Shown here piece by piece: positions 1 through 64,000 of a stretch of DNA of 64,000 nucleotides. The notes beneath the pieces were generated by a model. That model was not told where the DNA came from. It made no database searches and saw nothing but the letters and a program-made list of their open reading frames with translations. The stretch is from Myxococcota bacterium (GTDB lineage: Bacteria > Myxococcota_A > UBA9160 > UBA4427). How positions within the stretch are numbered: position 1 is the stretch's first letter; every line of letters begins with the position of its first letter. The stretch lies in contig JAPKBZ010000007.1 in the NCBI GenBank assembly GCA_028823175.1, positions 8,496 to 72,495 of the forward strand. Direction: 5' to 3'. Both the position numbers and the translations under genes were made by a program.

Positions 1-734
1 CATCCATTGGCATGCACTCGGGCCCGCTCATGGGAGCCCTGGGCATTCTGGCGGGGGTGTTGCGGGCGAAGGAAACGGGCCGGGGCTGCATGATGGAAAT
101 AGGCCAGTCCGATGCGGCCGCCTACATGGACTGGTACCGGAGCGAATCCTGGCTCGCTTACGAGCGTCCCGAAGATGTCGTCACGGGAAACAAGGCAGAC
201 AACTACGAACGTCGGGAGCCCGGGACAGCCGGCATGAAAGCAGGAGTTCGTTATCAGATGTACGAGTCCTCGGATGGGCACGTGCTCTTCATGGCCTCGG
301 AGCAGGCATTTTGGAAGAATTTCTGTGAGTGCGTGGGGCGGCCGGAGCTCTTCGAAAAATGGCCGGGCTCGAAATTCGCGGACCACGCCAGGGGCAACCG
401 CGAGCTGCAAGGCCTGCTACGCGAGATCTTCAAGGGCAAGACCTCCCAGAAGTGGATCGAACTCGCGGATGAGAAAAATTTCCCCGTGGCCCCCGTGAAT
501 ACCCCCCAAACCCTGGCCGCGGATCCGCAATTCATCGACCGTTTCCCCCTCTACTCCCACGAGGAGCATGGGGCGGATATGCTGCCCTTCCCCTTGAAGA
601 TTCAGGGCGAAGCCATGCGAGAGCCTTCCCGGGCGCCTACGGTCGGCGAGCACAACGAAGAAGTTCTCTCGGACGTGCTCGGCTACGAAGACGATAAAAT
701 TCAGCAACTCAAGGATTCCGGGGCACTCGGCTGA
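1..734 (+). CDS. CoA-transferase family III (CaiB/BaiF-like), C-terminal part; the 5' end lies outside the window
   Basis: The ORF runs to the left edge. The translation has typical family III C-terminal features (VLFMASEQAFWKNFCE.., NFPVAPVNTPQTL, PTVGEHNEEVL..LGY). GC3 is high. Confidence 0.85.
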   Translation, partial: SIGMHSGPLMGALGILAGVLRAKETGRGCMMEIGQSDAAAYMDWYRSESWLAYERPEDVVTGNKADNYERREPGTAGMKAGVRYQMYESSDGHVLFMASEQAFWKNFCECVGRPELFEKWPGSKFADHARGNRELQGLLREIFKGKTSQKWIELADEKNFPVAPVNTPQTLAADPQFIDRFPLYSHEEHGADMLPFPLKIQGEAMREPSRAPTVGEHNEEVLSDVLGYEDDKIQQLKDSGALG

Positions 735-769
735 TAGAATTGGCCGGATAAACCCGATCGAGATTGTTC

Positions 770-1447
770 ATGAGAAAATTTTTCCAGCTTGATCGAACTC
801 AACGTTTGCGCCCGGCCAGGACCGGATTTTTGCTCGTTCTCGCGGTCGTTGCCTGCGCGACTCCGCCCCCGCCGCCGGATCCTTTCCTTGGGACCCTGTC
901 TCCCGGCGTGGAAGAGTCTCGAGACGTGGTTGTGCGGGTTCAGCAGTCGACCCGTGAAATTGCTCGGTTGGGCAAGGAGTTGACTTTCGATCAACGCAGG
1001 GAGCGGCTGTTGAAGGTCGGATTGGCCAACTTCGACCTCTCCCGAATGGCCGAGCTCAGCTATGGCCCTCGCTATCGCGATTTGAGCACCGCGCAGCGGA
1101 AAACCTGGCTAAAAACGTTCATCCTCTTTCGCTCCTCGGCGAGTGCGAAGTTGAACTCGCGAGATCGCGGCCAGAGCTACCGACTGATCTCTTTCGATCA
1201 AGTTTCGAAACGCTTGGTGATCATCAGAACGGGAATTCGTTACCCCCGGCACGCGGTGGAAATCATCGCCGATTATCGGTTGATGTCCGTTGCTGGCGAA
1301 TGGAAGATTTTCGATCGAAATTCGCCTCCCTCGGTTAGCGAGAATGCTATGCGGAGAGCCGAGTATCGGACGATTCTCGAAAAAGAGGGTTTCGATGGCC
1401 TCATCCTCGACATGGATCGGCGAATCGCTGGCTACTCCGTCCCCTGA
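770..1447 (+). CDS. MlaC/Ttg2D-family phospholipid-binding lipoprotein
   Basis: Signal peptide with lipobox (LLVLAVVAC). MlaC-like pattern FDLSRMAELSYGPRYRDLSTAQRKTWLKTF ... GEWKIFD ... GFDGLILDM. ATG at 770 sits just after the in-frame TTG at 764. Confidence 0.7.
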   Translation: MRKFFQLDRTQRLRPARTGFLLVLAVVACATPPPPPDPFLGTLSPGVEESRDVVVRVQQSTREIARLGKELTFDQRRERLLKVGLANFDLSRMAELSYGPRYRDLSTAQRKTWLKTFILFRSSASAKLNSRDRGQSYRLISFDQVSKRLVIIRTGIRYPRHAVEIIADYRLMSVAGEWKIFDRNSPPSVSENAMRRAEYRTILEKEGFDGLILDMDRRIAGYSVP

Positions 1448-1573
1448 CCGGTCCCAAAGCGAGGGGGATCGGCGCGGAGTCGGGTACACTGGGGGCGTCG
1501 GGTAGCGCCGCCATTATTCCCGCAGTCGTTCTCGCCGACATTGCGGCCCAGAAACTCCCGAGGGAGCCTCAAT

Positions 1574-2380
1574 ATGCCCAGCGATGAAAACTCCAGCGAC
1601 TCTTCGGGCGACGTGATCTGGGAAGAGATCACCCGCGACGTCCAGCGCGAGGCCGCGGCGGAAACGCTCCTAGCCGAATTCCTGGGGCAGACCGTCCTTG
1701 ATCACCCCTCGCTGGAGAGTTCGCTCTGCTTCCATCTCGCGCGCAAGCTGGGGAGCGACGCGCTGCCTGCGGCAGAATTTCGGGAGAGCATGGCTGAGGT
1801 CCTGGCTTCTTCGCCTGATATCGGCGAGGCCGTACGTGCAGACCTGAAGGCAATTCGGGAGCGAGATCCGGCCTGCACCGGCTACTGGATGCCGCTTCTC
1901 TACTTCAAGGGTTTTCACGCGCTGCAAGCCCATCGCTATGCCCACCGGCTTTGGCAAGAGAATCGCCGAGTTCTGGCGCTGCATGTCCAGAATCGGGTAT
2001 CCGAGCTCTTCGGCGTGGATATTCACCCCGCGGCGAGCATTGGCTCGGGAATTTTCATTGACCATGCGACGAGTGTAGTAATGGGCGAGACCAGTGTGGT
2101 CGAAGACGATGTTTCCCTCCTCCACGAAGTGACCCTGGGCGGGACCGGTAAGGAAACCGGAGACCGGCACCCGAAGGTTCGCCGGGGCGTCTTGATCTGT
2201 GCGGGGGCGAAGGTGCTCGGTAATGTGGAGGTGGGTGAAGGCGCGAAGATCGCGGCGGGCAGTGTCGTGCTCACCGATGTCCCGGCTCACTGTACAGTGG
2301 CGGGAATCCCCGCCGAAGTGGTTGGCCGTCCCGAGGCCGATCAGCCCGCCCTCGAGATGAATTCTAGGCTGGGAAGCTAG
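1574..2380 (+). CDS. cysE: Serine O-acetyltransferase
   Basis: N-terminal SATase helical domain (DPACTGYWMPLLYFKGFHALQAHRYAHRLW) plus hexapeptide repeats (GVDIHPAASIGSGIFIDHATSVVMGETSVV..). AGGGAG RBS lies 8 nt before ATG 1574. Confidence 0.9.
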   Translation: MPSDENSSDSSGDVIWEEITRDVQREAAAETLLAEFLGQTVLDHPSLESSLCFHLARKLGSDALPAAEFRESMAEVLASSPDIGEAVRADLKAIRERDPACTGYWMPLLYFKGFHALQAHRYAHRLWQENRRVLALHVQNRVSELFGVDIHPAASIGSGIFIDHATSVVMGETSVVEDDVSLLHEVTLGGTGKETGDRHPKVRRGVLICAGAKVLGNVEVGEGAKIAAGSVVLTDVPAHCTVAGIPAEVVGRPEADQPALEMNSRLGS

Positions 2381-2394
2381 AGGGGCGTTTCGTC

Positions 2395-2422
2395 CGCCCA
2401 GGCAATCCCCGGGCGTTTTTTT
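2395..2422 (+). terminator. Possible weak intrinsic terminator after cysE
   Basis: cgccc(2395-2399)...gggcg(2411-2415) forms a 5-bp stem followed by T7 (2416-2422). The stem is short and the loop is large. Confidence 0.35.
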
Positions 2423-2459
2423 CGACTCCCCCCGAAGATTCGTGCTAGACCCATGCTCG

Positions 2460-3545
2460 ATGGCGACGGTTAGAATCGAACTTCCGCACCACGCGTACGA
2501 TATCCGGATTGAGCCCGGCGGCCTGGAGGAGCTCGGCGCATCCGTTCGTGCTCTGGCTCCCCACGGACAGTGTGGATTGGTAGCCGACCCGGTGGTGCGC
2601 GATCTCTATGGAGCTTCGGTCGAGGCGTCCCTGGTCGAGGCAGGCTACGGGGTCGTGAGCGCCCAGGCGGGTGCGGGTGAAGAGGCCAAGAACCTGGCCA
2701 GCGTCGAAGAAATCTACCAAGTGCTTCTGGAGGCGCGCCTCGAGCGGCGATCACCCGTGATCGCCTTGGGAGGCGGCATCACAGGAGACGTCGCTGGTTT
2801 CGTTGCGGCGACCTACTTGCGCGGCGTGCCCTTCATTCAATGCCCCACGACCCTCCTCGCCATGGTGGATTCGAGCGTCGGCGGGAAGACGGGGGTCAAC
2901 GTACTCCAGGGAAAAAACCTGATCGGCGCTTTCTATCAGCCGGACCTGGTGGTCGCGGACCCGCTGGTTCTGAATAGTCTGCCACCCCGCGAAATGCGTT
3001 GCGGGCTGGCGGAGTGCGTGAAGCACGCGGTGATCCGTGACGAGAGTCTCTTTGGTTTCATTGGCGATCACCACAAAGAGATTCTGGCGCTTTCCAGTAA
3101 CGAAGTGGTCGAACTCGTGCGGCGGAATGTGGAAATCAAGGCGGCCGTCGTGATGGAAGACGAAAGGGAGGGGGGTGTTCGCGCTCACCTTAATTTTGGA
3201 CACACCTTCGGGCACGCCATAGAGTCGACGATGGGTTACGGGGCGATCTTGCATGGTGAGGCCGTGGGGCTCGGGATGCTGGCGGCCTCTCGCGCCGCCG
3301 CCGAGTTCGGACTTTGTCCGAGCGATCTGCCCGCAACCATCGCAGAACTCCTTTCTGCCATCGGCTTGCCTATTCGTGCGGATTTGCCGGATAACAGTTC
3401 TCTGGGTCGGGCAATGCGTCACGACAAGAAGGTGGCGAATGACCTCGTTCGGTTTGTCTTGCCACGGGGGTTGGGACAGGTCGAAATCCGAGATGACCTT
3501 CCCGAAACCTGCGTGGATGCGGGGTGGGAGTTCATTCGGTCCTGA
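2460..3545 (+). CDS. aroB: 3-dehydroquinate synthase
   Basis: GGGITGDVAGFVAATYLRGVPFIQCPTTLLAMVDSSVGGKTGVN and HLNFGHTFGHAIE motifs. The start could be GTG 2442 or ATG 2460. Confidence 0.9.
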   Translation: MATVRIELPHHAYDIRIEPGGLEELGASVRALAPHGQCGLVADPVVRDLYGASVEASLVEAGYGVVSAQAGAGEEAKNLASVEEIYQVLLEARLERRSPVIALGGGITGDVAGFVAATYLRGVPFIQCPTTLLAMVDSSVGGKTGVNVLQGKNLIGAFYQPDLVVADPLVLNSLPPREMRCGLAECVKHAVIRDESLFGFIGDHHKEILALSSNEVVELVRRNVEIKAAVVMEDEREGGVRAHLNFGHTFGHAIESTMGYGAILHGEAVGLGMLAASRAAAEFGLCPSDLPATIAELLSAIGLPIRADLPDNSSLGRAMRHDKKVANDLVRFVLPRGLGQVEIRDDLPETCVDAGWEFIRS

Positions 3546-3663
3546 GGTGATTTTTCCTCCGTTTGGGCACGCTCCTGGGGTATGATGCCCTAGTGATTTC
3601 CGTAGGATACACGCGGGGGAACGGTGACGATCCCAGGGTCTCCTCCGGCCGGGGGAAGCCTCT

Positions 3664-5217
3664 TTGAGCCCTCTGCGGATTCAGGCGGAAACTGCCCACG
3701 GCAGGGTCGAGGGGGCCGATTCTGGGGGGATTCTTGCCTTCAAGGGCATCCCCTATGCCGAAGCTCCCCAGGGACGCTTTCGTTTTCAGCCTCCCCGGCC
3801 CCTCAAGGGCTGGAAGGGTGTGCGGTCAGCCCACCGATGTGGCCCGGTTCCGATCCAGCCCTCGCTTCCAATTTTTCGCTTTCTGAACGCAGGCGCCGCC
3901 CGGCAGTCGGAAGATTGCCTCTACCTCAATGTCTGGACCCCGGGAACTGAGGGCACGAAGCGGCCGGTCCTGGTTTGGATCCACGGTGGGGGGTTTCTGA
4001 TCGGGGCGGGTTCGACCCCTGTCTACGACGGTCATCACCTTGCCCAGAGCGGTGACATCGTTGTGGTCACGATCAACTACCGCCTGGGTGCATTGGGCTT
4101 CGTGCACCTCGATGGTCTCGCCAAGTCGGGATTCGAGGAATCCTCCAACCTCGGCACCCGGGATCAGATCGCCGCCTTGGAATGGGTTCGGGAGAATATC
4201 GGCGAGTTTGGAGGCGACCCCGAGAATGTTACGGTCTGTGGCCAATCCGCTGGAGCCATGAGCGTGGGTGCGCTTCTGGGAGCACCCTCGGCACGCGGGC
4301 TCTTTCGGCGGGCCATTCTTCAGAGCGGGGCCGGTCGTCACGTCATCGACCGAGACCGGGCCGACGAGGCCGCCGAATTATTCCTCGACGAGTTGGGCAA
4401 CCCGCGCTGTACGCCCAAGAGCCTGGGGGCTCTCTCCGCGAACCAGATCCTGAGCGCTCAGGGCGCTGTGAACAGAAAATTGATGAATGCTCGAGACCTG
4501 ATGGTCATGATGCCCTGCGTCGATGGACACTTGATTACCGAGGCACCGCTCGAGGCTATCGGGAAGGGGCGCGTTTCCGATATCGACATCATGATCGGAA
4601 CGACCCTGGACGAGTGGAAACTCTTCTCGCCGCTGGACGCTGCGCTCCTCCGCTCGAGTGAGTCGCGACTCGTATCGCGGTTCGCCGAACTTCTTCCCCA
4701 GACTGTGTCCAATCCGCCCGATCCCGAACTCGCTGTTCAGGCTTATCGGGAGGCTTTGGTCAAACGGGGGGGGAGGACGACTCCTTTTGAAATTTTGAGT
4801 GCCTTTCAGTCGATGCGGGTCTTCCATCACCCCGCCTTCGAGTTGGCCGATCGGCATGGAAACGCCGGGGGCAGGGTCCATTCCTATCTCTTCTCCTGGA
4901 AGCCGCCCGCCTTCGCTCGGAGCCTGGGGGCCTGTCATGCGATGGAGTTGCCCTTCGTCTTCGGTCTGACGAATCATCCGCTATCCCGGGCATTGACCGG
5001 TTTCACGAGTTTCACCGGTTCCGCCCGGCGACTCGCTGGGCGCATGCAGAGTGCCTGGACCGGCTTCGCCAGAAATGGTCGACCGGGGCATCCGGGCCTT
5101 CCCGAGTGGGATCCATACGATTCGGTTGCGCGACCCACAATGGTCTTCGATCGCGAGTGCACCCTGGCCGACAACCCCCTGGCCGCCGAGAGAAACCTGC
5201 TCGAGGCTTGGAGCTAA
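3664..5217 (+). CDS. Carboxylesterase type B (para-nitrobenzyl esterase-like)
   Basis: Motifs EDCLYLNVWTP, WIHGGGFLIG and the nucleophile elbow GQSAGA. TTG start. Confidence 0.85.
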   Translation: MSPLRIQAETAHGRVEGADSGGILAFKGIPYAEAPQGRFRFQPPRPLKGWKGVRSAHRCGPVPIQPSLPIFRFLNAGAARQSEDCLYLNVWTPGTEGTKRPVLVWIHGGGFLIGAGSTPVYDGHHLAQSGDIVVVTINYRLGALGFVHLDGLAKSGFEESSNLGTRDQIAALEWVRENIGEFGGDPENVTVCGQSAGAMSVGALLGAPSARGLFRRAILQSGAGRHVIDRDRADEAAELFLDELGNPRCTPKSLGALSANQILSAQGAVNRKLMNARDLMVMMPCVDGHLITEAPLEAIGKGRVSDIDIMIGTTLDEWKLFSPLDAALLRSSESRLVSRFAELLPQTVSNPPDPELAVQAYREALVKRGGRTTPFEILSAFQSMRVFHHPAFELADRHGNAGGRVHSYLFSWKPPAFARSLGACHAMELPFVFGLTNHPLSRALTGFTSFTGSARRLAGRMQSAWTGFARNGRPGHPGLPEWDPYDSVARPTMVFDRECTLADNPLAAERNLLEAWS

Positions 5218-6683
5218 CCGAGGGTCAGGAGGCGATGCGCTTCTTGGGCGTGCTCGGAAATCGGGATTGCCTGCGGGCAGGCCTGAGTGCAAGGCGCCGA
5301 ACAGCCGGCGCAAACGTCCGCCTTCCGTTCGAGGCGATCGTAGAGCCGCATGGCCTCCTTCTGGGCTCCGTAGTATTTGAAGTACATCCTATGGCGTAGA
5401 ATGTCATGGATCGCGAGTTGCTCGGGGCAATGTCCGAGGCAGAGCCCGCAATGGGGCCGGCAGTGTTCCCCTTCGACCTTGGCCGCATAGTCGTCGAGAA
5501 GCTCCCGATCCCCCGGCCCAGGCGGCTGGCCCGATGCGTAGAGAAACTCGTCGAGTTGAGAGGATTCCCAGAGAGAAATCACGAGCCCGGAGACGGAGGG
5601 GTTCGAAAGAACCCAACGAAAAGCGGCTTGGGTATAGGAATCTTGCTCTGCACGCGATTGCATCAGGCCCTGGTGCATCGCACCCCGCAAGGTCTTCATG
5701 GCGACCACCCCGATATCTTGGGCTGCCGCTCGGTCAATGATGTCGCCGATTCCAGGCCAGGCGCCGTAGTGGTAGGCGAGCATGAGTACGTCGAAGCGAT
5801 CGCTTTCGATCGCATGATTGGCAACGGCCTCGAGGTTGGGGGTGTGGGTTGAAACCCCAAGGAAGCGAACTTTGCCCGCCGCCTTCAGCCGGTCGAAGGC
5901 CTCGTGAGCATTCTCTGCCATCAGACGGTCGACGGTGTCGCAGGAGTGAATGTGGACGAGATCCACGCGATCTGTCTGGAGGCGTTGCAAGCTGCCTTCA
6001 ACAGCCTCGATATAGTCGGCCACCGAATGGTCGGCTCCGAGATGACCGCCGGGCCGGCAAAATTTGGTGGCGAGGAACATCTGGTCCCGAACGCCCTTCA
6101 TCGCCTTGCCAAGGCGGTATTCCGAGTCGGTTCCGCTGTAGTCGGGTGCGGTATCGAAATAATTGATGCCGCGATCGATGGCTTGCCTGGCCACCTCAGC
6201 GGTCTGCCTGCCCCCGGTTCCCGAACCAGAACCGAGGGAGATATCCGAGATCAGCGCTTCGGTGCGACCGAGGCGACGGTAATTTTGGACTGTCGATCCC
6301 GACCATTCGATGAGCGCCTGGTCGGACTTGTAGGGCGGACGGACCAGGAAGATGTTTTTCCCGGTGACCGTGTACCAATCGCTGACCCGGCCAAGAGCGG
6401 ACACGCCCGTGGCCAACACGCCCCCCCCGGCGCCCAGCGCTCCGAGCAGGAAGAACCTTCTGCCCGGTAAATTGGAGTCCCTCGCTCGGCGCACGCGCGT
6501 GCGTGCCCAGGCAAGAGTGAGGGCCAGGCTGAGTGCGACGCTCACGGCTGTGGCGAGAGCGGGTAGTGAAGGGTTCCCGCTGCCGTCATAGCCTTCGACA
6601 AGTCGGCCGAGATAACCGCCCAGTGCGCCATACCCGAGTGATACGCTCACTAGCCAACTCAGAAACACCCAGCTACCGGACAT
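5214..6683 (-). CDS. Aldo/keto reductase with a C-terminal 4Fe-4S Cys cluster and an N-terminal membrane/Tat-like region
   Basis: AKR core (GINYFDTAPDYSG.., VDLVHIHS). C-terminal CxxCxxxC and CxxCxxxCxxxC Cys motifs. N-terminal hydrophobic segments followed by GRRFFLLGALGAGGGVLA, a twin-arginine-like motif. Confidence 0.8.
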   Translation of the reverse strand: MSGSWVFLSWLVSVSLGYGALGGYLGRLVEGYDGSGNPSLPALATAVSVALSLALTLAWARTRVRRARDSNLPGRRFFLLGALGAGGGVLATGVSALGRVSDWYTVTGKNIFLVRPPYKSDQALIEWSGSTVQNYRRLGRTEALISDISLGSGSGTGGRQTAEVARQAIDRGINYFDTAPDYSGTDSEYRLGKAMKGVRDQMFLATKFCRPGGHLGADHSVADYIEAVEGSLQRLQTDRVDLVHIHSCDTVDRLMAENAHEAFDRLKAAGKVRFLGVSTHTPNLEAVANHAIESDRFDVLMLAYHYGAWPGIGDIIDRAAAQDIGVVAMKTLRGAMHQGLMQSRAEQDSYTQAAFRWVLSNPSVSGLVISLWESSQLDEFLYASGQPPGPGDRELLDDYAAKVEGEHCRPHCGLCLGHCPEQLAIHDILRHRMYFKYYGAQKEAMRLYDRLERKADVCAGCSAPCTQACPQAIPISEHAQEAHRLLTLG

Positions 6684-6703
6684 CGCTCGCCCCCTTCTCG
6701 CCT

Positions 6704-7138
6704 CTACTCGCTCGCCACGACGATCTGCCCAGTGAGCTTGAGCTGGGGGTTTTCCCGCTGGGCTTGGGATTGGGAGAGCCAGACTTCGTACGTGTAGGTG
6801 CCAGGCTTGAGGGGGCAGGGGGTGGAGAGGCTCTCGTTGTCACCCACCGTCGTTACGGATTCGACCGTGTCACCGCTGTGGACGAAAAGGGGCCGGAGTT
6901 CGTCGCAGACGAAGGCGTCCGCGATGCTCGCTGGAAAGTGGATGCTCGCGACCGAGCTCGACCAGTTCGTCCAGACGACGGAATTTTTTGGTCCCGAGAC
7001 TTTGGCAACCCTGGGCGCCACGTTCATGTTGTTGATCTGGATCAGCGCATGGCCACGCATCTGGGCGGGGTTGCTCGCGCACCCGACGTTGAGGGTCAGG
7101 AGAACGAGGAGAAAAAGGCCGGTCATCAAAAATCGCAT
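6704..7138 (-). CDS. Small lipoprotein, function unknown
   Basis: Signal peptide with lipobox MRFLMTGLFLLVLLTLNVGC. High GC3. Lies 20 nt upstream of the AKR gene on the same strand. Confidence 0.6.
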   Translation of the reverse strand: MRFLMTGLFLLVLLTLNVGCASNPAQMRGHALIQINNMNVAPRVAKVSGPKNSVVWTNWSSSVASIHFPASIADAFVCDELRPLFVHSGDTVESVTTVGDNESLSTPCPLKPGTYTYEVWLSQSQAQRENPQLKLTGQIVVASE

Positions 7139-7307
7139 GAAAACTCCGATCGGTTGGGAAGGGGACTGCGTTGCTGGCTGAAGTATGGGACAGGCACGGG
7201 GTGGTTCTCAACCCGTTCGAAGCGTTGGGGGCCGATGAGGGCCCTCCATAGGGGAAACTCAGGCATAGGGGGAAACTCCGGCGGCCCGGGCTGGAGACCG
7301 AACGCGA

Positions 7308-8690
7308 TCAGCTGCCGATTTCCGGAAGAATTCGGCTGGGGTCGGGCTCGGCCGGGGTAAAGGAATCGGCGTCGATCTTGCCGAGCCAGGTATTCTCCAA
7401 GTTCGCCATGACGGTCCAGCCGCGTTTTTGAAGCTCATTTTTTGCTTCCGGAGAGAGGGAACCCGAGACGAGGAGATATTTCTTGTGAGGGTTTCTTGGC
7501 TGCTGCCCGATGCCTTCTTCGAGTCGCTCAAGGAAGAGGGCAGCACCTCGGGTCCAGAAGCCGAAATCAATGTTCAAGGGGACGACGAGATTGCCCCGAT
7601 CGGTTTCGGCGGCGATCAGCCCATCCGCCGAAAAAAATTGGGTGAGGCTTTCGACGTTCGAGTCAAAGGCCTGAAAGAGGAGGGCAAGCCGGGTGAACGA
7701 GTACGCTTCGGTGGGCGTATCGGCCAGGAGGGAGAGTTCGATGAAGGTTTTGCGGTCTCCGGTTTTACTCAGGGCCGCGAGGGCATCGACGATTTCCAGC
7801 TGGGCGGTGGGGGAATACCAGGGGTGCTCGATGAAGTTCGTGGCTTCCAGTTCCTCGACGGCGAAGGTCTCGAGCAGGATTTGGCGGTTGCGAATGCGAA
7901 TTTCTTCGGGGGTTTCGTCGCGCAGTTCACGCTTCATGTCGTCGCTGGTGTTGGTCACCGTGAGGGCGATGGATGCTCCTCCCGGAACCGCTATCAGGGG
8001 CAGGCGCACAGTCATGCCCCCCGCCAGGGAGAGCCAAGCGAGTCGGTCGAGAACGACCTGGAGTTGGGGGTTGGTGCTGTAGGGGTCGAGACCGAGGCGG
8101 TAGGCCCACTCGCGCTTGGCCCTGCTGAAACCGATCAGTTCGAGGAAATAATGGTCCTCGAGATAGGTTCGGCCCGCACCGATCATTTCGTAATAGCCCT
8201 GGGCCATGGACCACATGCCTTTGGGGATATTCGTGGTCGTGCGAACGGGGTTGAAGAGGAGTTGCATTGCGCCCTCCGCGGGCGCCTCGGCGGCATTGGC
8301 GAAGGCCAGGACGTAGACGTCGCGGTTCCTGACGCCCGCATCCTCGAGCGCTTTCAGGGTCTGAATCTCCCGGATCCGTTTACGCAGCCGGCTCCGGCCC
8401 TGGGCTTGCATTTCCCCGTTCTCGGTCAGGATCGAGTAGGTGTAGATAAAGCCCGGTCCGTGGCGAATCGACTCGACACGAAAGCCGTCGCCCCGGTGCT
8501 CTTCGGCGGGCAGGACCACGAGGGGGTCGAGTTCCCAGGCGGGCTCCTGAAAGGGGGCAGCGTTGGGGCCGCTCGCGTCGAGAAGTTCGTATCTCGAGGC
8601 CAATCCGGAGCCGGGCGGTGGCATATCGGGAGCGCAGGCCAGGACCGCAGCAAGGACTACGGTCGGCAGAAGCGCCCCCAGATTTTTCAA
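7308..8690 (-). CDS. Large lipoprotein, function unknown (460 aa)
   Basis: Long GC3-rich ORF. I prefer TTG 8690, which has a GGGAG RBS 5 nt upstream, giving LKNLGALLPTVVLAAVLAC (lipobox). I recognised no known domain. Confidence 0.6.
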   Translation of the reverse strand: MKNLGALLPTVVLAAVLACAPDMPPPGSGLASRYELLDASGPNAAPFQEPAWELDPLVVLPAEEHRGDGFRVESIRHGPGFIYTYSILTENGEMQAQGRSRLRKRIREIQTLKALEDAGVRNRDVYVLAFANAAEAPAEGAMQLLFNPVRTTTNIPKGMWSMAQGYYEMIGAGRTYLEDHYFLELIGFSRAKREWAYRLGLDPYSTNPQLQVVLDRLAWLSLAGGMTVRLPLIAVPGGASIALTVTNTSDDMKRELRDETPEEIRIRNRQILLETFAVEELEATNFIEHPWYSPTAQLEIVDALAALSKTGDRKTFIELSLLADTPTEAYSFTRLALLFQAFDSNVESLTQFFSADGLIAAETDRGNLVVPLNIDFGFWTRGAALFLERLEEGIGQQPRNPHKKYLLVSGSLSPEAKNELQKRGWTVMANLENTWLGKIDADSFTPAEPDPSRILPEIGS

Positions 8691-8719
8691 TAGGACTCCC
8701 GTTTCGGTACCTCCGGGGT

Positions 8720-8920
8720 TCAACCCGGGTGAGGGTGGCTCTCGCTGCACTCGAGGGCGCCCTCTTCCGGACCGGCGGTCTCATCGGCCCGTGGGCAGAA
8801 GGCCGGGGGGGGGTCCTCCCCAAGGTTCACGAGGCCACAGCCCGGGGAGATGGCCAGTGCGAAAAGGAGCGCTGGGAGCAGGCGGCCGTGCCTGAAGATG
8901 TGAGGGGTTGGTTTCGTCAA
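8720..8920 (-). CDS. Small putative lipoprotein (66 aa)
   Basis: N-terminus LLPALLFALAISPGC. GC3-rich. First gene of the same-strand lipoprotein string. Confidence 0.45.
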   Translation of the reverse strand: MTKPTPHIFRHGRLLPALLFALAISPGCGLVNLGEDPPPAFCPRADETAGPEEGALECSESHPHPG

Positions 8921-9269
8921 TGGGCTGTCTTTCTGGAGAATGGCTCCCGGAGGAAACCCGAACGAGAGTGAGGTTGTGCTGAAACCTATCGGTGCGTTCG
9001 CGGTCCGACGGGAGCCGGATCTGGCTGTGCTCGTGCATTTCCCCGGTGGGGAGCACCAAGGGTATTGAATTTCCGCCCGGGGCGGAACCGGGCCGGGAAA
9101 TCTGGGCTCCAGCCCCCCTTCGCCCCGGGCTTGGCGTGCTTCGCCGGCGAAAGCACTATGGTCTCGCGGTCCCTGGGACCAGAGAGTTCACTCCCAGGGC
9201 GGCCAGGCGGAGCGGCCGGAGTTGGGCGCCGAGCCGGGGAGGCGGGAAGTGTCGAGAGAGGGGGCGAGG

Positions 9270-11288
9270 ATGGCATCGGAGACCGGGGTTCCGAGAAGCC
9301 GCGGGCAGGCCCGACAGGGCCTGATCGGATTGCTCTTGCTCGGATTGATCGGCGCTGGCACGGCCTGCCAGGAGTCTGCGGTCGCCGTGCTCGAGCCCGG
9401 TCCGACGTCAGACTGGCCCCACTACGGCGGCGATGTTGGCGGGACCCGCTATTCACCCCTGACCCAACTCGATCCCGCGAATGTGGAGCACCTCGAGGTC
9501 GCCTGGACCTATCACACGGGGGACGTGCTCGCGAGCAACGAACTCGGTCTGGGCACCAGTTTTCAGAACACGCCGATCCTGGTCGGCGATACCCTCTATC
9601 TCTGTTCGCCGCGAAACAAGGCCATCGCCCTGAATGCCGAGACCGGCGAGGAGCGCTGGGTCTTTGACGCCGAGGTCGATACCAAGGGCGTCATGCTTCT
9701 CCTTTGCCGAGGAGTCTCGTATTGGCGCGATCCCCAGGCCAGCCCCGGTTCCCTTTGCGCCGAGCGGATCTTCATGGGGACCCTCGACGCGCGGATGATC
9801 GCTCTGGACGCCGCGACTGGGCGGCCCTGCCCCGAGTTTGGCGAGGGTGGGGAAATCGACCTGAGCCAGGGTATTGGTCATCGCTACCCCGGAGAGTATG
9901 CGGTGACCTCGCCGCCCTTGATCCTCGGGGATCTGTTGGTGACGGGCGCAATGGTGCTCGACAATGTCCGGGTCGATGCACCCGGTGGCGTCGTTCGTGC
10001 CTACGGCCTTCGGACAGGCGAACTGCGCTGGAGTTGGGACCCCCTGCCTCCGGGACGCGAATACGTCGAAGGGATCGACGCGTCGGGGGAAACGGTTCGC
10101 TACCAGCGGGGAACCACTAATTCCTGGTCGATCTTGTCGGGGGATGCCGAGCGCGGGCTCGTCTACGTGCCGACGGGCAATACCGCCCCCGATTATTTCG
10201 GCGCCCAGCGGGACGGCCTCGACTACTACTCGAGTTCCATCGTTGCTCTCTCTCTGGAATCGGGCGAGCCGGTCTGGAATTTTCAGACCGTCCACCACGA
10301 CGTTTGGGACTACGATGTGCCCGCCCAGCCCGCTTTGTTCGATTTTCCCGGTCCGTCGGGTCCGATCCCGGCGGTTGCCCAGAGCACCAAGCTCGGACAC
10401 GTTTTCTTGCTGAACCGTGAGAACGGGCAGCCTCTTTTTCCCGTGGAGGAAAGGTCGGTTCCCCGGGATGGGGTGAAGGGTGAAACCCTTTTTCCCACTC
10501 AACCCTTTCCCACACGGCCGGCCTCGCTCCATCCCAATCGCTTGACCAGCGAGGATGCCTGGGGGATCACACCCCTGGACCGCTGGGATTGTCGGAGGAA
10601 GATCGAATCTCTTCGCTACGAGGGCCCCTTCACGCCGCCCAGCGTCGAGGGCTGGATCGGCTACCCGAGCTATTTCGGCGGAGGGAATTGGGGCAGCATG
10701 GCTGTGGATCGCGGGCGGGGCCTGTTGATCACGAACACGAGCCGGATGGCGTCGGTTCTGCGGCTGATTCCCCGAGAAAAATTCCTCGAGACGATGAAGG
10801 CCGCCGCCGAAAAGGGGGAGGTGCCTCCGCTCTGGGAGCCTCAGGAGGGCACGCCCTACGCGATGACCCGGGATTTCCTCGTCTCATTCCTGGGCCTGCC
10901 CTGCAGCCCTCCGCCTTGGGGCACCCTGGTGGCCATCGATCTCGCGACGGGTGAATTGCGCTGGGAGGTGCCCCTGGGTACGACCGAGGACCTCGCTCCT
11001 TTTTCCATCGGCTTGCCCCTGGGCGTTCCGAACCAGGGGGGTCCCATCGTGACCGCCTCGGGCCTTGTTTTTATCGCCGCGGCGATGGACGATTACCTGC
11101 GGGCCTTCGATGTGCTTTCGGGTGAGGAACTCTGGCGGGGGCGGCTACCGGCCGGCGGGCAAGCGACGCCGCTGACCTATCGCGTGGGGCCGGAGAGCAA
11201 GCAATTCGTCGTCGTTGCGGCCGGCGGGCATGCCCTGATGGGAACCACTTCGGGCGACGCCGTCGTCGCTTTTGCTCTGCCGGACTGA
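9270..11288 (+). CDS. PQQ-dependent dehydrogenase (glucose/quinate/shikimate family beta-propeller), lipoprotein form
   Basis: Motifs DWPHYGGDVGGTRYSPL, DHDVWDYD and W-docking-like repeats. N-terminus LIGLLLLGLIGAGTAC (lipobox). ATG 9270 has an adjacent GAGGA. The ORF is open from 9222. Confidence 0.85.
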   Translation: MASETGVPRSRGQARQGLIGLLLLGLIGAGTACQESAVAVLEPGPTSDWPHYGGDVGGTRYSPLTQLDPANVEHLEVAWTYHTGDVLASNELGLGTSFQNTPILVGDTLYLCSPRNKAIALNAETGEERWVFDAEVDTKGVMLLLCRGVSYWRDPQASPGSLCAERIFMGTLDARMIALDAATGRPCPEFGEGGEIDLSQGIGHRYPGEYAVTSPPLILGDLLVTGAMVLDNVRVDAPGGVVRAYGLRTGELRWSWDPLPPGREYVEGIDASGETVRYQRGTTNSWSILSGDAERGLVYVPTGNTAPDYFGAQRDGLDYYSSSIVALSLESGEPVWNFQTVHHDVWDYDVPAQPALFDFPGPSGPIPAVAQSTKLGHVFLLNRENGQPLFPVEERSVPRDGVKGETLFPTQPFPTRPASLHPNRLTSEDAWGITPLDRWDCRRKIESLRYEGPFTPPSVEGWIGYPSYFGGGNWGSMAVDRGRGLLITNTSRMASVLRLIPREKFLETMKAAAEKGEVPPLWEPQEGTPYAMTRDFLVSFLGLPCSPPPWGTLVAIDLATGELRWEVPLGTTEDLAPFSIGLPLGVPNQGGPIVTASGLVFIAAAMDDYLRAFDVLSGEELWRGRLPAGGQATPLTYRVGPESKQFVVVAAGGHALMGTTSGDAVVAFALPD

Positions 11289-11324
11289 CCCTTCGAACGC
11301 TCGCCTGCCTGTCGGGCGAGGGAG

Positions 11325-12296
11325 ATGGGCGAGGAGATTCAAAGCTTGGCGCAGCGCAAGACTAGAAAAATGCGGAAGGGCGGTGGCAAGTCGACCCGAG
11401 AGGGGGGCACTCTTGCCCAGCGCGCGCGCCAACGCGTATCCGAAAGCACTCTTAAAGCGGCCAAGGCATCCCTTGCCCGGGCGAGGAATATCGGTGATGG
11501 CGCGCGGCGGGTGATTCATCCCGACAGCTTGGGGACTCCCCACATCTCCTTGATCCGGGCCCCGGACAAACCCTTCCGCCGCTCAAGAAATGAAAATTTG
11601 ATCCGGGTGGCGAGCTACAACGTGCATCGCTGGGCGGGAGTCAACGGCCGCGGAAAACCGAATTTTGATCGGGCAGCGGATGTCATCGCCGATTTGGATG
11701 CAGACGTGATCGCGCTTCAGGAGGTGCTGCGCCCATTTGAAACGACCTACGGCCTCGAAGAGTTTGCTCAGGAGCTTGGCCTTCACGTCGCTTTCGCCTC
11801 CAATCGGGTGCATAGGCGCGGTGAGTTGGGAAACGCGATTCTTTCGCGATTCCCGATCACATCGGTCTCGGTGCTTGACCTCTTCTCTTCGCGGATAGAG
11901 AGACGCTGCGCTCTGGCCGCGGGTGTGAACACCGGTTCGGGTATTTTCGGCGTCGTGGCGACCCACTTGTCGCTGGTGGATCGAACGCGTCATCGTCAGG
12001 TCGAGATGCTGCTTGAGCACCCCCAGTGGAATGCTGGGCCGGCTGTACTGGTGGGCGACATGAACGCGTGGCGAGATTGCAAGGCTTCCCGAAATCTCGA
12101 GGATACGCTCCATCGCCACAACAACGTCGACTGGCCGCCGACCTTTCCCTCGTCGCGTCCGATCCTGGCGCTGGACAGAATCTATGCCAGTGGGGCGAAG
12201 GTGGTCTCGGTCAAGGCCTACATAAGCCAGGCCGCCCGGCGTGCGTCCGACCACCTGCCGGTGGTGGCCAACATCCGGATCGGCTCGGGAACATGA
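11325..12296 (+). CDS. Endonuclease/exonuclease/phosphatase (EEP) family protein with a basic N-terminal extension
   Basis: Motifs IRVASYNVH..., DADVIALQEV, GDMNAW and ASDHLPV. The first ~60 aa are K/R-rich. Confidence 0.8.
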   Translation: MGEEIQSLAQRKTRKMRKGGGKSTREGGTLAQRARQRVSESTLKAAKASLARARNIGDGARRVIHPDSLGTPHISLIRAPDKPFRRSRNENLIRVASYNVHRWAGVNGRGKPNFDRAADVIADLDADVIALQEVLRPFETTYGLEEFAQELGLHVAFASNRVHRRGELGNAILSRFPITSVSVLDLFSSRIERRCALAAGVNTGSGIFGVVATHLSLVDRTRHRQVEMLLEHPQWNAGPAVLVGDMNAWRDCKASRNLEDTLHRHNNVDWPPTFPSSRPILALDRIYASGAKVVSVKAYISQAARRASDHLPVVANIRIGSGT

Positions 12297-12327
12297 TTGG
12301 CTCCGCCCGGCGTGACGGGGGATGGGA

Positions 12328-13758
12328 TCAGATTCGGATTTTGCGCCACGCGCCCGACCGGAAGCGCCAGATCAGGTAACCGCTGAGTAGGAAAACGTGG
12401 ACCGCTCCGGCGAGCCAGGCCGCGATGAGGCCGCCCTCGAGGTAGAAACCCAAGAACCAGGCCAGGGGCAGGAAAAACCCCCAGGACAGAAAGAAGCGGG
12501 CGATGAAGGGCACCCGGGTGTCTCCAGCTCCGTGCAGGGCTCCGTCCGCGACAATTCCGAACGCATCGAAGAATTGGAAGATGGCTCCGACAAGGAGAAG
12601 CGCAGTCCCCTGCTCGATCACTTCGGGGTTATCCGTGAAGATTCGTATGAGCTGCTGGGGGAAGAGAAAAAAGAGCAGGGCGAGAGAACCGGCGATCAAG
12701 AGGGAGAGGAACATGCCCGACCGAAACGATTTTTCGGCGTGGTCCAGATCGTGAGAGCCGATATAGCGGCCCACTAGGGTGGCCACTCCAATGCCCAGCC
12801 CTGAGGCTTGCATGAAGGAAAGCGCGAGCAGGGCGAGGAACGCCTGGCTTGCGGCCAGGGCGATCTCTCCCAACTGGGCGACTAGGACCAGGAAAAACGC
12901 GAAAGAGAGCATCTCGAGGAGCCATTGGCCGCCGATGGGTGCTCCGGTGCGAATCAGGCGACGCTGATCCTTCCAGGACAGGGTGATGGTGCTGGTACCG
13001 TATAGCCTGCGAAGCTTGGGGCGCAGGAAGGCCGCGAGCATGACGAACCCGAGGGCCCATTCCGAAATGACGGTCGCGACCGCCGCCCCATCGATGCCCC
13101 ATTCGGGCAAGCCGAGTTTTCCGAAGATCAGACCGTAATCAAGGATGACATTGAGCCCGTTGGCGAAAAGTGCGACGTAAAGGGGCGTTCGCGTATCGCT
13201 GATGCCTCGAAAAAACGAGGAAATCACCATCGCGACGATCATGCCGACGACCCCGAAAGTGCGGATCGACATGTAGCGGACGGCGATGGGTGTCATGGAG
13301 TCCGAATCGAGAAGAAGCCCGATCATCGGCGCCAAAGCGATGGAGCAGAGAAGCGCCGAGAGGGCGGTGATCGGGATCAGGAGAAAGAGGCCATGCCAGG
13401 CCCAGGCGCCGCATTGGCTGTTTCGTCCGGCCCCCTGCTCCTGGGCGACGAATGTTTGGACGCCGGTGGCCAGTCCGATGAAGAAACAGAAAATTGTCCA
13501 AATCCAGTTTCCCCCGAAACCCACGCCAGCAAGTTCGGTGGCCCCAAGCCGTCCCACCATGGCGCTGTCGACCACGCCCATCAGGGCGCCCGAGAGTTGG
13601 GTAAGGATCGCGGGGTAGGCGAGGAGGGAGACCTCTCTCAGCCCGCCCGGGGGAGCCTGCTGGTCCGCGGGCCGATTGTGGATCCGCTCGTCTTGGGCCC
13701 GGGCTTCCTCCTCGGCTTGGGGACGATCGCGAGTCGGGGGTTCGAGAGAGAGGCTCAA
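12328..13758 (-). CDS. MATE family efflux transporter
   Basis: About 12 hydrophobic segments with a MATE-like N-terminus (LLAYPAILTQLSGALMGVVDSAMVGRLG). Confidence 0.85.
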   Translation of the reverse strand: MSLSLEPPTRDRPQAEEEARAQDERIHNRPADQQAPPGGLREVSLLAYPAILTQLSGALMGVVDSAMVGRLGATELAGVGFGGNWIWTIFCFFIGLATGVQTFVAQEQGAGRNSQCGAWAWHGLFLLIPITALSALLCSIALAPMIGLLLDSDSMTPIAVRYMSIRTFGVVGMIVAMVISSFFRGISDTRTPLYVALFANGLNVILDYGLIFGKLGLPEWGIDGAAVATVISEWALGFVMLAAFLRPKLRRLYGTSTITLSWKDQRRLIRTGAPIGGQWLLEMLSFAFFLVLVAQLGEIALAASQAFLALLALSFMQASGLGIGVATLVGRYIGSHDLDHAEKSFRSGMFLSLLIAGSLALLFFLFPQQLIRIFTDNPEVIEQGTALLLVGAIFQFFDAFGIVADGALHGAGDTRVPFIARFFLSWGFFLPLAWFLGFYLEGGLIAAWLAGAVHVFLLSGYLIWRFRSGAWRKIRI

Positions 13759-13908
13759 CGGAAGACTCCGGCGGGTTCGAGGGGGTGAACGGGAGCGGCT
13801 GGGGAATGGGCTGGCAATCCCTGGACCCTCCTGCCGGCGGGCGGGAATGTAGCAGGCGAGTGTCCGTACCGGTCTGCGGCGCGACAGGGCCTGCTAGACT
13901 CTTTCGCG

Positions 13909-14364
13909 ATGACCCATGACATCGAGCAAAAAGCGCTGGCCCGATACTTGGAAGCCCACGGGCTCAAGCAGACGAGGCAGAGGGAAGTCATCCTCGAGGC
14001 CTTTCTGGAAGCCGGCGGTCACCTGACTGGGGAGGATCTCTACCAGTTGATTCGGGAGGAATACCCGAAGATCGGTTACACGACGGTTTATCGTACGCTC
14101 AAGCTCTTTGTCGAGGCCGAGATCGCCGAGGAGCGACGTTTCGACGATGGAGTTGCGCGCTACGAGATCGAGCACAAGCACCATGATCACCTTGTCTGCT
14201 TGCTCTGCGGCAAGATCTTCGAGTTCGAGTCGTCGGTGATCGAGCAGGCGCAGCGTGAGGTCGCCGACGGGCTCGGCTTCGTCATTCACCGCCACCGGCA
14301 CGAGCTCTACGGTCATTGTGAGGAGTGCCGCCAGAAGAAAGACGATCCGGCGCCGGGCGACTGA
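13909..14364 (+). CDS. fur: Fur family transcriptional regulator
   Basis: Winged-helix TVYRTLKLFVEAEI, HHDHLVCLLCGKIFEF and C-terminal HCEEC metal sites. Confidence 0.85.
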   Translation: MTHDIEQKALARYLEAHGLKQTRQREVILEAFLEAGGHLTGEDLYQLIREEYPKIGYTTVYRTLKLFVEAEIAEERRFDDGVARYEIEHKHHDHLVCLLCGKIFEFESSVIEQAQREVADGLGFVIHRHRHELYGHCEECRQKKDDPAPGD

Positions 14365-14522
14365 TGGCCCGAGATCCGGCCTGCCCGGTTTGCGAAGTGG
14401 ATGTCCCCCTGGCGGGGGATGAGCGAGTGGGGGACGAGGTCTTTTGCGGCGCCTGCGGCGCTCCCCTCAAGCTTGCCAAGGGTGACAGGGAGGAAGACAT
14501 GGAGGCGGAGGAGGACTTCTAG
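14364..14522 (+). CDS. LysW-like zinc-ribbon miniprotein with an acidic C-terminal tail (52 aa)
   Basis: Its ATG overlaps the fur stop (TGATG, 14362-14366). Sequence [52 protein letters not shown] has two CxxC pairs plus an acidic tail. The in-frame ORF is open from 14325. Confidence 0.55.
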   Translation: MARDPACPVCEVDVPLAGDERVGDEVFCGACGAPLKLAKGDREEDMEAEEDF

Positions 14523-15073
14523 CCCTCCCAGTCGGGTAAACGATCCATCGCTTCGGCAAGGGTCATGGCCGCCCCGTCTTTTTTCGAGAGAGTCGGCTCG
14601 CTGAGGGGCCAGGGAAGGGCCAGTTCCGGGTCGTTCCAGGCGATGGAGAGCTGACCTCCGGGATCGTAGAAAGCGCTGCACTTGTACTCGACCTCGGCCT
14701 CGTCGCTGAGGACGGCGAAGCCGTGGGCGAGGCCGGCGGCGATATAGAGTTGGCGGTGGGTTTCGGCGGAGAGTTCCACCCCGAAATGCTGGCCAAAGGT
14801 CGGTGAGCCCTTTCGGACATCGACGGCGACGTCCCAAATTTTCCCGCGCAGAACCCTGACGAGTTTGGCCTGGGGACGGCGAACCTGGAGGTGGAGCCCG
14901 CGGAGCGTGCCCCGCCCGGAGAGGGAGTGGTTGTCCTGGACAAAGGACCCAGCGATGCCGGCCTCCTTATACCTCTCGGCGTGATAGCTCTCGAGCAAGA
15001 ACCCCCTGGCATCCCGGTGGACTTCGGGCTCGATCAGAATGACCCCTGGGATGTTCTGAGCCAAGCTCTTCAA
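14519..15073 (-). CDS. rfbC: dTDP-4-dehydrorhamnose 3,5-epimerase
   Basis: Motifs [23 protein letters not shown] and FYDPGG. Overlaps rfbA by 4 bp. Confidence 0.9.
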
Positions 15074-15954
15074 GGATTGACCCCGCCTTCTTCATCCGCC
15101 AACTGAATCAGGTAGGTCCCGTAGCTATTGGATTTCATCTGGGTCCCGATTGCCCTCAATTGCCCGGTGTCGAGCCAGCCCCGGCGCCAGGCAATTTCCT
15201 CGATACAGGCCACCTTGAGCCCCTGCCTCTCCTGGATGGCCTGGATATAACTCGAGGCCTGTTGGAGCGATTCATGGGTTCCCGTATCGAGCCAGGCGAT
15301 GCCTCGGCCGAGCAATTCTACGCGCAAGGTGTTTCGCTGGAGATAGGCCAGGTTGAGATCGGTGATCTCCAACTCGCCCCGGGGAGAGGGCCGCAACTTC
15401 GAGGCGATCTCGACGACGTCGTTGTCGTAGAAGTAGAGGCCGGTGACCGCCCAGTGGGAGCGAGGTTTTTCGGGTTTCTCTTCGATGCTCACGGCCTGGC
15501 CCTCGGCATCGAAGCTCACCACGCCGTAGCGTTCGGGGTCGCTGACCCGGTAGCCGAAGACCGTCGCGCCGTCCTTCTGGGTCACAGCTCGGCCGAGGGA
15601 TTCGGCCATCCCCTGCCCGTAAAAGATGTTGTCGCCCAGGGCCAGGGCCACGGGATCACCGCCGATGAAATCAGCCCCGATCAGGAAGGCCTGGGCCAGC
15701 CCCTCCGGGCGTGGCTGCACGGCGTATTGGATACTGATCCCGAGCGTCTGGCCATCTCCGAGGACGCGTTGAAAAGCCCCTTGATCGTGGGGTGTGGTGA
15801 TGATCAGGATGTCGCGAATTCCCGCCAGCATGAGAGTCGACAGCGGGTGGTAGATCATTGGCTTGTCGTAGACGGGCAGCAGTTGTTTGCTGACGCCCAT
15901 CGTGATGGGATAGAGCCGGGTTCCGGAACCCCCGGCCAGGATGATCCCCTTCAT
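15070..15954 (-). CDS. rfbA: Glucose-1-phosphate thymidylyltransferase
   Basis: Motifs [35 protein letters not shown] and LGDNIFYG. Confidence 0.92.
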
Positions 15955-16034
15955 GTGCAGCTACTCCTGGAGTCTTGGGACGACTTCGTCGTGTAGGGCA
16001 CAGTATTCGCCCCTGCCGATAGTAGGTCATCTCG

Positions 16035-17354
16035 CTAGGGGAGAAAGTCTTTGACCTTCTTGAGTTTCGCCGGGAGGTATTCGTCCATCACGTAGTTGAG
16101 CCCCCACATGGCCAGGGATTGTTGCTCGGCGCGAACGCCCATAGAGATCAGTTGTTCGATGGCCTTCTTCCAGGGCTTGTGGGCCTTGAAGAAGGGATCG
16201 TTCTTGAGGGCGTCCTTCGCGCGCTTGATGTCGACGTCGAGCAGGGGATGAGTCGGCAGCTCGTAATCGATGATGTCCTGGGGTGTCACCCCCAGGTAGT
16301 GAGTTTGGGGGACTGAAAAGAATTGCGAGATATGCGCTGCGTTCCCCGAACCCACTTTCAAAGTTCGGTAGATATTTGAGAAGCCATAGGGGTCGCAGTC
16401 AACGAAGGCAAAGACGGCGAGCTTGCACTCATCCGAGAGCTTGCGGATGAAGCGGCGCGTCGACCGGGTCGGGACGCCCGCCAGGGAAACCAGAATGCAG
16501 TTCTCGCGTTGCCAGAACTTGTGGCTCTGAAGCCTCTGGAAGATGCCGCCGGTTTCGATGGCGAGAATGAACTTGGCCTTGGTTTCGAAAGAGAGGTGTT
16601 CCACCGTCGAGGGAATCGAGTAGGCACCGGAGCCGAAGCGGGTACAGTCGATGCGCTCGACCTGCCCGGTCTCTATATCGGGATCGATTACGGTGAGTTG
16701 GCCTGCGACGGCGCCGCCGTGTTCGTCGGGGACATATCGGAGTTGCTCTCGCGAGACGCCCTGCATGGAAAACATGGCTTCGATGTCGTCCATCACGGTG
16801 TCGGATTCCGTTTGGTCGTCAAATTTCGCGGATTCCCAATTCTTGCTCTGGTAGTAGGCGTCTCGCTTGGTGGCGAAGTCGTTGGCTTCGATGAGGTCCT
16901 TCGAGAGTCCCATCAGGCGCAGGGTCTGGGCAAAGCCTCGGACTGTATTCACCGTTAGGGTTCGGGTCTTGGTCTGCTTTCCAATCTCGAAGTAGCCCTT
17001 CTTGGCAGAGTACGAAACATTGCCCAGGGACCGAATCGGGAATTTCAGATCGGGCTTGCGCGTTTTGAGGATTTCGGTCCTGATTGCCTCGGCGGTGCCG
17101 ACAATCAGGTTGACAGTCTTGGTGTCTCGATTCCCCCCCCGCGCTGCCTTCCGTCCTCGCGAAGCGGCGGCAGCCTTCTTTCGGCTCCCCTTTTTTCTTG
17201 AAGCCTTCTTCTTGCGGGCAGCCTTCTTAGCCGCCCCTTTTTTACTCGCAGCCTTCTTGCGCACCGCCGCCTTTCGCGGTGCGGCGGATTTTTTCTTTCG
17301 CGCCGCTTTCTTTGCGCCCAATTTCCGGGCCCCGGCTTTGCGTCGAGCAGTCAT
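16035..17354 (-). CDS. top6A: DNA topoisomerase VI subunit A (Spo11-like) with a Lys/Ala-rich N-terminal tail
   Basis: 5Y-CAP tyrosine context KRDAYYQS. Toprim ILAIETGG and VDCDPYG. ATG 17354 is preceded by an AAGGAG-like RBS and lies 20 nt after the top6B stop. The longer ORF to 17735 overlaps top6B and is rejected. Confidence 0.85.
   Translation of the reverse strand: MTARRKAGARKLGAKKAARKKKSAAPRKAAVRKKAASKKGAAKKAARKKKASRKKGSRKKAAAASRGRKAARGGNRDTKTVNLIVGTAEAIRTEILKTRKPDLKFPIRSLGNVSYSAKKGYFEIGKQTKTRTLTVNTVRGFAQTLRLMGLSKDLIEANDFATKRDAYYQSKNWESAKFDDQTESDTVMDDIEAMFSMQGVSREQLRYVPDEHGGAVAGQLTVIDPDIETGQVERIDCTRFGSGAYSIPSTVEHLSFETKAKFILAIETGGIFQRLQSHKFWQRENCILVSLAGVPTRSTRRFIRKLSDECKLAVFAFVDCDPYGFSNIYRTLKVGSGNAAHISQFFSVPQTHYLGVTPQDIIDYELPTHPLLDVDIKRAKDALKNDPFFKAHKPWKKAIEQLISMGVRAEQQSLAMWGLNYVMDEYLPAKLKKVKDFLP
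17136..17354 (-). repeat. Low-complexity imperfect tandem repeats encoding the K/A/R tail of Topo VI-A
   Basis: Encodes MTARRKAGARKLGAKKAARKKKSAAPRKAAVRKKAASKKGAAKKAARKKKASRKKGSRKKAAAASRGRKAARGG. The plus strand reads as gccttcttc-type repeats. Confidence 0.8.
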
Positions 17355-17374
17355 CGTCTCTCCTTGGGTTCCGC

Positions 17375-19162
17375 CTAGAGTTTCCGGGTGCGCTCCAGAA
17401 CGTCCGTCAGCTTGCGGGTCAATGTCCCGGTTTCGCGATCGCCCAGCGAGAGAATTTCCTGGAGTCCAACGGCGACTTGAGGGATGTATTTCTCGATGTA
17501 GGCCGCCTTCTTGGCCTCTTCGGCGACGCGTTTCTGTTTGCGGAGATAGCTCGTCATCTTGCGTCCGCACTCCTGGAGGGCAAAGCGGAACTCCTTGATG
17601 ATTTCCGGGTATTGGGCGACGGCATCCTTGCTTTCCGACGTAAAGGGCACCCAGACGCTTGCGATGTGCACCATGACCAGGAGTGGGCCGACGGGAAGGG
17701 CACCTTTGGGGTGTTGCACGAGGTAGGACTTCCAATTCGTCGCCGAGACAGCCCGGGTGATCGCACAGGCGCCTTGCTGGTATTGCAGGGGGACGCGGTT
17801 CGCGTAGCGGTAGAGCAGCGCGCTGTCGTCGCTATGCATCTCTCCACCGTACGCGAGGCCGACTTCGACCAGAAAGGGATTGCCCCGATAGACGGTGGGG
17901 CGGCGCGTGACGGCGGAGTAGAAATCTGCCTTGACCTCGGCTTTGAGTGCGGCGAGGATGAGATCTTCACCAATGGGGGCGATGCAATCCGTTGGCGGGC
18001 TCATGATCCGGGTCTGCTTGATGGCCTTGTAGACGGCGTCGGCCTCTTCCCGGCGCATGTCGCCTGGTCGGCGCTTGGGAGAAAGGCCCGCCCTCTCACA
18101 AATTTCGGCGGCCACCCGTGGCGAGACACGTGAGAAATCGTTGCGCAGGCAGCTGGCGAGATTGCGCGACCCGGTGTCTCGGAACATCTGCATCAACACC
18201 CCCAACTCGATTCCGTAGGGATGAGGCTGGATCTCGTCGGTATGCGCGGGAAGCTTTTTGGTCACCCGGGGAAAGACGTGCTCCGCGCCGTGTTCCTCGG
18301 CCGCCGGGGGGACGTAGGTGATCTGGGCATGGGGGTTTGCCAGCGAGATCTGGCGGATGTAGTTGTCCACCGAGTGCTGCCCACCCCGGTAATGACCTTC
18401 GAGTTCGATCTCGACCCGGGTGCCGTGATGCTTGGGCCACTTGACGACTACGTCCCGCTTAACCTGGGGCTTGTTCTTTTGGGTGTCGATAACGAGCTCA
18501 AACTCATGCGCCTGTTTTCGTTTCCCCGTTTTCGTCAGAATCTTGACCGGCTTGCCGGTGGTCAGCAGGCCGTACATGCCCGCTGCACTGATGCCAATCC
18601 CCTGTTGCCCACGGCTTTGGCGCAGGCGATGAAATTTGGAACCGTAGAGGAGTCGACCGAAAATTTTGGGTACCTGTTCGCGCACGATGCCCGGCCCGTT
18701 GTCCTCGAGAGCGACCCGGAAACGCGATTCGGCGAGTTGCTTGATCTCGATCCGGATTTCGGGGACGACTCCCGCCTCTTCGCAGGCGTCCAGGGCATTG
18801 TCCACCCCCTCCTTCACCGTGGTCAGGAGGGCCTTGGAGGGGTTATCGAAACCCAGGAGATGGCGGTTTTTGGCGAAGAATTCGGAAACCGAGATGTCCC
18901 GCTGCTTCTCGGCCATTTCGTCGGCAGTGCTCGAGGGACGCCTCTTCTTGGCCCCCGCCCCCTTCCTCGCGGCCTTCTTCTTGGGGGCAGTCTTCTTTTT
19001 AGGGGCAGCCTTCTTCTTGCGCGCCGCCTTCTTTTTTCCCGCGGCTTTCTTTTTTCCCGCCGCCTTCTTTTTCCTCGCGGCCTTCTTGCGGGCGCCCGCC
19101 TTTTTCTTCTTGGCTCCTGTTTTCTTCCTCGCGACGGATTTCTTTTTTTTCGGCTTTGCCAT
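17375..19162 (-). CDS. top6B: DNA topoisomerase VI subunit B (GHKL ATPase) with a Lys/Ala-rich N-terminal tail
   Basis: VSEFFAKNRHLLGFDNP, Bergerat N-box EGVDNALDA, G1 DNGPGI and G2 GQQGIGISAAG. About 520 aa excluding the tail, matching archaeal Topo VI-B size. Confidence 0.85.
   Translation of the reverse strand: MAKPKKKKSVARKKTGAKKKKAGARKKAARKKKAAGKKKAAGKKKAARKKKAAPKKKTAPKKKAARKGAGAKKRRPSSTADEMAEKQRDISVSEFFAKNRHLLGFDNPSKALLTTVKEGVDNALDACEEAGVVPEIRIEIKQLAESRFRVALEDNGPGIVREQVPKIFGRLLYGSKFHRLRQSRGQQGIGISAAGMYGLLTTGKPVKILTKTGKRKQAHEFELVIDTQKNKPQVKRDVVVKWPKHHGTRVEIELEGHYRGGQHSVDNYIRQISLANPHAQITYVPPAAEEHGAEHVFPRVTKKLPAHTDEIQPHPYGIELGVLMQMFRDTGSRNLASCLRNDFSRVSPRVAAEICERAGLSPKRRPGDMRREEADAVYKAIKQTRIMSPPTDCIAPIGEDLILAALKAEVKADFYSAVTRRPTVYRGNPFLVEVGLAYGGEMHSDDSALLYRYANRVPLQYQQGACAITRAVSATNWKSYLVQHPKGALPVGPLLVMVHIASVWVPFTSESKDAVAQYPEIIKEFRFALQECGRKMTSYLRKQKRVAEEAKKAAYIEKYIPQVAVGLQEILSLGDRETGTLTRKLTDVLERTRKL
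18938..19162 (-). repeat. Low-complexity imperfect tandem repeats encoding the K/A tail of Topo VI-B
   Basis: Encodes MAKPKKKKSVARKKTGAKKKKAGARKKAARKKKAAGKKKAAGKKKAARKKKAAPKKKTAPKKKAARKGAGAKKRR, i.e. AAGKKK/AARKKK units. Confidence 0.8.
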
Positions 19163-19310
19163 GACCGCTGCCCTTCGAGTAGCGACAGACGGACTGGCCT
19201 TGCCGCCTGGGGATCATGCCCGGTCGTGCAAGGCGGTCAAGGTGCCGCGCCATTTCGGCGCTCGGAGCGAGCCCACTGGCCTCCGAATTCGGTCATGGAG
19301 CCCGAGGGAT

Positions 19311-19604
19311 TCAGCAGTAGACGTGGGATTGGGTCGGATGGGGGCCGGGCACTTGGGAGAGCTTGATTCGGCCGGATTCGAGCATATGCGCCAGGGTGGC
19401 GAGGACTTCCTCGTCGGAATCCGCGACATCGGCAATCGCCTCGAGGACCTCGATGAAGGTGCAGTCGATCGCGTGGGCTGGGGCGTCCACGGGCGGTGCG
19501 ATCTGGGGCAGATCGCGGCGCTCCGCCACATCGGCGGCGAGGGCCGTGGGCCGAACGCTCGAGCGGTGGAGTCTTGCTGAGGACGAATGGGAAAGGCTTG
19601 TCAT
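19311..19604 (-). CDS. Small acidic hypothetical protein (97 aa) upstream of top6B
   Basis: ATG 19604 is preceded by an AGGGAG RBS. Sequence MTSLSHSSSARLHRSS...IEVLEAIADVADSDEEVLATLAHMLESGRIKL.. The longer ORF to 19820 crosses the AT-rich promoter region and is unlikely. Confidence 0.45.
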   Translation of the reverse strand: MTSLSHSSSARLHRSSVRPTALAADVAERRDLPQIAPPVDAPAHAIDCTFIEVLEAIADVADSDEEVLATLAHMLESGRIKLSQVPGPHPTQSHVYC

Positions 19605-19639
19605 GATCTTGCTCCCTTGGGTTTGCAGTATTCCCGGGA

Positions 19640-19740
19640 TTCGCCGGTGCGTTCCCGTCGGGTGTATATCAGTGCACATTTCATGCCTGAAAGTTTCGAA
19701 GAACTGAAGAAGAATAAATTCCTTTAAAATCAAATGATTA
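19640..19740 (-). promoter_or_regulatory. AT-rich putative promoter region for the small ORF / top6BA transcription unit
   Basis: The only markedly AT-rich stretch for several kb (…tttcgaagaactgaagaagaataaattcctttaaaatcaaatgatta…). It lies between the comM stop and the small ORF. I cannot assign exact -35/-10 boxes. Confidence 0.3.
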
Positions 19741-19831
19741 CGCCTCCCCCGGGCGGTGGATGGCTCTGGCCCTCGGAGCCGAGTGGTCGTAGGGGACCGC
19801 GAGGGCTGCAATTCGACCACATCCGGTCGGG

Positions 19832-21343
19832 CTAATCCTCTGGGCGCCCGCCCGCCTCCTCACGGAAACCCAGGGCCTCGGCCAGCGCGGATTCGTCGAC
19901 TCCCTCGGCTCCGCCGAGATCCGCCACGGTGCGGGCCACCCGTTGTACTCGTCGAATGGCCCGAGCGGACAGGCAGAACTGGTCGACGGCGCGGGCGAGC
20001 AGGGCTTGGGCGCCATCGGTCACGGCGAGTTCGGCTTCGAGCTGGCGATCGTCGAGGTTGGCGTTGCAGGCCCCCGCCCTCTCCTGCTGTTTCTGCCGAG
20101 CCCGCTGGATGCGGGCTCGGACCCGGGCACTGTTGGGCCCCCGGACCGCTTCGCCGAGTTGGTGCCAGTTTTGCCCCGGAACGCGGACATGGAGGTCGAT
20201 CCGGTCGAGCAGGGGGCCCGATAGGCGTTCCCGGTATCGCTGAATCGCGCGTCCATCGCACCGGCAGGGTCGCTGTTGACTGCCCCACCAGCCGCAGGGG
20301 CAAGGGTTGGCAGTCGCCACGAACATGAAATCTGCGGGCAGGCGACAGGTGTAGTGGGCGCGAGCGATGACGATACTGCGGTCTTCCAGGACCTGGCGAA
20401 GGGCCTCTCGGGCGCGTCGCTCGAACTCGGGCAACTCGTCGAGAAAGAGAACGCCGCCGTGGGCCAGGGAAACCTCGCCGGGGGTCGGTGGGGTTCCACC
20501 GCCCAGAAGTCCGGCCAAGCTGGCCGTGTGGTGGGGGGACCGAAAAGGGCGCGAGCGAAGCGCGGTCTGGTTCTCGGACAGCAGGCCCGCTGCGTCGTGG
20601 ATGATCGTGGCCGTGAGCGCCTCCTCTTCATTGAGGGGCGGTAGGATTCCGGGCAGCCTTCGAGCCAGCATGGTTTTACCGCAGCCGGGGGGGCCGCTCA
20701 GAAGAAGCCCGTGTCCTCCGGCTGCGGCGATCTCCAGGGCACGCTTCGCCCCCTCCTGACCCTTCACGTCGCTGATGCAGAGTTCCTCGGGTTCGCTTGC
20801 GCTGGGGTCGAAATCCGATCCCTGATCGAGGGCTCGTTCGCCGCGGAGGTGGGCCAGGACCTGGGCGAGGGTTTCCGCGACGTAGACCTCGAGGCCGGGG
20901 ATGCGCGCCGCGGCTCGGCCGCCGCGCGCGGGCGCGATCAGTCCGTGGCAGCCCGCGTCCCGGGCGGCAACGCTCATCGCCAACTCTCCGCGGACTCCGC
21001 GAAGCCGTCCATCCAGAGCCAACTCGCCGACAAAAGCCAGCCCCTGGGTGGCTTCGCTATCGATCGCGCCCGTCGCGACCAGAATGCCCACGGCGATCGC
21101 CAGGTCGAGACCCGAACCGCTCTTGCGCAGGCCCGCCGGCGCCAGGTTGACCGTGACCCGATTGTCCGGGAAGCGTTCGCCCACCGAGGCAATCGCCGCC
21201 CGAACCCGAGCGGCGCTCTCGCGCACCGAAAGTTCGGGGAGGCCGACGATGTCGACCCGCGGGAGCTGGGCGCTCACGCGCACTTCGACTTCCACCGGGA
21301 TTCCATCGACCCCGAGTAAGGCAGTTCCGAGAACCCGTACCAA
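19832..21343 (-). CDS. comM: YifB/ComM family Mg-chelatase-like ATPase
   Basis: Lon-protease-like N-domain (GIPVEVEVRVS..GLPRVDIVGLP), Walker A GPPGCGKT, LFLDELPEF and a C-terminal ChlI-like region. Confidence 0.9.
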   Translation of the reverse strand: MVRVLGTALLGVDGIPVEVEVRVSAQLPRVDIVGLPELSVRESAARVRAAIASVGERFPDNRVTVNLAPAGLRKSGSGLDLAIAVGILVATGAIDSEATQGLAFVGELALDGRLRGVRGELAMSVAARDAGCHGLIAPARGGRAAARIPGLEVYVAETLAQVLAHLRGERALDQGSDFDPSASEPEELCISDVKGQEGAKRALEIAAAGGHGLLLSGPPGCGKTMLARRLPGILPPLNEEEALTATIIHDAAGLLSENQTALRSRPFRSPHHTASLAGLLGGGTPPTPGEVSLAHGGVLFLDELPEFERRAREALRQVLEDRSIVIARAHYTCRLPADFMFVATANPCPCGWWGSQQRPCRCDGRAIQRYRERLSGPLLDRIDLHVRVPGQNWHQLGEAVRGPNSARVRARIQRARQKQQERAGACNANLDDRQLEAELAVTDGAQALLARAVDQFCLSARAIRRVQRVARTVADLGGAEGVDESALAEALGFREEAGGRPED

Positions 21344-21718
21344 GGCCCCGTCCTCCGCGGGACCGCAGAAAATGGCGTGATCGTCCCCGAGTCGTCGTGG
21401 CTGGAGCGCGGGCGGGGGCCCAAGATATTGGAGGCAGGTCCCCAGGGAAGGGTTCCTGCCCCCAACTCTTGAAAAGTCCCGCGAGGAGCGGGCCTGTCAG
21501 AAAGTAAGTAGGAGTTGCCGCTGAAATGTGGCAAATTTTCTTTTCGCTTGCCGAAATCCTGCGGGGATTTCGCTGGCTCCGGGGTCGCCCGGGGGTGCTC
21601 TCGGGTTCAGGGCGCCCCGCCCTTCGGCCCGTCGAGATTTCAGAATCTTTTCGTCGGACTGGGAAAGCGAGCCCAGGCCCAAGTGCGGGGGCCCTGGCTT
21701 GGCCTAGAGTTGCGCTCG

Positions 21719-22879
21719 ATGGAGCTGTGGAGGGCGGTGGATAAACCGGCGGCTGTGGCCAGCCGGGGAAAGTCGGGTGCTGGGCGGGGGTGGATTTCGG
21801 GTCCGCTCTTCGCCCTGCCCCTCGCCTTGCCGTTCTCAGTCTTGCTGCTCTCGCTTTGGGCCTGTGGCTCGGCCCAGGGGCCCGCTGGCCCGCCTTCGAT
21901 CGTGCCGCCCTCGTCGGAGTTCGAAAGTCCCGAGGGCGCTTTCTCGGGCCAGGCCGCCCGGAGAGACCTTGAGAGCCTGCTCGGCCTGGGCGCCCGCGGC
22001 CCGGGGTCGCCCAGCGCTGTCCAGGCCGCGAGTTGGCTCGAGGAGAAGCTCTCCGGCCTGGGGGCACAGGTCGAGCGTTGGAGCGCGAAGCCGCCGGCCG
22101 AGGCCTCTCCCGGGTCCGTTGGCGCCGTGGTGGGAGTCCTGCGGGGCGAAAGCCCGGACCCGATCCTTTTGTTGGCGCGCTACGACACGCTGCCCGGCGA
22201 GCGGGACGGCGGCGGTCCCCGGGCGGCGGCGGCTGCGGCGGCCCCGGCGTTGGTCCTTGAATTGGGGCGGGTGCTGGCTGCGAGCCCCAAGCCCTACACG
22301 GTCTGGCTGGTCTTCATTGCGGGCGACGGGGCTGCGGACGTGGCCCCCGATGCACCGAACGAACTCGCCCGGCGCTTTCCCGGAAGTGCGGCCGTAGCCG
22401 GGGAGCTTGAGGCGCGGGGAGCGTTGGAGCGATCCCGTCTGGCGATTTTCGTTGGCCCCCTGCCCGGCCCATCGAGCACCATCCAGCGCGATCTACGCTC
22501 CCACCGCTTCTCGCGCGAAGTTCTCTGGCAAAGTGCCGAGAGCCTCGAGGCCACGGCCATCTTTCCTGGGCGCGCCGGCTACGACTCTCCGGAGTCCGGG
22601 CACCTGCTGCTGCTCGAGCGGGGGCTGCGTTCAACGGTCGGCCTGGCGGGCGCCGCCGATCCGGTCGGGGTTCCGAGCGCCGCCTTTCTGACCCAGCTCG
22701 GTCGGGTCACCATCGAGGCCATCGGGCGCATCGAGGGTCGACTCCAACGCATTGACGCGTTCTCGAAGGGGCCGGTAGGTGAAGCGTGGGCCCCCGAGCC
22801 CCCGCTCGCTTGGCCCACGGCCGCTCCACTCGCCCCGGACGGTTCATCCACCCCGCTCTGGCCTTCCGGGCCGCAATGA
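21719..22879 (+). CDS. Lipoprotein with a degenerate M28-peptidase-like fold (metal ligands apparently missing)
   Basis: ATG 21719 gives LLLSLWAC (lipobox). The layout resembles M28 (…VVGVLRGESPDPILLLARYDTLPGE…LELGRVL…VWLVFIAGDG…), but the usual His/Asp/Glu-Glu positions read R, G and GD. This call is from memory of the family pattern only. Confidence 0.5.
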   Translation: MELWRAVDKPAAVASRGKSGAGRGWISGPLFALPLALPFSVLLLSLWACGSAQGPAGPPSIVPPSSEFESPEGAFSGQAARRDLESLLGLGARGPGSPSAVQAASWLEEKLSGLGAQVERWSAKPPAEASPGSVGAVVGVLRGESPDPILLLARYDTLPGERDGGGPRAAAAAAAPALVLELGRVLAASPKPYTVWLVFIAGDGAADVAPDAPNELARRFPGSAAVAGELEARGALERSRLAIFVGPLPGPSSTIQRDLRSHRFSREVLWQSAESLEATAIFPGRAGYDSPESGHLLLLERGLRSTVGLAGAADPVGVPSAAFLTQLGRVTIEAIGRIEGRLQRIDAFSKGPVGEAWAPEPPLAWPTAAPLAPDGSSTPLWPSGPQ

Positions 22880-24207
22880 GGAGCCCCTTCATGGCGAGCT
22901 TGGGAGGAGCTCTCGCGGCCCTTGCTGGGCTGATCCTGGCTCCGCCGTCCGCACGGGCTGAAGCCCCGACGCTTGAGCCGGCGGAGGTGCGCCTCGAGAT
23001 CACCGCTCCCCGCCCGGGTGAGGTCGTTCGAAATCGCGTGACCATGGCGGCGGTTCGCGGCCGGGCGTTCTCGGGCAGCGGTGAGCGCGTCGACTTCGAC
23101 GTCATGGTGGTCATCGATATTTCGCATTCCACTCGCTATCCGAGCGGCATCGACGTCGACGGTGACGGCGAGGTGGGGATGAACCCGAAACAGGAACTCG
23201 TGCTGCCGGGGGCGTACCCCGAGGACATGGTGTGCAGCGACGCCGAGGACACGATACTGGCGGCCGAGGTTCTGGCGGCCCGGCAGCTGCTGGGGATCCT
23301 TGATTCTGAGCGGACCCGGGTCGGGATTATCAGCTTCTCGGGCGAGGTCGACCCCGAAAGCGGCGAACGCTTGAGCGCTCAGCAGCGCGACGCGGTGGTT
23401 CGGGTGCCCCTGACCCGGGATTTTGCCCGGATCGAAGCGGCCCTGGTCGAGATTCTCGAGCAGGGGCCGGGTGGAGCCACGAATTTCGCCGCGGCGATTC
23501 AGCTCTCAGTGGTCGAATTGGCTGGCCTTTCCGGAGCGCGGAGTGAGCCACGGCGGGGGTCGCGGAAGGTGGTGGCTTTCCTGACCGACGGCGTCCCGAC
23601 CTTCCCCTTCGGCAAGGCCTCCGAGTCCGACCCCGAGGATGTCGAGGCGGCCATCGCGGCGGCCCGGCTGGCGCGAAAAGCGGGGATTGAGGTGAACGGT
23701 TTTGCCCTGGGCCAAGGTGCCCTGGGCGCCCCCCTCGCGCTCTCGGAACTCTGCCGGATAAGCCGCGGGCGCTTTACGCCGGTCCGTAACCCCGGCGATA
23801 TCGTTGCCCTGCTTCAGGGCATTTCGTTTGCGGGCATCGAGGACGTCATCGTGACCAACCTGGACAGCGGCGAAATTTCGTATGACGTCGAGCTTGCCCC
23901 GGACGGAAGCTTCCTCGCCTTTATTCCCGTGCGCGAGGGTTCCAACCGGGTGGAAGTCGCGGCCTTGGGCGACGACGGGGGTGAGCAGCGCCTGCGTTTC
24001 GAGCTTGAGTTTGAGAAATCGGGACTCACCGCGCGTGAACTCGAGATCGAACTCGAGCGCGTGAAACGGCGCAACCGTTACCTCATGCGCCTGATCGAGA
24101 AGGAGCGCATCGAGGCCTTTCGGGAGCGCCAGCGCAGGCGTGTCCGAGTGGGGGTCGACGGGTCCGGCGCGGATGGGGCCGAGGGGTCGGAGCAGGGGGC
24201 CGAGTAA
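22876..24207 (+). CDS. Secreted von Willebrand factor A (VWA) domain protein with a C-terminal coiled-coil/charged region
   Basis: ATGA overlap with the upstream stop (22876-22879). Signal peptide LAALAGLILAPPSARA. MIDAS residues DISHS, GGATNF and FLTDG. Confidence 0.8.
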   Translation: MRSPFMASLGGALAALAGLILAPPSARAEAPTLEPAEVRLEITAPRPGEVVRNRVTMAAVRGRAFSGSGERVDFDVMVVIDISHSTRYPSGIDVDGDGEVGMNPKQELVLPGAYPEDMVCSDAEDTILAAEVLAARQLLGILDSERTRVGIISFSGEVDPESGERLSAQQRDAVVRVPLTRDFARIEAALVEILEQGPGGATNFAAAIQLSVVELAGLSGARSEPRRGSRKVVAFLTDGVPTFPFGKASESDPEDVEAAIAAARLARKAGIEVNGFALGQGALGAPLALSELCRISRGRFTPVRNPGDIVALLQGISFAGIEDVIVTNLDSGEISYDVELAPDGSFLAFIPVREGSNRVEVAALGDDGGEQRLRFELEFEKSGLTARELEIELERVKRRNRYLMRLIEKERIEAFRERQRRRVRVGVDGSGADGAEGSEQGAE

Positions 24208-24231
24208 CGCGTTCGCCCGGAGGCCGAAGCC

Positions 24232-25401
24232 TCAGAGGGGGACCCGCTCGGCATCCGCGATCTGTCGCCGGCTCAGCCGCCCCTGGACGTAGAACGAGAC
24301 GACATCGACTTGGCCATCTCCGTCGATATCGTGCTCTCGGCGCACCAGAAGCGTTTTCCCGCCCTGTTTTGCAAAGTATTCGAACGTGTCCGCATATCCA
24401 CGACCGGCTTGGTCGTGTTCGATCTGGACTATTTCTTCGCCTTCCTCGCCGCTCGAATCCCGGGCGTAGCGGGTCCAGAGATCCATTCGTCCGTCCCTGT
24501 CGACGTCCTCTTCCGCGCGAACCCGCTGGCGCTTGGCGTAGTGGATGACGAGGTCGACCACCCCGTCGTTGTTGGCGTCGTGGCTTTCCTCGGCAAGGGA
24601 ATCGCCGCGATAGCGGTAGAAGACATCGCGCACACCGTCATCGTCCCGGTCGAGTTCCCGCACCACAAGGACCCCGTCCCGGTAGCTTTCGAAGACGTCG
24701 GGGTTGCCGTCGTCGTTCTCGTCGAGCACCCGGCTGGCGAGGGACTGGTCGCGGTACATCGTCCAGGCATCGAGTACCCCGTCGTAGTTGCGGTCGGCCT
24801 CTTCGCGCAGGAGCTCCCGGGTGACGGCGTCGAGGAAACGGATCAACTCGGGCTTCGAGTCCCCATCCGCATCGAGTTCTAAGCGGAGGACGCGAATGGG
24901 TTCGGGGTTCTGCCAGGTCTCTCGGGGTACGACTTCGCGCGATGAATCGAAGATATCCGGCGGGAGGTCACGCAATCCGGGGGCGGCGGCCGCGACCCTG
25001 GGATCGTGATCCCAACCCTCGACATCGAGGGGAAGCGGGGCCGCTGCTCCGGCGCCGGACCCCTCCCGGATTCCCGGCTGCCGGTGCTCCCGGGCGAGTT
25101 CACCCTGCAGCGCTCGGGCTTCGGTGAGAGCTCTCTCGAGTTCTCTGGCCTCGTCGCGTTGCTTCGCGCGCTCCCCCGCGAGCGCGGCTTCCTGGCGGGC
25201 ATCCCGGCGCGCCCGATCCTCGGCTTCCCGGGCCCTGAGGGCGTCTCGGAGCGAGCGGTCGGAGCGAGCCGCGGCTTCGGCTTCTTCGGCAAGAGAGGCG
25301 CCGGCCTCTTGGTCCGCGGGCGCCCTCTCCTGACCGGCCGCGATTCCTGTCAGGGCGATGAGGCAGAGGCCGACTCGGAACGCGAGCTCACATCTGATCA
25401 T
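24232..25401 (-). CDS. Secreted protein with an N-terminal charged coiled-coil and about 8 tandem DxDxDG calcium-binding-loop repeats
   Basis: Signal peptide MIRCELAFRVGLCLIALTGIAAG. Repeats DADGDSKPE, DRNYDGVLD, DENDDGNPD, DRDDDGVRD, DANNDGVVD, DVDRDGRMD and DIDGDGQVD are spaced about 24-30 aa apart. Confidence 0.65.
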   Translation of the reverse strand: MIRCELAFRVGLCLIALTGIAAGQERAPADQEAGASLAEEAEAAARSDRSLRDALRAREAEDRARRDARQEAALAGERAKQRDEARELERALTEARALQGELAREHRQPGIREGSGAGAAAPLPLDVEGWDHDPRVAAAAPGLRDLPPDIFDSSREVVPRETWQNPEPIRVLRLELDADGDSKPELIRFLDAVTRELLREEADRNYDGVLDAWTMYRDQSLASRVLDENDDGNPDVFESYRDGVLVVRELDRDDDGVRDVFYRYRGDSLAEESHDANNDGVVDLVIHYAKRQRVRAEEDVDRDGRMDLWTRYARDSSGEEGEEIVQIEHDQAGRGYADTFEYFAKQGGKTLLVRREHDIDGDGQVDVVSFYVQGRLSRRQIADAERVPL

Positions 25402-25410
25402 CTCTTCCCT

Positions 25411-25434
25411 TCCCCACGCATCTCCCCACGCATC
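25411..25434. repeat. Exact 12-bp tandem duplication (tccccacgcatc x2)
   Basis: Read directly: 25411-25422 equals 25423-25434. It lies in the divergent intergenic region between the DxDxDG-repeat gene and the patatin gene. Confidence 0.9.
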
Positions 25435-25612
25435 CCGGGTTTTTACCCCACGGGGGGTCCGTTTTTTTTCGGCCGTCTCAATCGATCCCTTGATACACCA
25501 GGATCCCCCCTCGGTCTAAGGGGTCTCCGACGCATTGCATCAGGAGGCGCTCGGCCGAGAACGGGCTGGATTCCGAGATGTTATGGGTATAGAATGACGC
25601 AATGCATCGTAA

Positions 25613-27040
25613 GTGAATCGGCACGGTGCACATCGCCAAATAAATGGGGCCATTACACCCCATTGTGTGTTTTCGGCGCAGCGGGGGATTGTTTTGGGTC
25701 TGACCTTGATTCGCAAGAGCAACGGCCGTCCGCCCCGGAAGAATCCCAAGGTGGCCCTAGTGCTCGCCGGCGGCGCGGTCACCGGCGGCGCTTTCAAGGT
25801 CGGTGGCATCGCGGCCCTCGAGAATTTTTTGGTCGACCGCGGGCTCTGCGATCTCGACACCTACGTGGGCCTCTCGGCGGGCGCCCTGCTGGCGGTTCCC
25901 CTGGCCGGTGGAATTCATCCCCACGAGATGATCCGCGTGTTGGAGGGAACCAGCGAGGATTTCGACCAGCTGCGCCCGATTGATTTCTACGCGCCCAACA
26001 TTGGGGAGTTTGCCGAGCGTCCGGCACGCCTGGCCCTGGATCTGCTCTCCTACCTGCCGGGTGTGGGGCAGGAATTTCTGCGCGGTTTGCCCAGCTTGCC
26101 CGACGCCGCGGGCGGCGTCTTTAGACGGTTTATTCGCGACACCTCCTACGCAAATTTCGAGTCCCTGGTCACCCGGATTATCGAGCACACCGCACCGACG
26201 CGGAATTTCCCCGGCCCCAGCGACTACATCCCTTCAGGCCTTTTCGACAACTCCTCCCTCGAACGTTGGCTACGGCGAAATCTCGACCGCCTCTCGATGC
26301 CAAACGATTTTCGTGCGTTCCAGCGCAAGCGGAACGTGGAGCTCTATCTAAGCGCCTGCAATCTCGACACCGCCGAGCGAGTGATCTTCGGCGGGGACGA
26401 GGTGAACGATTTGACCATCGCCCAGGCGGTTCAGGCATCGACGGCGCTGCCGATCTTCTATAAGCCGGCCCGGCTTGGCGGCGTCGACTACGTCGACGGA
26501 GGCGTTCGTCACACGGCGAATATCGACGTGGCCATCGAGAAGGGGGCCGATCTGGTCATCTGCTACAACCCTTTTCGGCCCTTCATGAACGACGTTGACT
26601 TGGCGTCCGCGTCTCGCGGTTCCGGGCGCGGCGGTGGGTTTCTCTCGGATCGCGGGGCGAAACTGGTGGTCAACCAGGTCTTCCGCACCCTGCTCCACTC
26701 CCGCCTCCAGCTGGGGCTTCAACGCTACCTCGCCGATGATTCCTTCCAGGGCGACATCGTGCTGATCGAGCCACACGAACAGGATGCCAGCTTCTTCGCC
26801 ATCAATCCGTTGGCCTTCTGGCGTCGCTCCGAGGCGATGCATCGCGGGTTCGAGTCGGTGCACCTGACCATCGAGCAGCATTTTGACGAATTGGAGGAAG
26901 TGCTGGCTCGCAACGGGCTTGAGATGAGCCGCAAGGTCGCGAATCGTCGGGCGAACCGGTTGCGCGAGGAGCACGACTGGCCGCGGCCGGCCGCCTCGAG
27001 CGTAAAGGGATCCCCCGAATTGCGGGTTGTGTCGGGTTGA
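25613..27040 (+). CDS. Patatin-like phospholipase
   Basis: Oxyanion motif LAGGAVTGGAFKVG, nucleophile GLSAG and dyad Asp in VDYVDGGV. The start is uncertain (GTG 25613, or TTG 25694 with a GGGGGA RBS). Confidence 0.85.
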   Translation: MNRHGAHRQINGAITPHCVFSAQRGIVLGLTLIRKSNGRPPRKNPKVALVLAGGAVTGGAFKVGGIAALENFLVDRGLCDLDTYVGLSAGALLAVPLAGGIHPHEMIRVLEGTSEDFDQLRPIDFYAPNIGEFAERPARLALDLLSYLPGVGQEFLRGLPSLPDAAGGVFRRFIRDTSYANFESLVTRIIEHTAPTRNFPGPSDYIPSGLFDNSSLERWLRRNLDRLSMPNDFRAFQRKRNVELYLSACNLDTAERVIFGGDEVNDLTIAQAVQASTALPIFYKPARLGGVDYVDGGVRHTANIDVAIEKGADLVICYNPFRPFMNDVDLASASRGSGRGGGFLSDRGAKLVVNQVFRTLLHSRLQLGLQRYLADDSFQGDIVLIEPHEQDASFFAINPLAFWRRSEAMHRGFESVHLTIEQHFDELEEVLARNGLEMSRKVANRRANRLREEHDWPRPAASSVKGSPELRVVSG

Positions 27041-27282
27041 GGGAATCCCTCAAGTCACCCGAGAACAAAGACAAATTTGCATTCTTCGAAAAAATCGAGT
27101 ACTCTGGTCTTTCTTGGGAGAAGTGTGCCCGCTGTCGGGTAGACGGCTGGGTCGGCTAGAAAGTGAGCCGCTCGGGGCACCCTCAAGCAGCAAGGATGGG
27201 CTGGTCAGGCCAGGTGCCGACCAAGCCGGAAGGTGAGCAATCGAGAGTAGAGATCAGTGCGAGTCGGACTCTTCCGTTGCGA

Positions 27283-27308
27283 AGACGGAATAGACGGAAT
27301 GGACGGAG
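27283..27308. repeat. 9-bp tandem repeat (agacggaat x2 plus degenerate ggacggag)
   Basis: Read directly. The acggaa units are complementary to ttccgt at 27271-27276, so alternative hairpins are possible. Confidence 0.85.
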
Positions 27309-27347
27309 TCACGCCCACGGATCGGCAACTCGCCTGCAGATAAGGGG

Positions 27348-27377
27348 CATTCGGTGCGGCGACATTCGGTGCGGCGA
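27348..27377. repeat. Exact 15-bp tandem duplication (cattcggtgcggcga x2)
   Basis: Read directly: 27348-27362 equals 27363-27377. Confidence 0.9.
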
Positions 27378-27431
27378 ATAGGCTGCAAAGAAGTCCCCGG
27401 TTCGGGCGGGCGTGAGAAGTCTAAGTTTTTT

Positions 27432-27449
27432 GGATTTAAGGGATTTAAG
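27432..27449. repeat. Exact 9-bp tandem duplication (ggatttaag x2)
   Basis: Read directly: 27432-27440 equals 27441-27449. It lies about 30 nt upstream of the NRDE gene start. Confidence 0.9.
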
Positions 27450-27478
27450 ATTTTGGAGAGGGCGAGCTAGGCAGGTCG

Positions 27479-28333
27479 GTGTGTACTTTGATTTCGATTC
27501 ATCGCACGGTGCCGGGGCGCTGGTTGGTTGTCGCGGCCAATCGGGATGAGTACCTGGACCGACCTTCGGAGCCGCCGGCGCTCAGGAGCGGGCAGGGCCT
27601 GCCGCTGATCGCGCCGATGGACATGCGGGCTGGAGGCAGCTGGATTGGACTCAATAAAAAAGGAGTGTTCTCGGCGTTGACGAATCTGCGGGATCCGAAC
27701 CCGGATCCCGGTCGCCAATCGCGGGGGCAGGTGGTGATGGACTGCCTGGCGAGGGAGAGTGCGGCAGATGCGGTAGAGGGGTTAATGGCTATCGAAGCCC
27801 GAGCCCACAATCCTTTCAACGTTTACGTGGCAGATCGTGATCAAGCTTTTCTGGTTGTTTACCGAGAGGAGCCCTTCACGGAGGAACTCGCTCCCGGGGT
27901 GCACGTGGTCGGAAACGTCGATCCGCGCGAATGCGGGAGGGGAACGGGATCCAAGGTGGACCGGGTTCGAGAGCAGGTGGAAGGAATCGTAACTCAGGGA
28001 AAAATCGAGATTGTCGACGCGCTCGGCGAACTATGTGGGTCTCACGGGAGTCAGAACTCGTCGCTCGATGATCTCTGCGTTCATGTCGGAGACACGTACG
28101 GAACCCGAAGTTCGATCCTGCTCGAACTCTCGGAAGCATCCTTTGAATCAAGCAACGGCAATCATCAGGGAATCACAGGAGGTGGGGGAAGCCAGACGAA
28201 TACCGAAGGGGGAGAAGGGGGACGTTTCTTGTATGCGGAAGGCCCCCCGTGTGTTGCCCCCTTCAAGGACTATTCCATTCTGTTGGAAGAGCTGAGGCGG
28301 ACGCCCGGCTACGCTCCGGCAGTTTTTTCGTAA
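27479..28333 (+). CDS. NRDE family protein (TANGO2/DUF833-like)
   Basis: GTG start followed by Cys2 (MCTLISIH..), the eponymous AANRDEYLDRPS motif, and GGSWIGLNKKGVFSALTN. Confidence 0.8.
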   Translation: MCTLISIHRTVPGRWLVVAANRDEYLDRPSEPPALRSGQGLPLIAPMDMRAGGSWIGLNKKGVFSALTNLRDPNPDPGRQSRGQVVMDCLARESAADAVEGLMAIEARAHNPFNVYVADRDQAFLVVYREEPFTEELAPGVHVVGNVDPRECGRGTGSKVDRVREQVEGIVTQGKIEIVDALGELCGSHGSQNSSLDDLCVHVGDTYGTRSSILLELSEASFESSNGNHQGITGGGGSQTNTEGGEGGRFLYAEGPPCVAPFKDYSILLEELRRTPGYAPAVFS

Positions 28334-28343
28334 GGGAATTGAC

Positions 28344-28670
28344 TTGAGACGAATCGGAAGCAATATCAGGAAGAAGAATTCAGAAGAGCGCTCGCACAGG
28401 CTGACCCAGAACATTATTGAGTATTCGACGGAAGAGACACCGAAGAACGATTATCCCCGTCGCATCGTTTCGCCTCCGCGTCCGGACGGTTGCTGTACCG
28501 ACAAGAATCGAATTAGTGTCGGCAGCGTGCGCGAAGTCGAAGGATTCAAGTTCTGCTACAAGGTCTGCCAGGAGTGCGGCCACGCGGTGAAGTACTTTTT
28601 CCCCGCCATCGAAACGACGAGCCAAGCGGTCAAGAAATACCGCGACAGCCAGCGCTACATGGCCCAGTAA
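28344..28670 (+). CDS. Small basic Cys-rich hypothetical protein (up to 108 aa; start uncertain)
   Basis: No ATG until the last codons; a TTG sits at 28344, 10 nt after the NRDE stop. Cys pattern is CC-x19-C-x4-C-x2-C (DGCCTDKN…FCYKVCQECGH). GC3 bias is clear in the 3' half. A strong terminator follows. GC is visibly lower than in the neighbours. Confidence 0.5.
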   Translation: MRRIGSNIRKKNSEERSHRLTQNIIEYSTEETPKNDYPRRIVSPPRPDGCCTDKNRISVGSVREVEGFKFCYKVCQECGHAVKYFFPAIETTSQAVKKYRDSQRYMAQ

Positions 28671-28698
28671 CAGGTGTAAGATCGTCTGTGGTAATTAG

Positions 28699-28734
28699 GA
28701 AGGCGGCCCTTAGCGGCCGCCTTCTCTTTTTTTT
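28699..28734 (+). terminator. Rho-independent terminator
   Basis: gaaggcggc(28699-28707) pairs with gccgccttc(28716-28724), a perfect 9-bp GC-rich stem, followed by tctttttttt. Confidence 0.8.
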
Positions 28735-28771
28735 GGAGAAGCCGAGCGAAAATATTGCCTGCGCTTGGTGA

Positions 28772-30172
28772 TTGGCCGCAGGGGTGGAGGCGAACACGGT
28801 CGTGAGTGGGCGGGTGAGTAATCTGCGCGAGGCCAGCGACTGGCTTGAAGGGTTGATCAACTTCGAGCGCGCGGGCAGCTACGCCCAGGCACGCTTAAAC
28901 CTGGGACCGATTAGGCGCCTGCTCGACAGGCTCGGGAATCCCGAGAAAACGCTGTCGATCGTTCACGTTGCCGGCTCCAAGGGGAAAGGCTCGACCTGCC
29001 TGCTCGCCGAGGCCATTCTCGGAGCCGCCGGCGAGCGGGTGGGAACGTTTACCTCGCCCCACCTCGAGAGTTGGTGCGAGCGATTTCGGATCGCGGGTCG
29101 GCAAGTCGATGGAAGCACGCTGGCCGAAGCCGTCGAAGGCGTTCGGCCCCACGTTGAGGCCCTGAAAGCCGAGGATCCCGAGAATGCCCCGACTTTCTTC
29201 GATGCCACGACCGCCACGGCGCTTCTTCTCTTTGAGCGCGCCCAGGTCTCGCGGGTGTTGCTCGAGGTTGGATTGGGCGGACGACTCGATTCGACCAACG
29301 CCGTACAACCGGCCGTCACCTGTATTACCCAAATCGAACTTGAGCACACCGAAAAACTCGGGAACACCCTGTCGGCGATTGCGGGCGAAAAGGCGGGCAT
29401 CATCAAGCCCGGCGTGCCCTGCATCGCCGGGCCGCTTGCTCCGGAAGCACGGGACGTAGTCGCCGAACGCGCGCGATCCGTGGGGGCTCCGCTCTTTGCC
29501 CTGGGTGGCGAAATCGGTGTACAGCGGCTCGAAGAGTCCGAATGGAGTCGGTACGAGGTCGGCGGAGATGTCGCTCAGGCCTTCGTCTACCGGGAGTCGG
29601 ATGGTTTCGAATTCGCGACGGGCCTGGCTGTCCTCGGCGAGCATCAGGTCGATAACGCGGCGATCGCCATCGCCGCTCTGCGCCGACTGGGCGATCGGAC
29701 GGATGGCGAATGGGCCGAAGCGGCGCGGGTTGGCCTGGCTTCGGTGCACTTGCCGGGAAGATTGGAAGTGCTCCGAGAGGCGCCCTGGCTCGTGGTGGAC
29801 TCGGCGCATACTCGGGAGTCCGCCGCTTCGCTTCGTCGCGTCCTCGACGGGATTCCTGCCGCGCGTATTCACTTCGTGCTCTCGATTTCCCGGGATAAAC
29901 CCTCGGAGGAAATCCTGACGACCTTGCTCGAAGGCGCGGACTCGGTCTGGGCGACGTGCGCCGAACCCCTGCGCTCAATGGCGCCCGAGGAGTTGGCTCG
30001 CCTCTGTGCCCGGATCGCCCCGGGCTGTCTTGTTCGATGCGAACCCGACCCGCGGGTCGCTGTGGAACTCGCTCGAGGTGTTCTGGCCAAGGATGATTTG
30101 CTCTGCTGCACGGGCTCGGTCTACCTGGCGGGGGCGGCGCGCAGCGTGCTCGGAAGCTGGGCGACGGGCTAG
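28772..30172 (+). CDS. folC: Bifunctional folylpolyglutamate synthase / dihydrofolate synthase
   Basis: P-loop VHVAGSKGKGST, Mur-ligase middle and C-terminal features (LLEVGLGGRLDSTN, DSAHT). TTG start. Confidence 0.88.
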   Translation: MAAGVEANTVVSGRVSNLREASDWLEGLINFERAGSYAQARLNLGPIRRLLDRLGNPEKTLSIVHVAGSKGKGSTCLLAEAILGAAGERVGTFTSPHLESWCERFRIAGRQVDGSTLAEAVEGVRPHVEALKAEDPENAPTFFDATTATALLLFERAQVSRVLLEVGLGGRLDSTNAVQPAVTCITQIELEHTEKLGNTLSAIAGEKAGIIKPGVPCIAGPLAPEARDVVAERARSVGAPLFALGGEIGVQRLEESEWSRYEVGGDVAQAFVYRESDGFEFATGLAVLGEHQVDNAAIAIAALRRLGDRTDGEWAEAARVGLASVHLPGRLEVLREAPWLVVDSAHTRESAASLRRVLDGIPAARIHFVLSISRDKPSEEILTTLLEGADSVWATCAEPLRSMAPEELARLCARIAPGCLVRCEPDPRVAVELARGVLAKDDLLCCTGSVYLAGAARSVLGSWATG

Positions 30173-30389
30173 CCCCGGCCCGCCCTCCAGGCGCCCGCCG
30201 TTGGCTTTCGCGGGATCGTGGCCCCTGGCAGCGTGGCTGCTTGCCTTCGTTCAAGGCCTCCTCCCCGTCGTGCTGGCCCCGGTGCGGGTTTCCCCGGGGT
30301 GTGTGCCGAGTCCACCGCAGCCTCGCTATAAGTCTTGGCATGATACAGCTTGTGGCTCAACCCCAATTCTCGCACGGACCCTCACTTCT

Positions 30390-31136
30390 GTGAGCCGGCC
30401 AGCGCCCATTCCCGGACCGAATTCGGATGCCGGTGGTCTCGCGGTTTTTTGCGATTTCGACGGCACCTTCTCCCAGCGCGATGTCGGAGCCACCCTGGCC
30501 GGGGAGTACCTGTCTCGGGCGCGCGCCGACTTACAGAAGCGCTTCGCCGACGGTGAACTCTCGGCTTGGGAGTACGCCGTCGAACTCTTTGATGGGTTCG
30601 ATTTCGGCCCGGAGCCCCTGGAGGCGTTCCTGGCGGGGATCGAACTCGACGTGGGTGCGCGCGGGCTGCTCAGTTGGTGCGAGGAGCGGGGTATCGCCTT
30701 TCGGATTCTCTCCGATGGCTTCGACTACAACCTCGAGCGCCTGCAGGCGATCCACGGGGTTCGCTTCGCGTATGCGGCAAACCATCTGGTCTTCGATTCG
30801 GGGCGTTGGCGGATTTCGCCCGGTGGCCTGAACCCCGAATGCGACTGCGGGACGGGGACCTGCAAGCGCGCGATGATCGAAGCCTATCGGCGCGATCACC
30901 CCGGCGCGTTCTGCGTGCATATCGGCGACGGAGCGGTCTCGGATCTATGCGGCGCCCGGGTCGCGGATCGCGTCTTCGCCAAGGGCTCCCTCGAGGAGAG
31001 CCTGCGGACCCAAGGCGTGGCGTGCGAGCATTTCGATGACCTTTCCGGGGTTCGCCGGGCGCTTGAGGGCGCTTTTCCCGGGGATCCGCCCGCAGGCGGG
31101 CCCGGTCGGCGGGCTTCGGGAGATTTTCGGAGCTAA
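30390..31136 (+). CDS. HAD-IB family phosphatase (MtnX-like)
   Basis: Motif I VFCDFDGTFS, motif IV IGDGAVSD and a Cys-rich insert NPECDCGTGTCK. The ORF is open from 30006 but that part overlaps folC. GTG 30390 is chosen, and the start is uncertain. Confidence 0.6.
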   Translation: MSRPAPIPGPNSDAGGLAVFCDFDGTFSQRDVGATLAGEYLSRARADLQKRFADGELSAWEYAVELFDGFDFGPEPLEAFLAGIELDVGARGLLSWCEERGIAFRILSDGFDYNLERLQAIHGVRFAYAANHLVFDSGRWRISPGGLNPECDCGTGTCKRAMIEAYRRDHPGAFCVHIGDGAVSDLCGARVADRVFAKGSLEESLRTQGVACEHFDDLSGVRRALEGAFPGDPPAGGPGRRASGDFRS

Positions 31137-31172
31137 GGTGCCGACCCGGTTTTCCTTCGGATGGGTGTTCTC

Positions 31173-32513
31173 ATGAAAATTCTGATCATTGGCGCGGGTC
31201 TATCGGGCCTGGCCGCTGCTTGGCGTCTCCAGCGGGCGGGGCATGCGGTGGAACTCGTCGAGCGCAGGGATCCGGCGACGCCGGATTGTGATTTTCCGCC
31301 GGTGCAGACCCTCCACTCCAGCGATCGCCACACGCTCAAGTGGATCGAGGAACTCGGCCTTTCCGATACCCTACTCCCCCTGCGCCCGGTTCAACTCGTT
31401 CAGGCCTGGCGGGACAGGCCCCACGCCATCGAGCCCCAGCGCCTGCTCGGGGTTGCGGCGATTTCCGGGGTGTCCCGCCGTGACAGCCTTCGGCTGATGC
31501 GCTGGTCCCGCTTGATGACGCGTTATCTCCCGCTGCTCGATCCCACGGCGCCCGAGCTCGCGGCCTCCCTCGACTATCGAAGTGTTTCGGATTTCGCGGG
31601 CCTCTATTTTGGCAAGAGCGCGTTGGATTATTGGGTGGCTCCCGAGGTCGAGGACTTTTTTTCGGGAGAGGCGAGTCAACTTTCCAGGGTGACAGCGCTG
31701 CTGCTCTGGCGCGCCCGAATGATGGATCCGCAGGGGATCACTTTTACGGGCTTGCCGCGACTGGGGCTGGGTCATCTCTTCTCGGCGGCCCGCCGGCTCC
31801 TCCCCAAGCGCTACCACGCCGTTGCGAGCGGAATCGAGGGCAGCGGAAAGCAGGGCTATAGCCTGGCCTGCGAGGGGTCAGCTCCGGCCTCGCTTCAGGC
31901 GGACGCGGTGGTCCTCGCGACTTCCCCCGGCGAAGCGAATCGCCTTGCACCTTCTCTTCTGCAGCCCGCCGAGCGCGACTACCTGGGGGCCGTGCGCGAG
32001 CGCCCCTCGGTGACCCTCACCGCCGAACTCGAACGCGTCCCGGGCGGCATGCCCGAGCGCGTCCGTCTGCCTCGGGGCGAGGGTTTTTCGGCGGGGAGCA
32101 TCGTTTTCGAGCCCGGGCTCCCGGGGACTCGGGGCGGGAGCGGCGCTGGGCTGGCCACGGTCCGGAGCCGAGAGTCCTTCGCCATCGGCGCCCGGGAGGT
32201 CTCCGATGATGCGGTGGTCACGAGCCTGCTCGCCGACCTCAAGCTTCTTTATCCCGCGCTTTCGGGCAATCTGGGGAAGCTTCACCTGGCGCGCAGGGAG
32301 GCGGGTATCCCGGCTTTCGACGTGGGAGCCTATCGGGGCCTCGAACGTTTCCGGAGGGTCCAGGCGGATCGTCGCGCCCTCGGGCGCCGGCTCTATTTCG
32401 CCGGCGACTACCTGGTGGCTCCGGGCGTCGAGGGGGCCGTGGTCTCAGGTTTTCGCGCGGCGGCCGACTTGCTCGCCGATGCGGCGGAAGGCCCGTCCGA
32501 GGACCGTGGTTAG
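31173..32513 (+). CDS. FAD-dependent oxidoreductase (protoporphyrinogen/amine oxidase-like)
   Basis: Rossmann motif MKILIIGAGLSGLAAAWRLQRAGHAVELVE and C-terminal FAGDY motif. An alternative ATG lies at 31161. Confidence 0.75.
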   Translation: MKILIIGAGLSGLAAAWRLQRAGHAVELVERRDPATPDCDFPPVQTLHSSDRHTLKWIEELGLSDTLLPLRPVQLVQAWRDRPHAIEPQRLLGVAAISGVSRRDSLRLMRWSRLMTRYLPLLDPTAPELAASLDYRSVSDFAGLYFGKSALDYWVAPEVEDFFSGEASQLSRVTALLLWRARMMDPQGITFTGLPRLGLGHLFSAARRLLPKRYHAVASGIEGSGKQGYSLACEGSAPASLQADAVVLATSPGEANRLAPSLLQPAERDYLGAVRERPSVTLTAELERVPGGMPERVRLPRGEGFSAGSIVFEPGLPGTRGGSGAGLATVRSRESFAIGAREVSDDAVVTSLLADLKLLYPALSGNLGKLHLARREAGIPAFDVGAYRGLERFRRVQADRRALGRRLYFAGDYLVAPGVEGAVVSGFRAAADLLADAAEGPSEDRG

Positions 32514-34993
32514 AAGAGTTCGGCCAAGGTGACCCCCTCGCCTCCCTCGTCCTGAGGAGCCGTTCGAAACGCCTTGACCGAGAGGCATTCGGCGAGGAAT
32601 TCGCGTACCGCGGCGCGCAGGGCGCCGGTTCCGATTCCGTGAATGATGCGCAGGCCGACGCAGCCGTCGGCGGCGGCCCGGTCCAGGCTTTCGGAGAGTC
32701 GGCCGAGGGCGGCCTGGACTCGCTCGCCTCGCAGATCGCAGCTCTGGATTCCGCCCCCGAGGATCACCCCGTCCTCCTGGGGCTCCACCCTTTCGACGCG
32801 GACCCGTTGCTCCGGCGCCTTCGTGGGCCCTTCGTCCGGAGTGGGGCGGCCCACCTGCTCGGCGGCCAGAACGAGTTTTTTCCCGCCCACGCGAACCCCG
32901 ACCCGGCCCCTGCGATCGGGCAGGCTTTCGAGGGTTCCGTGGCTGCCCCCGAGAACCCGGAGCGTGTCTCCGGGCCGGGCGCGTCGCCAGTCCACGGGTT
33001 GGAGGCGACTCGCTGGGGCCTTCGGGGCCGGCCCGGCTTCGGCCTGATGCTCCTCGTTGCGCGCCTTCAGGCCCTGGAGTTGATCTCGGGCCTGTGCAGC
33101 TTTCTGGGAGGTGGGACCGCGTTGCAGGTCCCGGATCACTCCGGCGATTTCGGCGTGGGCCTCCTTGAAGGAGGTATTCAGATCCTTTTGCATTTTGAGG
33201 AAGAGTTCGTCGCGTCGCTCCTGCAGGCGCTCCAATTTGGCCCGATAGTCGTCGCGGACGCTTTCTCCTTCTGCGCGAATCCGGGAGGCCTTTTCCGTTT
33301 CGCTCGCCAGGGTGGCACGACTGGTGGCCAGCTCGCTCAACATGCGTTCGAGCTTGCGGTCATCGCGGTCGAGCAGGGCATCGGCCCGGGCGAGGACATC
33401 GCTGGGCATTCCCATGCGCGCCGCGACAGCCGAGGCCGATGAAACGCCGGGTGCTCCGATCTGGATCCGGTAGGTGGGGGCGAGGCTCTTGGGGTCGAAT
33501 TCGACGCAAGCGTTCTGGAAGCGCGAGTCGACGTCGGCCATCTCCTTGAGCAGGTTGTAGTGGGTCGTGGTAATCACACGGGCCCCGCGATCGGCAAGGC
33601 TCTCGAGAATCGATTGGGCCAGGGCGGCGCCCTCCCCGGGGTCCGTGCCCACGCCGATCTCGTCGAGGACGATGAGGGAGTGCGGACCGGCGCGGCCAAC
33701 GATGTCCGCGAGATTCGCCATGTGCGCGGAGAAGGTCGAGAGGCTTTCCTCGATATTTTGATGATCTCCGATATCTGCCAGCAAGTACTCGATGGCGTCG
33801 ACCCGGGCGCCGGCTTCGCAGGGGACATGGAGTCCTGCTCGGACGAAGAGCGCCGCGAGTCCCACGGCCTTCATGGCGACGGTCTTGCCCCCGGCATTGG
33901 GGCCCGAGAGGACGAGGACGGAGAAGGGGTCGCCTAGACGCAGATCGTTGGCGACGCAGTCTTCCCGGTCGATCAGGGGGTGACGGAGCCCGGGCAACTC
34001 GAAAACCGCACCCTCGTCGACCTGGGGAGAGGTAGCGTCCATCGTGACCGAGAGCCTGCCCCGGGCAAAGGCCAGGTCGATGCGAGCAAGAGCGTCGAGT
34101 CCGCTCCGGATCGGACCCGAAACCTGAGCCACGGCGCTCGAGAGCTCCTCGAGGACGCGCCGAATTTCTCGGCTGACATCGAGCTCGGCTTTTTTGAGTC
34201 GATTATTCACCTCGATGACCGCTTCGGGTTCGACGAAGAGCGTCGTCCCCGAGCGCGAGGCATCGTGAACAATGCCGCTGACCCGGCCCCTGAAATCCGC
34301 TTTGACCGGGAGCACGTAGCGATCGTTGCGCACGGTGTAGTAGGAGTCGGAGAGGTGCCGACTGATCTCCGGGTCGCGGACGTAGCGCTCGAGGCGTTTC
34401 TGAAGGTCGCGCGAGAGCTGAAGGATTTCGCGGCGTGCGGCGGCTAGCCGGGGTGAAGCCCGATCGAGAACCTCTCCGGAGGGGTCGATGCAGTGCTCGA
34501 TCTCTTTTTCGAGTTCGCCCTGCTCCTCGATCTGTTCGCAGGCCTCGGCCAGTGTGGGTGCCTGCTCGGCGTTGCGCCGAAAGAAGCGGGCGGTCAGCCG
34601 CAGGGTCGCCAGGGTCGAAGCGATCTCGACGAGTTCCGGAATTTCCAGCAGGGCACCCTTCTCGGCTCGGGAGAGGGGGTGGGCGAGGTCGGCTGTGGCA
34701 CCCAGGGGCGGGGCGAGCTCGGCATCGAGCAGGCTCCGGGCCTCGTCGGTTTCCTGGAGTTTTTTACGCAGTCCCTGCAGGGTGGGCTCGAAAAGATGCG
34801 CTGGCTTCAGGGGACGGAAGCGCGTTGCGACCCCGGCGGTTGCAGTCCCAGCGGAATTTTCGCCTGGCGGGTTGCTCGCGGCTTCGTCGAGCCATTTTCG
34901 GCCCTGGGCCGTACGGCACTGATCCCGCAGTCGTTCGACCACCTTGGGCCATTCGAGGGCTTCAAGAGTCTCCTGGGCGACGCGAAATGACAT
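32510..34993 (-). CDS. mutS2: Endonuclease MutS2
   Basis: Walker A SGPNAGGKTVAMK, DEIGVGTDP, a long coiled-coil and a C-terminal Smr domain (LRIIHGIGTGALR). Confidence 0.92.
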   Translation of the reverse strand: MSFRVAQETLEALEWPKVVERLRDQCRTAQGRKWLDEAASNPPGENSAGTATAGVATRFRPLKPAHLFEPTLQGLRKKLQETDEARSLLDAELAPPLGATADLAHPLSRAEKGALLEIPELVEIASTLATLRLTARFFRRNAEQAPTLAEACEQIEEQGELEKEIEHCIDPSGEVLDRASPRLAAARREILQLSRDLQKRLERYVRDPEISRHLSDSYYTVRNDRYVLPVKADFRGRVSGIVHDASRSGTTLFVEPEAVIEVNNRLKKAELDVSREIRRVLEELSSAVAQVSGPIRSGLDALARIDLAFARGRLSVTMDATSPQVDEGAVFELPGLRHPLIDREDCVANDLRLGDPFSVLVLSGPNAGGKTVAMKAVGLAALFVRAGLHVPCEAGARVDAIEYLLADIGDHQNIEESLSTFSAHMANLADIVGRAGPHSLIVLDEIGVGTDPGEGAALAQSILESLADRGARVITTTHYNLLKEMADVDSRFQNACVEFDPKSLAPTYRIQIGAPGVSSASAVAARMGMPSDVLARADALLDRDDRKLERMLSELATSRATLASETEKASRIRAEGESVRDDYRAKLERLQERRDELFLKMQKDLNTSFKEAHAEIAGVIRDLQRGPTSQKAAQARDQLQGLKARNEEHQAEAGPAPKAPASRLQPVDWRRARPGDTLRVLGGSHGTLESLPDRRGRVGVRVGGKKLVLAAEQVGRPTPDEGPTKAPEQRVRVERVEPQEDGVILGGGIQSCDLRGERVQAALGRLSESLDRAAADGCVGLRIIHGIGTGALRAAVREFLAECLSVKAFRTAPQDEGGEGVTLAELF

Positions 34994-35067
34994 GGCACGA
35001 GTGTAGCGATGCCCCGGGGCTGACGGTTGGGCTCAAATCTTTTCGACTTTTGTCCGAAGACACTCCT

Positions 35068-35901
35068 ATGCCCTCAAAACCCCAAAAAATGCCCACAGAG
35101 GCCACCCTCGACGCGGCGCGCGACCTGGATCGTCTCGCAAGCAGTGACGTGTTGGCCCTGATCCACCAGCAGGATGCTTGCGCGCATGCTGCGGTGGGGC
35201 GCTGCCTCCCGCAAATGGAAGAGGCGGTGGATGTACTGGCCACGGCGATTTTGGGGGGCGGGCGTTGGTTTAACGTGGGCGCCGGAACGAGTGGTCGCCT
35301 CGGGGTGCTGGATGCTTCTGAAATTCCGCCCACCTATGGCATGAGCCCGAAGGTTGTACAGGCCCTGATCGCTGGGGGAGAGCGAGCCTTGCGACACCCG
35401 GTAGAGGGCGCCGAGGACGATGAAAACGCAGCAGCTTTCGAGCTGGCAGAGCGAGGGCTGGCCCCCGGCGACGTCGTGGTCGGGATCTCTGCGAGTGGCC
35501 GAACCCCCTATGTCATTGGAGCGATGGAAGCGGCCCGGGAAGTCGGGGCCCGCCGTATCGCGATCACCTGCGACCGGGATTCGCGACTGGCCGAGTACGG
35601 AGAGGTTGCCATCGTGCCCGAAGTGGGCCCAGAGGTCGTGGCGGGCTCGACTCGTATGAAAGGCGGCCTGGCCCAGAAGATGATTCTCGCGGCGTTGTCC
35701 ACGGCCGTCATGGTGAAGCTCGGGAAGGTGCGCGGAAATTTCATGACCCACGTGACGCCGGTTTCCAGCAAGTTGCGCGGCCGAGCCGTTCGCATCGTGA
35801 TGGAGATTGCCGGGGTGGACCGCGCTCGTGCGCGTTCCCTCCTGCGCGAAAACGAGGGGAGCGTTGAACGGGCGCTCGAAGCTCTTCAGCGCCAGGCCTA
35901 G
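35068..35901 (+). CDS. murQ: N-acetylmuramic acid 6-phosphate etherase
   Basis: SIS domain (GAGTSGRLGVLDASE, ISASGRTPYV, GSTRMKGGLAQKMIL). ATG 35068. The upstream 211 codons of the ORF are antisense to mutS2. Confidence 0.88.
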   Translation: MPSKPQKMPTEATLDAARDLDRLASSDVLALIHQQDACAHAAVGRCLPQMEEAVDVLATAILGGGRWFNVGAGTSGRLGVLDASEIPPTYGMSPKVVQALIAGGERALRHPVEGAEDDENAAAFELAERGLAPGDVVVGISASGRTPYVIGAMEAAREVGARRIAITCDRDSRLAEYGEVAIVPEVGPEVVAGSTRMKGGLAQKMILAALSTAVMVKLGKVRGNFMTHVTPVSSKLRGRAVRIVMEIAGVDRARARSLLRENEGSVERALEALQRQA

Positions 35902-35931
35902 GAGGGTGGCCCGGGTATTCTACTAGAGCTT

Positions 35932-36726
35932 CTAGAGGCGAAAATGCCTCCGAATCAGATCGAGGCTGACTCGGTCGGGCAAGACCCGGCGGGCAAAGGG
36001 CACCAGCCAGGCGCTGTCGCCCACGGTATATCGGGCCCGGGGCCGACGAACAGTCAGGGCTCGGGCGATGCATCGCGCCACATCAGTGGCCGGAGGGGCT
36101 TTAGGGAGAGAATCGCGGATCGCCCCCTCGGCTCGGTCCAGTTGTTCCCTGTAGGCGGATGCTTCGGGCGAAGTTTCCCAGCGCATGGCGTCGTTGAAGG
36201 GGGTGTCGATGTCACCCGGTTCGATCAGGGAAACCGCGACACCAAAGGCCACCAATTCGTTGCGGAGTGCACCGCTGAGCGCATCGATGGCTGCCTTGCT
36301 CGCCGAGTAGTGGGCCTGAAAGGGGATCGGTGCGCGACCGGAAAGAGAGCCCACCAGCAGAATCCTCCCCTGCCTCCGCTTGCGTAGAGGGGGAAGGACG
36401 CAACGGAGGACCCGCAGCACCCCAAAGAAATTCGTTTCGAATTGAGCTTGGGCGTCCTCGATGCTGACATCCTCCACCGCACCGTAGATTCCCATGCCGG
36501 CATTGCAAACGACGGCGTCGAGTTGGCCCGCTTGGGCGAGGACTTCCTCGACCCCTTTTCGCACCGAGGCCTCATCGCAGACATCCATTACGACGAAGTG
36601 CACGCCGGCTTCGTCCTTACGCGGCTTGCGACTGGTCCCGAAGACCTGCCAGCCAAGTTTCGCGAGATGGGTCGCGGTGGTCAGTCCGATTCCCGACGAG
36701 GCGCCCGTGATCAGGACCGATCCCAT
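35932..36726 (-). CDS. SDR family oxidoreductase
   Basis: TGASSGIG, NAG and YSASKAA motifs. ATGA overlap with the upstream SDR. Confidence 0.85.
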   Translation of the reverse strand: MGSVLITGASSGIGLTTATHLAKLGWQVFGTSRKPRKDEAGVHFVVMDVCDEASVRKGVEEVLAQAGQLDAVVCNAGMGIYGAVEDVSIEDAQAQFETNFFGVLRVLRCVLPPLRKRRQGRILLVGSLSGRAPIPFQAHYSASKAAIDALSGALRNELVAFGVAVSLIEPGDIDTPFNDAMRWETSPEASAYREQLDRAEGAIRDSLPKAPPATDVARCIARALTVRRPRARYTVGDSAWLVPFARRVLPDRVSLDLIRRHFRL

Positions 36727-37493
36727 CAGGCGCTTCCGATCAACACGCCAGCTTCGACGGGAACGACATGGCCGGTAATGAGATCGGGCCCGCTGATGAG
36801 GGCGAAGATGGCTTCGGCGACGTCTTTGGGTGTACTCACCCGCCCCAGCGGTGAGCGTGAAGCCACGATGCCCTTGATGGTTTCATACTGTTCGCCGAGG
36901 GAGTCGCGCAGCCAACTCCCATCGATGAACCCCGGAGCAACGGCATTGACGCGCACGTCCGGCCCCAGAACGCGAGCCAGGGTAATCGTGAGGTTATTCA
37001 GCCCAGCCTTCGATGCGCAATAGGGGATCGATGTGCCGGTCCCGATCAGGCCAGCGACGCTCGATGTCATGACGACCTCGCCCCCCCCGTCGCCGCAAAG
37101 CAGGGTTCGTGCTGCCCGGGTGCACTGGAAGGCACCCCGTAGGTTAACGCCGAGAATATTGTCCCAGTCTTCTTCCGTGACCGCTTCGAGATCATCGTGA
37201 GGGATGAAGCGCGTTGTTCCCGCGTTGTTCACGAGAATATCAAGTCGCCCAAAGAGGCGTCCGGCTTCTTCCACCATGGCTCGGCAGTCGCTGTCGTCGG
37301 ATACGTCGGCCCTGAAGGCGGCGGCATTGACCCCCTTGGTGGTGGCGAGGGCGGCGACCTCTTCGGCGGCTTCCTGGGAACGGCTGTAGTTGACCAGCAC
37401 GTCACACCCCGCCTCGGCAAGGCGTAGCACCGTGGCCCGGCCTACCCCGGTGCCCCCTCCAGTGATAATGGCGGCCTTGCCTTCGATATTCAT
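36726..37493 (-). CDS. SDR family oxidoreductase (FabG-like)
   Basis: ITGGGTGVG, NNAG and YCASKAG motifs. Confidence 0.85.
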   Translation of the reverse strand: MNIEGKAAIITGGGTGVGRATVLRLAEAGCDVLVNYSRSQEAAEEVAALATTKGVNAAAFRADVSDDSDCRAMVEEAGRLFGRLDILVNNAGTTRFIPHDDLEAVTEEDWDNILGVNLRGAFQCTRAARTLLCGDGGGEVVMTSSVAGLIGTGTSIPYCASKAGLNNLTITLARVLGPDVRVNAVAPGFIDGSWLRDSLGEQYETIKGIVASRSPLGRVSTPKDVAEAIFALISGPDLITGHVVPVEAGVLIGSA

Positions 37494-37542
37494 TTGCCTC
37501 GTTCCCCCTGTCGATTCGCTTACCCGGCTTCATCCGGATAGG

Positions 37543-37565
37543 CCCCGAAGCCATTGGCTTCGGGG
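37543..37565. promoter_or_regulatory. Perfect 10-bp-arm palindrome (ccccgaagcc att ggcttcgggg) in a divergent promoter region
   Basis: Read directly. It lies between the divergently transcribed SDR (start 37493) and acyl-CoA dehydrogenase (start 37702). No T-run is present on either strand, so it is not a terminator. Confidence 0.3.
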
Positions 37566-37701
37566 TTCAGCCTAGTTTACCCGCCCCCAGCAGACGGCTA
37601 CCCTCGTTTTCTAGGCTTTCCAAAACCAGGGGCATCAGATTGCCCCCCGCGAGTTCGATTTTGCCGAATTCGGGCAATGCTAACGAGGGAAGAGGGTCTC
37701 C

Positions 37702-38850
37702 ATGCGCCGTGAAATCTTCAGCGACGAGCACGATCATTTTCGAGCCGAGGTCAGGCGTTTTGTGGGCGCGGAGATCGTGCCATATCTCGACGAGTGGAAC
37801 GCAAACGGCCAATGCGACCGGGATATCTGGAGAAAAATGGGCGCTGCGGGTTTTCTCGGCGCCAACGCGCCCGAAGTCTACGGGGGGGGAGGAGTCGACT
37901 TCCTCTTCGATGCGGTGGTGATGGAAGAACTCGCGTACCACCGGGCCCATACGCCCCAGGTCTCGGTGCACTCGGATATCTGCATGCCCTATCTGGCGAC
38001 CTTCGGTAGCGAGGCGCAAAAAGAGAAGTTCCTGGCCCCGGCCATCTCGGGCGAGTGTGTGCTGGCGATCGCGATGACCGAACCCGGCACCGGCTCGGAT
38101 CTCGCCGCCGTTCAGACCCGGGCGATCCGCGACGGCGACGAGTATGTGATCAACGGAGCCAAGACCTTCATCTCGAACGGCCAAAGCTGCGACATGGTCA
38201 TCGTGGTGGCGAAGACTGACCCCGAAGCGTCTCCGCCTCACCGCGGCATCAGCCTACTTTTGGTGGAGGCCGGTACTCCCGGCTTCGAGCGGGGGCGCAA
38301 CCTCGCCAAGCTGGGACTCAAGGGGCAGGACACCAGTGAACTCTTCTTCAAGGATTGCCGGGTGCCGGCCGAAAACCTGCTGGGGGCCGAGGGGCGGGGT
38401 TTCAAGATGCTGATGGAGAAGCTGCAACAGGAGCGTCTTTGTATCGGCGTGGGCTCCATTGCTTCTTGCCGCCGCTCCCTGGACGATACCCTCGACTATG
38501 TAAAGAACCGCAAGGCCTTCGGTCAGCCCATTGGCCAATTCCAAAATACCCAATTCAAGCTGGCGGAACTCGCTTCCCAGGTCGAGATCGGACAGGCCTT
38601 CGTGGACAAGTTGTTGGCCGCCCACGTTCGTGGGGAAGACATCGTTTCCGAGGTGAGCATGTCGAAATGGTGGACCACGGACCTTCAGCGAAAACTCTCA
38701 GCGGAATGTCTACAGCTTTTCGGGGGCTACGGGTTCATGTCGGAATACCCGATCTCCCAGGACTATGCGGACGCAGCTGTGCAGACGATCTATGCCGGGA
38801 CCAACGAGGTGATGAAGATGATCATCGCCCGAAAATTGGGTCTTGGCTGA
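37702..38850 (+). CDS. Acyl-CoA dehydrogenase
   Basis: Typical ACAD sequence throughout (AMTEPGTGSDLA, GFKMLMEKLQQERL, YAGTNEVMKMIIAR). Confidence 0.9.
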   Translation: MRREIFSDEHDHFRAEVRRFVGAEIVPYLDEWNANGQCDRDIWRKMGAAGFLGANAPEVYGGGGVDFLFDAVVMEELAYHRAHTPQVSVHSDICMPYLATFGSEAQKEKFLAPAISGECVLAIAMTEPGTGSDLAAVQTRAIRDGDEYVINGAKTFISNGQSCDMVIVVAKTDPEASPPHRGISLLLVEAGTPGFERGRNLAKLGLKGQDTSELFFKDCRVPAENLLGAEGRGFKMLMEKLQQERLCIGVGSIASCRRSLDDTLDYVKNRKAFGQPIGQFQNTQFKLAELASQVEIGQAFVDKLLAAHVRGEDIVSEVSMSKWWTTDLQRKLSAECLQLFGGYGFMSEYPISQDYADAAVQTIYAGTNEVMKMIIARKLGLG

Positions 38851-39097
38851 GAAGTGCCGGCGCTTCGGGCGGCTCGAATTGAAGCCAGTCCGCCACGAGA
38901 TCGTCGACCTCGAAGGCATCTTCGGTCTGCTCGCTCGCGAGCAGAACCAGATCGACGATCTGACTCTCGTGGATCGGACCTGGCTCGAGCGCTTCGCTGT
39001 TTTGGGTTCGCTCCGGCGACATCTTTTTCCCCTTTTCAGGGAGGAAATGCAGATCGCGTGCCAGTGCTTTCGGGACGCCGGAATCGAGGTTTCGTAA
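38843..39097 (+). CDS. Hypothetical small protein (84 aa)
   Basis: The TTG start overlaps the ACAD stop by 8 nt. The plus frame shows strong GC3 bias. The competing minus-strand ORF (38822-39022) does not look better. No domain recognised. Confidence 0.35.
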   Translation: MAEKCRRFGRLELKPVRHEIVDLEGIFGLLAREQNQIDDLTLVDRTWLERFAVLGSLRRHLFPLFREEMQIACQCFRDAGIEVS

Positions 39098-39309
39098 ACG
39101 CTCGGAGCCTTATAAAACAGGGGGTTGTACCAATTTATGCGAATTCGGTTGAGCCTTAAAAAGCGTCCAGGGAGCTCCGAAAGGTCGGATTTCTGACGCG
39201 GGGAACGGGGATCCGACGCATTCCGCTTGGGCCCCGGGGATTGCTAAGGTCGCGGGACGCGGCGAGTCGCCGATGAAGAAATCCTCAACCCACCGGGAGA
39301 CTAGCGACG

Positions 39310-39579
39310 ATGGCCGAAGCCGAGGCTCTGATTCTTTACCATTTCGAAGCCTGCTCCTTTTGCGCCGTGGTGCGATCCGCCGCCGACGGTCTCGGAGTGG
39401 AACTCGAATTGCGCGATATCCGCAAAAATCAGAACTATGCCCGTGAGTTGGCGGAGGCGATGGGGCGGATGACCGTGCCGGTGCTTCATATCGAGGGAAG
39501 CGAAGGTGACGAAGGGGGCGGCCAGTGGTTGCCCGAGTCCGCAGATATCATCGAGTATCTTAAGCAGCGCTTCCGCTGA
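39310..39579 (+). CDS. Glutaredoxin-family thioredoxin-fold protein
   Basis: LILYHFEACSFCAVV (CxxC), TVPVL and a C-terminal helix; 89 aa. Confidence 0.75.
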   Translation: MAEAEALILYHFEACSFCAVVRSAADGLGVELELRDIRKNQNYARELAEAMGRMTVPVLHIEGSEGDEGGGQWLPESADIIEYLKQRFR

Positions 39580-39644
39580 TCGGAAAGCACCCCGCCTGGG
39601 GCCCGATAGATAGGCCGAAAAGAAACCAAAGGAGAGCCGAAGGA

Positions 39645-40424
39645 ATGCCCGAGTTCTGCAGGAGTGAAAGCGATGGCCCGGTCCTGACCGTAACGATAGA
39701 TCGGCCGGAGGTGATGAATTCTCTGCACCCGGCGGCCAATTTTGAATTGGCGGAAATTTTCGATGAATTCGTAGCCAACCCAGACCTTTGGGTCGCGATC
39801 ATTACCGGCGAGGGCGACCGCGCCTTTTCCGCCGGCAACGATCTGAAATTTCAGGCGAGCGAGGGAGGCGGGGCGATCAAGGGGCCGCCGACGGGTTTCG
39901 GGGGGTTGACTTCGCGCTTCGACAATTCGAAGCCGGTGATTGCTGCGGTGAATGGCGTTGCGATGGGAGGTGGATTCGAAATCGCGCTCGCCTGTGATTT
40001 GATCGTGGCTTCGGAGAACGCGATCTTCGCGCTCCCCGAACCCAGGGTGGGGTTGGCGGCTTTGGCCGGGGGAGTGCACAGGCTTCCCCGCCAGATCGGA
40101 CTCAAGCGCGCGATGGGAATGCTGCTCACCGGGAGAAGAGTTGCCGCGTCCGAGGGTCTCGAACTCGGCTTCGTGAATGAGGTGGTGCCGGCGGGGCAGG
40201 CGCTGGAGGCGGCCCGTCGTTGGGCGGACCAGATCGTAGAGTGTGCTCCGCTCTCAGTGCGGGGGAGCAAGCAGGCTGCCATGGGCGGGTTGGGCAAGGC
40301 CACATTGGAGGAGGCCGTGGCCGGACACTACCCGCTTCTGGGCGAAATGATAAAGAGCGAGGATTTTGTGGAAGGGCCCTTGGCCTTCGCGCAGAAGCGC
40401 AAGCCGAACTGGAAAGGGCGCTGA
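39645..40424 (+). CDS. Enoyl-CoA hydratase/isomerase (crotonase) family
   Basis: AFSAGNDLK, AAVNGVAMGGGFEIALACD and EGPLAFAQKRKPNW motifs. Confidence 0.88.
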   Translation: MPEFCRSESDGPVLTVTIDRPEVMNSLHPAANFELAEIFDEFVANPDLWVAIITGEGDRAFSAGNDLKFQASEGGGAIKGPPTGFGGLTSRFDNSKPVIAAVNGVAMGGGFEIALACDLIVASENAIFALPEPRVGLAALAGGVHRLPRQIGLKRAMGMLLTGRRVAASEGLELGFVNEVVPAGQALEAARRWADQIVECAPLSVRGSKQAAMGGLGKATLEEAVAGHYPLLGEMIKSEDFVEGPLAFAQKRKPNWKGR

Positions 40425-40454
40425 TCACGTTTCAGCAAGGCCCGCCCGTCGCTT

Positions 40455-41315
40455 TCAGTCGTGCTCGTAGCGCGCTTGCTCCCGGTTGTATTCGGGGAAC
40501 CCAACGGCTTCTCGCAGATCCTCAAAGTCCATGATTTCAGAAGCGGGTTGGCCGGCTGAGAGCTCCGCGAGGGCCTGGTTCATGGCGCGGACGGCGCTCG
40601 AGAGAAGCGTCAGCGGATAGGCGGCGATCGAGTAGCCGAGGGCCTCGAGGCGGGCCGGCGGCAGCAGCGGGGTGTCTCCCTGCTCGACCATATTGGCCAT
40701 CTTGGGTCCGGGGATTTCCCGGCAAAGCCGCTCCATCTCCGCCTCGGAGTGGGGTGCCTCGAAAAACGTGATATCGGCGCCGAGATCGACGAAGGCCTTA
40801 CAGCGTTCGAGGGCCTCGTCGAAGCCATGGGCATGTCGGGCGTCGGTTCGCGCCATGATGAGGGTGTCGGCGCCCTCCTCCCGGGCATCCACCGCTGCGC
40901 GCACTCGGGCCATGGCCTCCTCCCGCCCCACGACCTGTTTGCCCCGAGTATGTCCGCAGCGTTTTGGCGCGAGTTGGTCCTCGATCATCGTGCAGGCGAA
41001 ACCCGCGGCCGCATAGCCGCGTACGGTGCGCTTGGCGTTGACCGGGTTGCCGTAGCCGGTATCGGCATCCCCGATCACCGGGAGCGAAATGGCTTGGCAG
41101 ATATCACGGCCTTGATCGACCATTTCCCCGTAGGAAATGAGGCCGGTATCGGGTAGGGCGAGCCGAGCGGCACTGACAGCGAAGCCACTCATGAAGGTCA
41201 GCTCGAAGCCGGCGCGTTCGATCAAACGGGCCGACAGAGCGTCGAAGCAGCATGGCATGACATGACATCGATCGGCCTCGAGTAGTTTTCGAAGCCGTTG
41301 CGCCGGAGATTTCAT
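40455..41315 (-). CDS. Isocitrate lyase/PEP mutase family enzyme (methylisocitrate lyase / carboxyvinyl-carboxyphosphonate phosphorylmutase-like)
   Basis: Motifs MPCCFDALSARLIE, GDADTGYG, IEDQLAPKRCGH and ARTDA. Confidence 0.85.
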   Translation of the reverse strand: MKSPAQRLRKLLEADRCHVMPCCFDALSARLIERAGFELTFMSGFAVSAARLALPDTGLISYGEMVDQGRDICQAISLPVIGDADTGYGNPVNAKRTVRGYAAAGFACTMIEDQLAPKRCGHTRGKQVVGREEAMARVRAAVDAREEGADTLIMARTDARHAHGFDEALERCKAFVDLGADITFFEAPHSEAEMERLCREIPGPKMANMVEQGDTPLLPPARLEALGYSIAAYPLTLLSSAVRAMNQALAELSAGQPASEIMDFEDLREAVGFPEYNREQARYEHD

Positions 41316-41475
41316 TCCCCACTCCCCTGGTTGGTCCCCTCTGTTTTCGAACCCCCGGACTGTAGCCCGGCGCGCCCAGCCGGGAAGAGGCGGGAGTTGC
41401 GCGCGAAATTCGCACCCTACGTTGGATTCTATATCATGCCGCTTCCCCGCTTAGGGCATTCAAGAGAGACGAACC

Positions 41476-42327
41476 ATGCAAGATGCGCTGGACAGCCTTG
41501 TCGATATCCTTGACCTCGAGGAACTCGAGCTCAATCTCTTTCGAGGGCGCAGCCCCCAGGAAGACAAGCAGCGTGTTTTCGGCGGTCAGGTCGCCGGGCA
41601 GGCACTGGTCGCCGCGGGGAGGACTGTCGAGGGCAGGCAGATTCACTCACTTCATTCCTATTTTCTCCGGCCGGGCGATCCGCGAGTTCCCATCATCTAC
41701 CAGGTGGATCGCCTGCGTGACGGTCGCAGCTTCACCACGCGACGAGTGACCGGCATTCAACATGGGCAGGCCATCTTTGCCTTGGCAGCTTCATTCCAGG
41801 TGGACGAGGGGGGCGTCGAGCACCAGGCAGAGATGCCCTCCGCCACGCAACCGGAGGAGCTGCCCGACCGGGAACAGCGCGTCGCCGAGATGCGGGCCAA
41901 GGGCGAAGAGGTGGACGATTGGATGCTCTTCGGTGCGGCGTTGGATACCCGCTACGTCGATTCCATGGATTACTCGGGGAAGACCGAGCAGGAACCCCAG
42001 TGGCGGGTATGGCTCAGGGCCAACGGACAACTGCCCGATGATCCTCTCTTGCACCGATGCGTGGCTGCTTACGCCTCCGACATGACGCTTCTTGATACGG
42101 CGCTGCGCCCGCATCGGATGGCAATGGATGAGAGCATGCAGGTGGCGAGCCTCGACCATGCGATGTGGTTCCACCGCCCCTTTCGGGCGGATGAATGGCT
42201 GCTCTACGCCCACGAGAGTCCATCGATGTCGAGTTCCCGAGGTTTTACGACCGGACGCTTCTTTACCCGGAGCGGAAAGCTGGTGATCTCGGTGGTCCAG
42301 GAGGGCCTCCTCCGCGATCGTCGCTGA
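41476..42327 (+). CDS. tesB: Acyl-CoA thioesterase II
   Basis: LDLEELELNLFRG, RVFGGQVAGQAL and double hot-dog length with HSLHSYFLRPGD. Confidence 0.88.
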   Translation: MQDALDSLVDILDLEELELNLFRGRSPQEDKQRVFGGQVAGQALVAAGRTVEGRQIHSLHSYFLRPGDPRVPIIYQVDRLRDGRSFTTRRVTGIQHGQAIFALAASFQVDEGGVEHQAEMPSATQPEELPDREQRVAEMRAKGEEVDDWMLFGAALDTRYVDSMDYSGKTEQEPQWRVWLRANGQLPDDPLLHRCVAAYASDMTLLDTALRPHRMAMDESMQVASLDHAMWFHRPFRADEWLLYAHESPSMSSSRGFTTGRFFTRSGKLVISVVQEGLLRDRR

Positions 42328-42345
42328 TGCCTACTCCACTGAAAA

Positions 42346-44787
42346 ATGAAGCCGGTGGACTCTTCCGGGGATGGATTGAACGAGATGAGTGAAGTCGATC
42401 TGCGAGAAATGCGGGTTCTCGAAATTGGAGACAGCGTATCGAGCGCCTTTGCGGCCAAACTTTTGGCCGATCACGGGGCGGACGTGGTTAAAGTCGAGAC
42501 GGGCGAAGACGACTGGATGCGCCGCCGCGGCCCCTTCCCGGGCGGAATTTCTGACCCCGAGCGGAGCGGGCTCTTTCTCGCACTGAATACCAACAAGCGA
42601 AGCGTCCAATTCGATCCGGACTCGAAAGTGGGTTCGCATGAACTCTCGAGCCTGCTCGATTGGGCCGATGTTTTGATTCATGATTTGCGCTCTGCTCGGG
42701 CGAAGCAACTCGGGCTCGATGCGGTCACCCTCGAAACGCGACGACCGGATCTGGTCACCCTTGCGATTTCGCCGTTCGGGAGCAGCGGCCCCTATGCGGA
42801 TTTTCACGCCAGCGAACTCACTGTCAGCAGCGGAGGCGGGTGGGCCAGCCTTTGCCCGGCCGCTACGGGGCGAATGGATCTTCCTCCGCTCAAGGTCTAT
42901 GGGCAGCAATGCGGGTTCATGTCGGGGGTGGCGGGGGCTGCCGTTACTCTGGCGACCTATTCGGCGGCCCGCCAGACGGGGGTTGGGGAGTACATCGATT
43001 TTTCGGAGCAGGCCTATACGGCTTCGGTCCTCGAGCAGGCGATCCCTCTCTATTCATACAAAGAACAAGTCGCGACCCGCTACGGCACCCGGCTCTTGAT
43101 CCCGTGGTCGATCTTCGATTGCCGAGACGGTCAACTCTTTCTGGTCTGCATCGAGGAGGACCAGTGGGAAAGATTGACAGAGTTGATGGGGAATCCAGAG
43201 TGGTCCTCTCTGGAAGTTTTTGCAACGAGTCAGGGCCGTTCGGAGAATCATGATCTCGTGCACGGATTCATTCAGGAATGGCTGGCCGAGACCTCGGTTC
43301 TCGAGATTTATCACGAACTTCAGAAGCACCGAATTTGCGCCGCCCCGATCATGGGCCCGGCCGAGATGGCGGAATCGGAGCATCTCCTCGCAAGGGAATT
43401 TTTCGTCGATGTGGAACACAGGGGTGCCGGCCGCCTTCGTCACCTTGCCCCCGCGGCGCTTACAGAGGCGGGCCGTCAGAAGATCTCGCGCGGGGCGCCT
43501 TTATTGGGCGAGCACGACGACGAAATTCTCGGTGGGCAGATGCCTCTTCGCCATTCGAGTCGGGCGGGAGAGAGCGCTTCGCTGCCTCTCGAGGGGGTCC
43601 GGGTTGCGGACTTGTCGTGGGCCTGGGCGGGACCCTTCTGCGCCATGAACCTCGCCTACCTCGGGGCCGAGGTGATTCGTTTCGAATCCGAGGGGCGCCC
43701 TGACCTCTACCGCCGCCTCCCCCTTCACCCGCGTGATGTAGAGAAATCACTCAACACATCGGGAATGTTCGCCCAGTGGAATCAGGGAAAGAAGAGCGTC
43801 GCCCTCAACCTGGCCGAGCCCGGGGCCATCGATCTTCTCAAGGATTTCGTCGACACTTGCGACGTCGTGGTCGAGAATTTCGCTACGGGGGTTATGGATC
43901 GGCTAGGTCTCGGTTATGGCGTATTGGCTGAACGCAATCCGGGACTCATTATGGCGAGCATCAGCGGTTATGGAGAGACCGGGCCCTACGCGAACTACAT
44001 GGGCTATGGCCCCGCCATTCCGCCGCTGACCGGGCTCACCATGGGGACTGGTTTTGTGGGAGGCGGGCCCGCCGAAATGGGGGTTTCCATGCCGGACCCG
44101 ACAGCCGGCATCACCATGGCATTCGAGGTTTGCGCCGCGCTGGAGAAACGACGGGAGAGTGGGCGCGGCGATCACCTGGACATTTCGCTCTGGGAGGCGA
44201 CCGCTGTTTTTTCGATCGAGGCGTGGATGGATTACATAATGAACGGAGCGGAGCCTACGCCCCAGGGAAGTCGCGATTTCGCCATGTCCCCCCATGGATT
44301 TTTCCCGACCCAGGGAGAAGACGAGTGGATTTCCATCGCATGCGGATCGGACGCCAAGTGGCAAGCCGTTGCGGATGAGCTCGGACCCGAGTTGGGAAAG
44401 GATCGACGATTTCGGCTCTTCTCGGATCGGAAAGAGAACGAGGGGAAGCTCGAAGAGGAGCTGTCTACTCGCACACGCGAGCGCGAGCGGTGGGAACTGA
44501 CTCGAGCGCTCCAGGCCCGGGGCGTCGCCGCGTTCCCGGCGTTGACCTCGGCTGACTTGTTGAATGACCCCCATCTCGAAGCGCGCGGTTTCCTGGAGGC
44601 CAAGCCCCATCCCGAGGTGGGGATTCGCAAGCATACGGGCATTCCGTATTCGTTTGAGCGCAGGTCGAACGGGGTTCGCAAGGCAGCGCCGGTGCTCGGG
44701 GCCGATACCGAAGCGGTCCTCTCTGAAGTGCTCGGATACTCGCCAGACGAGATCCAGTCGCTCCGGGATTCGAAGGTCCTCTACTGA
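42346..44787 (+). CDS. Tandem-fused double CoA-transferase family III (CaiB/BaiF x2), 813 aa
   Basis: Two complete family III modules. The first starts MRVLEIGDSVSSAFAAKLLADHGADVVKVE. The second starts GVRVADLSWAWAGPFCAMNLAYLGAEVIRFES. Each ends with a GxxTxxVL..LGY-type C-terminus. Confidence 0.85.
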   Translation: MKPVDSSGDGLNEMSEVDLREMRVLEIGDSVSSAFAAKLLADHGADVVKVETGEDDWMRRRGPFPGGISDPERSGLFLALNTNKRSVQFDPDSKVGSHELSSLLDWADVLIHDLRSARAKQLGLDAVTLETRRPDLVTLAISPFGSSGPYADFHASELTVSSGGGWASLCPAATGRMDLPPLKVYGQQCGFMSGVAGAAVTLATYSAARQTGVGEYIDFSEQAYTASVLEQAIPLYSYKEQVATRYGTRLLIPWSIFDCRDGQLFLVCIEEDQWERLTELMGNPEWSSLEVFATSQGRSENHDLVHGFIQEWLAETSVLEIYHELQKHRICAAPIMGPAEMAESEHLLAREFFVDVEHRGAGRLRHLAPAALTEAGRQKISRGAPLLGEHDDEILGGQMPLRHSSRAGESASLPLEGVRVADLSWAWAGPFCAMNLAYLGAEVIRFESEGRPDLYRRLPLHPRDVEKSLNTSGMFAQWNQGKKSVALNLAEPGAIDLLKDFVDTCDVVVENFATGVMDRLGLGYGVLAERNPGLIMASISGYGETGPYANYMGYGPAIPPLTGLTMGTGFVGGGPAEMGVSMPDPTAGITMAFEVCAALEKRRESGRGDHLDISLWEATAVFSIEAWMDYIMNGAEPTPQGSRDFAMSPHGFFPTQGEDEWISIACGSDAKWQAVADELGPELGKDRRFRLFSDRKENEGKLEEELSTRTRERERWELTRALQARGVAAFPALTSADLLNDPHLEARGFLEAKPHPEVGIRKHTGIPYSFERRSNGVRKAAPVLGADTEAVLSEVLGYSPDEIQSLRDSKVLY

Positions 44788-44893
44788 GGGCTCTGAGGAC
44801 TTAGGACTGAGGCCGCTCGAATAGGGGCCGGTTGGGATTCATTGGCGGCGTTCCTCGCTTGGGTTCGGAACCCGGGTGAGGGACCCCGGGCCG

Positions 44894-45811
44894 TTAGGCG
44901 CCGTCGAAGAGGGCGAAAATTTCCTCAAAGGCTTTCAGCTGATTGCCTTCGGCTGACGACGGCACGACGATGGGAGTGCTCACCCCCGCTTCGTACCAGG
45001 CCATAAGCCCTTCGCGGACCTTGTCCGCGCTGCCATAGAGGGTGCAGTCCGAAAGCCAGGCGTCGCTGAGCAGCGAGGGAATGCGTTCGCGCTCCCCGGC
45101 GGCGAGCGCTTTTTCAATGGCCTCCATTTCTTCCACGTAACCGGCTTCCTTCCAGTAGTTGCGATAGTTCGGGAGCGAAACGTAGAAGCTCAGAGTTCGT
45201 CGGTTGACCGCCGCCGCCGCTTTCTCGTCGTCGGAGATGCAGGTCGGGATCATATTTCCGATGAAAAAGTCGTCGGCCTGGGCCCGATTCGTTGGCAGAG
45301 CCGACAGCGATTTCCGCATATGCGAGCGGGCCGCATTGGCGAAGACGACGCCCTCTCCAATTTCGCCCGCCAGTGCCACCATGCGCTGGCGCAAGCCCGC
45401 GACCACAAGGGGGGGCTGTTCGCCCGTGCGAGGTGTCTCTCGCCAGGCTTCGACGAAGCGCCGCATTTCGGACAGGGGCTTTCCTCCAGCCACTCCCAGC
45501 CGGTCGAGGAGGGGGGCATGGCTGACGCCGATGCCGAAGCGAAAGCGCCCTCCCGAAAGCTCGTGAATCAGCGCGGTGCTCGCGGCATAATCCGTGGGAA
45601 CGCGGGTATAGAGGTTGGCGATCGCGGTCCCGAAGGGAATTCGCTCGGTTTCCAGGGCCAGGGCGAGGCAGAGTCCGAGCCCGTCACCGACGCTGGCGCA
45701 ATAGATGCCCGCGTAATCCCGCCTTTCGATTTCCTTCGCGAGTTCCAGGATGGCCGATCGGCGGCCGGGGATAGCCGCGATCGCAAGGGCGGGTAGGGGC
45801 AGGTCAGACAT
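44894..45811 (-). CDS. LLM-class (luciferase-like) flavin/F420-dependent oxidoreductase
   Basis: TIM-barrel LLM pattern (GRFRFGIGVSH.., the NYRNYW region). Confidence 0.85.
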   Translation of the reverse strand: MSDLPLPALAIAAIPGRRSAILELAKEIERRDYAGIYCASVGDGLGLCLALALETERIPFGTAIANLYTRVPTDYAASTALIHELSGGRFRFGIGVSHAPLLDRLGVAGGKPLSEMRRFVEAWRETPRTGEQPPLVVAGLRQRMVALAGEIGEGVVFANAARSHMRKSLSALPTNRAQADDFFIGNMIPTCISDDEKAAAAVNRRTLSFYVSLPNYRNYWKEAGYVEEMEAIEKALAAGERERIPSLLSDAWLSDCTLYGSADKVREGLMAWYEAGVSTPIVVPSSAEGNQLKAFEEIFALFDGA

Positions 45812-46007
45812 CGGACTCTCCTCGAGAAACCGGGGGGAGAACGAGCCTAGGTCTTCCCGTGAAGCAGCGCTTCAGGCTTGCCCGGGAAACGGGCAGGCCT
45901 GCTCGACCCTTGGGCAAGCGACAGAATTCTTAGCTCTTCCCGCGCTCACCTGAGTGTGGGAGAGCGCACTGCGCGCCTGCAACGCCGCCTTTCCGAGCGC
46001 ATTTCGC

Positions 46008-46022
46008 ATGGCACGGGGTTTG
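46008..46022 (+). promoter_or_regulatory. Sigma54 (-24/-12) promoter upstream of amtB-glnK
   Basis: TGGCAC(46008-46013)-N5-TTGC(46019-22) matches the TGGCAC-N5-TTGC consensus exactly. It lies about 135 nt upstream of the amtB ATG. Confidence 0.6.
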
Positions 46023-46156
46023 CTTTACCGAAGCGATGAAGAGGAAGTTTCGAGTCGTCGGAAGAAACCCTGAAGCGTCGCGAACAATCCCTCAGCCCAT
46101 ACCGAAACGTCATCAACCCAGTTACCCAATACGGCCCAGGGCCGCGGAGACCAAAA

Positions 46157-47548
46157 ATGTTCAAGAAATATCTACTCGCTGCCGGGGCCCTGGCCCTGGC
46201 CCTGCCCGGGCTCGCGTTCGCCGAGGACGGCGTTAGCCCAGGCCTGTTCGCCGCCAATAATGTTTGGATGATGTTGGCAGCCGGCCTGGTCTTCATCATG
46301 CATCTTGGTTTCGCGATGCTCGAAACCGGACTTACTCGGGCCAAGAATACAGTCAATATTCTCTTCAAGAACACCTTCATCGTCTGCGCAGGCATCCTGA
46401 CCTACTACATCTGTGGCTTCAACCTGATGTACCCCGGCGATTTCAATGGCGTCCTCGGTTTTGCTGGATTTGGCCTGGGGGCCGGCTTTGAGGCCGGCGC
46501 CAACACGCCTGCCTACGCGGACGGCGGGTACACGTATTGGACGGACTTTCTCTTCCAGGCGATGTTTGCGGCGACAGCGGCCACGATTGTTTCGGGGGCT
46601 GTGGCCGAGCGGGTCAAGCTGAACGCCTTCATGATTTTCACCCTGGTGTTCGTGGGCGTTGTCTATACCGTCGCCGGTTCCTGGAAATGGGGCGGCGGCT
46701 GGCTCGATGGCATGGGTTTCTATGATTTTGCCGGCTCGACCCTGGTGCATTCGGTCGGCGGTTGGGGTGCCCTGATGGGCATTATCTTCCTCGGCCCCCG
46801 CCTCGGGAAATACGGGGCGAACGGCCGAACGACCCCGATCCCCGGGAGCAGTATGCCCTCGGCCACCATGGGTGTGTTCCTGCTCTGGCTCGGCTGGTTC
46901 GGTTTTAATGGCGGTTCGGTTCTTTCAGCGGATCCCGAGTTGACCTCCTTCGTGCTGGTTACGACCTGCCTCGCGGCTTCAGCGGGTGGATTGGGCGCCA
47001 TGCTTACCTACTCCTTCATTTCGTCGAAACCCGACCTCTCGATGGCGCTCAACGGGATTTTGGCGGGCTTGGTCGGTATCACGGCGGGGGCCGACGTCAT
47101 CAATCCCTCCTCCGCGATCCTCGTGGGAGCGATTGCCGGCGGTCTGGTCGTCCTCTCGGTGATTGCCTTTGACCGAATGAAACTCGACGATCCGGTCGGG
47201 GCCTGCTCGGTCCACCTTACCTGCGGTATCTGGGGCACTCTCGCTGTCGGGATTTTCTCGACGAACCCCGAGCACTCGTTGGGAGTCCAGCTCCTGGGTA
47301 TCGGCGCCTACGGACTCTTTACCGTGATCTGCGCAGGAATCATCTTCGGAGTTCTCAAGGCAACGATCGGTTTGCGTGTGAGCGAAGAGGAAGAGGTCGA
47401 AGGCCTCGATCTCGGCGAACACGGCATGCACGCCTACGACGTTACCTCGAGCTCGGGTCCCTTCGAGAATGCTCACCTGCGCGGTCAGGGTTCGTTGGTT
47501 GCCACGGTGGTGACCGCGTCCCTGGTGAATGAAGGTGGAGATTCTTGA
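46157..47548 (+). CDS. amtB: Ammonium transporter
   Basis: Signal peptide plus 11 TM segments, and the Amt signature DFAGSTLVHSVGGWGAL. Confidence 0.92.
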   Translation: MFKKYLLAAGALALALPGLAFAEDGVSPGLFAANNVWMMLAAGLVFIMHLGFAMLETGLTRAKNTVNILFKNTFIVCAGILTYYICGFNLMYPGDFNGVLGFAGFGLGAGFEAGANTPAYADGGYTYWTDFLFQAMFAATAATIVSGAVAERVKLNAFMIFTLVFVGVVYTVAGSWKWGGGWLDGMGFYDFAGSTLVHSVGGWGALMGIIFLGPRLGKYGANGRTTPIPGSSMPSATMGVFLLWLGWFGFNGGSVLSADPELTSFVLVTTCLAASAGGLGAMLTYSFISSKPDLSMALNGILAGLVGITAGADVINPSSAILVGAIAGGLVVLSVIAFDRMKLDDPVGACSVHLTCGIWGTLAVGIFSTNPEHSLGVQLLGIGAYGLFTVICAGIIFGVLKATIGLRVSEEEEVEGLDLGEHGMHAYDVTSSSGPFENAHLRGQGSLVATVVTASLVNEGGDS

Positions 47549-47690
47549 CGAAATGCTGACGGCCGTGGAGCGGTAATCGCCAGAATGGCGCGCTGCTCCA
47601 CGGCCGGCACCTTCGTTAGCGCTCCACCTCTCAAAGACCGTCGTACAAAGACCGTCGTAAAAAAATGTCCCTGGTTCACAGGAGAATTGA

Positions 47691-48041
<351 letters not shown>

Positions 48042-48139
48042 CTCTGGGTTGGCCGCCCTGGGCAAGACCGCCCGGGTCGGCCAATGCGCCCTCATTCCCA
48101 TGGAAATTGGCTGAGTTCAGGGAAGAGCTCCGGTGGGGC

Positions 48140-49114
48140 TCAGGGAACGAGAATCCTTTTGCCCACGGTCTCTCGCCGGGCCAGCGCTTCGAGCGCGACA
48201 CCGGCTTCCTCGAGGGGGTGGACGCGTTCGACGAGGGGTTCGATCTCTCCCCGGCGAAGCAATTCCATCAGCGCGGAAAAGATGGCCGAGACGGTTTCCG
48301 GCTCCTCCTCGCTATAACGCGGCCAATGCAGGCCGAGGACCGCGATGTTCTTGAGCATGATCCGGTTCGCACGAATTTCGGGGATCTCTCCGCTGGCAAA
48401 CCCGATGACGACGAGTCGTCCCTTCCAGGCGATGCAACGCAGAGAGCGGTGGGTGGTCTCCCCTCCGACGGAGTCGTAGACAATGTCGGCCCCCCTGCCC
48501 CCGGTCTCGGAAAGCACCCGAGGCGAAAAATCCTCCTCTCGATAGTCGATGAGAACATCGGCACCGGCCTGGCGGGCGATTGCGAGTTTCTCTGGCCCGC
48601 CGGCGGTGGCGATTACCTTTGCGCCCAGGGCGCGGCCGATCTGTACCGCGGCCAGCCCCACGCCTCCCGCCGCGGCATGAACGAGCAGGGTCTCCCCCGG
48701 CCGCAGCGCCGCGAGGTCGACCAGTGCTGCGTAGGCGGTGGGGTAGACGATGGGGAGCGCTGCGCCCGTGTGGAAGGGAATCGACTCGGGGAGGGGGTAG
48801 ACGTGGGCCTGGGGCACTCGAACCTCCTCGGCGAATGCCCCCAGGTCGGTGTAGGCAACGACTCGGTCGCCTACGTGCAGCCTTTCCACGCCGGTTCCCA
48901 CCGCTGAGATCACCCCGGCCGCTTCCCGTCCGGGGATGAAGGGGGGCGTGGGCTTGACCTGGTATTCCCCGCGGAGCATAAGCAGGTCCGAAAAGTTACA
49001 GGCCGCGGCCCGGACTTCGATGACCACTTCGCCCGCGCACGGGGAGCAGGGCTCGACCTCCGAAACCCTGAGATCAAGGGGGCTGATGACCCCATCCACG
49101 ACAACGGCGCGCAT
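48140..49114 (-). CDS. NADPH:quinone oxidoreductase / MDR zinc-type alcohol dehydrogenase family
   Basis: GEVVIEVRAAACNFSD and AAAGGVGLAAVQI motifs. ATG 49114 has a GGAGGA RBS. The longer ORF to 49216 is rejected. Confidence 0.85.
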   Translation of the reverse strand: MRAVVVDGVISPLDLRVSEVEPCSPCAGEVVIEVRAAACNFSDLLMLRGEYQVKPTPPFIPGREAAGVISAVGTGVERLHVGDRVVAYTDLGAFAEEVRVPQAHVYPLPESIPFHTGAALPIVYPTAYAALVDLAALRPGETLLVHAAAGGVGLAAVQIGRALGAKVIATAGGPEKLAIARQAGADVLIDYREEDFSPRVLSETGGRGADIVYDSVGGETTHRSLRCIAWKGRLVVIGFASGEIPEIRANRIMLKNIAVLGLHWPRYSEEEPETVSAIFSALMELLRRGEIEPLVERVHPLEEAGVALEALARRETVGKRILVP

Positions 49115-49139
49115 TTTTCCTCCCGCTACAGTCTGCCCC

Positions 49140-50189
49140 ATGACGATGAGCACACAGACTAGCGAGCGACGCTTCATTTCGCGTTTGCCCCGCCCGCCCC
49201 GGCTTGCTCGGGCCACCGTGTTTCCGCTTTTGTGGCTGTGCCTGATGGGCTGCGCCTACCTGGGGAACCCTCAAGCTGTGCTCGAAGAGATGGCCCCCAA
49301 CGAGACTCTCCCGCCGGCTTGGAGAATTTCAGGAGGAGAGGGCGCCGAACTCTACGTCTTGGGGGCCATCCAAATGGGCCCTCGCTCCGGTTGGGAATAC
49401 CCCATCGGGATGGTCGGGGTGTTCGAGGAGTCGAGCGCGCTGGTCGTCGAGGTCAACATTCACGAGAGCAGTCCCGAGAGCGTTCAGGAGTTGATCCGCC
49501 ACTACGGGCGGCTGCCGCGCGGACTGACTCTTGAGCGGAGCCTGTCGCCCGAGGTCTGGCAGTTGCTCAAGGTCACCCTCGCCTCGACTCGAATCCCGCT
49601 TTTCGATGCCAACCGCTTCCGCCCGTGGCTTCTCAGCAACTTGATCATCATGGAGAGCCTGGGGCAAATCGACTATTTCCCCGAACAGGGAAGCGCAGAG
49701 GAATTCATTCGGCGAGCGGGAAATCGCAGCATCGTTCCCTTCGAAACCCCAGCGCAGCAGATTTCCTTTTTGGGGACGCTTCCCAAGAGGGTTCAGGAAC
49801 TCTATCTGCTGGAAACCTTGAAGCATTACGGGGATCCGAAAGAAGGCTATGTCGGCCGCTACGTGAACGCGTGGAGAGCGGGAGATGAGCGGGCGCTCGA
49901 GGATTTGATTTTTGAAGATTTCGGCGAGGGCGATAGATTCGCTCCCTTTTTCGAGACGATGATTTACGACCGGAGTGCGCGCCTTGTAAAAGAGCTCAAA
50001 TCCCTCTTGGATGCGGTCCAACACTCGGGAGAGTCGGTATTCGTCGTTCTCGAGGTTTCCCACATGATTGGTGATCGGGGTGTTGCAGCCGCCCTGAAGG
50101 ATCAGGGGTACAGGGTTGACCGTGTCGAGCGCTCCGATCTGCGCCGGGTTGCGCCGGGGGCCGGAGGGGCCGATGTCGCCGGTCCATGA
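49140..50189 (+). CDS. TraB/GumN family lipoprotein
   Basis: Lipobox LLWLCLMGC. GumN-like AELYVLGAIQMGP and a C-terminal VVLEVSHMIG. The start is ATG 49140 or 49146. Confidence 0.65.
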   Translation: MTMSTQTSERRFISRLPRPPRLARATVFPLLWLCLMGCAYLGNPQAVLEEMAPNETLPPAWRISGGEGAELYVLGAIQMGPRSGWEYPIGMVGVFEESSALVVEVNIHESSPESVQELIRHYGRLPRGLTLERSLSPEVWQLLKVTLASTRIPLFDANRFRPWLLSNLIIMESLGQIDYFPEQGSAEEFIRRAGNRSIVPFETPAQQISFLGTLPKRVQELYLLETLKHYGDPKEGYVGRYVNAWRAGDERALEDLIFEDFGEGDRFAPFFETMIYDRSARLVKELKSLLDAVQHSGESVFVVLEVSHMIGDRGVAAALKDQGYRVDRVERSDLRRVAPGAGGADVAGP

Positions 50190-50754
50190 ATCGGTATTCG
50201 TGGCGCCCGGGGTGCAACTCTACGGCGAGATCTCCGTGGGGCTCGGGTCCTCGATCTGGCCGAATGTGGTCATACGGGCCGAGGCTCAGGCCGTTCGGGT
50301 GGGTCGCTATACGAATCTTCAAGATTTCGTGATGGTCCACGTGGGCTATGACCACGCGACAGAGGTTGGAGATTTTTGTTCGATTGCCCACCACACGACT
50401 CTGCACGGCTGCCGGATCGAGGATCATTGCCTGATCGGAATCAACGCCGTGATCATGGACGGTGCGGTGATCGGTGAGGGTTCGATCGTGGCTGGGGGGG
50501 CGATGGTGCCCGAGGGGAAAATCTTCCCCCCGGAATCGATCATCGCGGGGGTTCCGGCCAAGAAAATTGGCGAGCGCGACGCGCGAGGCGCGAACCGACT
50601 CAACGCATGGCAGTATCACCGCAACGCCCAGGCCTACCAAGCCGGAGATCATCGGAGTTGGCACGGGCCCGAGTACGAGCGATGGCTGGAGGCCAAGCGA
50701 GTGGAGGTCGAGAGCGGGCGCGACCTCCGGGCTCTGGAGGAGCGGCCGCTCTAG
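50173..50754 (+). CDS. Gamma-carbonic-anhydrase-like hexapeptide-repeat protein
   Basis: Left-handed beta-helix repeats and the His pattern (QDFVMVHV…IAHHTTLHGC). ATG 50173 has a GGAGGGG RBS and overlaps the TraB-like gene end. Confidence 0.8.
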   Translation: MSPVHESVFVAPGVQLYGEISVGLGSSIWPNVVIRAEAQAVRVGRYTNLQDFVMVHVGYDHATEVGDFCSIAHHTTLHGCRIEDHCLIGINAVIMDGAVIGEGSIVAGGAMVPEGKIFPPESIIAGVPAKKIGERDARGANRLNAWQYHRNAQAYQAGDHRSWHGPEYERWLEAKRVEVESGRDLRALEERPL

Positions 50755-51407
50755 CCGCTCTTGTCGAGGCCGCCGAAGAGCAGGTCCACGCCCTTTTGGA
50801 TCGCTTGGCGGCAGGTTTCCGCGTCTGTGAGCCCATTGGCCCAAGGGATCCGGGCGCCCTGGGTGATGTTGAAGACGACCCGAGCCGCCTCGAGCACATC
50901 GACGTTCCGCTTGAGTTGGGACTGCATCCGCCCCATCTGCATGATTTCCATGAGCAGGCCGATGGTTCGGTCGTTCAGCGCGAGCACCTGCTGGGCGACC
51001 CGAACTCCGGGCCGCGTCGTCGCGCGCAGGGCGATCAGCGTGAGGTCGCTGTCCTCGGCGAGGAGCTGGTGCTGGGCGTCGAGGAAACGGGTCACGCGCT
51101 TGCGGGTGGGAGCCTTGCGATCGTCGCCCTCGCGAAAGCGTCGCCAGGCCTCCTCCTGGAGTTCGTCCAGGTCCGCGATCAGCAACTCCTCCTTGCTCTG
51201 GAAATGGCGGTAGATGGAACTCGCGCCCATCCCGGCGCGCTCGGCGATGGCCCTCAAGGTGGCCTCGTCGAAGCCGCGCTCCTCGAAGAGCTCCCGGGCC
51301 GCCTTGAGGATGAGGGCCCGGCTTCGCCGTCCTCGCCGCAGGCGTCCGTCCTCGGGACTCAGACGCGGATTGTTCGGGGCGGCTTGGGTCGATTCGGAGT
51401 GAGCCAT
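50751..51407 (-). CDS. TetR family transcriptional regulator
   Basis: HTH motif ATLRAIAERAGMGASSIYRHFQSKEEL. Confidence 0.88.
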   Translation of the reverse strand: MAHSESTQAAPNNPRLSPEDGRLRRGRRSRALILKAARELFEERGFDEATLRAIAERAGMGASSIYRHFQSKEELLIADLDELQEEAWRRFREGDDRKAPTRKRVTRFLDAQHQLLAEDSDLTLIALRATTRPGVRVAQQVLALNDRTIGLLMEIMQMGRMQSQLKRNVDVLEAARVVFNITQGARIPWANGLTDAETCRQAIQKGVDLLFGGLDKSG

Positions 51408-51409
51408 TA

Positions 51410-51427
51410 ACGCGAACAGGATCGCGT
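51410..51427. promoter_or_regulatory. Inverted repeat (acgcga-N6-tcgcgt), possible TetR operator
   Basis: Read directly. It lies immediately upstream of the tetR start codon in an AT-richer stretch. Function is pure inference. Confidence 0.2.
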
Positions 51428-51503
51428 ATTCAAGGAGATTTCGCTACCCAAAAAGAAATAACTAAAACAAGGCCTTACGCCCTCTTTGGGCGAGCCGGGA
51501 AAA

Positions 51504-51540
51504 TGAAAAAAGCCCAAGCCCCCCTAGGGGACTTGGGCTT
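51504..51540 (-). terminator. Rho-independent terminator (minus strand)
   Basis: Minus strand reads aagcccaag-tcccctagggggg-cttgggctttttt. The GC-rich stem is followed by a T6 run. It lies downstream of the E2-like gene and before tetR. Confidence 0.6.
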
Positions 51541-51772
51541 CAAACGCTCGACTTACCCCTCCTCAGAAGCTAGGAGCGTTTCGGGGTGTCCGCCGGGCGG
51601 CTCCGTCGAGCTCGCCTAGCTGAGCATCCCCTTGGCACGTCTTCGACTCTACACGGAATTTTTCCATAGGAGTGTACTTTTCACCCCATCCCGGTTGGAG
51701 TTGCCAAAATGTCACGTCACTTCGGGCCGAGTGTCGCGGGGGACCGGTAACTCGGACGCAGGTCGAGGGCAC

Positions 51773-52579
51773 TCAGCCCATCGAACGCGGTGACTCGAGC
51801 CTTTGCTTGACGCCGAGCAGGGTGATGGCGGCGTAGAGCCCGTCGGCGATGCGCTCGTCGTAGCTGTATTTCACCTCGATCACCCGGGCGCCGTCGCTCC
51901 GCCGGTGCACCTGGCCCACAACTGCGAAGATCGAGCAAGTGCCGTATTCCCAGAGGTGGTGGTAGCCCGCGTCGAGCCCCACCGAACCGAGATTGGCTAC
52001 GAAGACCGACGAAAACATGGGGTCGCCCTCGATCATCGAGGCGGGCAGCAGGCCGACGTAGTCGGCCGCCTGGAGCAAGGCCATCAGCCCGCGGAGAACG
52101 AAGCCCGGCAGCCTGATGGCCAGGTTGACCTCCTTGTCCGCCGTAGTCTCCCGCCCCCGGCGCCGAGCGTGAAGTTCCTTGAGGAGCCGGGCGGCCATGG
52201 CGTCGATGTCTTCTTCGGGATCGAAGCGGTGCTTCAGGGTGATGACCGGCGATCCGTCGATAATCTCCTGCTTGGCGCTGTAGGTCAGCCAGACCCCATC
52301 TCGTTGCCACAGTTTTCTGCCCGCGACGAAGCGGTTCACGCCCTCGCGCTCCCGGAGCCCGGCCCCCAGGCTTCGCAAGAAGAGATGGAAGAGGGTGATC
52401 CGGCTCTCGGTGCTGCGGTTGCGGTTGATTTCGTCGAGATAGTCGAGGGCGTCGTCGACCTCGATCTCGGTGGTGTAGTAGACCAGGGAACTGTTCCGTC
52501 GGGGCGAGAGGTAGGGCATGAAACGCCGAGTGGTCGAGATATCTCGAACCTGTTTGCCGTCGGCCCGCTTTCCAAACAT
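51773..52579 (-). CDS. Stand-alone 2-oxoacid dehydrogenase E2/CAT-like acyltransferase catalytic domain (non-canonical active site)
   Basis: The C-terminal SYDERIADGLYAAITLLGVKQRLESP aligns by eye to the E2 motif SxDHRxxDGAxxxxFLxxxKxxLExP, with His replaced by Glu. No lipoyl or PSBD domains. Confidence 0.65.
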   Translation of the reverse strand: MFGKRADGKQVRDISTTRRFMPYLSPRRNSSLVYYTTEIEVDDALDYLDEINRNRSTESRITLFHLFLRSLGAGLREREGVNRFVAGRKLWQRDGVWLTYSAKQEIIDGSPVITLKHRFDPEEDIDAMAARLLKELHARRRGRETTADKEVNLAIRLPGFVLRGLMALLQAADYVGLLPASMIEGDPMFSSVFVANLGSVGLDAGYHHLWEYGTCSIFAVVGQVHRRSDGARVIEVKYSYDERIADGLYAAITLLGVKQRLESPRSMG

Positions 52580-52656
52580 CGCTCGCCTCCCGATATTTCC
52601 CTGGAAGCATCTATGGTGCCAGTTTTTGAGCTGGGCGAAAGCGGCCCCGGCCCCAA

Positions 52657-53358
52657 TCAGAAAACCGAGGCCGGGCGCAGCATTCGCCAGATCGGAATGC
52701 CGCAGAGCGTCTGGCAGGAGAGCACCTCGAAGTCGTGGCGCGCGTAGAAGTCGAGATTCTCACGGCGGTCGGTTTCGAGATAAGCGGGAACTCGGTCTTG
52801 ATCGACCTCTTCGAGCCATGTTTCGAGGAGCGATGAGCCCACCCCGTTTGCCCGTGAGCCGGGAACCACGCCGATCATTTGCAGGTACCAGTGGGGTTCG
52901 AGGAGGTGGAGATCCGCGAGTTCGGTCCAGACCCGGCCCCAGCGGTAACTGGTGCGAAGCCCCTGGCCCAGCCAGAATTCGATCTGGGCCAGGAAGGGGG
53001 GTGGCGGCAGGGGCCAGGCGCCTGGGCCGAGTGCGATCAGGCCACCGAGGTCGGGCCCCGAGAGTTCGCCGGCCTCCCGCCCTGGGACGAGGATCGTCGC
53101 CTGGCCCCGGGTGGCCGCCAGGGTGGCCGCCATTCCGAAGCGGTTCGAGCGAAGCCGCTGGTCGGCCGTCCCGCGGATCACCGCCCGGTTCAGGGGGTTG
53201 TCGCGAAAGGCCAGGGCCAGGGCCAAGGCCAGGCGCTCGGTCTCGTCGGATTCGAGGCGGCGTGCCCGTGGCCGGGTGTGCTCGTCGCCGCCCTGGGCTT
53301 TCGGACCTCGCCGGGGGGGGCGAGAGTCGGGCTCTTGGGCGGATTCACGGATGGCCAT
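52657..53358 (-). CDS. GNAT family N-acetyltransferase
   Basis: Acetyl-CoA-binding region WYLQMIGVVPGSRANGVGSSLLE and YLETDRRENLDFYARHDFE. ATG 53358 is preferred over 53430. Confidence 0.75.
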   Translation of the reverse strand: MAIRESAQEPDSRPPRRGPKAQGGDEHTRPRARRLESDETERLALALALAFRDNPLNRAVIRGTADQRLRSNRFGMAATLAATRGQATILVPGREAGELSGPDLGGLIALGPGAWPLPPPPFLAQIEFWLGQGLRTSYRWGRVWTELADLHLLEPHWYLQMIGVVPGSRANGVGSSLLETWLEEVDQDRVPAYLETDRRENLDFYARHDFEVLSCQTLCGIPIWRMLRPASVF

Positions 53359-53362
53359 GCTT

Positions 53363-54046
53363 TCAGATTTCGCGCAGCCAGTCGAACGTAGGGGCCAAGC
53401 TCGCCTTGGCTCCGCTCTCGACGATCTCACCGTGGCAGAGGGTCAGGCGGTCGAAATCCCACGCGAGAATTTTTTCCACGCCGGCCCGGGCCGCTTGCCT
53501 ATCCCGGTACATCATCTTCATGAGCCGCGAGGACGCGAGTCTTCCCGAGGCTCCGTTGATCCGTGCGAAGAGCCGGAGTAGGAAGGGGCCGGGTTCGATC
53601 AAATTGAAGGCCAGGTCGGCAAGAATCAGGGTTCGAGAACTTTTGTGAAAGAAGGCGATCTCGTTGACTTTGGGGGCTCCGCGCATCCACACCTGGTCGA
53701 TCTCGTTTCTCCAGAGTTCTGGGGCTGTCTCGTCCAGAACCTCTGCATCGGCCAGATCGGGGCGCTTATCCCGGAGGCCCGGAGCGATAAAGACCGCGGC
53801 ATCGGGCCAGGCGTTCGCGTTTTCTTCGATGTAGAGGTGGTGGAAATCGTTGGGGGCCACGATGGCATGAACGGGCCCGATTTCGTCGACACTCTCGATC
53901 AACTCGGCGTCCATGGGACCCGGGGAGTGCATGAAGAGCCCGCCGTCGGCGAGGCGAATCAGGGTTGTGCGAGTTCCCAGGGCGATGCCCATCATCTTGA
54001 AGGGATGGTCGATGACCCAGAGGTTGTCCGTGATCGTGCGAAGCAT
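53363..54046 (-). CDS. DUF4336-like (metallo-beta-lactamase-fold) protein
   Basis: NLWVIDHPFKMMGIALGTRTTLIRL…VHAIVAPNDFHHLY pattern, recalled from the DUF4336 family. Not verified by search. Confidence 0.6.
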   Translation of the reverse strand: MLRTITDNLWVIDHPFKMMGIALGTRTTLIRLADGGLFMHSPGPMDAELIESVDEIGPVHAIVAPNDFHHLYIEENANAWPDAAVFIAPGLRDKRPDLADAEVLDETAPELWRNEIDQVWMRGAPKVNEIAFFHKSSRTLILADLAFNLIEPGPFLLRLFARINGASGRLASSRLMKMMYRDRQAARAGVEKILAWDFDRLTLCHGEIVESGAKASLAPTFDWLREI

Positions 54047-54207
54047 GCGCTCCTTCCGCGTGGGTTCGGGATCTGTTAATCTGCGAATCCGCTTGCGACG
54101 CTTTCGAGTGTAGTCGGTTCGCCCTGCAGTCGATAGCCGCGCTCACGGCTTCTCGCCTTCCCGGCGCCCGCCGCCGAGGTCGGCGACTCGCCCTACGGAG
54201 TTGTCTG

Positions 54208-55416
54208 ATGGATGCCAACGAAGATCTCGCGCGCCGAAGAGCGGCCGTGCACACTCCGAACTACCTCCCCCAGCCCATCGCGATCGTGCGCGGGGAGGGA
54301 TGCCATGTTTTCGATGCCGAGGGCCGACGCTACCTCGACATGATGGGGGGCATCGCGACTGCGGTTCTGGGCCACGGACATCCCGCGGTGCGAAGCGCCC
54401 TGGCCGAGCAGGCCGACAAGCTCTGGCATATTTCGAACCTTTTCGTGAGCGAGCCCCAGGTCGAACTCGCCGAGCGATTGACCTCGCTCTGCTTCGCCGA
54501 TCGTGCTTTTTTTTGCAACTCGGGAGCCGAGGCCAACGAAGCCGCCCTCAAGCTCGCGCGGCGTCATGCCCACGATCGAGGGGAGAAACGCTTCGAGGTC
54601 GTCGCTTTCGACGGGGCCTTCCACGGCCGAACGCTTTTCGCTTTGAGTGCCACCGGGACGCCGGCGTACTGGGAGGGCTTTGGCCCGCTGGTCGAGGGTT
54701 TTCACCATGTGCCCTTTGGCGATCTAGCGGCCGTCCGGGATCGACTCGGCCCGAACACGGCGGCCATCATCGTGGAGCCCACCCAGGGAGAGGGTGGCGT
54801 GCGGCCGGCACCGCCGGGCTTTCTCGAGGGCCTGCGAGAGTTGGCGGACGCCAACGGTTGTTTGCTGATCTTCGACGAAGTGCAGACCGGGATGGGTCGC
54901 ACCGGCCCGCTCTTTGCTCACCAGGGGAGCGGGGTCGAGCCCGATATCATGACCCTGGCCAAGGCTCTGGGAAACGGGATCCCCATCGGCGCGATGCTTT
55001 GCCGGGAGTCGGTGGCGGCTTCGCTGGTGCCGGGTACCCATGCTTCGACTTTCGGCGGCAACCCCCTGGCGGCCGCCTGTGCCTGCGCGGTGCTCGATAC
55101 CCTGGTCGAGGGCGGCGTTCTCGTGCGCGCCCAGGAGGTCGCTGGACACTTGCAGCGAGGCCTCGCCGGCTTGGCGAAGGACCTCGGACCCCGCCGGGTC
55201 GTCGAGATCAGGGGGGCAGGTCACCTGTGGGCCGTGGAACTCACCTTTCCGGCTTCAGGGGTTGTCGATCGCTGCCGCGAGGCCGGCGTCTTGGTGATCA
55301 CGGCCGGGGCGAATAATCTTCGCCTGGCGCCGCCGCTGACCGTCGACGAGGCCCAGGTCGATCAGTGCCTGAGCGTCCTCGAGCGGGCGATCGCCGCCGA
55401 GCCGATGGAGGGCTGA
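54208..55416 (+). CDS. argD: Acetylornithine/class III aminotransferase
   Basis: Motifs FCNSGAEANEAALKLAR, LIFDEVQTGMGRTG and TFGGNPLA. Confidence 0.88.
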   Translation: MDANEDLARRRAAVHTPNYLPQPIAIVRGEGCHVFDAEGRRYLDMMGGIATAVLGHGHPAVRSALAEQADKLWHISNLFVSEPQVELAERLTSLCFADRAFFCNSGAEANEAALKLARRHAHDRGEKRFEVVAFDGAFHGRTLFALSATGTPAYWEGFGPLVEGFHHVPFGDLAAVRDRLGPNTAAIIVEPTQGEGGVRPAPPGFLEGLRELADANGCLLIFDEVQTGMGRTGPLFAHQGSGVEPDIMTLAKALGNGIPIGAMLCRESVAASLVPGTHASTFGGNPLAAACACAVLDTLVEGGVLVRAQEVAGHLQRGLAGLAKDLGPRRVVEIRGAGHLWAVELTFPASGVVDRCREAGVLVITAGANNLRLAPPLTVDEAQVDQCLSVLERAIAAEPMEG

Positions 55417-55432
55417 CCCCCAACCCCGCGCT

Positions 55433-55624
55433 TCAGGGGGAGGGCGGTCCGCCCAGGAGCAGTGTTAGCAGGCCCCCGGCCAGGAGCAGGAGGATGGCCC
55501 AACGCAGCACCGGGCCCGCAGCGGCTCGTTCGGGCGGGTGGCCGTCGGGCGGGCTCGAGGGGCTGGAAGCACCGCTGCCGTGATTCTCGCTGGGATTCGA
55601 AGGACTCTCTGGCTTCGTTTGCAT
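55433..55624 (-). CDS. Small Pro/Ser-rich protein with a C-terminal TM helix (63 aa)
   Basis: GC3-rich frame with a C-terminal WAILLLLAGGLLTLLLGG. No homology recognised. Confidence 0.35.
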   Translation of the reverse strand: MQTKPESPSNPSENHGSGASSPSSPPDGHPPERAAAGPVLRWAILLLLAGGLLTLLLGGPPSP

Positions 55625-55863
55625 ACGTGCCGCCCGGTTCGGTCCCCTGATGCCCCGTCGCCGAAACCTCTTGGCCTCGGCGGCCCGGTCGCTTCTCCGC
55701 GTTCGAGCCCCCCGAGTCTATGCGCTTCGGCCTACTGACTGCAAAAGATTTGCTGCCCATAACCCTTGACCGATCACGGGGATTCGCGGCCCGGGAGGAT
55801 TCAACGCCCGCCGAGACCTTCGTGGCCCGGCCGATGCCCGGCCTCGTGTATGCTCCACCCGCT

Positions 55864-56574
55864 ATGAAGCGAGCCGAAAAAGCCGAGCGGATTCACGAGA
55901 TTCTGAAGCAGTTGTACCCCGATCCGCCGGTTCCCCTGGACCACGATGACCCCTTTACCCTGCTGATCGCCGTGCTCTTGTCCGCCCAGTGCACCGACGA
56001 GCGGGTCAACCGGGTGACCCCGGGCCTCTTTGCCGTGGCGGCCACTCCCGAGGCCATGGCCGAGGTGGAGGTGCCCCGGATCCTCTCCGAAATCCGGAGT
56101 TGCGGCCTGGCGCCGGGCAAGGCCCGAAATATCGCGGCCCTCTCGCGGATCCTGGTGGACCAGCACGGGGGCCGGGTGCCCGAGGATTTAGCCAGCCTCG
56201 AGGCGCTTCCGGGGGTGGGCCATAAGACGGCGAGCGTCGTCGTCTCCCAGGCTTTTGGTCGCCCCGCTTTCCCGGTGGATACCCACATCCATCGCCTTGC
56301 CGGGCGTTGGGGGCTCTCGAAGGCGCGCAGCGTGGAGGAGACCGAGCGCGATCTGAAAGCGCTTTTTCCCGAGTCGATCTGGTCCTGGCTTCATCTGGCG
56401 ATGATCTTTTTTGGTCGCGAATATTGCCCCGCTCGGAGCCATGACTTGTCGACCTGCCCCATCTGTTCCTGGGCGGCGACCCGGCGGCGGATCGCCGAGG
56501 AGGCCCAGGCGGGGGGCGGTGGCCCGCGTTCCCGCAAGGCGGTGGCCAAAAAAGCCCGGGCTCGCCGCCGCTGA
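55864..56574 (+). CDS. nth: Endonuclease III with a short basic C-terminal tail
   Basis: Motifs FTLLIAVLLSAQCTDERVN, HhH LPGVGHKTASVV, VDTHIHR and the C-terminal Cys cluster. Alternative starts lie at 55834 and 55720. Confidence 0.9.
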   Translation: MKRAEKAERIHEILKQLYPDPPVPLDHDDPFTLLIAVLLSAQCTDERVNRVTPGLFAVAATPEAMAEVEVPRILSEIRSCGLAPGKARNIAALSRILVDQHGGRVPEDLASLEALPGVGHKTASVVVSQAFGRPAFPVDTHIHRLAGRWGLSKARSVEETERDLKALFPESIWSWLHLAMIFFGREYCPARSHDLSTCPICSWAATRRRIAEEAQAGGGGPRSRKAVAKKARARRR

Positions 56575-56589
56575 GACCTCGCCCCGGCC

Positions 56590-57501
56590 CTAGGGGGCCC
56601 GGCGAATCAGGACGATGCGGCCGACGAGTTCGGGCGCGATAGGCTCCTCGCCGGGTTGGATTTCGATCCGGCGCCCAACGACTTGGACGAGCTGGACGCC
56701 CGCCGAGGTGCGGACGAAACCCTTCGCACGCAGAAGGCCCGGCTGGGCAAGGTGCGCCTCGATCGCTTCCTCGTTCAGTCCGTCGGGCACCTCCCAGATC
56801 TCGGTCTCAAAGTGCTCGTGGCTGTGGGGCCGGGAGGCGGGTCTCGGTCCGCTTCGGTCTGGGGCCCGGGCCGTGTCCAGGAATTCCGGCGGGAAGAGTA
56901 GGTCGCTGGGTACGTCGGCCTGGGTGGCCAAGAGAATCGGCGCTTCGGGCTCGATCCTCTGAAGGGTTTCGCGAGCGCGAGCGAGGGCCTCATCGCTGAC
57001 TAGATCGACCTTGTTGAGCACGATGAGGTCGGCGCTGGTGACCTGGTCGGAAAAGGTTCCCTCGAGATCCCTCCCCTCGGCCACCTGCTCCGCATTGACC
57101 ACCACCACCGCCATGTCGTCACCCAGCCAGCGGCAGACGGGCTCACGCCAGAAATTGAGCTGGGTATCGAAGGGCAAGGCCACCCCGGAGGTTTCGATGA
57201 CGACGCGGTCGGGCCTGACCTTTTCCCAGAGCTCCTGGAGGGTTTCGATCAGGTCGTCGGAAAGCTCGCAGCAAACACAGCCGCCCTCGATTTCGACATA
57301 GGCGTCCCCCCCCTGGCCCAGGAGCGCCCGGTCGATCCCCAGGGCGCCCAGCTCGTTGGAGACCAGGGCGACCCGGACGCCGTCCCGGATGGCGTCGTCG
57401 AGGATTCGGCGGATCAGGGTGGTCTTGCCCGAGCCCAGGAAGCCGGAGACGACGAGGGCGGGGACCTTCCGATCGGGCTGCTCTTCGTTACGCTCATTCA
57501 T
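56590..57501 (-). CDS. CobW/COG0523 family GTPase metallochaperone
   Basis: P-loop GFLGSGKTT, CxCC motif GGCVCCE, NKVD and a C-terminal His-rich patch RPHSHEHF. Confidence 0.88.
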   Translation of the reverse strand: MNERNEEQPDRKVPALVVSGFLGSGKTTLIRRILDDAIRDGVRVALVSNELGALGIDRALLGQGGDAYVEIEGGCVCCELSDDLIETLQELWEKVRPDRVVIETSGVALPFDTQLNFWREPVCRWLGDDMAVVVVNAEQVAEGRDLEGTFSDQVTSADLIVLNKVDLVSDEALARARETLQRIEPEAPILLATQADVPSDLLFPPEFLDTARAPDRSGPRPASRPHSHEHFETEIWEVPDGLNEEAIEAHLAQPGLLRAKGFVRTSAGVQLVQVVGRRIEIQPGEEPIAPELVGRIVLIRRAP

Positions 57502-57555
57502 TGGGCGTAGGAATAGAGCATTCCGGTCGCCGCGTCATACGAGGAGCGCTGGGCC

Positions 57556-58920
57556 ATGGCCGAATACGATTACGATTTCTTTGTCATTGGGGCGGGTTCG
57601 GGAGGCGTTCGGGCGAGTCGCCTCGCGGCGTCCTTTGGCGCGCGGGTGGCGGTGGCCGAGGAACGGTTCATGGGGGGGACCTGCGTCAATGTCGGCTGCA
57701 TCCCCAAAAAGCTCCTTGTCTACGCCTCGGCTTTTCGTGAGGAGGTTGCCGAGGCTCAGGAGGGCTACGGCTGGACGGTGGGCAATCTCGACTTCGACTG
57801 GCCGCGCCTGATCGAAAACAAGAACAAGGAGATCGCCCGGCTCAATGGTGTCTACCAGAAGTTGCTCGACGGCTCGGGAGTCGAGAGCATCGAGGGCCGA
57901 GCCACGGTGAAAGGCCCTCACGAGGTTGCGATCGGCTCGCGGACGGTGAGTGCGGCCCACATCCTGGTGGCGACGGGTAGCCAGGCCTTTCGCCCGCCGG
58001 AAATCGAGGGCATCGAGCACGCGATTACATCGGATGAGGCCTTCTATCTCGAGAAGTTTCCCCGGCGCGTCATCGTCGTCGGAGGAGGCTATATCGCGGT
58101 GGAATTTGCCGGCATCTTTCACGGCATGGGGGCGGATGTATGCCAACTTTACCGGGGGCCGATGTTCCTGCGCGGTTTTGACGATGACCTGCGCGAGCAC
58201 CTGGCCGGCGAGATGCGGGGGCGAGGGATCGACCTGCGTTTCGACAGCGTTCCCACCCGGATCGAAGAGGTGGCGGGCGGAGTTCGGGCCACCTTGAGCG
58301 ATGGCAGTCGCGTCGAGGGCGACGCCCTGCTTTGCGCCACGGGCCGGCTGCCGAATTCCGGCGGCCTGGGACTCGAAGAGGTCGGCGTTGCGACGAAGCC
58401 CGGGGGTGCCATCGTGGTGGATGAGTACTCGAAAACCTCGGTCCCAAGCATTCACGCCATCGGGGACGTGACGGATCGAATTAATCTCACCCCAGTTGCT
58501 CTGCACGAGGGCATCTGCTTGGCCAACACCCTCTTCAACGATCGCCCGATGGCGCCCTGTCACGAGACTGTGCCCGCGGCGGTCTTCAGCCAGCCTCCCC
58601 TGGGCACCGTGGGCCTCACCGAGACCGAGGCCCGAGAGAAATACGGGGAGGTCGATATCTACCGTTCCACGTTTCGAGCCCTCAAGCAGACTCTGACATC
58701 GTCGGAGACTCGTTGCCTGATGAAGTTGGTGGTCGACCGGGCGAGCGACCGGGTCGTGGGGCTCCACATGGCGGGCCACGAAGCCGGGGAAATCGTCCAG
58801 GGCTTTGCCGTGGCCGTTCGCGCGGGGCTCAGCAAGGCGCAATTTGACCAGACTATCCCGATCCACCCGACCCTCGCCGAGGAGTTCGTCACCCTGCGTG
58901 AACCGGTCGGCGATTCGTGA
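57556..58920 (+). CDS. gor: Glutathione-disulfide reductase
   Basis: Motifs FVIGAGSGGVRA, the redox disulfide GGTCVNVGCIPKK and the C-terminal HPT motif. Confidence 0.9.
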   Translation: MAEYDYDFFVIGAGSGGVRASRLAASFGARVAVAEERFMGGTCVNVGCIPKKLLVYASAFREEVAEAQEGYGWTVGNLDFDWPRLIENKNKEIARLNGVYQKLLDGSGVESIEGRATVKGPHEVAIGSRTVSAAHILVATGSQAFRPPEIEGIEHAITSDEAFYLEKFPRRVIVVGGGYIAVEFAGIFHGMGADVCQLYRGPMFLRGFDDDLREHLAGEMRGRGIDLRFDSVPTRIEEVAGGVRATLSDGSRVEGDALLCATGRLPNSGGLGLEEVGVATKPGGAIVVDEYSKTSVPSIHAIGDVTDRINLTPVALHEGICLANTLFNDRPMAPCHETVPAAVFSQPPLGTVGLTETEAREKYGEVDIYRSTFRALKQTLTSSETRCLMKLVVDRASDRVVGLHMAGHEAGEIVQGFAVAVRAGLSKAQFDQTIPIHPTLAEEFVTLREPVGDS

Positions 58921-58993
58921 GCCGGGTCCGCCTTCGCCCGTTGACCAAGCCCCTGCCCATCGCGGCGGCAGAAAATTTCCCGAACCGACCACA

Positions 58994-59617
58994 ATGAGGT
59001 CAGGAATCGTGCACCGGGAACCCCTCTTGAAAATCCTCCAGCGCTACGAGGCCATCTACCCCGACGAGACGCGCTGCGTGGGCCGGGTGCGCGCTCTGGT
59101 GGAAGGGCATGCAAATTGTTTCGAGCGCGCCTCTCTGCCCGGACACATTACGGCCTCGGCATGGATCCTGTCCTCGGACCGCGAACGGATTCTTTTGACC
59201 CACCACCGCAAGCTGCAGCGCTGGCTACAACTCGGCGGACACGCGGATGGCGACCCGGATACGCTTGGAGTTGCCTTGCGTGAGGCTCGGGAGGAGTCGG
59301 GGATGCGGAAATTTGGAGTCATCTGCTCCTCGGGGAGCAGCCTGGGCCCGCCTCTGCCTCTGGACGTCGATGTCCACCGGATTCCGGCCCGGGGCGACGA
59401 AGCCGAACATGACCATCACGATATTCGTTACCTGCTGGTCGCCGGGGAAGGTCAGCGCCTGGCGATCAGCGACGAGTCGACCGACCTGGACTGGTTCGAG
59501 CCTGCCGCCCTGGGGAGCCTGGGTGCCGACGACAGCCTGCTCCGACTCGAGCGCAAGGCGCGCGACCTCGCGGGTGCCGAGTGCTGCTGGGATCCGCTCG
59601 AGGCCAAACCCGAGTAG
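58994..59617 (+). CDS. NUDIX hydrolase
   Basis: Nudix box GGHADGDPDTLGVALREAREESGM. ATG 58994. The upstream part of the ORF overlaps gor. Confidence 0.8.
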   Translation: MRSGIVHREPLLKILQRYEAIYPDETRCVGRVRALVEGHANCFERASLPGHITASAWILSSDRERILLTHHRKLQRWLQLGGHADGDPDTLGVALREAREESGMRKFGVICSSGSSLGPPLPLDVDVHRIPARGDEAEHDHHDIRYLLVAGEGQRLAISDESTDLDWFEPAALGSLGADDSLLRLERKARDLAGAECCWDPLEAKPE

Positions 59618-59666
59618 ACGATGCCGTGGAAGGGTCGGCCATGGCCGGGGCCGCTATGATCTGGCC

Positions 59667-60971
59667 ATGCCCGATCTCGTACAGGACCTGCTGGCCTTCA
59701 TCGACCGATCCCCGACGCCCTACCACGCCGTGGCGGAGGCCGCGCTTCGCCTGGAAGCGGCGGGTTTCACCCGCCTGGGGGAAGGTGAACTGTGGGATCA
59801 TGGGCCCGGTGCCTGTCGCTATGTCATCCGCAACGACGGGAGCCTGGCGGCCTTTCAGGTCGGCAGCACCTCTCCGGCCCAGGGGGGGTTCCGGATCCTG
59901 GGCGCCCACACGGACTCGCCGAACCTGCGCCTGAAGCCCGAGCCCGATGTGTCCGCCCACGGCTACCGACAACTCGCGGTGGAAACCTATGGGGGCGTGC
60001 TGCTCCATACCTGGCTCGATCGAGACCTTTCCCTCGCGGGCCGTGTGAGCGTGGCCCAGGAGGGCCGTGTGCGAACCGTTCTAATCGATTTCGCCCGGGC
60101 AATGCTTCGGATTCCCAATCTGGCGATCCATCTGGAGCGGGAACTGGGCGAGAAGGGCCTGAAGCTCAATCCCCAGAAGCATGCCGTGCCTGTGCTGGGA
60201 CTCGAGGACACGCCGCCGATTCGGGAGCTACTGGCGACGGAACTCCGCGCCCAGGGGATTTCGGTCTCGGGGCTCGAGAGCGTGCTCTCCTTCGATCTCA
60301 TGCTCTACGACACCCAGTCTTCGGGGGTGATCGGTTCTCGGGGAGAGTTCATCAGCGCACCGCGACTCGACAACCTGGCATCGACGCATGCGATCTTGAC
60401 CGCGCTCCAAAGGAGTTGCCTGGGTCCGGCGGCGGCCTTTACCCGGGTGGCGGTCTTCTACGATCACGAAGAGGTGGGGAGCCGCAGCGCAGCGGGGGCA
60501 GCGGGAACCTTCCTGCCCGATGTCCTGGAGAGGGTCGTTTCGGGTTATAAGGGGGGCGAGCCCCAGGGGTTGGTCCGGGCGTTGGCGCTCTCCCAGATGG
60601 TTTCCGTCGACATGGCACACGCGGTTCACCCCAACTATTCGGAGAAGCACGAACCCGGGCATCACCCGGTCGTCGGCAAGGGGCCGGTCATCAAGGTCAA
60701 CGCCAACCAGGCCTACGCGACCGATGCCGAGACGGCGGGGCATTTCGAGGCTCTCTGCCGCAGCGCAGACGTGGCGACCCAACATTTCGTGAGTCGCAGT
60801 GACCTCGCCTGCGGCTCGACCATCGGCCCGATCAGCGCGGCGCGGGTGGGAATCAGGACCGTGGACGTGGGCAACCCCATGCTGTCCATGCATTCGTGTC
60901 GGGAAATGGCGGGGACCGAGGATGTCGAACCGATGATTGACGTCCTCGGCGCCTACTTGAAGGGCGGTTGA
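59667..60971 (+). CDS. M18 family (aspartyl) aminopeptidase
   Basis: Motifs FIDRSPTPYHAV, GAHTDSPNL, DHEEVGS and MHS.REM. Confidence 0.88.
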   Translation: MPDLVQDLLAFIDRSPTPYHAVAEAALRLEAAGFTRLGEGELWDHGPGACRYVIRNDGSLAAFQVGSTSPAQGGFRILGAHTDSPNLRLKPEPDVSAHGYRQLAVETYGGVLLHTWLDRDLSLAGRVSVAQEGRVRTVLIDFARAMLRIPNLAIHLERELGEKGLKLNPQKHAVPVLGLEDTPPIRELLATELRAQGISVSGLESVLSFDLMLYDTQSSGVIGSRGEFISAPRLDNLASTHAILTALQRSCLGPAAAFTRVAVFYDHEEVGSRSAAGAAGTFLPDVLERVVSGYKGGEPQGLVRALALSQMVSVDMAHAVHPNYSEKHEPGHHPVVGKGPVIKVNANQAYATDAETAGHFEALCRSADVATQHFVSRSDLACGSTIGPISAARVGIRTVDVGNPMLSMHSCREMAGTEDVEPMIDVLGAYLKGG

Positions 60972-60995
60972 GCCCCGGGCTGTGCGGGGCTGGGT

Positions 60996-62651
60996 TCAGC
61001 TGCCCAGAACGGCGCGGCCGATGACCTTGAGTTCGAGGATCGGCTTGACCCCCTCGAAGATCGGCAGCACCGTGGCATCGACCACGTAGCGGCTGATCGG
61101 GTATTCCTCAGCGTAGCCCCAGCCCCCGTGCATCAACTGGCCCTGTTGGGTGACATCCACGGCGACGTCGCAGGCGAGAAGCTTCGCCTGGGCCGCGAGG
61201 GGTGAAGCCGCTCGTTCGTCCTCGTCGAAGGCCCTGGCAGCGGCGTAGGTGATGGCCCGAGCTCCAGCGAGCTTGGCCTGCATGCGACCGAGGGTGTACT
61301 GGGTCAATTGGAACTCCGAGATGGCCTGGCCGAATTGTTCGCGATCGACGACGTATTTGGCGGTCTCCTCGATCGCTGCCTGGCCGAGGCCGCAAGCGCG
61401 CCCCCCCGTCTGCAGCCGCCCGGCGGCGAACCCCGCCATCTGGAGTTGGAAGCCCCTGCCCTCGCCCGCTTCACCACCCACCAAATTCTCGCCGGCGACG
61501 AAGTAGTTCTCGAATTGGAGCGTGAAAGAGTGCATGCCCCGGTAGCCTGGGGTGGCGTCCGCCTTGCCCGAGAGCTTGCCGCCGCCCTCCTGGGTGCACT
61601 CAAAGTCGTGCCCCGTGAACGATTCCTTGGGCACGATAAAAAGGGAGAGCCCCCGGGCGCCCTTGCTGGGGTCGGGATCGGTGCGGGCGAGAACGGCGAG
61701 CACATTGGCTCGCCCAGCGAAGGTGCACCACGCCTTGGGGCCGTTGATCACCCAGCCCTCCTGGCCCGCGACGGTGGCTCGCTCGGCCCGGCACTTGGCT
61801 CCAGCCACGTTGCTCCCGATTCCCGGCTCGGTCACTGAAATCCCCACCATTATTTCGCCCGAAGCCAGGCGCGGGAGCCATTCGCCCTTTTGCTTGGCGG
61901 TGCCTCCGCCCATCAGCGCTTTGGTCAGAATCTCGGGCCGGGTGATGAGGGAACCCGCCGCGGCCAACGAGGCTCTCGAGAGTTCCTCGGTGGTGAGGAT
62001 CATGGCGAGATTTCCCATCTCGACGCCGCCGTACTCCTCGGGAACCGAAAGGCCGAAAAAACCGAGCTCGGCCATTTTGGTAATGAATTCTTCGGGGACG
62101 AGATCGTCGTTGCGGTGGATATGCTCGGCGTGGGGCATGATCTCGTTTGCCCCAAATTCCCGGACCTGCTCCCGGACCTGCTCGTGCATCTCGTCGAGGG
62201 GGTAGTCGTTGACCCCCCGGCTCGCGATCACATGGGCGCCGATTTCGCGACAGAGGGATTCGCTGTTGGCTCTGCGCAAAAGTTGACGGACCTCGGCGGG
62301 AAACGCGGCTTCGATACCCTCGTCACCGATCCCGAGCTCGTCGGCCGAGTCAGAAAGACGGCTGCGCAGTCCCTCCACGAGTTGTCCCACGGCGGCTACG
62401 GTCGTCTTCTCGAACATCGGCCCGCCCCGCCCCTCGGCGAGAATCTCCTGGCTGGCAACGATGAGCTCGTGGGCGGCGACGGCCTCGGTGGCCGCATAGG
62501 CGATTCGTTCGGTGGCGACCTGGTGATCGTCGATTCGTTTGCCCCCCTCGGTCAGGGATTTGCCGGCCTCGATGGCTTTCTCGAGTAGCCGAGTGGCGGC
62601 ATCGAGCAGGGTCTGAGTTTCTTTGAGGGTGGGGTGCGCGAGGGTCGTCAT
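60996..62651 (-). CDS. Acyl-CoA dehydrogenase with a helical N-terminal extension of about 170 aa
   Basis: ACAD core (SVTEPGIGSNVA, GFQLQMAGFAAGRL, IFEGVKPILELKVIGR). ATG 62651 has an AGGAAGGA RBS. Confidence 0.85.
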   Translation of the reverse strand: MTTLAHPTLKETQTLLDAATRLLEKAIEAGKSLTEGGKRIDDHQVATERIAYAATEAVAAHELIVASQEILAEGRGGPMFEKTTVAAVGQLVEGLRSRLSDSADELGIGDEGIEAAFPAEVRQLLRRANSESLCREIGAHVIASRGVNDYPLDEMHEQVREQVREFGANEIMPHAEHIHRNDDLVPEEFITKMAELGFFGLSVPEEYGGVEMGNLAMILTTEELSRASLAAAGSLITRPEILTKALMGGGTAKQKGEWLPRLASGEIMVGISVTEPGIGSNVAGAKCRAERATVAGQEGWVINGPKAWCTFAGRANVLAVLARTDPDPSKGARGLSLFIVPKESFTGHDFECTQEGGGKLSGKADATPGYRGMHSFTLQFENYFVAGENLVGGEAGEGRGFQLQMAGFAAGRLQTGGRACGLGQAAIEETAKYVVDREQFGQAISEFQLTQYTLGRMQAKLAGARAITYAAARAFDEDERAASPLAAQAKLLACDVAVDVTQQGQLMHGGWGYAEEYPISRYVVDATVLPIFEGVKPILELKVIGRAVLGS

Positions 62652-62943
62652 CCTGCTGGGTCCTTCCTGTTCACGGGTCGATTGTTGACTGCCGGGACCG
62701 GGGGATGCCGGCCCTGGCGGAAGCTCGCCGCCTGGCGCCGGACCGGGACCCCCTGAGACCAAGATCTAAGGGTTTGGGGGGGCGTTCGGGCCGTGCGATG
62801 GCGTTTCGGGCGGCACGCGGAGTCGCCGTCCCTACCCGGTCCGCGTACGTGGATCGCGGGTTCTCGACGATAGCGCAGCGGCGCCGAGGGAACTGGATTT
62901 ACCCCCGAAATTCGAGGGATCCAGGGCGGGATTCAGGCCTGGA

Positions 62944-63732
62944 TCAGGCATCCGGTTCGAAGAATTCGGCGACCTGTTCTACGAGCGCCGGGCTGCCGAA
63001 GATCAGGTCGAGCTTGTCCCGGGCTCCACGAAGGGTCACGCATGCCCCTCCGGCTTCGACGGCCAGGAGTTGGGTGGCCGCCGCATCCCAGGGGTTGAGA
63101 TCGCAGTCGACCATGACGTCCAGGGCCCCCGAGAGCGCCAGGGCGTGGCCGAAAGCGTCGGTGTAGCTGCGGACCAAGGGAATCGCCGAGAGCATGCGTT
63201 CGAGAGCGGCCTGTCGCCCTGCCCACTCGAAGCAGATTCGGTCGCCGGTGCCGGCCAGGCTTTGCCCGAGATCGGCTTGGTCCGAGACCTGAACGAGTTG
63301 TCCGTTGCGTCGGCAGCCCGCGCCCTTCCAGCCTACGTAGCGCTCATCGAGGGCGGGCAAGTCGATGATCCCAAGGACGGGGGCGTCGTCCTCGATCAAG
63401 GCGATGAGGGTGCCGAAGAGCGGGATCCCCCGGGAGAATGCGATGGTGCCGTCGATGGGATCCACAATCCAGCGCGGTCCCTGGCCGCTGCCTTCGGTCT
63501 CCCCGTACTCCTCTCCGAGAAGGCCAAAATCCGGGTAAGCGGACAGCAGGGTCTGCCGGATGCTCCTCTCCGCCGCTCGATCGGCTTCGGTGACGGGTGA
63601 GCCATCGGCCTTGATTTCTACGCCGACCTTGCGGAAGCGCGGAAGGATCTCCCGGCGTGCGAGGTCGCAGGCGTGCGAGGCCACCCGGGCGGCTTCTTCG
63701 AGGTCCAGGCTCGTCATGGCCCAAGCATACAA
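62944..63732 (-). CDS. Inositol monophosphatase family protein
   Basis: LGEEYG, WIVDPIDGT and WDAAA motifs. The start is ATG 63732 or 63717. Confidence 0.85.
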   Translation of the reverse strand: MYAWAMTSLDLEEAARVASHACDLARREILPRFRKVGVEIKADGSPVTEADRAAERSIRQTLLSAYPDFGLLGEEYGETEGSGQGPRWIVDPIDGTIAFSRGIPLFGTLIALIEDDAPVLGIIDLPALDERYVGWKGAGCRRNGQLVQVSDQADLGQSLAGTGDRICFEWAGRQAALERMLSAIPLVRSYTDAFGHALALSGALDVMVDCDLNPWDAAATQLLAVEAGGACVTLRGARDKLDLIFGSPALVEQVAEFFEPDA

Positions 63733-63792
63733 CGCGTGGGCGTGATGGGGAGCGGCGCCGGGAGATCGCCCGGATGGCCGTATGGGCCTATC

Positions 63793-64000
63793 ATGTTCTT
63801 CATGGATGCCTCCTCTCGCACCACCCCGGTCGAAATTCGCCAGAGCAGTCCGACGCAGCTGAGTATTCGCTGGGCCGATGGGGTGGAGAGCCTCTATCCG
63901 GTCAGGGAATTGAGACTGGCCTGCGCGTGCGCGCTCTGTGTCGACGAGTGGACCGGGGACAGCAAGCTCGATGCCGCGGAGATTTCCGCCGACGTCCGCC
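63793..64000 (+). CDS. DUF971 (gamma-butyrobetaine hydroxylase N-terminal-like) protein; the 3' end lies outside the window
   Basis: My own translation from ATG 63793 is MFFMDASSRTTPVEIRQSSPTQLSIRWADGVESLYPVRELRLACACALCVDEWTG.., which fits the DUF971 pattern (W.DG..S.Y....LR..C.CA.C). It runs off the right edge. Confidence 0.7.
   Translation, partial: MFFMDASSRTTPVEIRQSSPTQLSIRWADGVESLYPVRELRLACACALCVDEWTGDSKLDAAEISADVR

Follow-up and report, generated by a model that had tools for sequence, protein, structure and literature searches.

The closest described relatives of the locus reported here are the DNA topoisomerase (Topo) VI enzymes of archaea and bacteria. With the archaeal enzymes of Methanocaldococcus jannaschii (Top6A, PDB 1d3y), Methanosarcina mazei (2q2e, 9o0g), and Saccharolobus shibatae (2zbk), it shares the two-subunit architecture and domain order, as well as the ATPase residues, the WKxY motif, the stalk arginine, the basic residues of the H2TH region, the 5Y-CAP arginine and tyrosine, and the Toprim E and DxD residues. 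Topo VI is also already documented in Myxococcota: bacterial enzymes, including those of three families of this phylum, were described by Allen & Maxwell 2024 (PMC11302465). The bacteria covered in that work (Anaeromyxobacter, Vulgatibacter, Pajaroellobacter, Bdellovibrio, Pirellulales, and others) include members of the phylum studied here, and the same transfer from Euryarchaeota near Methanococcales, and the same decatenase role in cells where gyrase is present and Topo IV often missing, would be expected for the present enzyme. Its lineage, an uncultured clade of marine-type Myxococcota metagenome-assembled genomes, lies outside the 17 families listed in PMC11302465.

Within the window (the whole 64-kb stretch of DNA analysed), top6B and top6A are separate, adjoining genes on the same strand (Table 1), an adjacency found again in most related loci. 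The spacer between them contains a Shine-Dalgarno AAGGAG placed 5 nt ahead of the top6A ATG, and this strong ribosome-binding site together with the 20-nt gap makes B and A translationally close. The open reading frames are exactly those claimed in an earlier sequence-only reading, and the motifs it had listed are present in the translations, namely VSEFFAKNRHLLGF, EGVDNALDA, DNGPGI, and GQQGIGISAAG in B, and KRDAYYQS, ILAIETGG, and VDCDPYG in A. Its estimate of about 520 aa for the B core is close to the 517 aa found. While its identification of a Topo VI pair stands, it had missed a Lys/Ala-rich tail on each subunit (~78 aa in B and ~75 aa in A). As judged from sequence, we consider the genes to encode an intact two-gene Topo VI of an uncultured Myxococcota bacterium, with a probability of about 0.9 for this identity and the core mechanism.

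Table 1 Features of the top6B–top6A locus, in positions of the window.
Feature	Positions	Strand	Details
Small conserved ORF	19311-19604	minus	97 aa; directly upstream of top6B, same strand
top6B	17375-19162	minus	595 aa; ATG start, TAG stop at 17375-17377 (ORF list); N-terminal tail, N-strap, GHKL ATPase, H2TH, transducer, C-terminal stalk helix
B tail, residues 1-78	18929-19162	minus	34 K, 20 A, 7 R, no D/E
Tandem 18-nt repeats	18963-19109	minus	six-codon, KKKAAG-type; encode most of the B tail (TRF)
GHKL/Bergerat ATPase core, residues 110-226	18485-18835	minus	Pfam HATPase_c, HATPase_c_3
Catalytic E118	18809-18811	minus	aligns with S. shibatae E38, M. mazei E44
Mg-binding N122	18797-18799	minus	aligns with S. 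shibatae N42, M. mazei N48
Loop RGGQH, residues 259-263	18374-18388	minus	at the position of the M. mazei KGRR186-189 crossing-sensor loop
Transducer domain, residues 389-552	17507-17998	minus	Pfam Topo-VIb_trans and residue mapping
WKSY motif, residues 477-480	17723-17734	minus	residue mapping
Switch lysine K512	17627-17629	minus	residue mapping
B-A spacer, 20 nt	17355-17374	minus	GCGGAACCCAAGGAGAGACG (direct reading)
top6A	16035-17354	minus	439 aa; ATG at 17354 (ORF list); N-terminal tail, B-binding N-terminal region, 5Y-CAP/winged helix, all-beta linker, Toprim
A tail, residues 1-75	17130-17354	minus	23 A, 22 K, 12 R, no D/E
5Y-CAP/TP6A_N domain	16740-16937	minus	Pfam
R164	16863-16865	minus	aligns with M. 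jannaschii R99
Catalytic Tyr168	16851-16853	minus	aligns with M. jannaschii Y103
Toprim domain	16062-16571	minus	Pfam
E267	16554-16556	minus	Mg2+ ligand; aligns with M. jannaschii E197
D319-x-D321	16392-16400	minus	Mg2+ ligands; align with M. jannaschii D249, D251

By profile score and identity, the family matches of both subunits are far beyond chance. Subunit B scores 686 bits against the NCBIfam Topo VI-B equivalog PRK04184/NF003218 (cut-off 274) and 566 bits against TIGR01052 (cut-off 380.7), matches Pfam Topo-VIb_trans across the full profile (5.6e-60), and shares 49% identity with M. mazei Top6B (PDB 2q2e_B; E 1.1e-158). The top PDB fold matches of its AF2 model are all Topo VI-B. The N-strap and GHKL ATPase of B are both complete: beyond the catalytic glutamate and the Mg-binding asparagine, the G1 box residues D154, G156, and G158 correspond to S. 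shibatae D76, G78, and G80, K176 corresponds to K98, and the G2 box GQQGIG is present at the reference position. Residue mapping likewise places the anchoring residue N455 at its Topo VI reference position and locates R534 where the stalk helix begins, in agreement with a long helix at residues 519-571 of the AF2 model. The H2TH region aligns to 2q2e_B without large gaps, its basic residues R340, R345, and R385 matching M. mazei R263, K268, and K308. Among the differences from M. mazei, K399 is replaced by Asn476, and B ends 23 residues past the point aligned to M. mazei residue 495, so that the M. mazei C-terminal domain is absent. Pfam Top6b_C has no match in the window protein, while P0141 has one.

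Subunit A exceeds the Pfam cut-offs for TP6A_N (55.9 bits, cut-off 26), Topo_VI_alpha, and TOP6A-Spo11_Toprim (195 bits, 1.2e-57). It falls under the cut-offs of all six NCBIfam Topo VI-A equivalogs, which are narrow sub-branch models (best NF003337, 459 bits vs 675). Alignment confirmed that its tyrosine and Toprim acids occupy the catalytic positions of the M. jannaschii enzyme (Y103, E197, D249, and D251). Identity is 55% to M. jannaschii Top6A (PDB 1d3y; E 3.5e-107) and 36% to M. mazei Top6A, a difference that fits the bacterial cluster placed beside Methanococcales (PMC11302465). We place the pair in the bacterial Topo VI cluster with an A subunit nearest to the Methanococcales enzymes.

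The pair is flanked by genes for a comM-type Mg-chelatase ATPase, rfbA, rfbC, fur, and a MATE protein, with no mobility genes within ±10 kb and no tRNA in the 64-kb window; the flanks are as the sequence-only reading had described them. Values of GC3 (0.76 for B and 0.74 for A) lie within those of the neighbours (0.70-0.86). Overall GC content dips over the two genes (0.587-0.605 vs 0.62-0.69 nearby), which we attribute to their AAG/AAA-rich tails. The order comM, small ORF, top6B, top6A, rfbA, rfbC, fur is kept in about 17 related genomes, at loci whose A proteins range in identity from 94% down to ~70%, and an identical A protein occurs with the same neighbours on 9 independent metagenome contigs. 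Neighbour-like codon usage and conserved order bear out the earlier view of a resident pair rather than a fresh island, and they indicate that it is long resident in the chromosome and vertically inherited within the lineage. The accompanying remark that Topo VI is only sporadic in bacteria was overstated. No fewer than 218 GTDB species representatives, spread over Myxococcota, Planctomycetota, Acidobacteriota, and Bdellovibrionota, have relatives, and at least 8000 protein clusters contain them. In NCBI they already bear the name Topo VI, and bacterial Topo VI is described in PMC11302465.

The undescribed detail of this locus is a histone-H1-like, Lys/Ala-rich tail on each subunit. Both tails are of low complexity and predicted to be disordered; in the AF2 model, residues 1-90 of B have pLDDT < 50 and no secondary structure. 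Such tails, ~75-78 aa at the N-termini here, are absent from the three archaeal reference enzymes: residue 5 of Top6B aligns with window B residue 79 for M. mazei and 85 for S. shibatae, and residue 5 of M. mazei Top6A aligns with window A residue 69. In the 120 closest homologs the B extension has a median length of 62.5 aa, with 34% K/R and ~1% D/E, and the A tail has weak profile matches to HC2 and histone-H1-like families. PMC11302465 makes no mention of basic tails, and the word 'lysine' appears in it 0 times. Streptomyces TopA, an actinobacterial topoisomerase I, likewise carries a long, disordered, histone-H1-like Lys/Ala-rich repeat extension (PMC5714199). It is, however, a type IA monomer with a C-terminal tail, whereas the window encodes a predicted type IIB heterotetramer with N-terminal tails on two different subunits. 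Plant and protist Topo VI enzymes, likewise non-archaeal, have acquired N- and C-terminal extensions (PMC9665070, Fig. 1A legend), but these differ from the AKKK-type repeats seen here; eukaryotic complexes also need RHL1 and BIN4, which are missing from bacteria (PMC11302465).

In TRF analysis the B tail shows a period of 18 (3.4-4.4 copies, 79-83% match) and a period of 36 (4.1 copies), and the 18-nt unit means that expansion keeps the reading frame. The length and sequence of the tails vary widely. They occur on both subunits in the window clade and in Bdellovibrionota, and on B only in one Planctomycetota clade; several related lineages have weak tails or none, which implies that tails are dispensable for basic function. 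Tails come and go among bacterial lineages. Tentatively, they were built as 18-nt repeats expanded, and lineages have acquired and lost them repeatedly.

Two other identities of the pair were weighed, and both appear very improbable. One is a Topo VI-like defence or condensin-type module (JetD/Wadjet, Gabija/OLD, or MORC-type GHKL) or a Spo11-like break-maker. JetD and Topo VI-A have a Toprim and winged-helix fold in common, as passages of PMC13040014 describe, and A does match JetD in PADLOC (22 bits, E 1.5e-5), but this weak score is about one tenth of its Topo VI Toprim score. Subunit B has no PADLOC match, carries the Topo VI-specific transducer, and lies over the NCBIfam Topo VI-B equivalog cut-off; the ATPase and cleavage residues of the pair are all intact, and no jetABC, gajB, or other defence genes occur within ±10 kb. 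With a JetD match for A only, B unmatched, and housekeeping-type neighbours, a defence-system identity was rejected; by profile search B belongs to Topo VI-B and A to Topo VI-A/Spo11, rather than to MORC, OLD, JetD, or Topo VIII. Topo VIII is reportedly a plasmid-borne fusion of B and A parts and mini-A a lone A-like protein, both carried by plasmids, proviruses, or viruses. The second identity would make the pair a Topo VIII or mini-A enzyme on a plasmid or provirus that has integrated, or else archaeal DNA that arrived recently as an island or was binned here by mistake. This would agree with its strong likeness to the euryarchaeal enzymes (55% identity for A, 49% for B) and with the slight GC dip. 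It is, however, at odds with two separate genes in canonical Topo VI domain order, neighbour-like GC3, the lack of integrase, transposase, and tRNA genes nearby, and the recurrence of the same bacterial flanks in independent assemblies and across many related species. Topo VIII and mini-A were rejected on the full-length Topo VI profiles of the two genes and their chromosomal housekeeping context.

A reading that keeps the Topo VI identity, and which we regard as unlikely though far from negligible, holds that this is an ordinary archaeal-type enzyme whose tails are neutral, either as slippage expansions or, for B, as an untranslated leader ahead of a start at Met83. Its appeal lies in the 18-nt tandem repeats that make up the B tail, in the variability and patchy occurrence of the tails, and in an ATG at residue 83, just ahead of the B core. 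Against it, the tail frame stays open, Lys-rich, and nearly free of acidic residues in orthologs down to ~54% identity, and Met83 aligns to a conserved Leu/Met inside the N-strap (M. mazei Leu9). Moreover, 21/55 related loci offer no ATG, GTG, or TTG in the 14 codons next to the B core, and in these loci translation has to include the Lys-rich stretch. The A tail follows the strong Shine-Dalgarno and must be translated as well, since it has no alternative start: the next in-frame ATG lies inside the core, at about residue 147 as judged by eye on the translated sequence. Tails are found on both subunits, and a six-frame scan of the 64-kb window shows no other Lys-rich segment. A tail-less B isoform may nevertheless arise from an internal start at Met83.

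For the Topo VI identity that we favour, the archaeal enzymes suggest how the pair would act. A and B would form an A2B2 heterotetramer, ATP binding would dimerise the B subunits around the T-segment, and the two Tyr168 residues would cut the G-segment with the 2-nt 5' overhangs of type IIB enzymes; the T-segment would then pass and the break reseal, giving relaxation of supercoils and, above all, decatenation. By analogy with the role proposed for Topo VI bacteria without Topo IV, the enzyme is probably the main decatenase in the cell. Topo VI bacteria outside Pseudomonadota and Terrabacteria are without Topo IV (PMC11302465), and in the present organism Topo VI may take its place. The six ORFs of at least 517 aa scanned in the 64-kb window include no gyrase or Topo IV genes, a result that bears on this window alone.

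Each tetramer would carry four tails, one on each subunit, with the two B tails at the ATP gate and the two A tails at the A-B stalk beside the path of the G-segment. In Streptomyces TopA, lysine repeats stabilise the complex with DNA and make the enzyme processive (PMC5714199), and M. mazei Topo VI is distributive (PMC5922973, Table 1). By analogy, the most likely role of the tails would be that of non-specific DNA-binding arms that raise DNA affinity, residence time, or processivity, a proposal to which we give even odds at best. In a fuller proposal, which we hold to be less likely than not, functional histone-H1-like tails would anchor the enzyme on the nucleoid and improve its processivity or the capture of DNA crossings. 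If the tails are functional, the enzyme would be a mechanistically distinct bacterial Topo VI variant.

The small ORF directly upstream of top6B is possibly the first gene of a top6 operon. With a profile made from relatives of this ORF, its ~50-aa domain was detected immediately upstream of top6B at 17 related loci; the ORF product has no Pfam, PADLOC, or PDB matches and is named hypothetical protein by NCBI. More speculatively, this conserved small acidic protein may act together with, or regulate, the enzyme or its basic tails.

A further departure from M. mazei concerns the crossing-sensor loop of B. Strand passage by M. mazei Topo VI requires the KGRR loop (PMC5922973), and pairwise mapping aligns the loop residues K186, G187, R188, and R189 with R259, G260, G261, and Q262. 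The window loop RGGQH thus has one Arg and one His where KGRR has three basic residues, and with only one of the three retained, recognition of DNA crossings may differ from that in M. mazei. Most other Top6B clusters retain 2-3 basic residues in this loop, and other bacterial clades keep KKGKH or KRGRR. Of the 120 closest homologs, 117 have the form Y-RGG[Q/R]HSV and the remaining 3 have Y-RTGRHSV, and YRGG[Q/R]H is found in nearly all window-clade loci, with the exceptions of L010 (YRTGRH) and L021 and L025 (YRGGKQ).

The top6B and top6A ORFs lie where the sequence-only reading had placed them, and every motif it quoted was recovered from their translations, so the observation on the gene pair is confirmed. 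The spacer between the two genes is 20 nt long and carries an AAGGAG 5 nt ahead of the top6A ATG, an arrangement organised for co-expression. In Pfam searches, B contains HATPase_c and Topo VI-B transducer domains (5.6e-60) and A contains TP6A_N, the all-beta Topo_VI_alpha domain and the TOP6A/Spo11 Toprim domain (1.2e-57), all above curated cut-offs. B also passes both NCBIfam Topo VI-B equivalogs (686 bits, cut-off 274; 566 bits, cut-off 380.7), while the best sub-branch model for A scores 459 bits, under the cut-off of 675 of that narrow model. Among solved structures, B matches Methanosarcina mazei Top6B (E 1.1e-158, 49% identity) and A matches Methanocaldococcus jannaschii Top6A (E 3.5e-107, 55% identity). 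The AlphaFold2 model of B has a mean pLDDT of 67, with the core mostly at 70–90, and when it was compared to PDB folds the top 16 matches were all Topo VI-B chains, with GyrB, ParE and MutL far lower. A defence-family assignment was considered and rejected: PADLOC returned nothing for B, and its sole signal for A was a 22-bit echo of JetD, a protein with the same Toprim fold. The Topo VI interpretation is thus supported by Pfam, by NCBIfam for B, and by PDB sequence and fold matches.

Features of the top6 locus and of other parts of the window described in the text
Feature	Position (nt)	Strand	Description
top6B	17375-19162	minus	ATG start, 595 aa ORF
top6A	16035-17354	minus	ATG start, 439 aa ORF
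small upstream ORF	19311-19604	minus	97 aa; conserved acidic motif of ~35 aa
comM-small ORF intergenic region	19605-19831		markedly AT-rich stretch
top6A-rfbA gap	15954-16035		80 nt
MutS2/Smr protein	32510-34993	minus	827 aa; MutS_V and Smr domains

Residues R164, Y168, E267, D319 and D321 of A align with M. jannaschii R99, Y103, E197, D249 and D251. In B, E118 and N122, the G1 residues D154, G156 and G158, K176, the anchoring Asn455, the WKxY motif (W477-K478-S-Y480), the switch Lys512 and the stalk Arg534 all align with their Saccharolobus shibatae and M. mazei counterparts, and the three basic H2TH residues (R340, R345 and R385) match the archaeal reference positions. Membership in a defence family, or tyrosine and Toprim residues away from the catalytic positions, had been named as outcomes that would count against Topo VI; the residues occupy the reference positions, and Topo VI therefore stands. 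Judged from these alignments, every sequence element that a putative ATP-driven type IIB strand-passage enzyme would need is intact and in its proper place.

Both subunits carry lysine/alanine-rich N-terminal tails, which the sequence-only reading, right about the pair and its motifs, had not noted. Residues 1–78 of B comprise 34 K, 20 A and 7 R with zero D/E, and residues 1–75 of A comprise 23 A, 22 K and 12 R; both are of low complexity, give weak matches to histone-H1-like profiles, and are the only Lys-rich segments of this kind in the six frames of the window. The B tail is encoded by 18-nt tandem repeats, and B residues 1–90 are predicted to be disordered (pLDDT <50). The archaeal references are tail-less: residue 5 of M. 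mazei and S. shibatae Top6B aligns with B residues 79 and 85, respectively, and residue 5 of M. mazei Top6A aligns with A residue 69. The 120 closest homologs of B have N-terminal extensions with a median length of 62.5 aa, made up of 34% K/R and ~1% D/E. Across the named loci, both subunits have strong tails in the window's clade and in one Bdellovibrionales MAG, B alone has one in a Planctomycetota clade and A alone in two loci, and tails are missing in most Acidobacteriota; the description of the tails as bacterial and not archaeal draws on these loci and three archaeal PDB references.

The placement of start codons makes it very likely that the tails are translated. No other ATG lies ahead of the A core, and the A tail is preceded by a strong Shine-Dalgarno sequence. 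Met83 of B falls on an N-strap position that is conserved as Leu/Met (Leu9 in M. mazei), and in 21 of 55 loci ATG and alternative start codons alike are absent within 14 codons of the B core. Some related loci appear to encode B-A fusions, with in-frame stretches of up to 706 codons upstream of top6A. The fusions were rejected: in this GC-rich DNA an alternative frame stays open across the 3′ end of top6B (compare the 566-aa ORF of the window), and the true top6A starts in these loci lie at the MAAKKK-type tails.

The crossing-sensor loop of B is also altered. The position of M. mazei KGRR186–189, a DNA-crossing sensor whose neutralisation abolishes strand passage (PMC5922973), reads RGGQH, a form kept in nearly all of the window's clade, whereas two to three basic loop residues are retained in other bacterial clades and most other Top6B clusters. 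The idea that the B tail compensates for the lost basic residues was weighed against the distribution of both features. RGGQH is also found in members of the window's clade with weak tails, and other bacterial clades pair strong tails with intact KKGKH or KRGRR loops. Loop depletion is therefore uncorrelated with tail presence, and simple compensation is rejected. Both the tails and, less prominently, the altered loop are real features for which no description was found in the searchable literature on bacterial Topo VI.

The earlier view of a resident pair and not a fresh island agrees with composition and gene order. GC3 is 0.76 in top6B and 0.74 in top6A, in line with 0.70–0.86 in neighbouring genes, and total GC dips slightly across the pair because the tails are rich in AAG/AAA. 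Within 10 kb on either side lie a comM-type ATPase, rfbA, rfbC, fur, a MATE transporter, a patatin, VWA proteins and similar genes, with no integrase or transposase in this interval and no tRNA in the 64-kb window. The A protein is identical on nine independent metagenome contigs with unchanged neighbours, and the order comM, small ORF, top6B, top6A, rfbA, rfbC, fur is kept in ~17 species-level relatives whose A identity to the window ranges from 94% down to ~70%. The closest proteins are named by NCBI as Myxococcota, Deltaproteobacteria or Proteobacteria MAGs. The top6 pair is an old chromosomal pair with long vertical inheritance in a Myxococcota clade.

The accompanying statement that Topo VI is only sporadic in bacteria overstates its rarity. 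At least 218 GTDB species-representative genomes contain a relative, and the best 80 of these comprise MAGs labelled Myxococcota/'Deltaproteobacteria', Planctomycetota, Acidobacteriota and Bdellovibrionales, along with a few labelled Spirochaetaceae/Spirochaetales, Proteobacteria or Pseudohongiellaceae. The protein database contains at least 8000 clusters (90% identity, E ≤ 1e-30), many of which NCBI or JGI already label 'DNA topoisomerase VI subunit B', and the representative library holds 795 (50% identity, E ≤ 1e-30). Allen and Maxwell (2024) documented Topo VI in 17 families from seven bacterial phyla, three of these families belonging to Myxococcota, and reported a bacterial cluster adjoining Methanococcales and no Topo IV in Topo VI bacteria outside Pseudomonadota and Terrabacteria (PMC11302465). 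The A subunit shares 55% identity with M. jannaschii and 36% with M. mazei, which share 43% with each other, a pattern that fits a bacterial cluster next to Methanococcales. The operon therefore belongs to a known, published and automatically annotated kind, and its occurrence in a bacterium changes little; bacterial Topo VI is far commoner in uncultured lineages than the 17 catalogued families, and the old, vertically inherited pair adds a data point.

Two variations were seen among the relatives. Many Top6B relatives, including cluster representatives P0122, P0124, P0125, P0141 and others of 1000–1150 aa, contain an intein with a LAGLIDADG homing endonuclease inside the GHKL domain, near the equivalent of B residue 180; P0122 combines it with a 108-aa basic N-terminal extension, and the window's top6B has no intein. 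In addition, sixteen related loci (L036, L038, L039, L043, L045, L047–L050, L053–L057, L067 and L081), mostly from Acidobacteriota MAGs (L045 is unclassified and L067 Planctomycetota), encode top6A without top6B in up to 6 kb of upstream flank, with top6A 72–76% identical to the window's core (69% in L067). The subunit genes of this lineage seem to be unlinked, with several contigs short or ending near the gene, so that in some of them the absence may reflect missing sequence alone.

By analogy with the archaeal enzymes, the subunits would assemble as A2B2, ATP would induce B to dimerise around the T-segment, and Tyr168 with Toprim-bound Mg2+ would cut the G-segment before strand passage and resealing. 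In the cell the enzyme may act as decatenase and relaxase, likely replacing Topo IV (PMC11302465). Complementation of an E. coli parE(ts) strain by M. mazei Topo VI is reported in the same paper. A scan for gyrase and Topo IV genes covered the window's six other ORFs of ≥517 aa, none of which encodes a topoisomerase. Being N-terminal, the B tails would sit before the N-strap at the ATP gate and the A tails before the region that binds the B stalk (PMC9665070). The four polycationic tails would add non-specific DNA affinity and may lengthen residence time or processivity, given the lysine repeats of Streptomyces TopA, an actinobacterial topoisomerase I that the Lys-rich tails parallel (PMC5714199), and given that M. 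mazei Topo VI acts distributively (PMC5922973). Topo VI of archaea is weak as well as distributive. A natural Topo VI with four such arms poses a simple, cheap and specific biochemical question, namely whether tethering a type IIB enzyme to DNA non-specifically affects its processivity, its preference for decatenation or its recognition of crossings. If so, the parallel with actinobacterial topoisomerase I would represent convergent evolution.

Elsewhere in the window, the largest ORFs encode MutS2, a CoA-transferase, an M18 aminopeptidase, an acyl-CoA dehydrogenase and a carboxylesterase, and the MutS2/Smr gene is the sole other DNA-metabolism gene identified among the ORFs scanned. Promoter and terminator scans of the top6 unit found one promoter-like site, ~50 nt ahead of top6B, and no terminator on the minus strand beyond top6A, with counts not above shuffled expectation in either case. 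The comM-small ORF intergenic region includes a markedly AT-rich stretch (...CATTTGATTTTAAAGGAATTTATTCTTCTTCAGTTCTTCGAAACTTTCAGGC...) in a ~63% GC genome and is a plausible promoter region for the small ORF-top6B-top6A unit; a sigma-70 scan gave no consensus match within it. Beyond top6A come the co-oriented rfbA and rfbC, across a gap with no terminator-like hairpin, and this adjacency is kept in ~20 related loci; these sugar-nucleotide genes may therefore be co-transcribed with the topoisomerase genes.

The small upstream ORF has no match in Pfam, PADLOC or PDB and only six close homologs in a word-indexed search, and is named hypothetical by NCBI (OSB70_02915). Its motif reads TLLELVxAIxEVTDDDREVVATVxHLLxSGRVRL. 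It also lies directly upstream of top6B in related loci L007–L009, L011–L013, L019–L021, L023, L025, L027, L029, L031, L041, L042 and L066, always on the top6 strand and between comM and top6B, with L020 showing no comM in its 6-kb upstream flank. The ORF could encode a partner of Topo VI within the operon, or it could simply be syntenic with the top6 genes.

Follow-up and report, generated by a model that had tools for sequence, protein, structure and literature searches.

Polycationic N-terminal tails on both subunits of a Myxococcota topoisomerase VI, probably serving DNA tethering

The myxobacterial lineage uses H1-like modules on DNA-associated proteins such as CarD. Among topoisomerases, Streptomyces TopA carries C-terminal lysine repeats that stabilise the enzyme-DNA complex, and their removal impairs processivity (PMC5714199). 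In topoisomerase VI (Topo VI), the KGRR loop of the M. mazei enzyme is essential to strand passage and crossing sensing (PMC5922973), and the plant factors BIN4 and RHL1, which co-evolve with Topo VI, are DNA binders in vitro (PMC9665070). The Topo VI literature searched reports no biochemically characterised bacterial Topo VI, and we therefore infer the core activity of the enzyme described here by homology. Nor did that literature contain a description of polycationic tails on Topo VI, in line with the suspicion of an earlier sequence-only reading of this DNA that the architecture was new.

We analysed a 64-kb stretch of a Myxococcota genome (the window), which by its sequence encodes a canonical two-gene bacterial Topo VI. 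According to the ORF list and the sequence, top6B and top6A form an operon, both on the minus strand. The genes, their key sites and their expression signals are as follows.

17375..19162, minus strand: top6B, 595 aa; N-terminal tail followed by the GHKL ATPase, H2TH and transducer domains.
16035..17354, minus strand: top6A, 439 aa, with its ATG at 17354 and its stop at 16035; N-terminal tail, then 5Y-CAP/WHD and Toprim.
18374..18388, minus strand: Top6B R259-H263 (RGGQH), the site of the archaeal KGRR DNA-crossing sensor loop, degenerate here.
16851..16853, minus strand: Top6A Tyr168, the latter of the two tyrosines in AYY, opposite the catalytic tyrosine in the alignment with archaeal Top6A (1d3y_A).
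19213..19240, minus strand: sigma-70-like promoter match TTGACC-16-CATGAT, lying some 50 nt ahead of the top6B ATG.
19171..19176, minus strand: Shine-Dalgarno-like GAAGGG, weak (SD score 4), 8 nt upstream of the top6B ATG.
17360..17364, minus strand: Shine-Dalgarno AGGAG (SD score 5), 5 nt upstream of the top6A ATG and 10 nt past the top6B stop (17375-17377).

The promoter match is the sole one in the 4-kb region and, with 0.7 expected by chance, counts as weak evidence; its position upstream of the top6B ATG would put the tail codons within the mRNA. Neighbouring genes are rfbA, rfbC, a Fur-family gene and a Mg-chelatase/ComM-like gene. A public protein (P0121) is identical to the window Top6A. 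An anti-phage defence Toprim nuclease (Wadjet JetD, Gabija) was considered and rejected: PADLOC returned a 22-bit, JetD Toprim-level match for A and none for B, and the context is not that of a defence locus.

Top6B, whose protein starts with MAKPKKKKSVARKK, contains the Pfam domains HATPase_c and Topo-VIb_trans and exceeded the cut-offs of two NCBIfam models, NF003218 (686 bits, cut-off 274) and TIGR01052 (566 bits, cut-off 381). HMMER aligned residues 79-572 with residues 5-495 of M. mazei Top6B (2q2e_B, E=1e-158). The Bergerat-fold ATP-binding motifs with the N box, G1 and G2, here KEGVDNALDACEE, EDNGPGI and GQQGIGISAA, align with those of the M. mazei protein and were unchanged across 36 homologues, and the transducer (PF09239, 202 bits) conserves FTSESKDA and NWKSY. 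The basic KGRR loop of the T-segment cavity, a functional element of the archaeal enzyme, was absent from window Top6B, where the alignment to 2q2e_B sets Y-RGGQHS opposite VKGRRQS. RGGQH occupies this position in all Myxococcota-type loci, and KKGK or KRGR in other bacterial lineages.

Top6A starts with MTARRKAGARK and contains TP6A_N, Topo_VI_alpha and TOP6A-Spo11_Toprim. Residues 134-439 resemble M. jannaschii Top6A (1d3y_A, E=4e-107), with RDAYY, AIETGG and FVDCDPYG conserved. Within the 5Y-CAP domain (PF04406), RDAYYQSKNW lies opposite REAYYVSKNW of 1d3y_A; R164, Y167 and Y168 were unchanged across homologues (37 for Tyr168), and we take Tyr168 to be the counterpart of M. jannaschii Tyr103. 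The last two motifs, AIETGG and FVDCDPYG, are the metal-binding acidic motifs of the Toprim domain (PF21180, 195 bits). Top6A stayed below the cut-off of the best curated NCBIfam equivalog model, NF003337 (459 bits, cut-off 675). Its identity is clear from the Pfam domains; it belongs to a bacterial branch outside the archaeal equivalog models.

Ahead of these cores lie the two tails:

18917..19162, minus strand: Top6B polycationic N-terminal tail, aa 1-82, net charge +39; K/A-rich part aa 1-75 at 18938-19162.
18963..19109, minus strand: imperfect tandem repeat in the B tail, AAGKKK-type units, with periods of 18 and 36 nt (6 and 12 aa).
17130..17354, minus strand: Top6A polycationic N-terminal tail, aa 1-75, net charge +34; K/A-rich part at 17136-17354.

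The sequence-only reading had placed K/A-rich tails of about 75 aa on both subunits, at 18938-19162 and 17136-17354, and the ORF list and sequence bore out the tails and these coordinates exactly. The B tail contains 34 K, 7 R, 21 A and 2 acidic residues (41% K, 26% A), and the A tail 22 K, 12 R, 23 A and no acidic residue (29% K, 16% R, 31% A). AlphaFold2 predicted no secondary structure for Top6B residues 1-79 (pLDDT 36-47) and coil for Top6A residues 1-70 (block-mean pLDDT 42-48), with the first helix from residue 75. Both tails had been described as AAKKK-type repeats. This held for B, where Tandem Repeats Finder reported an 18/36-nt array (period 18, 3.4-4.4 copies, 79-83% matches; period 36, 4.1 copies), and not for A, where it found no tandem array and the repetitiveness of the tail lies solely in its composition.

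Pfam, NCBIfam and PDB profiles all start at window residues 69-85, which puts the tails outside known domains. The archaeal references align from their own residue 5 to query residues 69-85 and the catalytic motifs are intact; on these alignments the enzyme is complete without its tails, which are additions. That the tails are genuine translated parts of both subunits, and not an assembly or annotation artefact, is shown by independent assemblies, by conserved start sites and by conservation in orthologues. Four assemblies, made independently from different samples, contain the Topo VI locus with an identical or almost identical nucleotide sequence; one of them carries a natural variant (L083) that lacks exactly one 6-aa AAGKKK unit of the B tail, in frame. 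Basic tails are retained by hundreds of orthologues. The concern that close orthologues might lack them was not borne out, as a basic B tail of 60-114 aa was kept in all 32 database homologues with at least 79% identity (41% K+R, 2.3% D+E, K/(K+R)=0.69). The tails of A homologues span 21-98 aa with 0-1 acidic residues in up to 98 aa, and nearly all of 120 begin M-A/T-A-R-K-K. A six-frame scan of the window found K-rich polybasic stretches solely at the two Topo VI N-termini, and 638 kb of orthologous loci contained 37 K-rich stretches in Topo VI tail regions versus 1 elsewhere.

The comparison set comprised 80 species genomes or loci. Start codons were picked by a custom heuristic, and for some B proteins the start was chosen anew with the help of the motif described below, so that tail lengths and charges in these loci carry error. 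On the core tree, an approximate NJ tree, long tails on both subunits form one clade, a single Myxococcota subclade. In other lineages the A head is short and the B tail centres on a short motif of another kind. The architecture suggested for Topo VI thus holds for one Myxococcota subclade and is not general to bacterial Topo VI. The expectation that the tails would be conserved and co-vary was upheld: within the error of the start choice, A and B tail charges correlated among the 34 Myxococcota-type loci (Spearman rho 0.79, p=3e-8) and in phylogenetically independent contrasts (r=0.56, 53 contrasts, p=1e-5). By these measures the A and B tails are a lineage-specific, co-evolving add-on.

This other motif, QLSLF/QxSFxF (e.g. 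QESFAF), occurred in 37 of 58 orthologous Top6B tails, where shuffling gave an expectation of 0.7; among 66 A tails it occurred in 3, with 1.0 expected. It resembles beta-sliding-clamp-binding motifs, with the consensus QL[SD]LF or QxxLxF and examples in the N-terminus of Hda and in Pol IV (QLVLGL). Most Top6B tails of other bacteria carry QLSLF, QLDLF, QADLF, QLVLGL, QESFAF or similar motifs in a disordered region, in keeping with that consensus, although clamp binding would be putative for any Topo VI; the window's own tails, unlike these, have no such motif, and it is also absent from the Top6B tails of the window's clade. Among Myxococcota-type loci, A tails had a median net charge of +25 without the motif versus +10 with it (Mann-Whitney p=1e-5). 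Loss of the motif coincides with the long double tails, a link that rests largely on a single evolutionary event, in one clade, and may be coincidence.

We consider it probable, if well short of certain, that both subunits gained their genuine disordered polycationic N-termini for non-specific electrostatic DNA tethering; DNA binding, geometry and effect on catalysis we infer, and the same goes for the nucleoid tethering, DNA-crossing capture and condensate targeting that the sequence-only reading had put forward. The A2B2 enzyme would display four tails, as had been proposed, with about +146 net charge in total. The B pair would lie at the N-terminal straps of the ATPase gate and the A pair at A's N-terminal helix, which touches the B stalk beside the G-segment path in archaeal structures. 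Binding DNA electrostatically and non-specifically, the tails would hold the enzyme to the nucleoid, increase its affinity and residence time and aid capture of a second duplex. This mode would have arisen in a single subclade, which lost the clamp-binding-like motif common to most other bacterial Top6B tails.

Alternatively, the tails might bind some polyanion that is not duplex DNA, such as RNA, polyphosphate granules or the acidic lipids of the membrane, or might drive condensate partitioning, setting the location of the enzyme and not its grip on DNA. Electrostatic tails are not selective for DNA, and RNA, polyphosphate and acidic lipids would bind them equally well. Tail composition also matches that of H1-like bacterial proteins including AlgP, which is reported to act on polyphosphate granule spacing (PMC9239181). 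We nevertheless regard such a target as unlikely: the tails sit on both subunits of a DNA enzyme, in related lineages the same disordered B N-terminus holds a motif resembling a replisome (clamp) tether, and the nearest functional precedent, the lysine repeats of TopA, binds DNA.

Neutral low-complexity expansion, in which slippage of AAG/GCC-rich repeats produced tolerated, functionless N-terminal extensions, would fit the 18/36-nt tandem structure of the B tail, the polymorphism in unit number across samples and the fast turnover of tail length and sequence among close relatives whose cores are still 90-97% identical. It is quite unlikely, however, given that both subunits expanded in the same clade with charges that co-vary after phylogenetic correction, that acidic residues are almost excluded, and that Lys is preferred over Arg (K/(K+R)=0.69) despite a 63% GC genome better suited to Arg codons. 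Such tails are, moreover, essentially confined to Topo VI in the 638 kb of loci, and the A tail has no detectable tandem array. The best explanation is that the tails, made up of short Lys/Ala units, grow and shrink by in-frame gain and loss of repeats while selection keeps their composition at about 40-45% K+R with almost no acidic residues.

A sub-mechanism compatible with DNA tethering is charge-gating of the ATP gate. Mutual repulsion between the two B tails, each at +39, would impede B dimerisation until their charge is neutralised by a captured T-segment, and the tails would replace the degenerate KGRR loop. The loop that is essential as KGRR in M. mazei (PMC5922973) indeed reads RGGQH in the window, and the residues aligned with M. 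mazei Top6B residue 5, in the N-terminal strap, follow immediately on the B tail. But RGGQH is common to all Myxococcota-type enzymes, even where the B tail is weakly charged or net negative (for instance +1 in L012, -5 in L021), so the loop change does not track long tails; charge-gating also leaves the A tail unexplained, and we hold it to be distinctly improbable.

It is scarcely credible that translation begins downstream, at Met83 in B and an internal start in A, with the K-rich codons as untranslated leader or intergenic repeat DNA: Met83 (MAEKQRD) is present in the window and its closest relatives, a few entries have short annotated starts (B tail below 25 aa in 8/120, A tail absent in 5/120) and the Shine-Dalgarno ahead of the top6B ATG is weak, but Met83 is Leu in many orthologues with an open basic upstream frame and has no Shine-Dalgarno before it, the A tail opens with a conserved MAARKK head with AGGAG ahead, the natural length variant is in frame, and the open frame and near absence of acidic residues are held over 70-100% core identity. 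The start at Met83 that the sequence-only reading had named as a possible refutation is not supported. Its claim that A has no plausible internal start needs a small correction, for a GTG with a Shine-Dalgarno-like sequence exists at codon 31; this is the sole internal candidate, and a start there would still leave a 45-aa basic tail. An isoform from B Met83 or A GTG codon 31 may occur in the window organism.

Taking the tails as DNA tethers, we tentatively suggest a history that is possible though not the likelier course of events. The ancestral bacterial Topo VI would have been recruited to the replisome via a Top6B N-terminal beta-clamp motif; one Myxococcota lineage, including the window, would have swapped this for polycationic DNA tethering by co-expanded H1-like tails on both subunits, and a sister lineage would have moved the motif from B to A. 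If true, clamp recruitment would be the bacterial counterpart of the archaeal Topo VI-PCNA association mentioned in PMC9665070, and the disordered N-termini of both subunits would be one interchangeable targeting module for the holoenzyme.

The window enzyme is of the same two-subunit type IIB as archaeal Topo VI (M. mazei 2Q2E, S. shibatae 2ZBK, M. jannaschii Top6A 1D3Y). Its B subunit shares the GHKL motifs, the H2TH region and a transducer with the switch-lysine motif (SESK) and WKxY (WKSY), and its A subunit a 5Y-CAP that bears the AYY tyrosine motif, together with ETGG and DCDPYG in the Toprim domain. The archaeal enzymes, in contrast, begin at window residues 69-85 and have no polybasic tails. 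The C-terminal domain of M. mazei B is missing from window B (595 versus 621 aa; the alignment stops at 495/621), and the KGRR loop of archaeal B is the degenerate RGGQH in the window.

The tails themselves recall the histone H1 C-terminal domain, chlamydial Hc1/Hc2, Pseudomonas AlgP and the H1-like domain in some myxobacterial CarD proteins, which are K/A/P-rich, low-complexity, cationic and predicted to be disordered. Both tails have this K/A/P-rich, acid-poor, disordered character (pLDDT <50, coil). The likeness to H1, Hc and AlgP that had been noted holds for composition and does not extend to homology: Pfam HC2 (PF07382) matched A only, at 17.6 bits versus a cut-off of 40, nothing matched B, and no linker-histone globular domain was found. 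The window module is, besides, an appendage of an enzyme and not a nucleoid protein.

The best functional analogue is actinobacterial TopA (Streptomyces, Mycobacterium), likewise a topoisomerase with a disordered Lys/Ala-rich repeat tail in a GC-rich bacterium. TopA is a type IA monomer whose C-terminal tail ends in acidic residues and has no sequence homology to the window tails, whereas the window Topo VI is a type IIB heterotetramer with N-terminal tails, of presumed function, on both subunits. Plant Topo VI also adds DNA- or partner-binding elements to the core, through BIN4/RHL1 and the N/C-terminal extensions of TOP6A/TOP6B; BIN4 and RHL1 are separate folded proteins in trans, whereas the window enzyme carries disordered tails in cis, on both subunits.

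Topo VI in the window is encoded by an operon of two adjoining minus-strand genes, top6B followed by top6A. The 20-nt gap between them holds an AGGAG sequence 5 nt upstream of the top6A ATG. A promoter and terminator scan placed one promoter-like hexamer pair, not above chance, ~50 nt upstream of the top6B start. The features discussed here are:

17375-19162, minus strand: top6B, subunit B (595 aa)
16035-17354, minus strand: top6A, subunit A (439 aa)
18374-18388, minus strand: RGGQH at the KGRR-loop position of Top6B

Top6B has HATPase_c and Topo-VIb_trans domains and passed two NCBIfam equivalog cut-offs. Its residues 79-572 aligned to residues 5-495 of M. mazei Top6B (E=1e-158), with the N, G1 and G2 boxes, the SESK switch-lysine motif and WKSY retained. 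Top6A has TP6A_N, Topo_VI_alpha and Toprim domains, aligned best with M. jannaschii Top6A (E=4e-107) and keeps RDAYY, ETGG and DCDPYG. This affinity fits the published placement of one cluster of bacterial Topo VI near the Methanococcales (PMC11302465). Both subunits are secure members of Topo VI, apart from the KGRR loop and, in the case of Top6A, the archaeal equivalog cut-offs. A public protein of a 'Myxococcota bacterium' MAG matches Top6A at every residue. Public entries P0121, P0122 and P0158 bear the name 'DNA topoisomerase IV subunit A', after NCBIfam NF00333x model names; the window protein (16035-17354, minus) is misnamed in records, being the A subunit of a type IIB Topo VI and not ParC. 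The operon neighbours homologues of rfbA and rfbC, a gene of the Fur family, and genes for a MatE transporter and for a Mg-chelatase/ComM-like ATPase. Between the latter and top6B lies a small ORF (19311-19820, minus), for which gene callers give a 97-aa product in the orthologous locus L081 (751-1044) and which had no match in Pfam or NCBIfam. A reading of the locus as a defence system (Wadjet/Gabija Toprim) was rejected: PADLOC profiles returned nothing meaningful, and the gene context is not that of defence.

Profile and PDB alignments all begin at residues 69-85 in both proteins, so the N-terminal extension of each subunit lies outside every known domain. The coordinates assigned to these tails in the sequence-only reading were correct on re-reading. 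The Top6B tail (aa 1-82) contains 34 K, 7 R, 21 A and 2 acidic residues (net +39), and the Top6A tail (aa 1-75) 22 K, 12 R, 23 A and no acidic residue (net +34). Top6B harbours an imperfect 18/36-nt tandem array of AAGKKK-type units, while a search of the Top6A tail found no tandem repeats scoring 30 or more. The start of the Top6B tail (19133-19152, minus) is coded by an 8-A run (ccgAAAAAAAAgaaa, giving KKKK), and such runs are potential transcriptional or translational slippage sites. AlphaFold2 predicted both tails as coil with pLDDT <50, the first Top6A helix starting at residue 75; owing to shallow alignments, the core models reached only moderate quality (mean pLDDT 65 and 56), and the models were used for tail disorder alone. 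The resemblance to H1- and AlgP-like proteins that had been pointed out held for composition and failed for homology, the sole match to an H1-like family being a sub-threshold HC2 hit. Likeness to histone H1, Hc2 and AlgP is therefore compositional only.

The same locus was found in four assemblies from different samples, with top6B differing by 0-1 nt. In the fourth (L083, 1211-2980), top6B is 6 aa shorter because exactly one AAGKKK unit has dropped out in frame, with one additional A-to-V change, and Top6A is identical. This agreement excludes the assembly artefact that the sequence-only reading had kept in view, and reveals a frame-keeping repeat-unit polymorphism: the length of the Top6B tail is polymorphic in the environment. 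The tails are also conserved in orthologues. Among the 120 best Top6B homologues (core identity 74-97%), 112 have tails of at least 25 aa, and in the 32 closest these span 60-114 aa with 41% K+R and 2.3% D+E. Top6A tails of 21-98 aa are present in 115/120 best homologues, nearly always starting M-A/T-A-R-K-K and mostly with 0-1 acidic residues. Translation starting downstream of the tails is very unlikely. Many orthologues have Leu (DLAAKQRD, ELATKQRD) in place of Met83 of Top6B, which was once put forward as an alternative start and which lacks a Shine-Dalgarno sequence in the window. For Top6A, the earlier statement that no plausible internal start exists was too strong, since there is a GTG at codon 31, but this sole candidate would still leave a tail of 45 aa. 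Independent assemblies, homologues of both subunits and the lack of a downstream Top6B start together show that the tails are real.

A six-frame scan of the 64-kb window detected K-rich polybasic stretches nowhere besides the two tails, and 638 kb of orthologous loci contained 37 inside Topo VI tail regions and 1 elsewhere. At least on this local scale, K-rich tails are thus confined to Topo VI, and the window and these loci gave no sign of a proteome-wide bias towards them.

Bacterial Topo VI is widespread: when each species was represented by a single genome, at least 575 loci with a close relative were identified. We analysed the best 80, which come from MAGs labelled Myxococcota/'Deltaproteobacteria', Planctomycetota, 'Eisenbacteria' and Acidobacteriota; some labels given by third-party assemblies (e.g. 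'uncultured Spirochaetales') are probably unreliable. Both genes were taken from raw DNA, with starts picked by a heuristic combining Shine-Dalgarno sequence and composition, and a neighbour-joining tree was built on concatenated cores. Outside the Myxococcota-type lineage, the Top6A head is short (10-25 aa, save one of 61 aa) and the Top6B tail measures 57-129 aa in most loci, with K/S-rich or mixed composition. In most Myxococcota-type enzymes, the Top6A tail measures 26-62 aa with a charge of +4 to +19, and the Top6B tail is moderately basic. Long, highly charged double tails (A +21 to +48, B +7 to +45) characterize one monophyletic subclade made up of the window and L001-L003, L007, L009, L016, L025, L026 and L080; L004, which is outside the tree, likewise has them (A +39, B +35). 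The tails co-vary between subunits, a point that the sequence-only reading had proposed to check. Their net charges correlated with Spearman rho 0.79 in 34 Myxococcota-type loci and 0.32 in all 54, and phylogenetically independent contrasts gave r=0.56 (p=1e-5), values that rest on heuristic starts and an approximate tree and to which one clade contributes much of the signal.

More distant relatives differ at their N-termini. Alignments with archaeal reference structures showed no such tails. A representative-library search with the Top6A core, in which the Myxococcota clade has one representative and the list consists mostly of fragments, returned full-length relatives at ~40% identity or below without K/A tails. 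P0351 (746 aa), a distant Top6A homologue, begins with ~400 residues of tandem helix-hairpin-helix-like repeats (GVGEKTVKSLLKAGYDSPEKIA) with K-rich linkers, a different route by which non-specific DNA-binding modules would be appended to the Top6A N-terminus. Many other distant homologues of 790-970 aa (P0268, P0270, P0279, P0283, P0284, P0299, P0302 and others) matched the query in two stretches ~400 residues apart, as expected if Top6A were interrupted by a large insertion, which may be an intein. In 16 loci (L049-L052, L055, L058, L061, L062, L066, L070, L071, L073, L075, L076, L078 and L079) no top6B was present within the flank examined around top6A (up to 4 kb per side, some contigs ending sooner). 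It appears that top6A and top6B do not adjoin in every genome. These loci are labelled Acidobacteriota, Polarisedimenticolaceae, 'Eisenbacteria' or unnamed bacterium, and most have a short MKSPQAEKAK-type Top6A head.

Most Top6B tails of the other bacterial lineages (L012-L077, e.g. L056, L045, L018, L034 and L060; P0055-P0120) carry a short motif. The bacterial beta-clamp-binding consensus is QL[SD]LF, QxxLxF or QLxLxL, which we take this motif to fit. It reads QLSLF, QLDLF, QADLF, QGGLF or QASLF in Planctomycetota-type enzymes and QLEVDF, QLEVPF, QLEVLF, QMSVDF, QISMF or QIELPL in the Eisenbacteria/Acidobacteriota type. Myxococcota-type enzymes have M-x-[DE]-Q-E-S-F-A-F at the extreme N-terminus, or QLVLGL. 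The pattern occurred in 37/58 Top6B upstream frames (0.7 expected from shuffles) and in 3/66 Top6A frames (1.0 expected). The tree implies that the Top6B motif is ancestral; it is absent from the window and the entire long-tail clade. A second clade, the Myxococcota subclade of L010, L019 and L023, also lacks it. Here, the Top6A tails of L010 and L023 contain QASLPF or QTAMHF followed by GPKR, and that of L019 is similar without the Q. Because L010 and L023 account for two of the three Top6A hits, the motif may have moved from Top6B to Top6A in this clade. In Myxococcota-type loci, the median Top6A tail charge was +25 when the motif was absent versus +10 when present (p=1e-5), and the Top6B tail charge +22 versus +8.5 (p=0.014). 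This pattern points to a possible and unexpected evolutionary alternative to the tails, whose function we infer: the targeting of bacterial Topo VI in cells might depend on one of two devices, a clamp-binding-like motif or direct tethering to DNA. Our literature search yielded no publication that connects bacterial Topo VI with the clamp; for archaea, a review passage notes that Topo VI of Pyrococcus abyssi was co-immunoprecipitated with PCNA and RFC (PMC9665070).

Archaeal Topo VI senses DNA crossings by the KGRR loop, which is essential in the M. mazei enzyme (PMC5922973). The loop reads RGGQH in the window and throughout the Myxococcota type, at every tail charge, whereas Planctomycetota-, Eisenbacteria- and Acidobacteriota-type enzymes keep KKGK/KRGR. 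That the tails might compensate for a degenerate loop is a weak idea, and we rejected it as a clade-specific explanation, leaving it as a minor rival, because RGGQH occurs irrespective of the tails.

The tails are in-frame, conserved, predicted disordered, polycationic, Topo VI-specific and co-evolving additions to an otherwise complete enzyme. We propose that they bind DNA non-specifically. Judging from the alignment starting at M. mazei residue 5, the Top6B tail would join the N-terminal strap region of the GHKL domain, so that two tails would stand on either side of the opening through which the transported duplex enters. The Top6A tail would precede the N-terminal helix of Top6A. In archaeal holoenzymes this N-terminal region interacts with the B transducer along its long helical portion (PMC9665070). 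The two A tails would then lie next to the G-segment path, which is long and bent and spans 74 bp in recent cryo-EM (PMC13040014). Together, four flexible tails with a total charge of ~+146 should increase on-rate and dwell time on DNA and could help grip a second duplex. Charge-gating of the ATP gate by the tails is possible, but would leave the Top6A tail unexplained. That the tails bind other polyanions or target condensates instead we consider unlikely. Neutral slippage is a doubtful origin: the repeat structure of the Top6B tail and its repeat-unit polymorphism are what it would produce, but co-variation of the two subunits, exclusion of acidic residues and restriction to Topo VI speak against it. 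Close Top6B homologues also prefer Lys to Arg (K/(K+R)=0.69) despite a genome of ~63% GC, which suggests selection and not mutational drift.

As the sequence-only reading suspected, the tails appear undescribed, the tail sequences themselves being public. Two dedicated phylogenetic studies of Topo VI (PMC11302465 and PMC9665070) make no mention of lysine-rich or disordered N-terminal tails of bacterial enzymes. Lysine-rich tails, N-terminal extensions or clamp motifs of bacterial Topo VI did not appear in our literature search, which included full text and was largely confined to non-subscription journals, and the Topo VI literature examined reports no biochemical work on the bacterial enzymes. 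Co-evolving polycationic tails would offer a simple, testable tuning of a type IIB topoisomerase, in which electrostatic tethering could alter affinity, processivity or DNA-crossing preference. Archaeal Topo VI is distributive (PMC5922973). The best functional precedent for the window tails is Streptomyces TopA, in which lysine repeats stabilise the enzyme-DNA complex and their loss is detrimental to processivity and sporulation (PMC5714199). What would be new here is that lysine-repeat tails of the DNA-tethering type are N-terminal, belong to a type IIB enzyme and occur on both subunits at once, extending a theme of actinobacterial topoisomerase I to a second, unrelated topoisomerase class.
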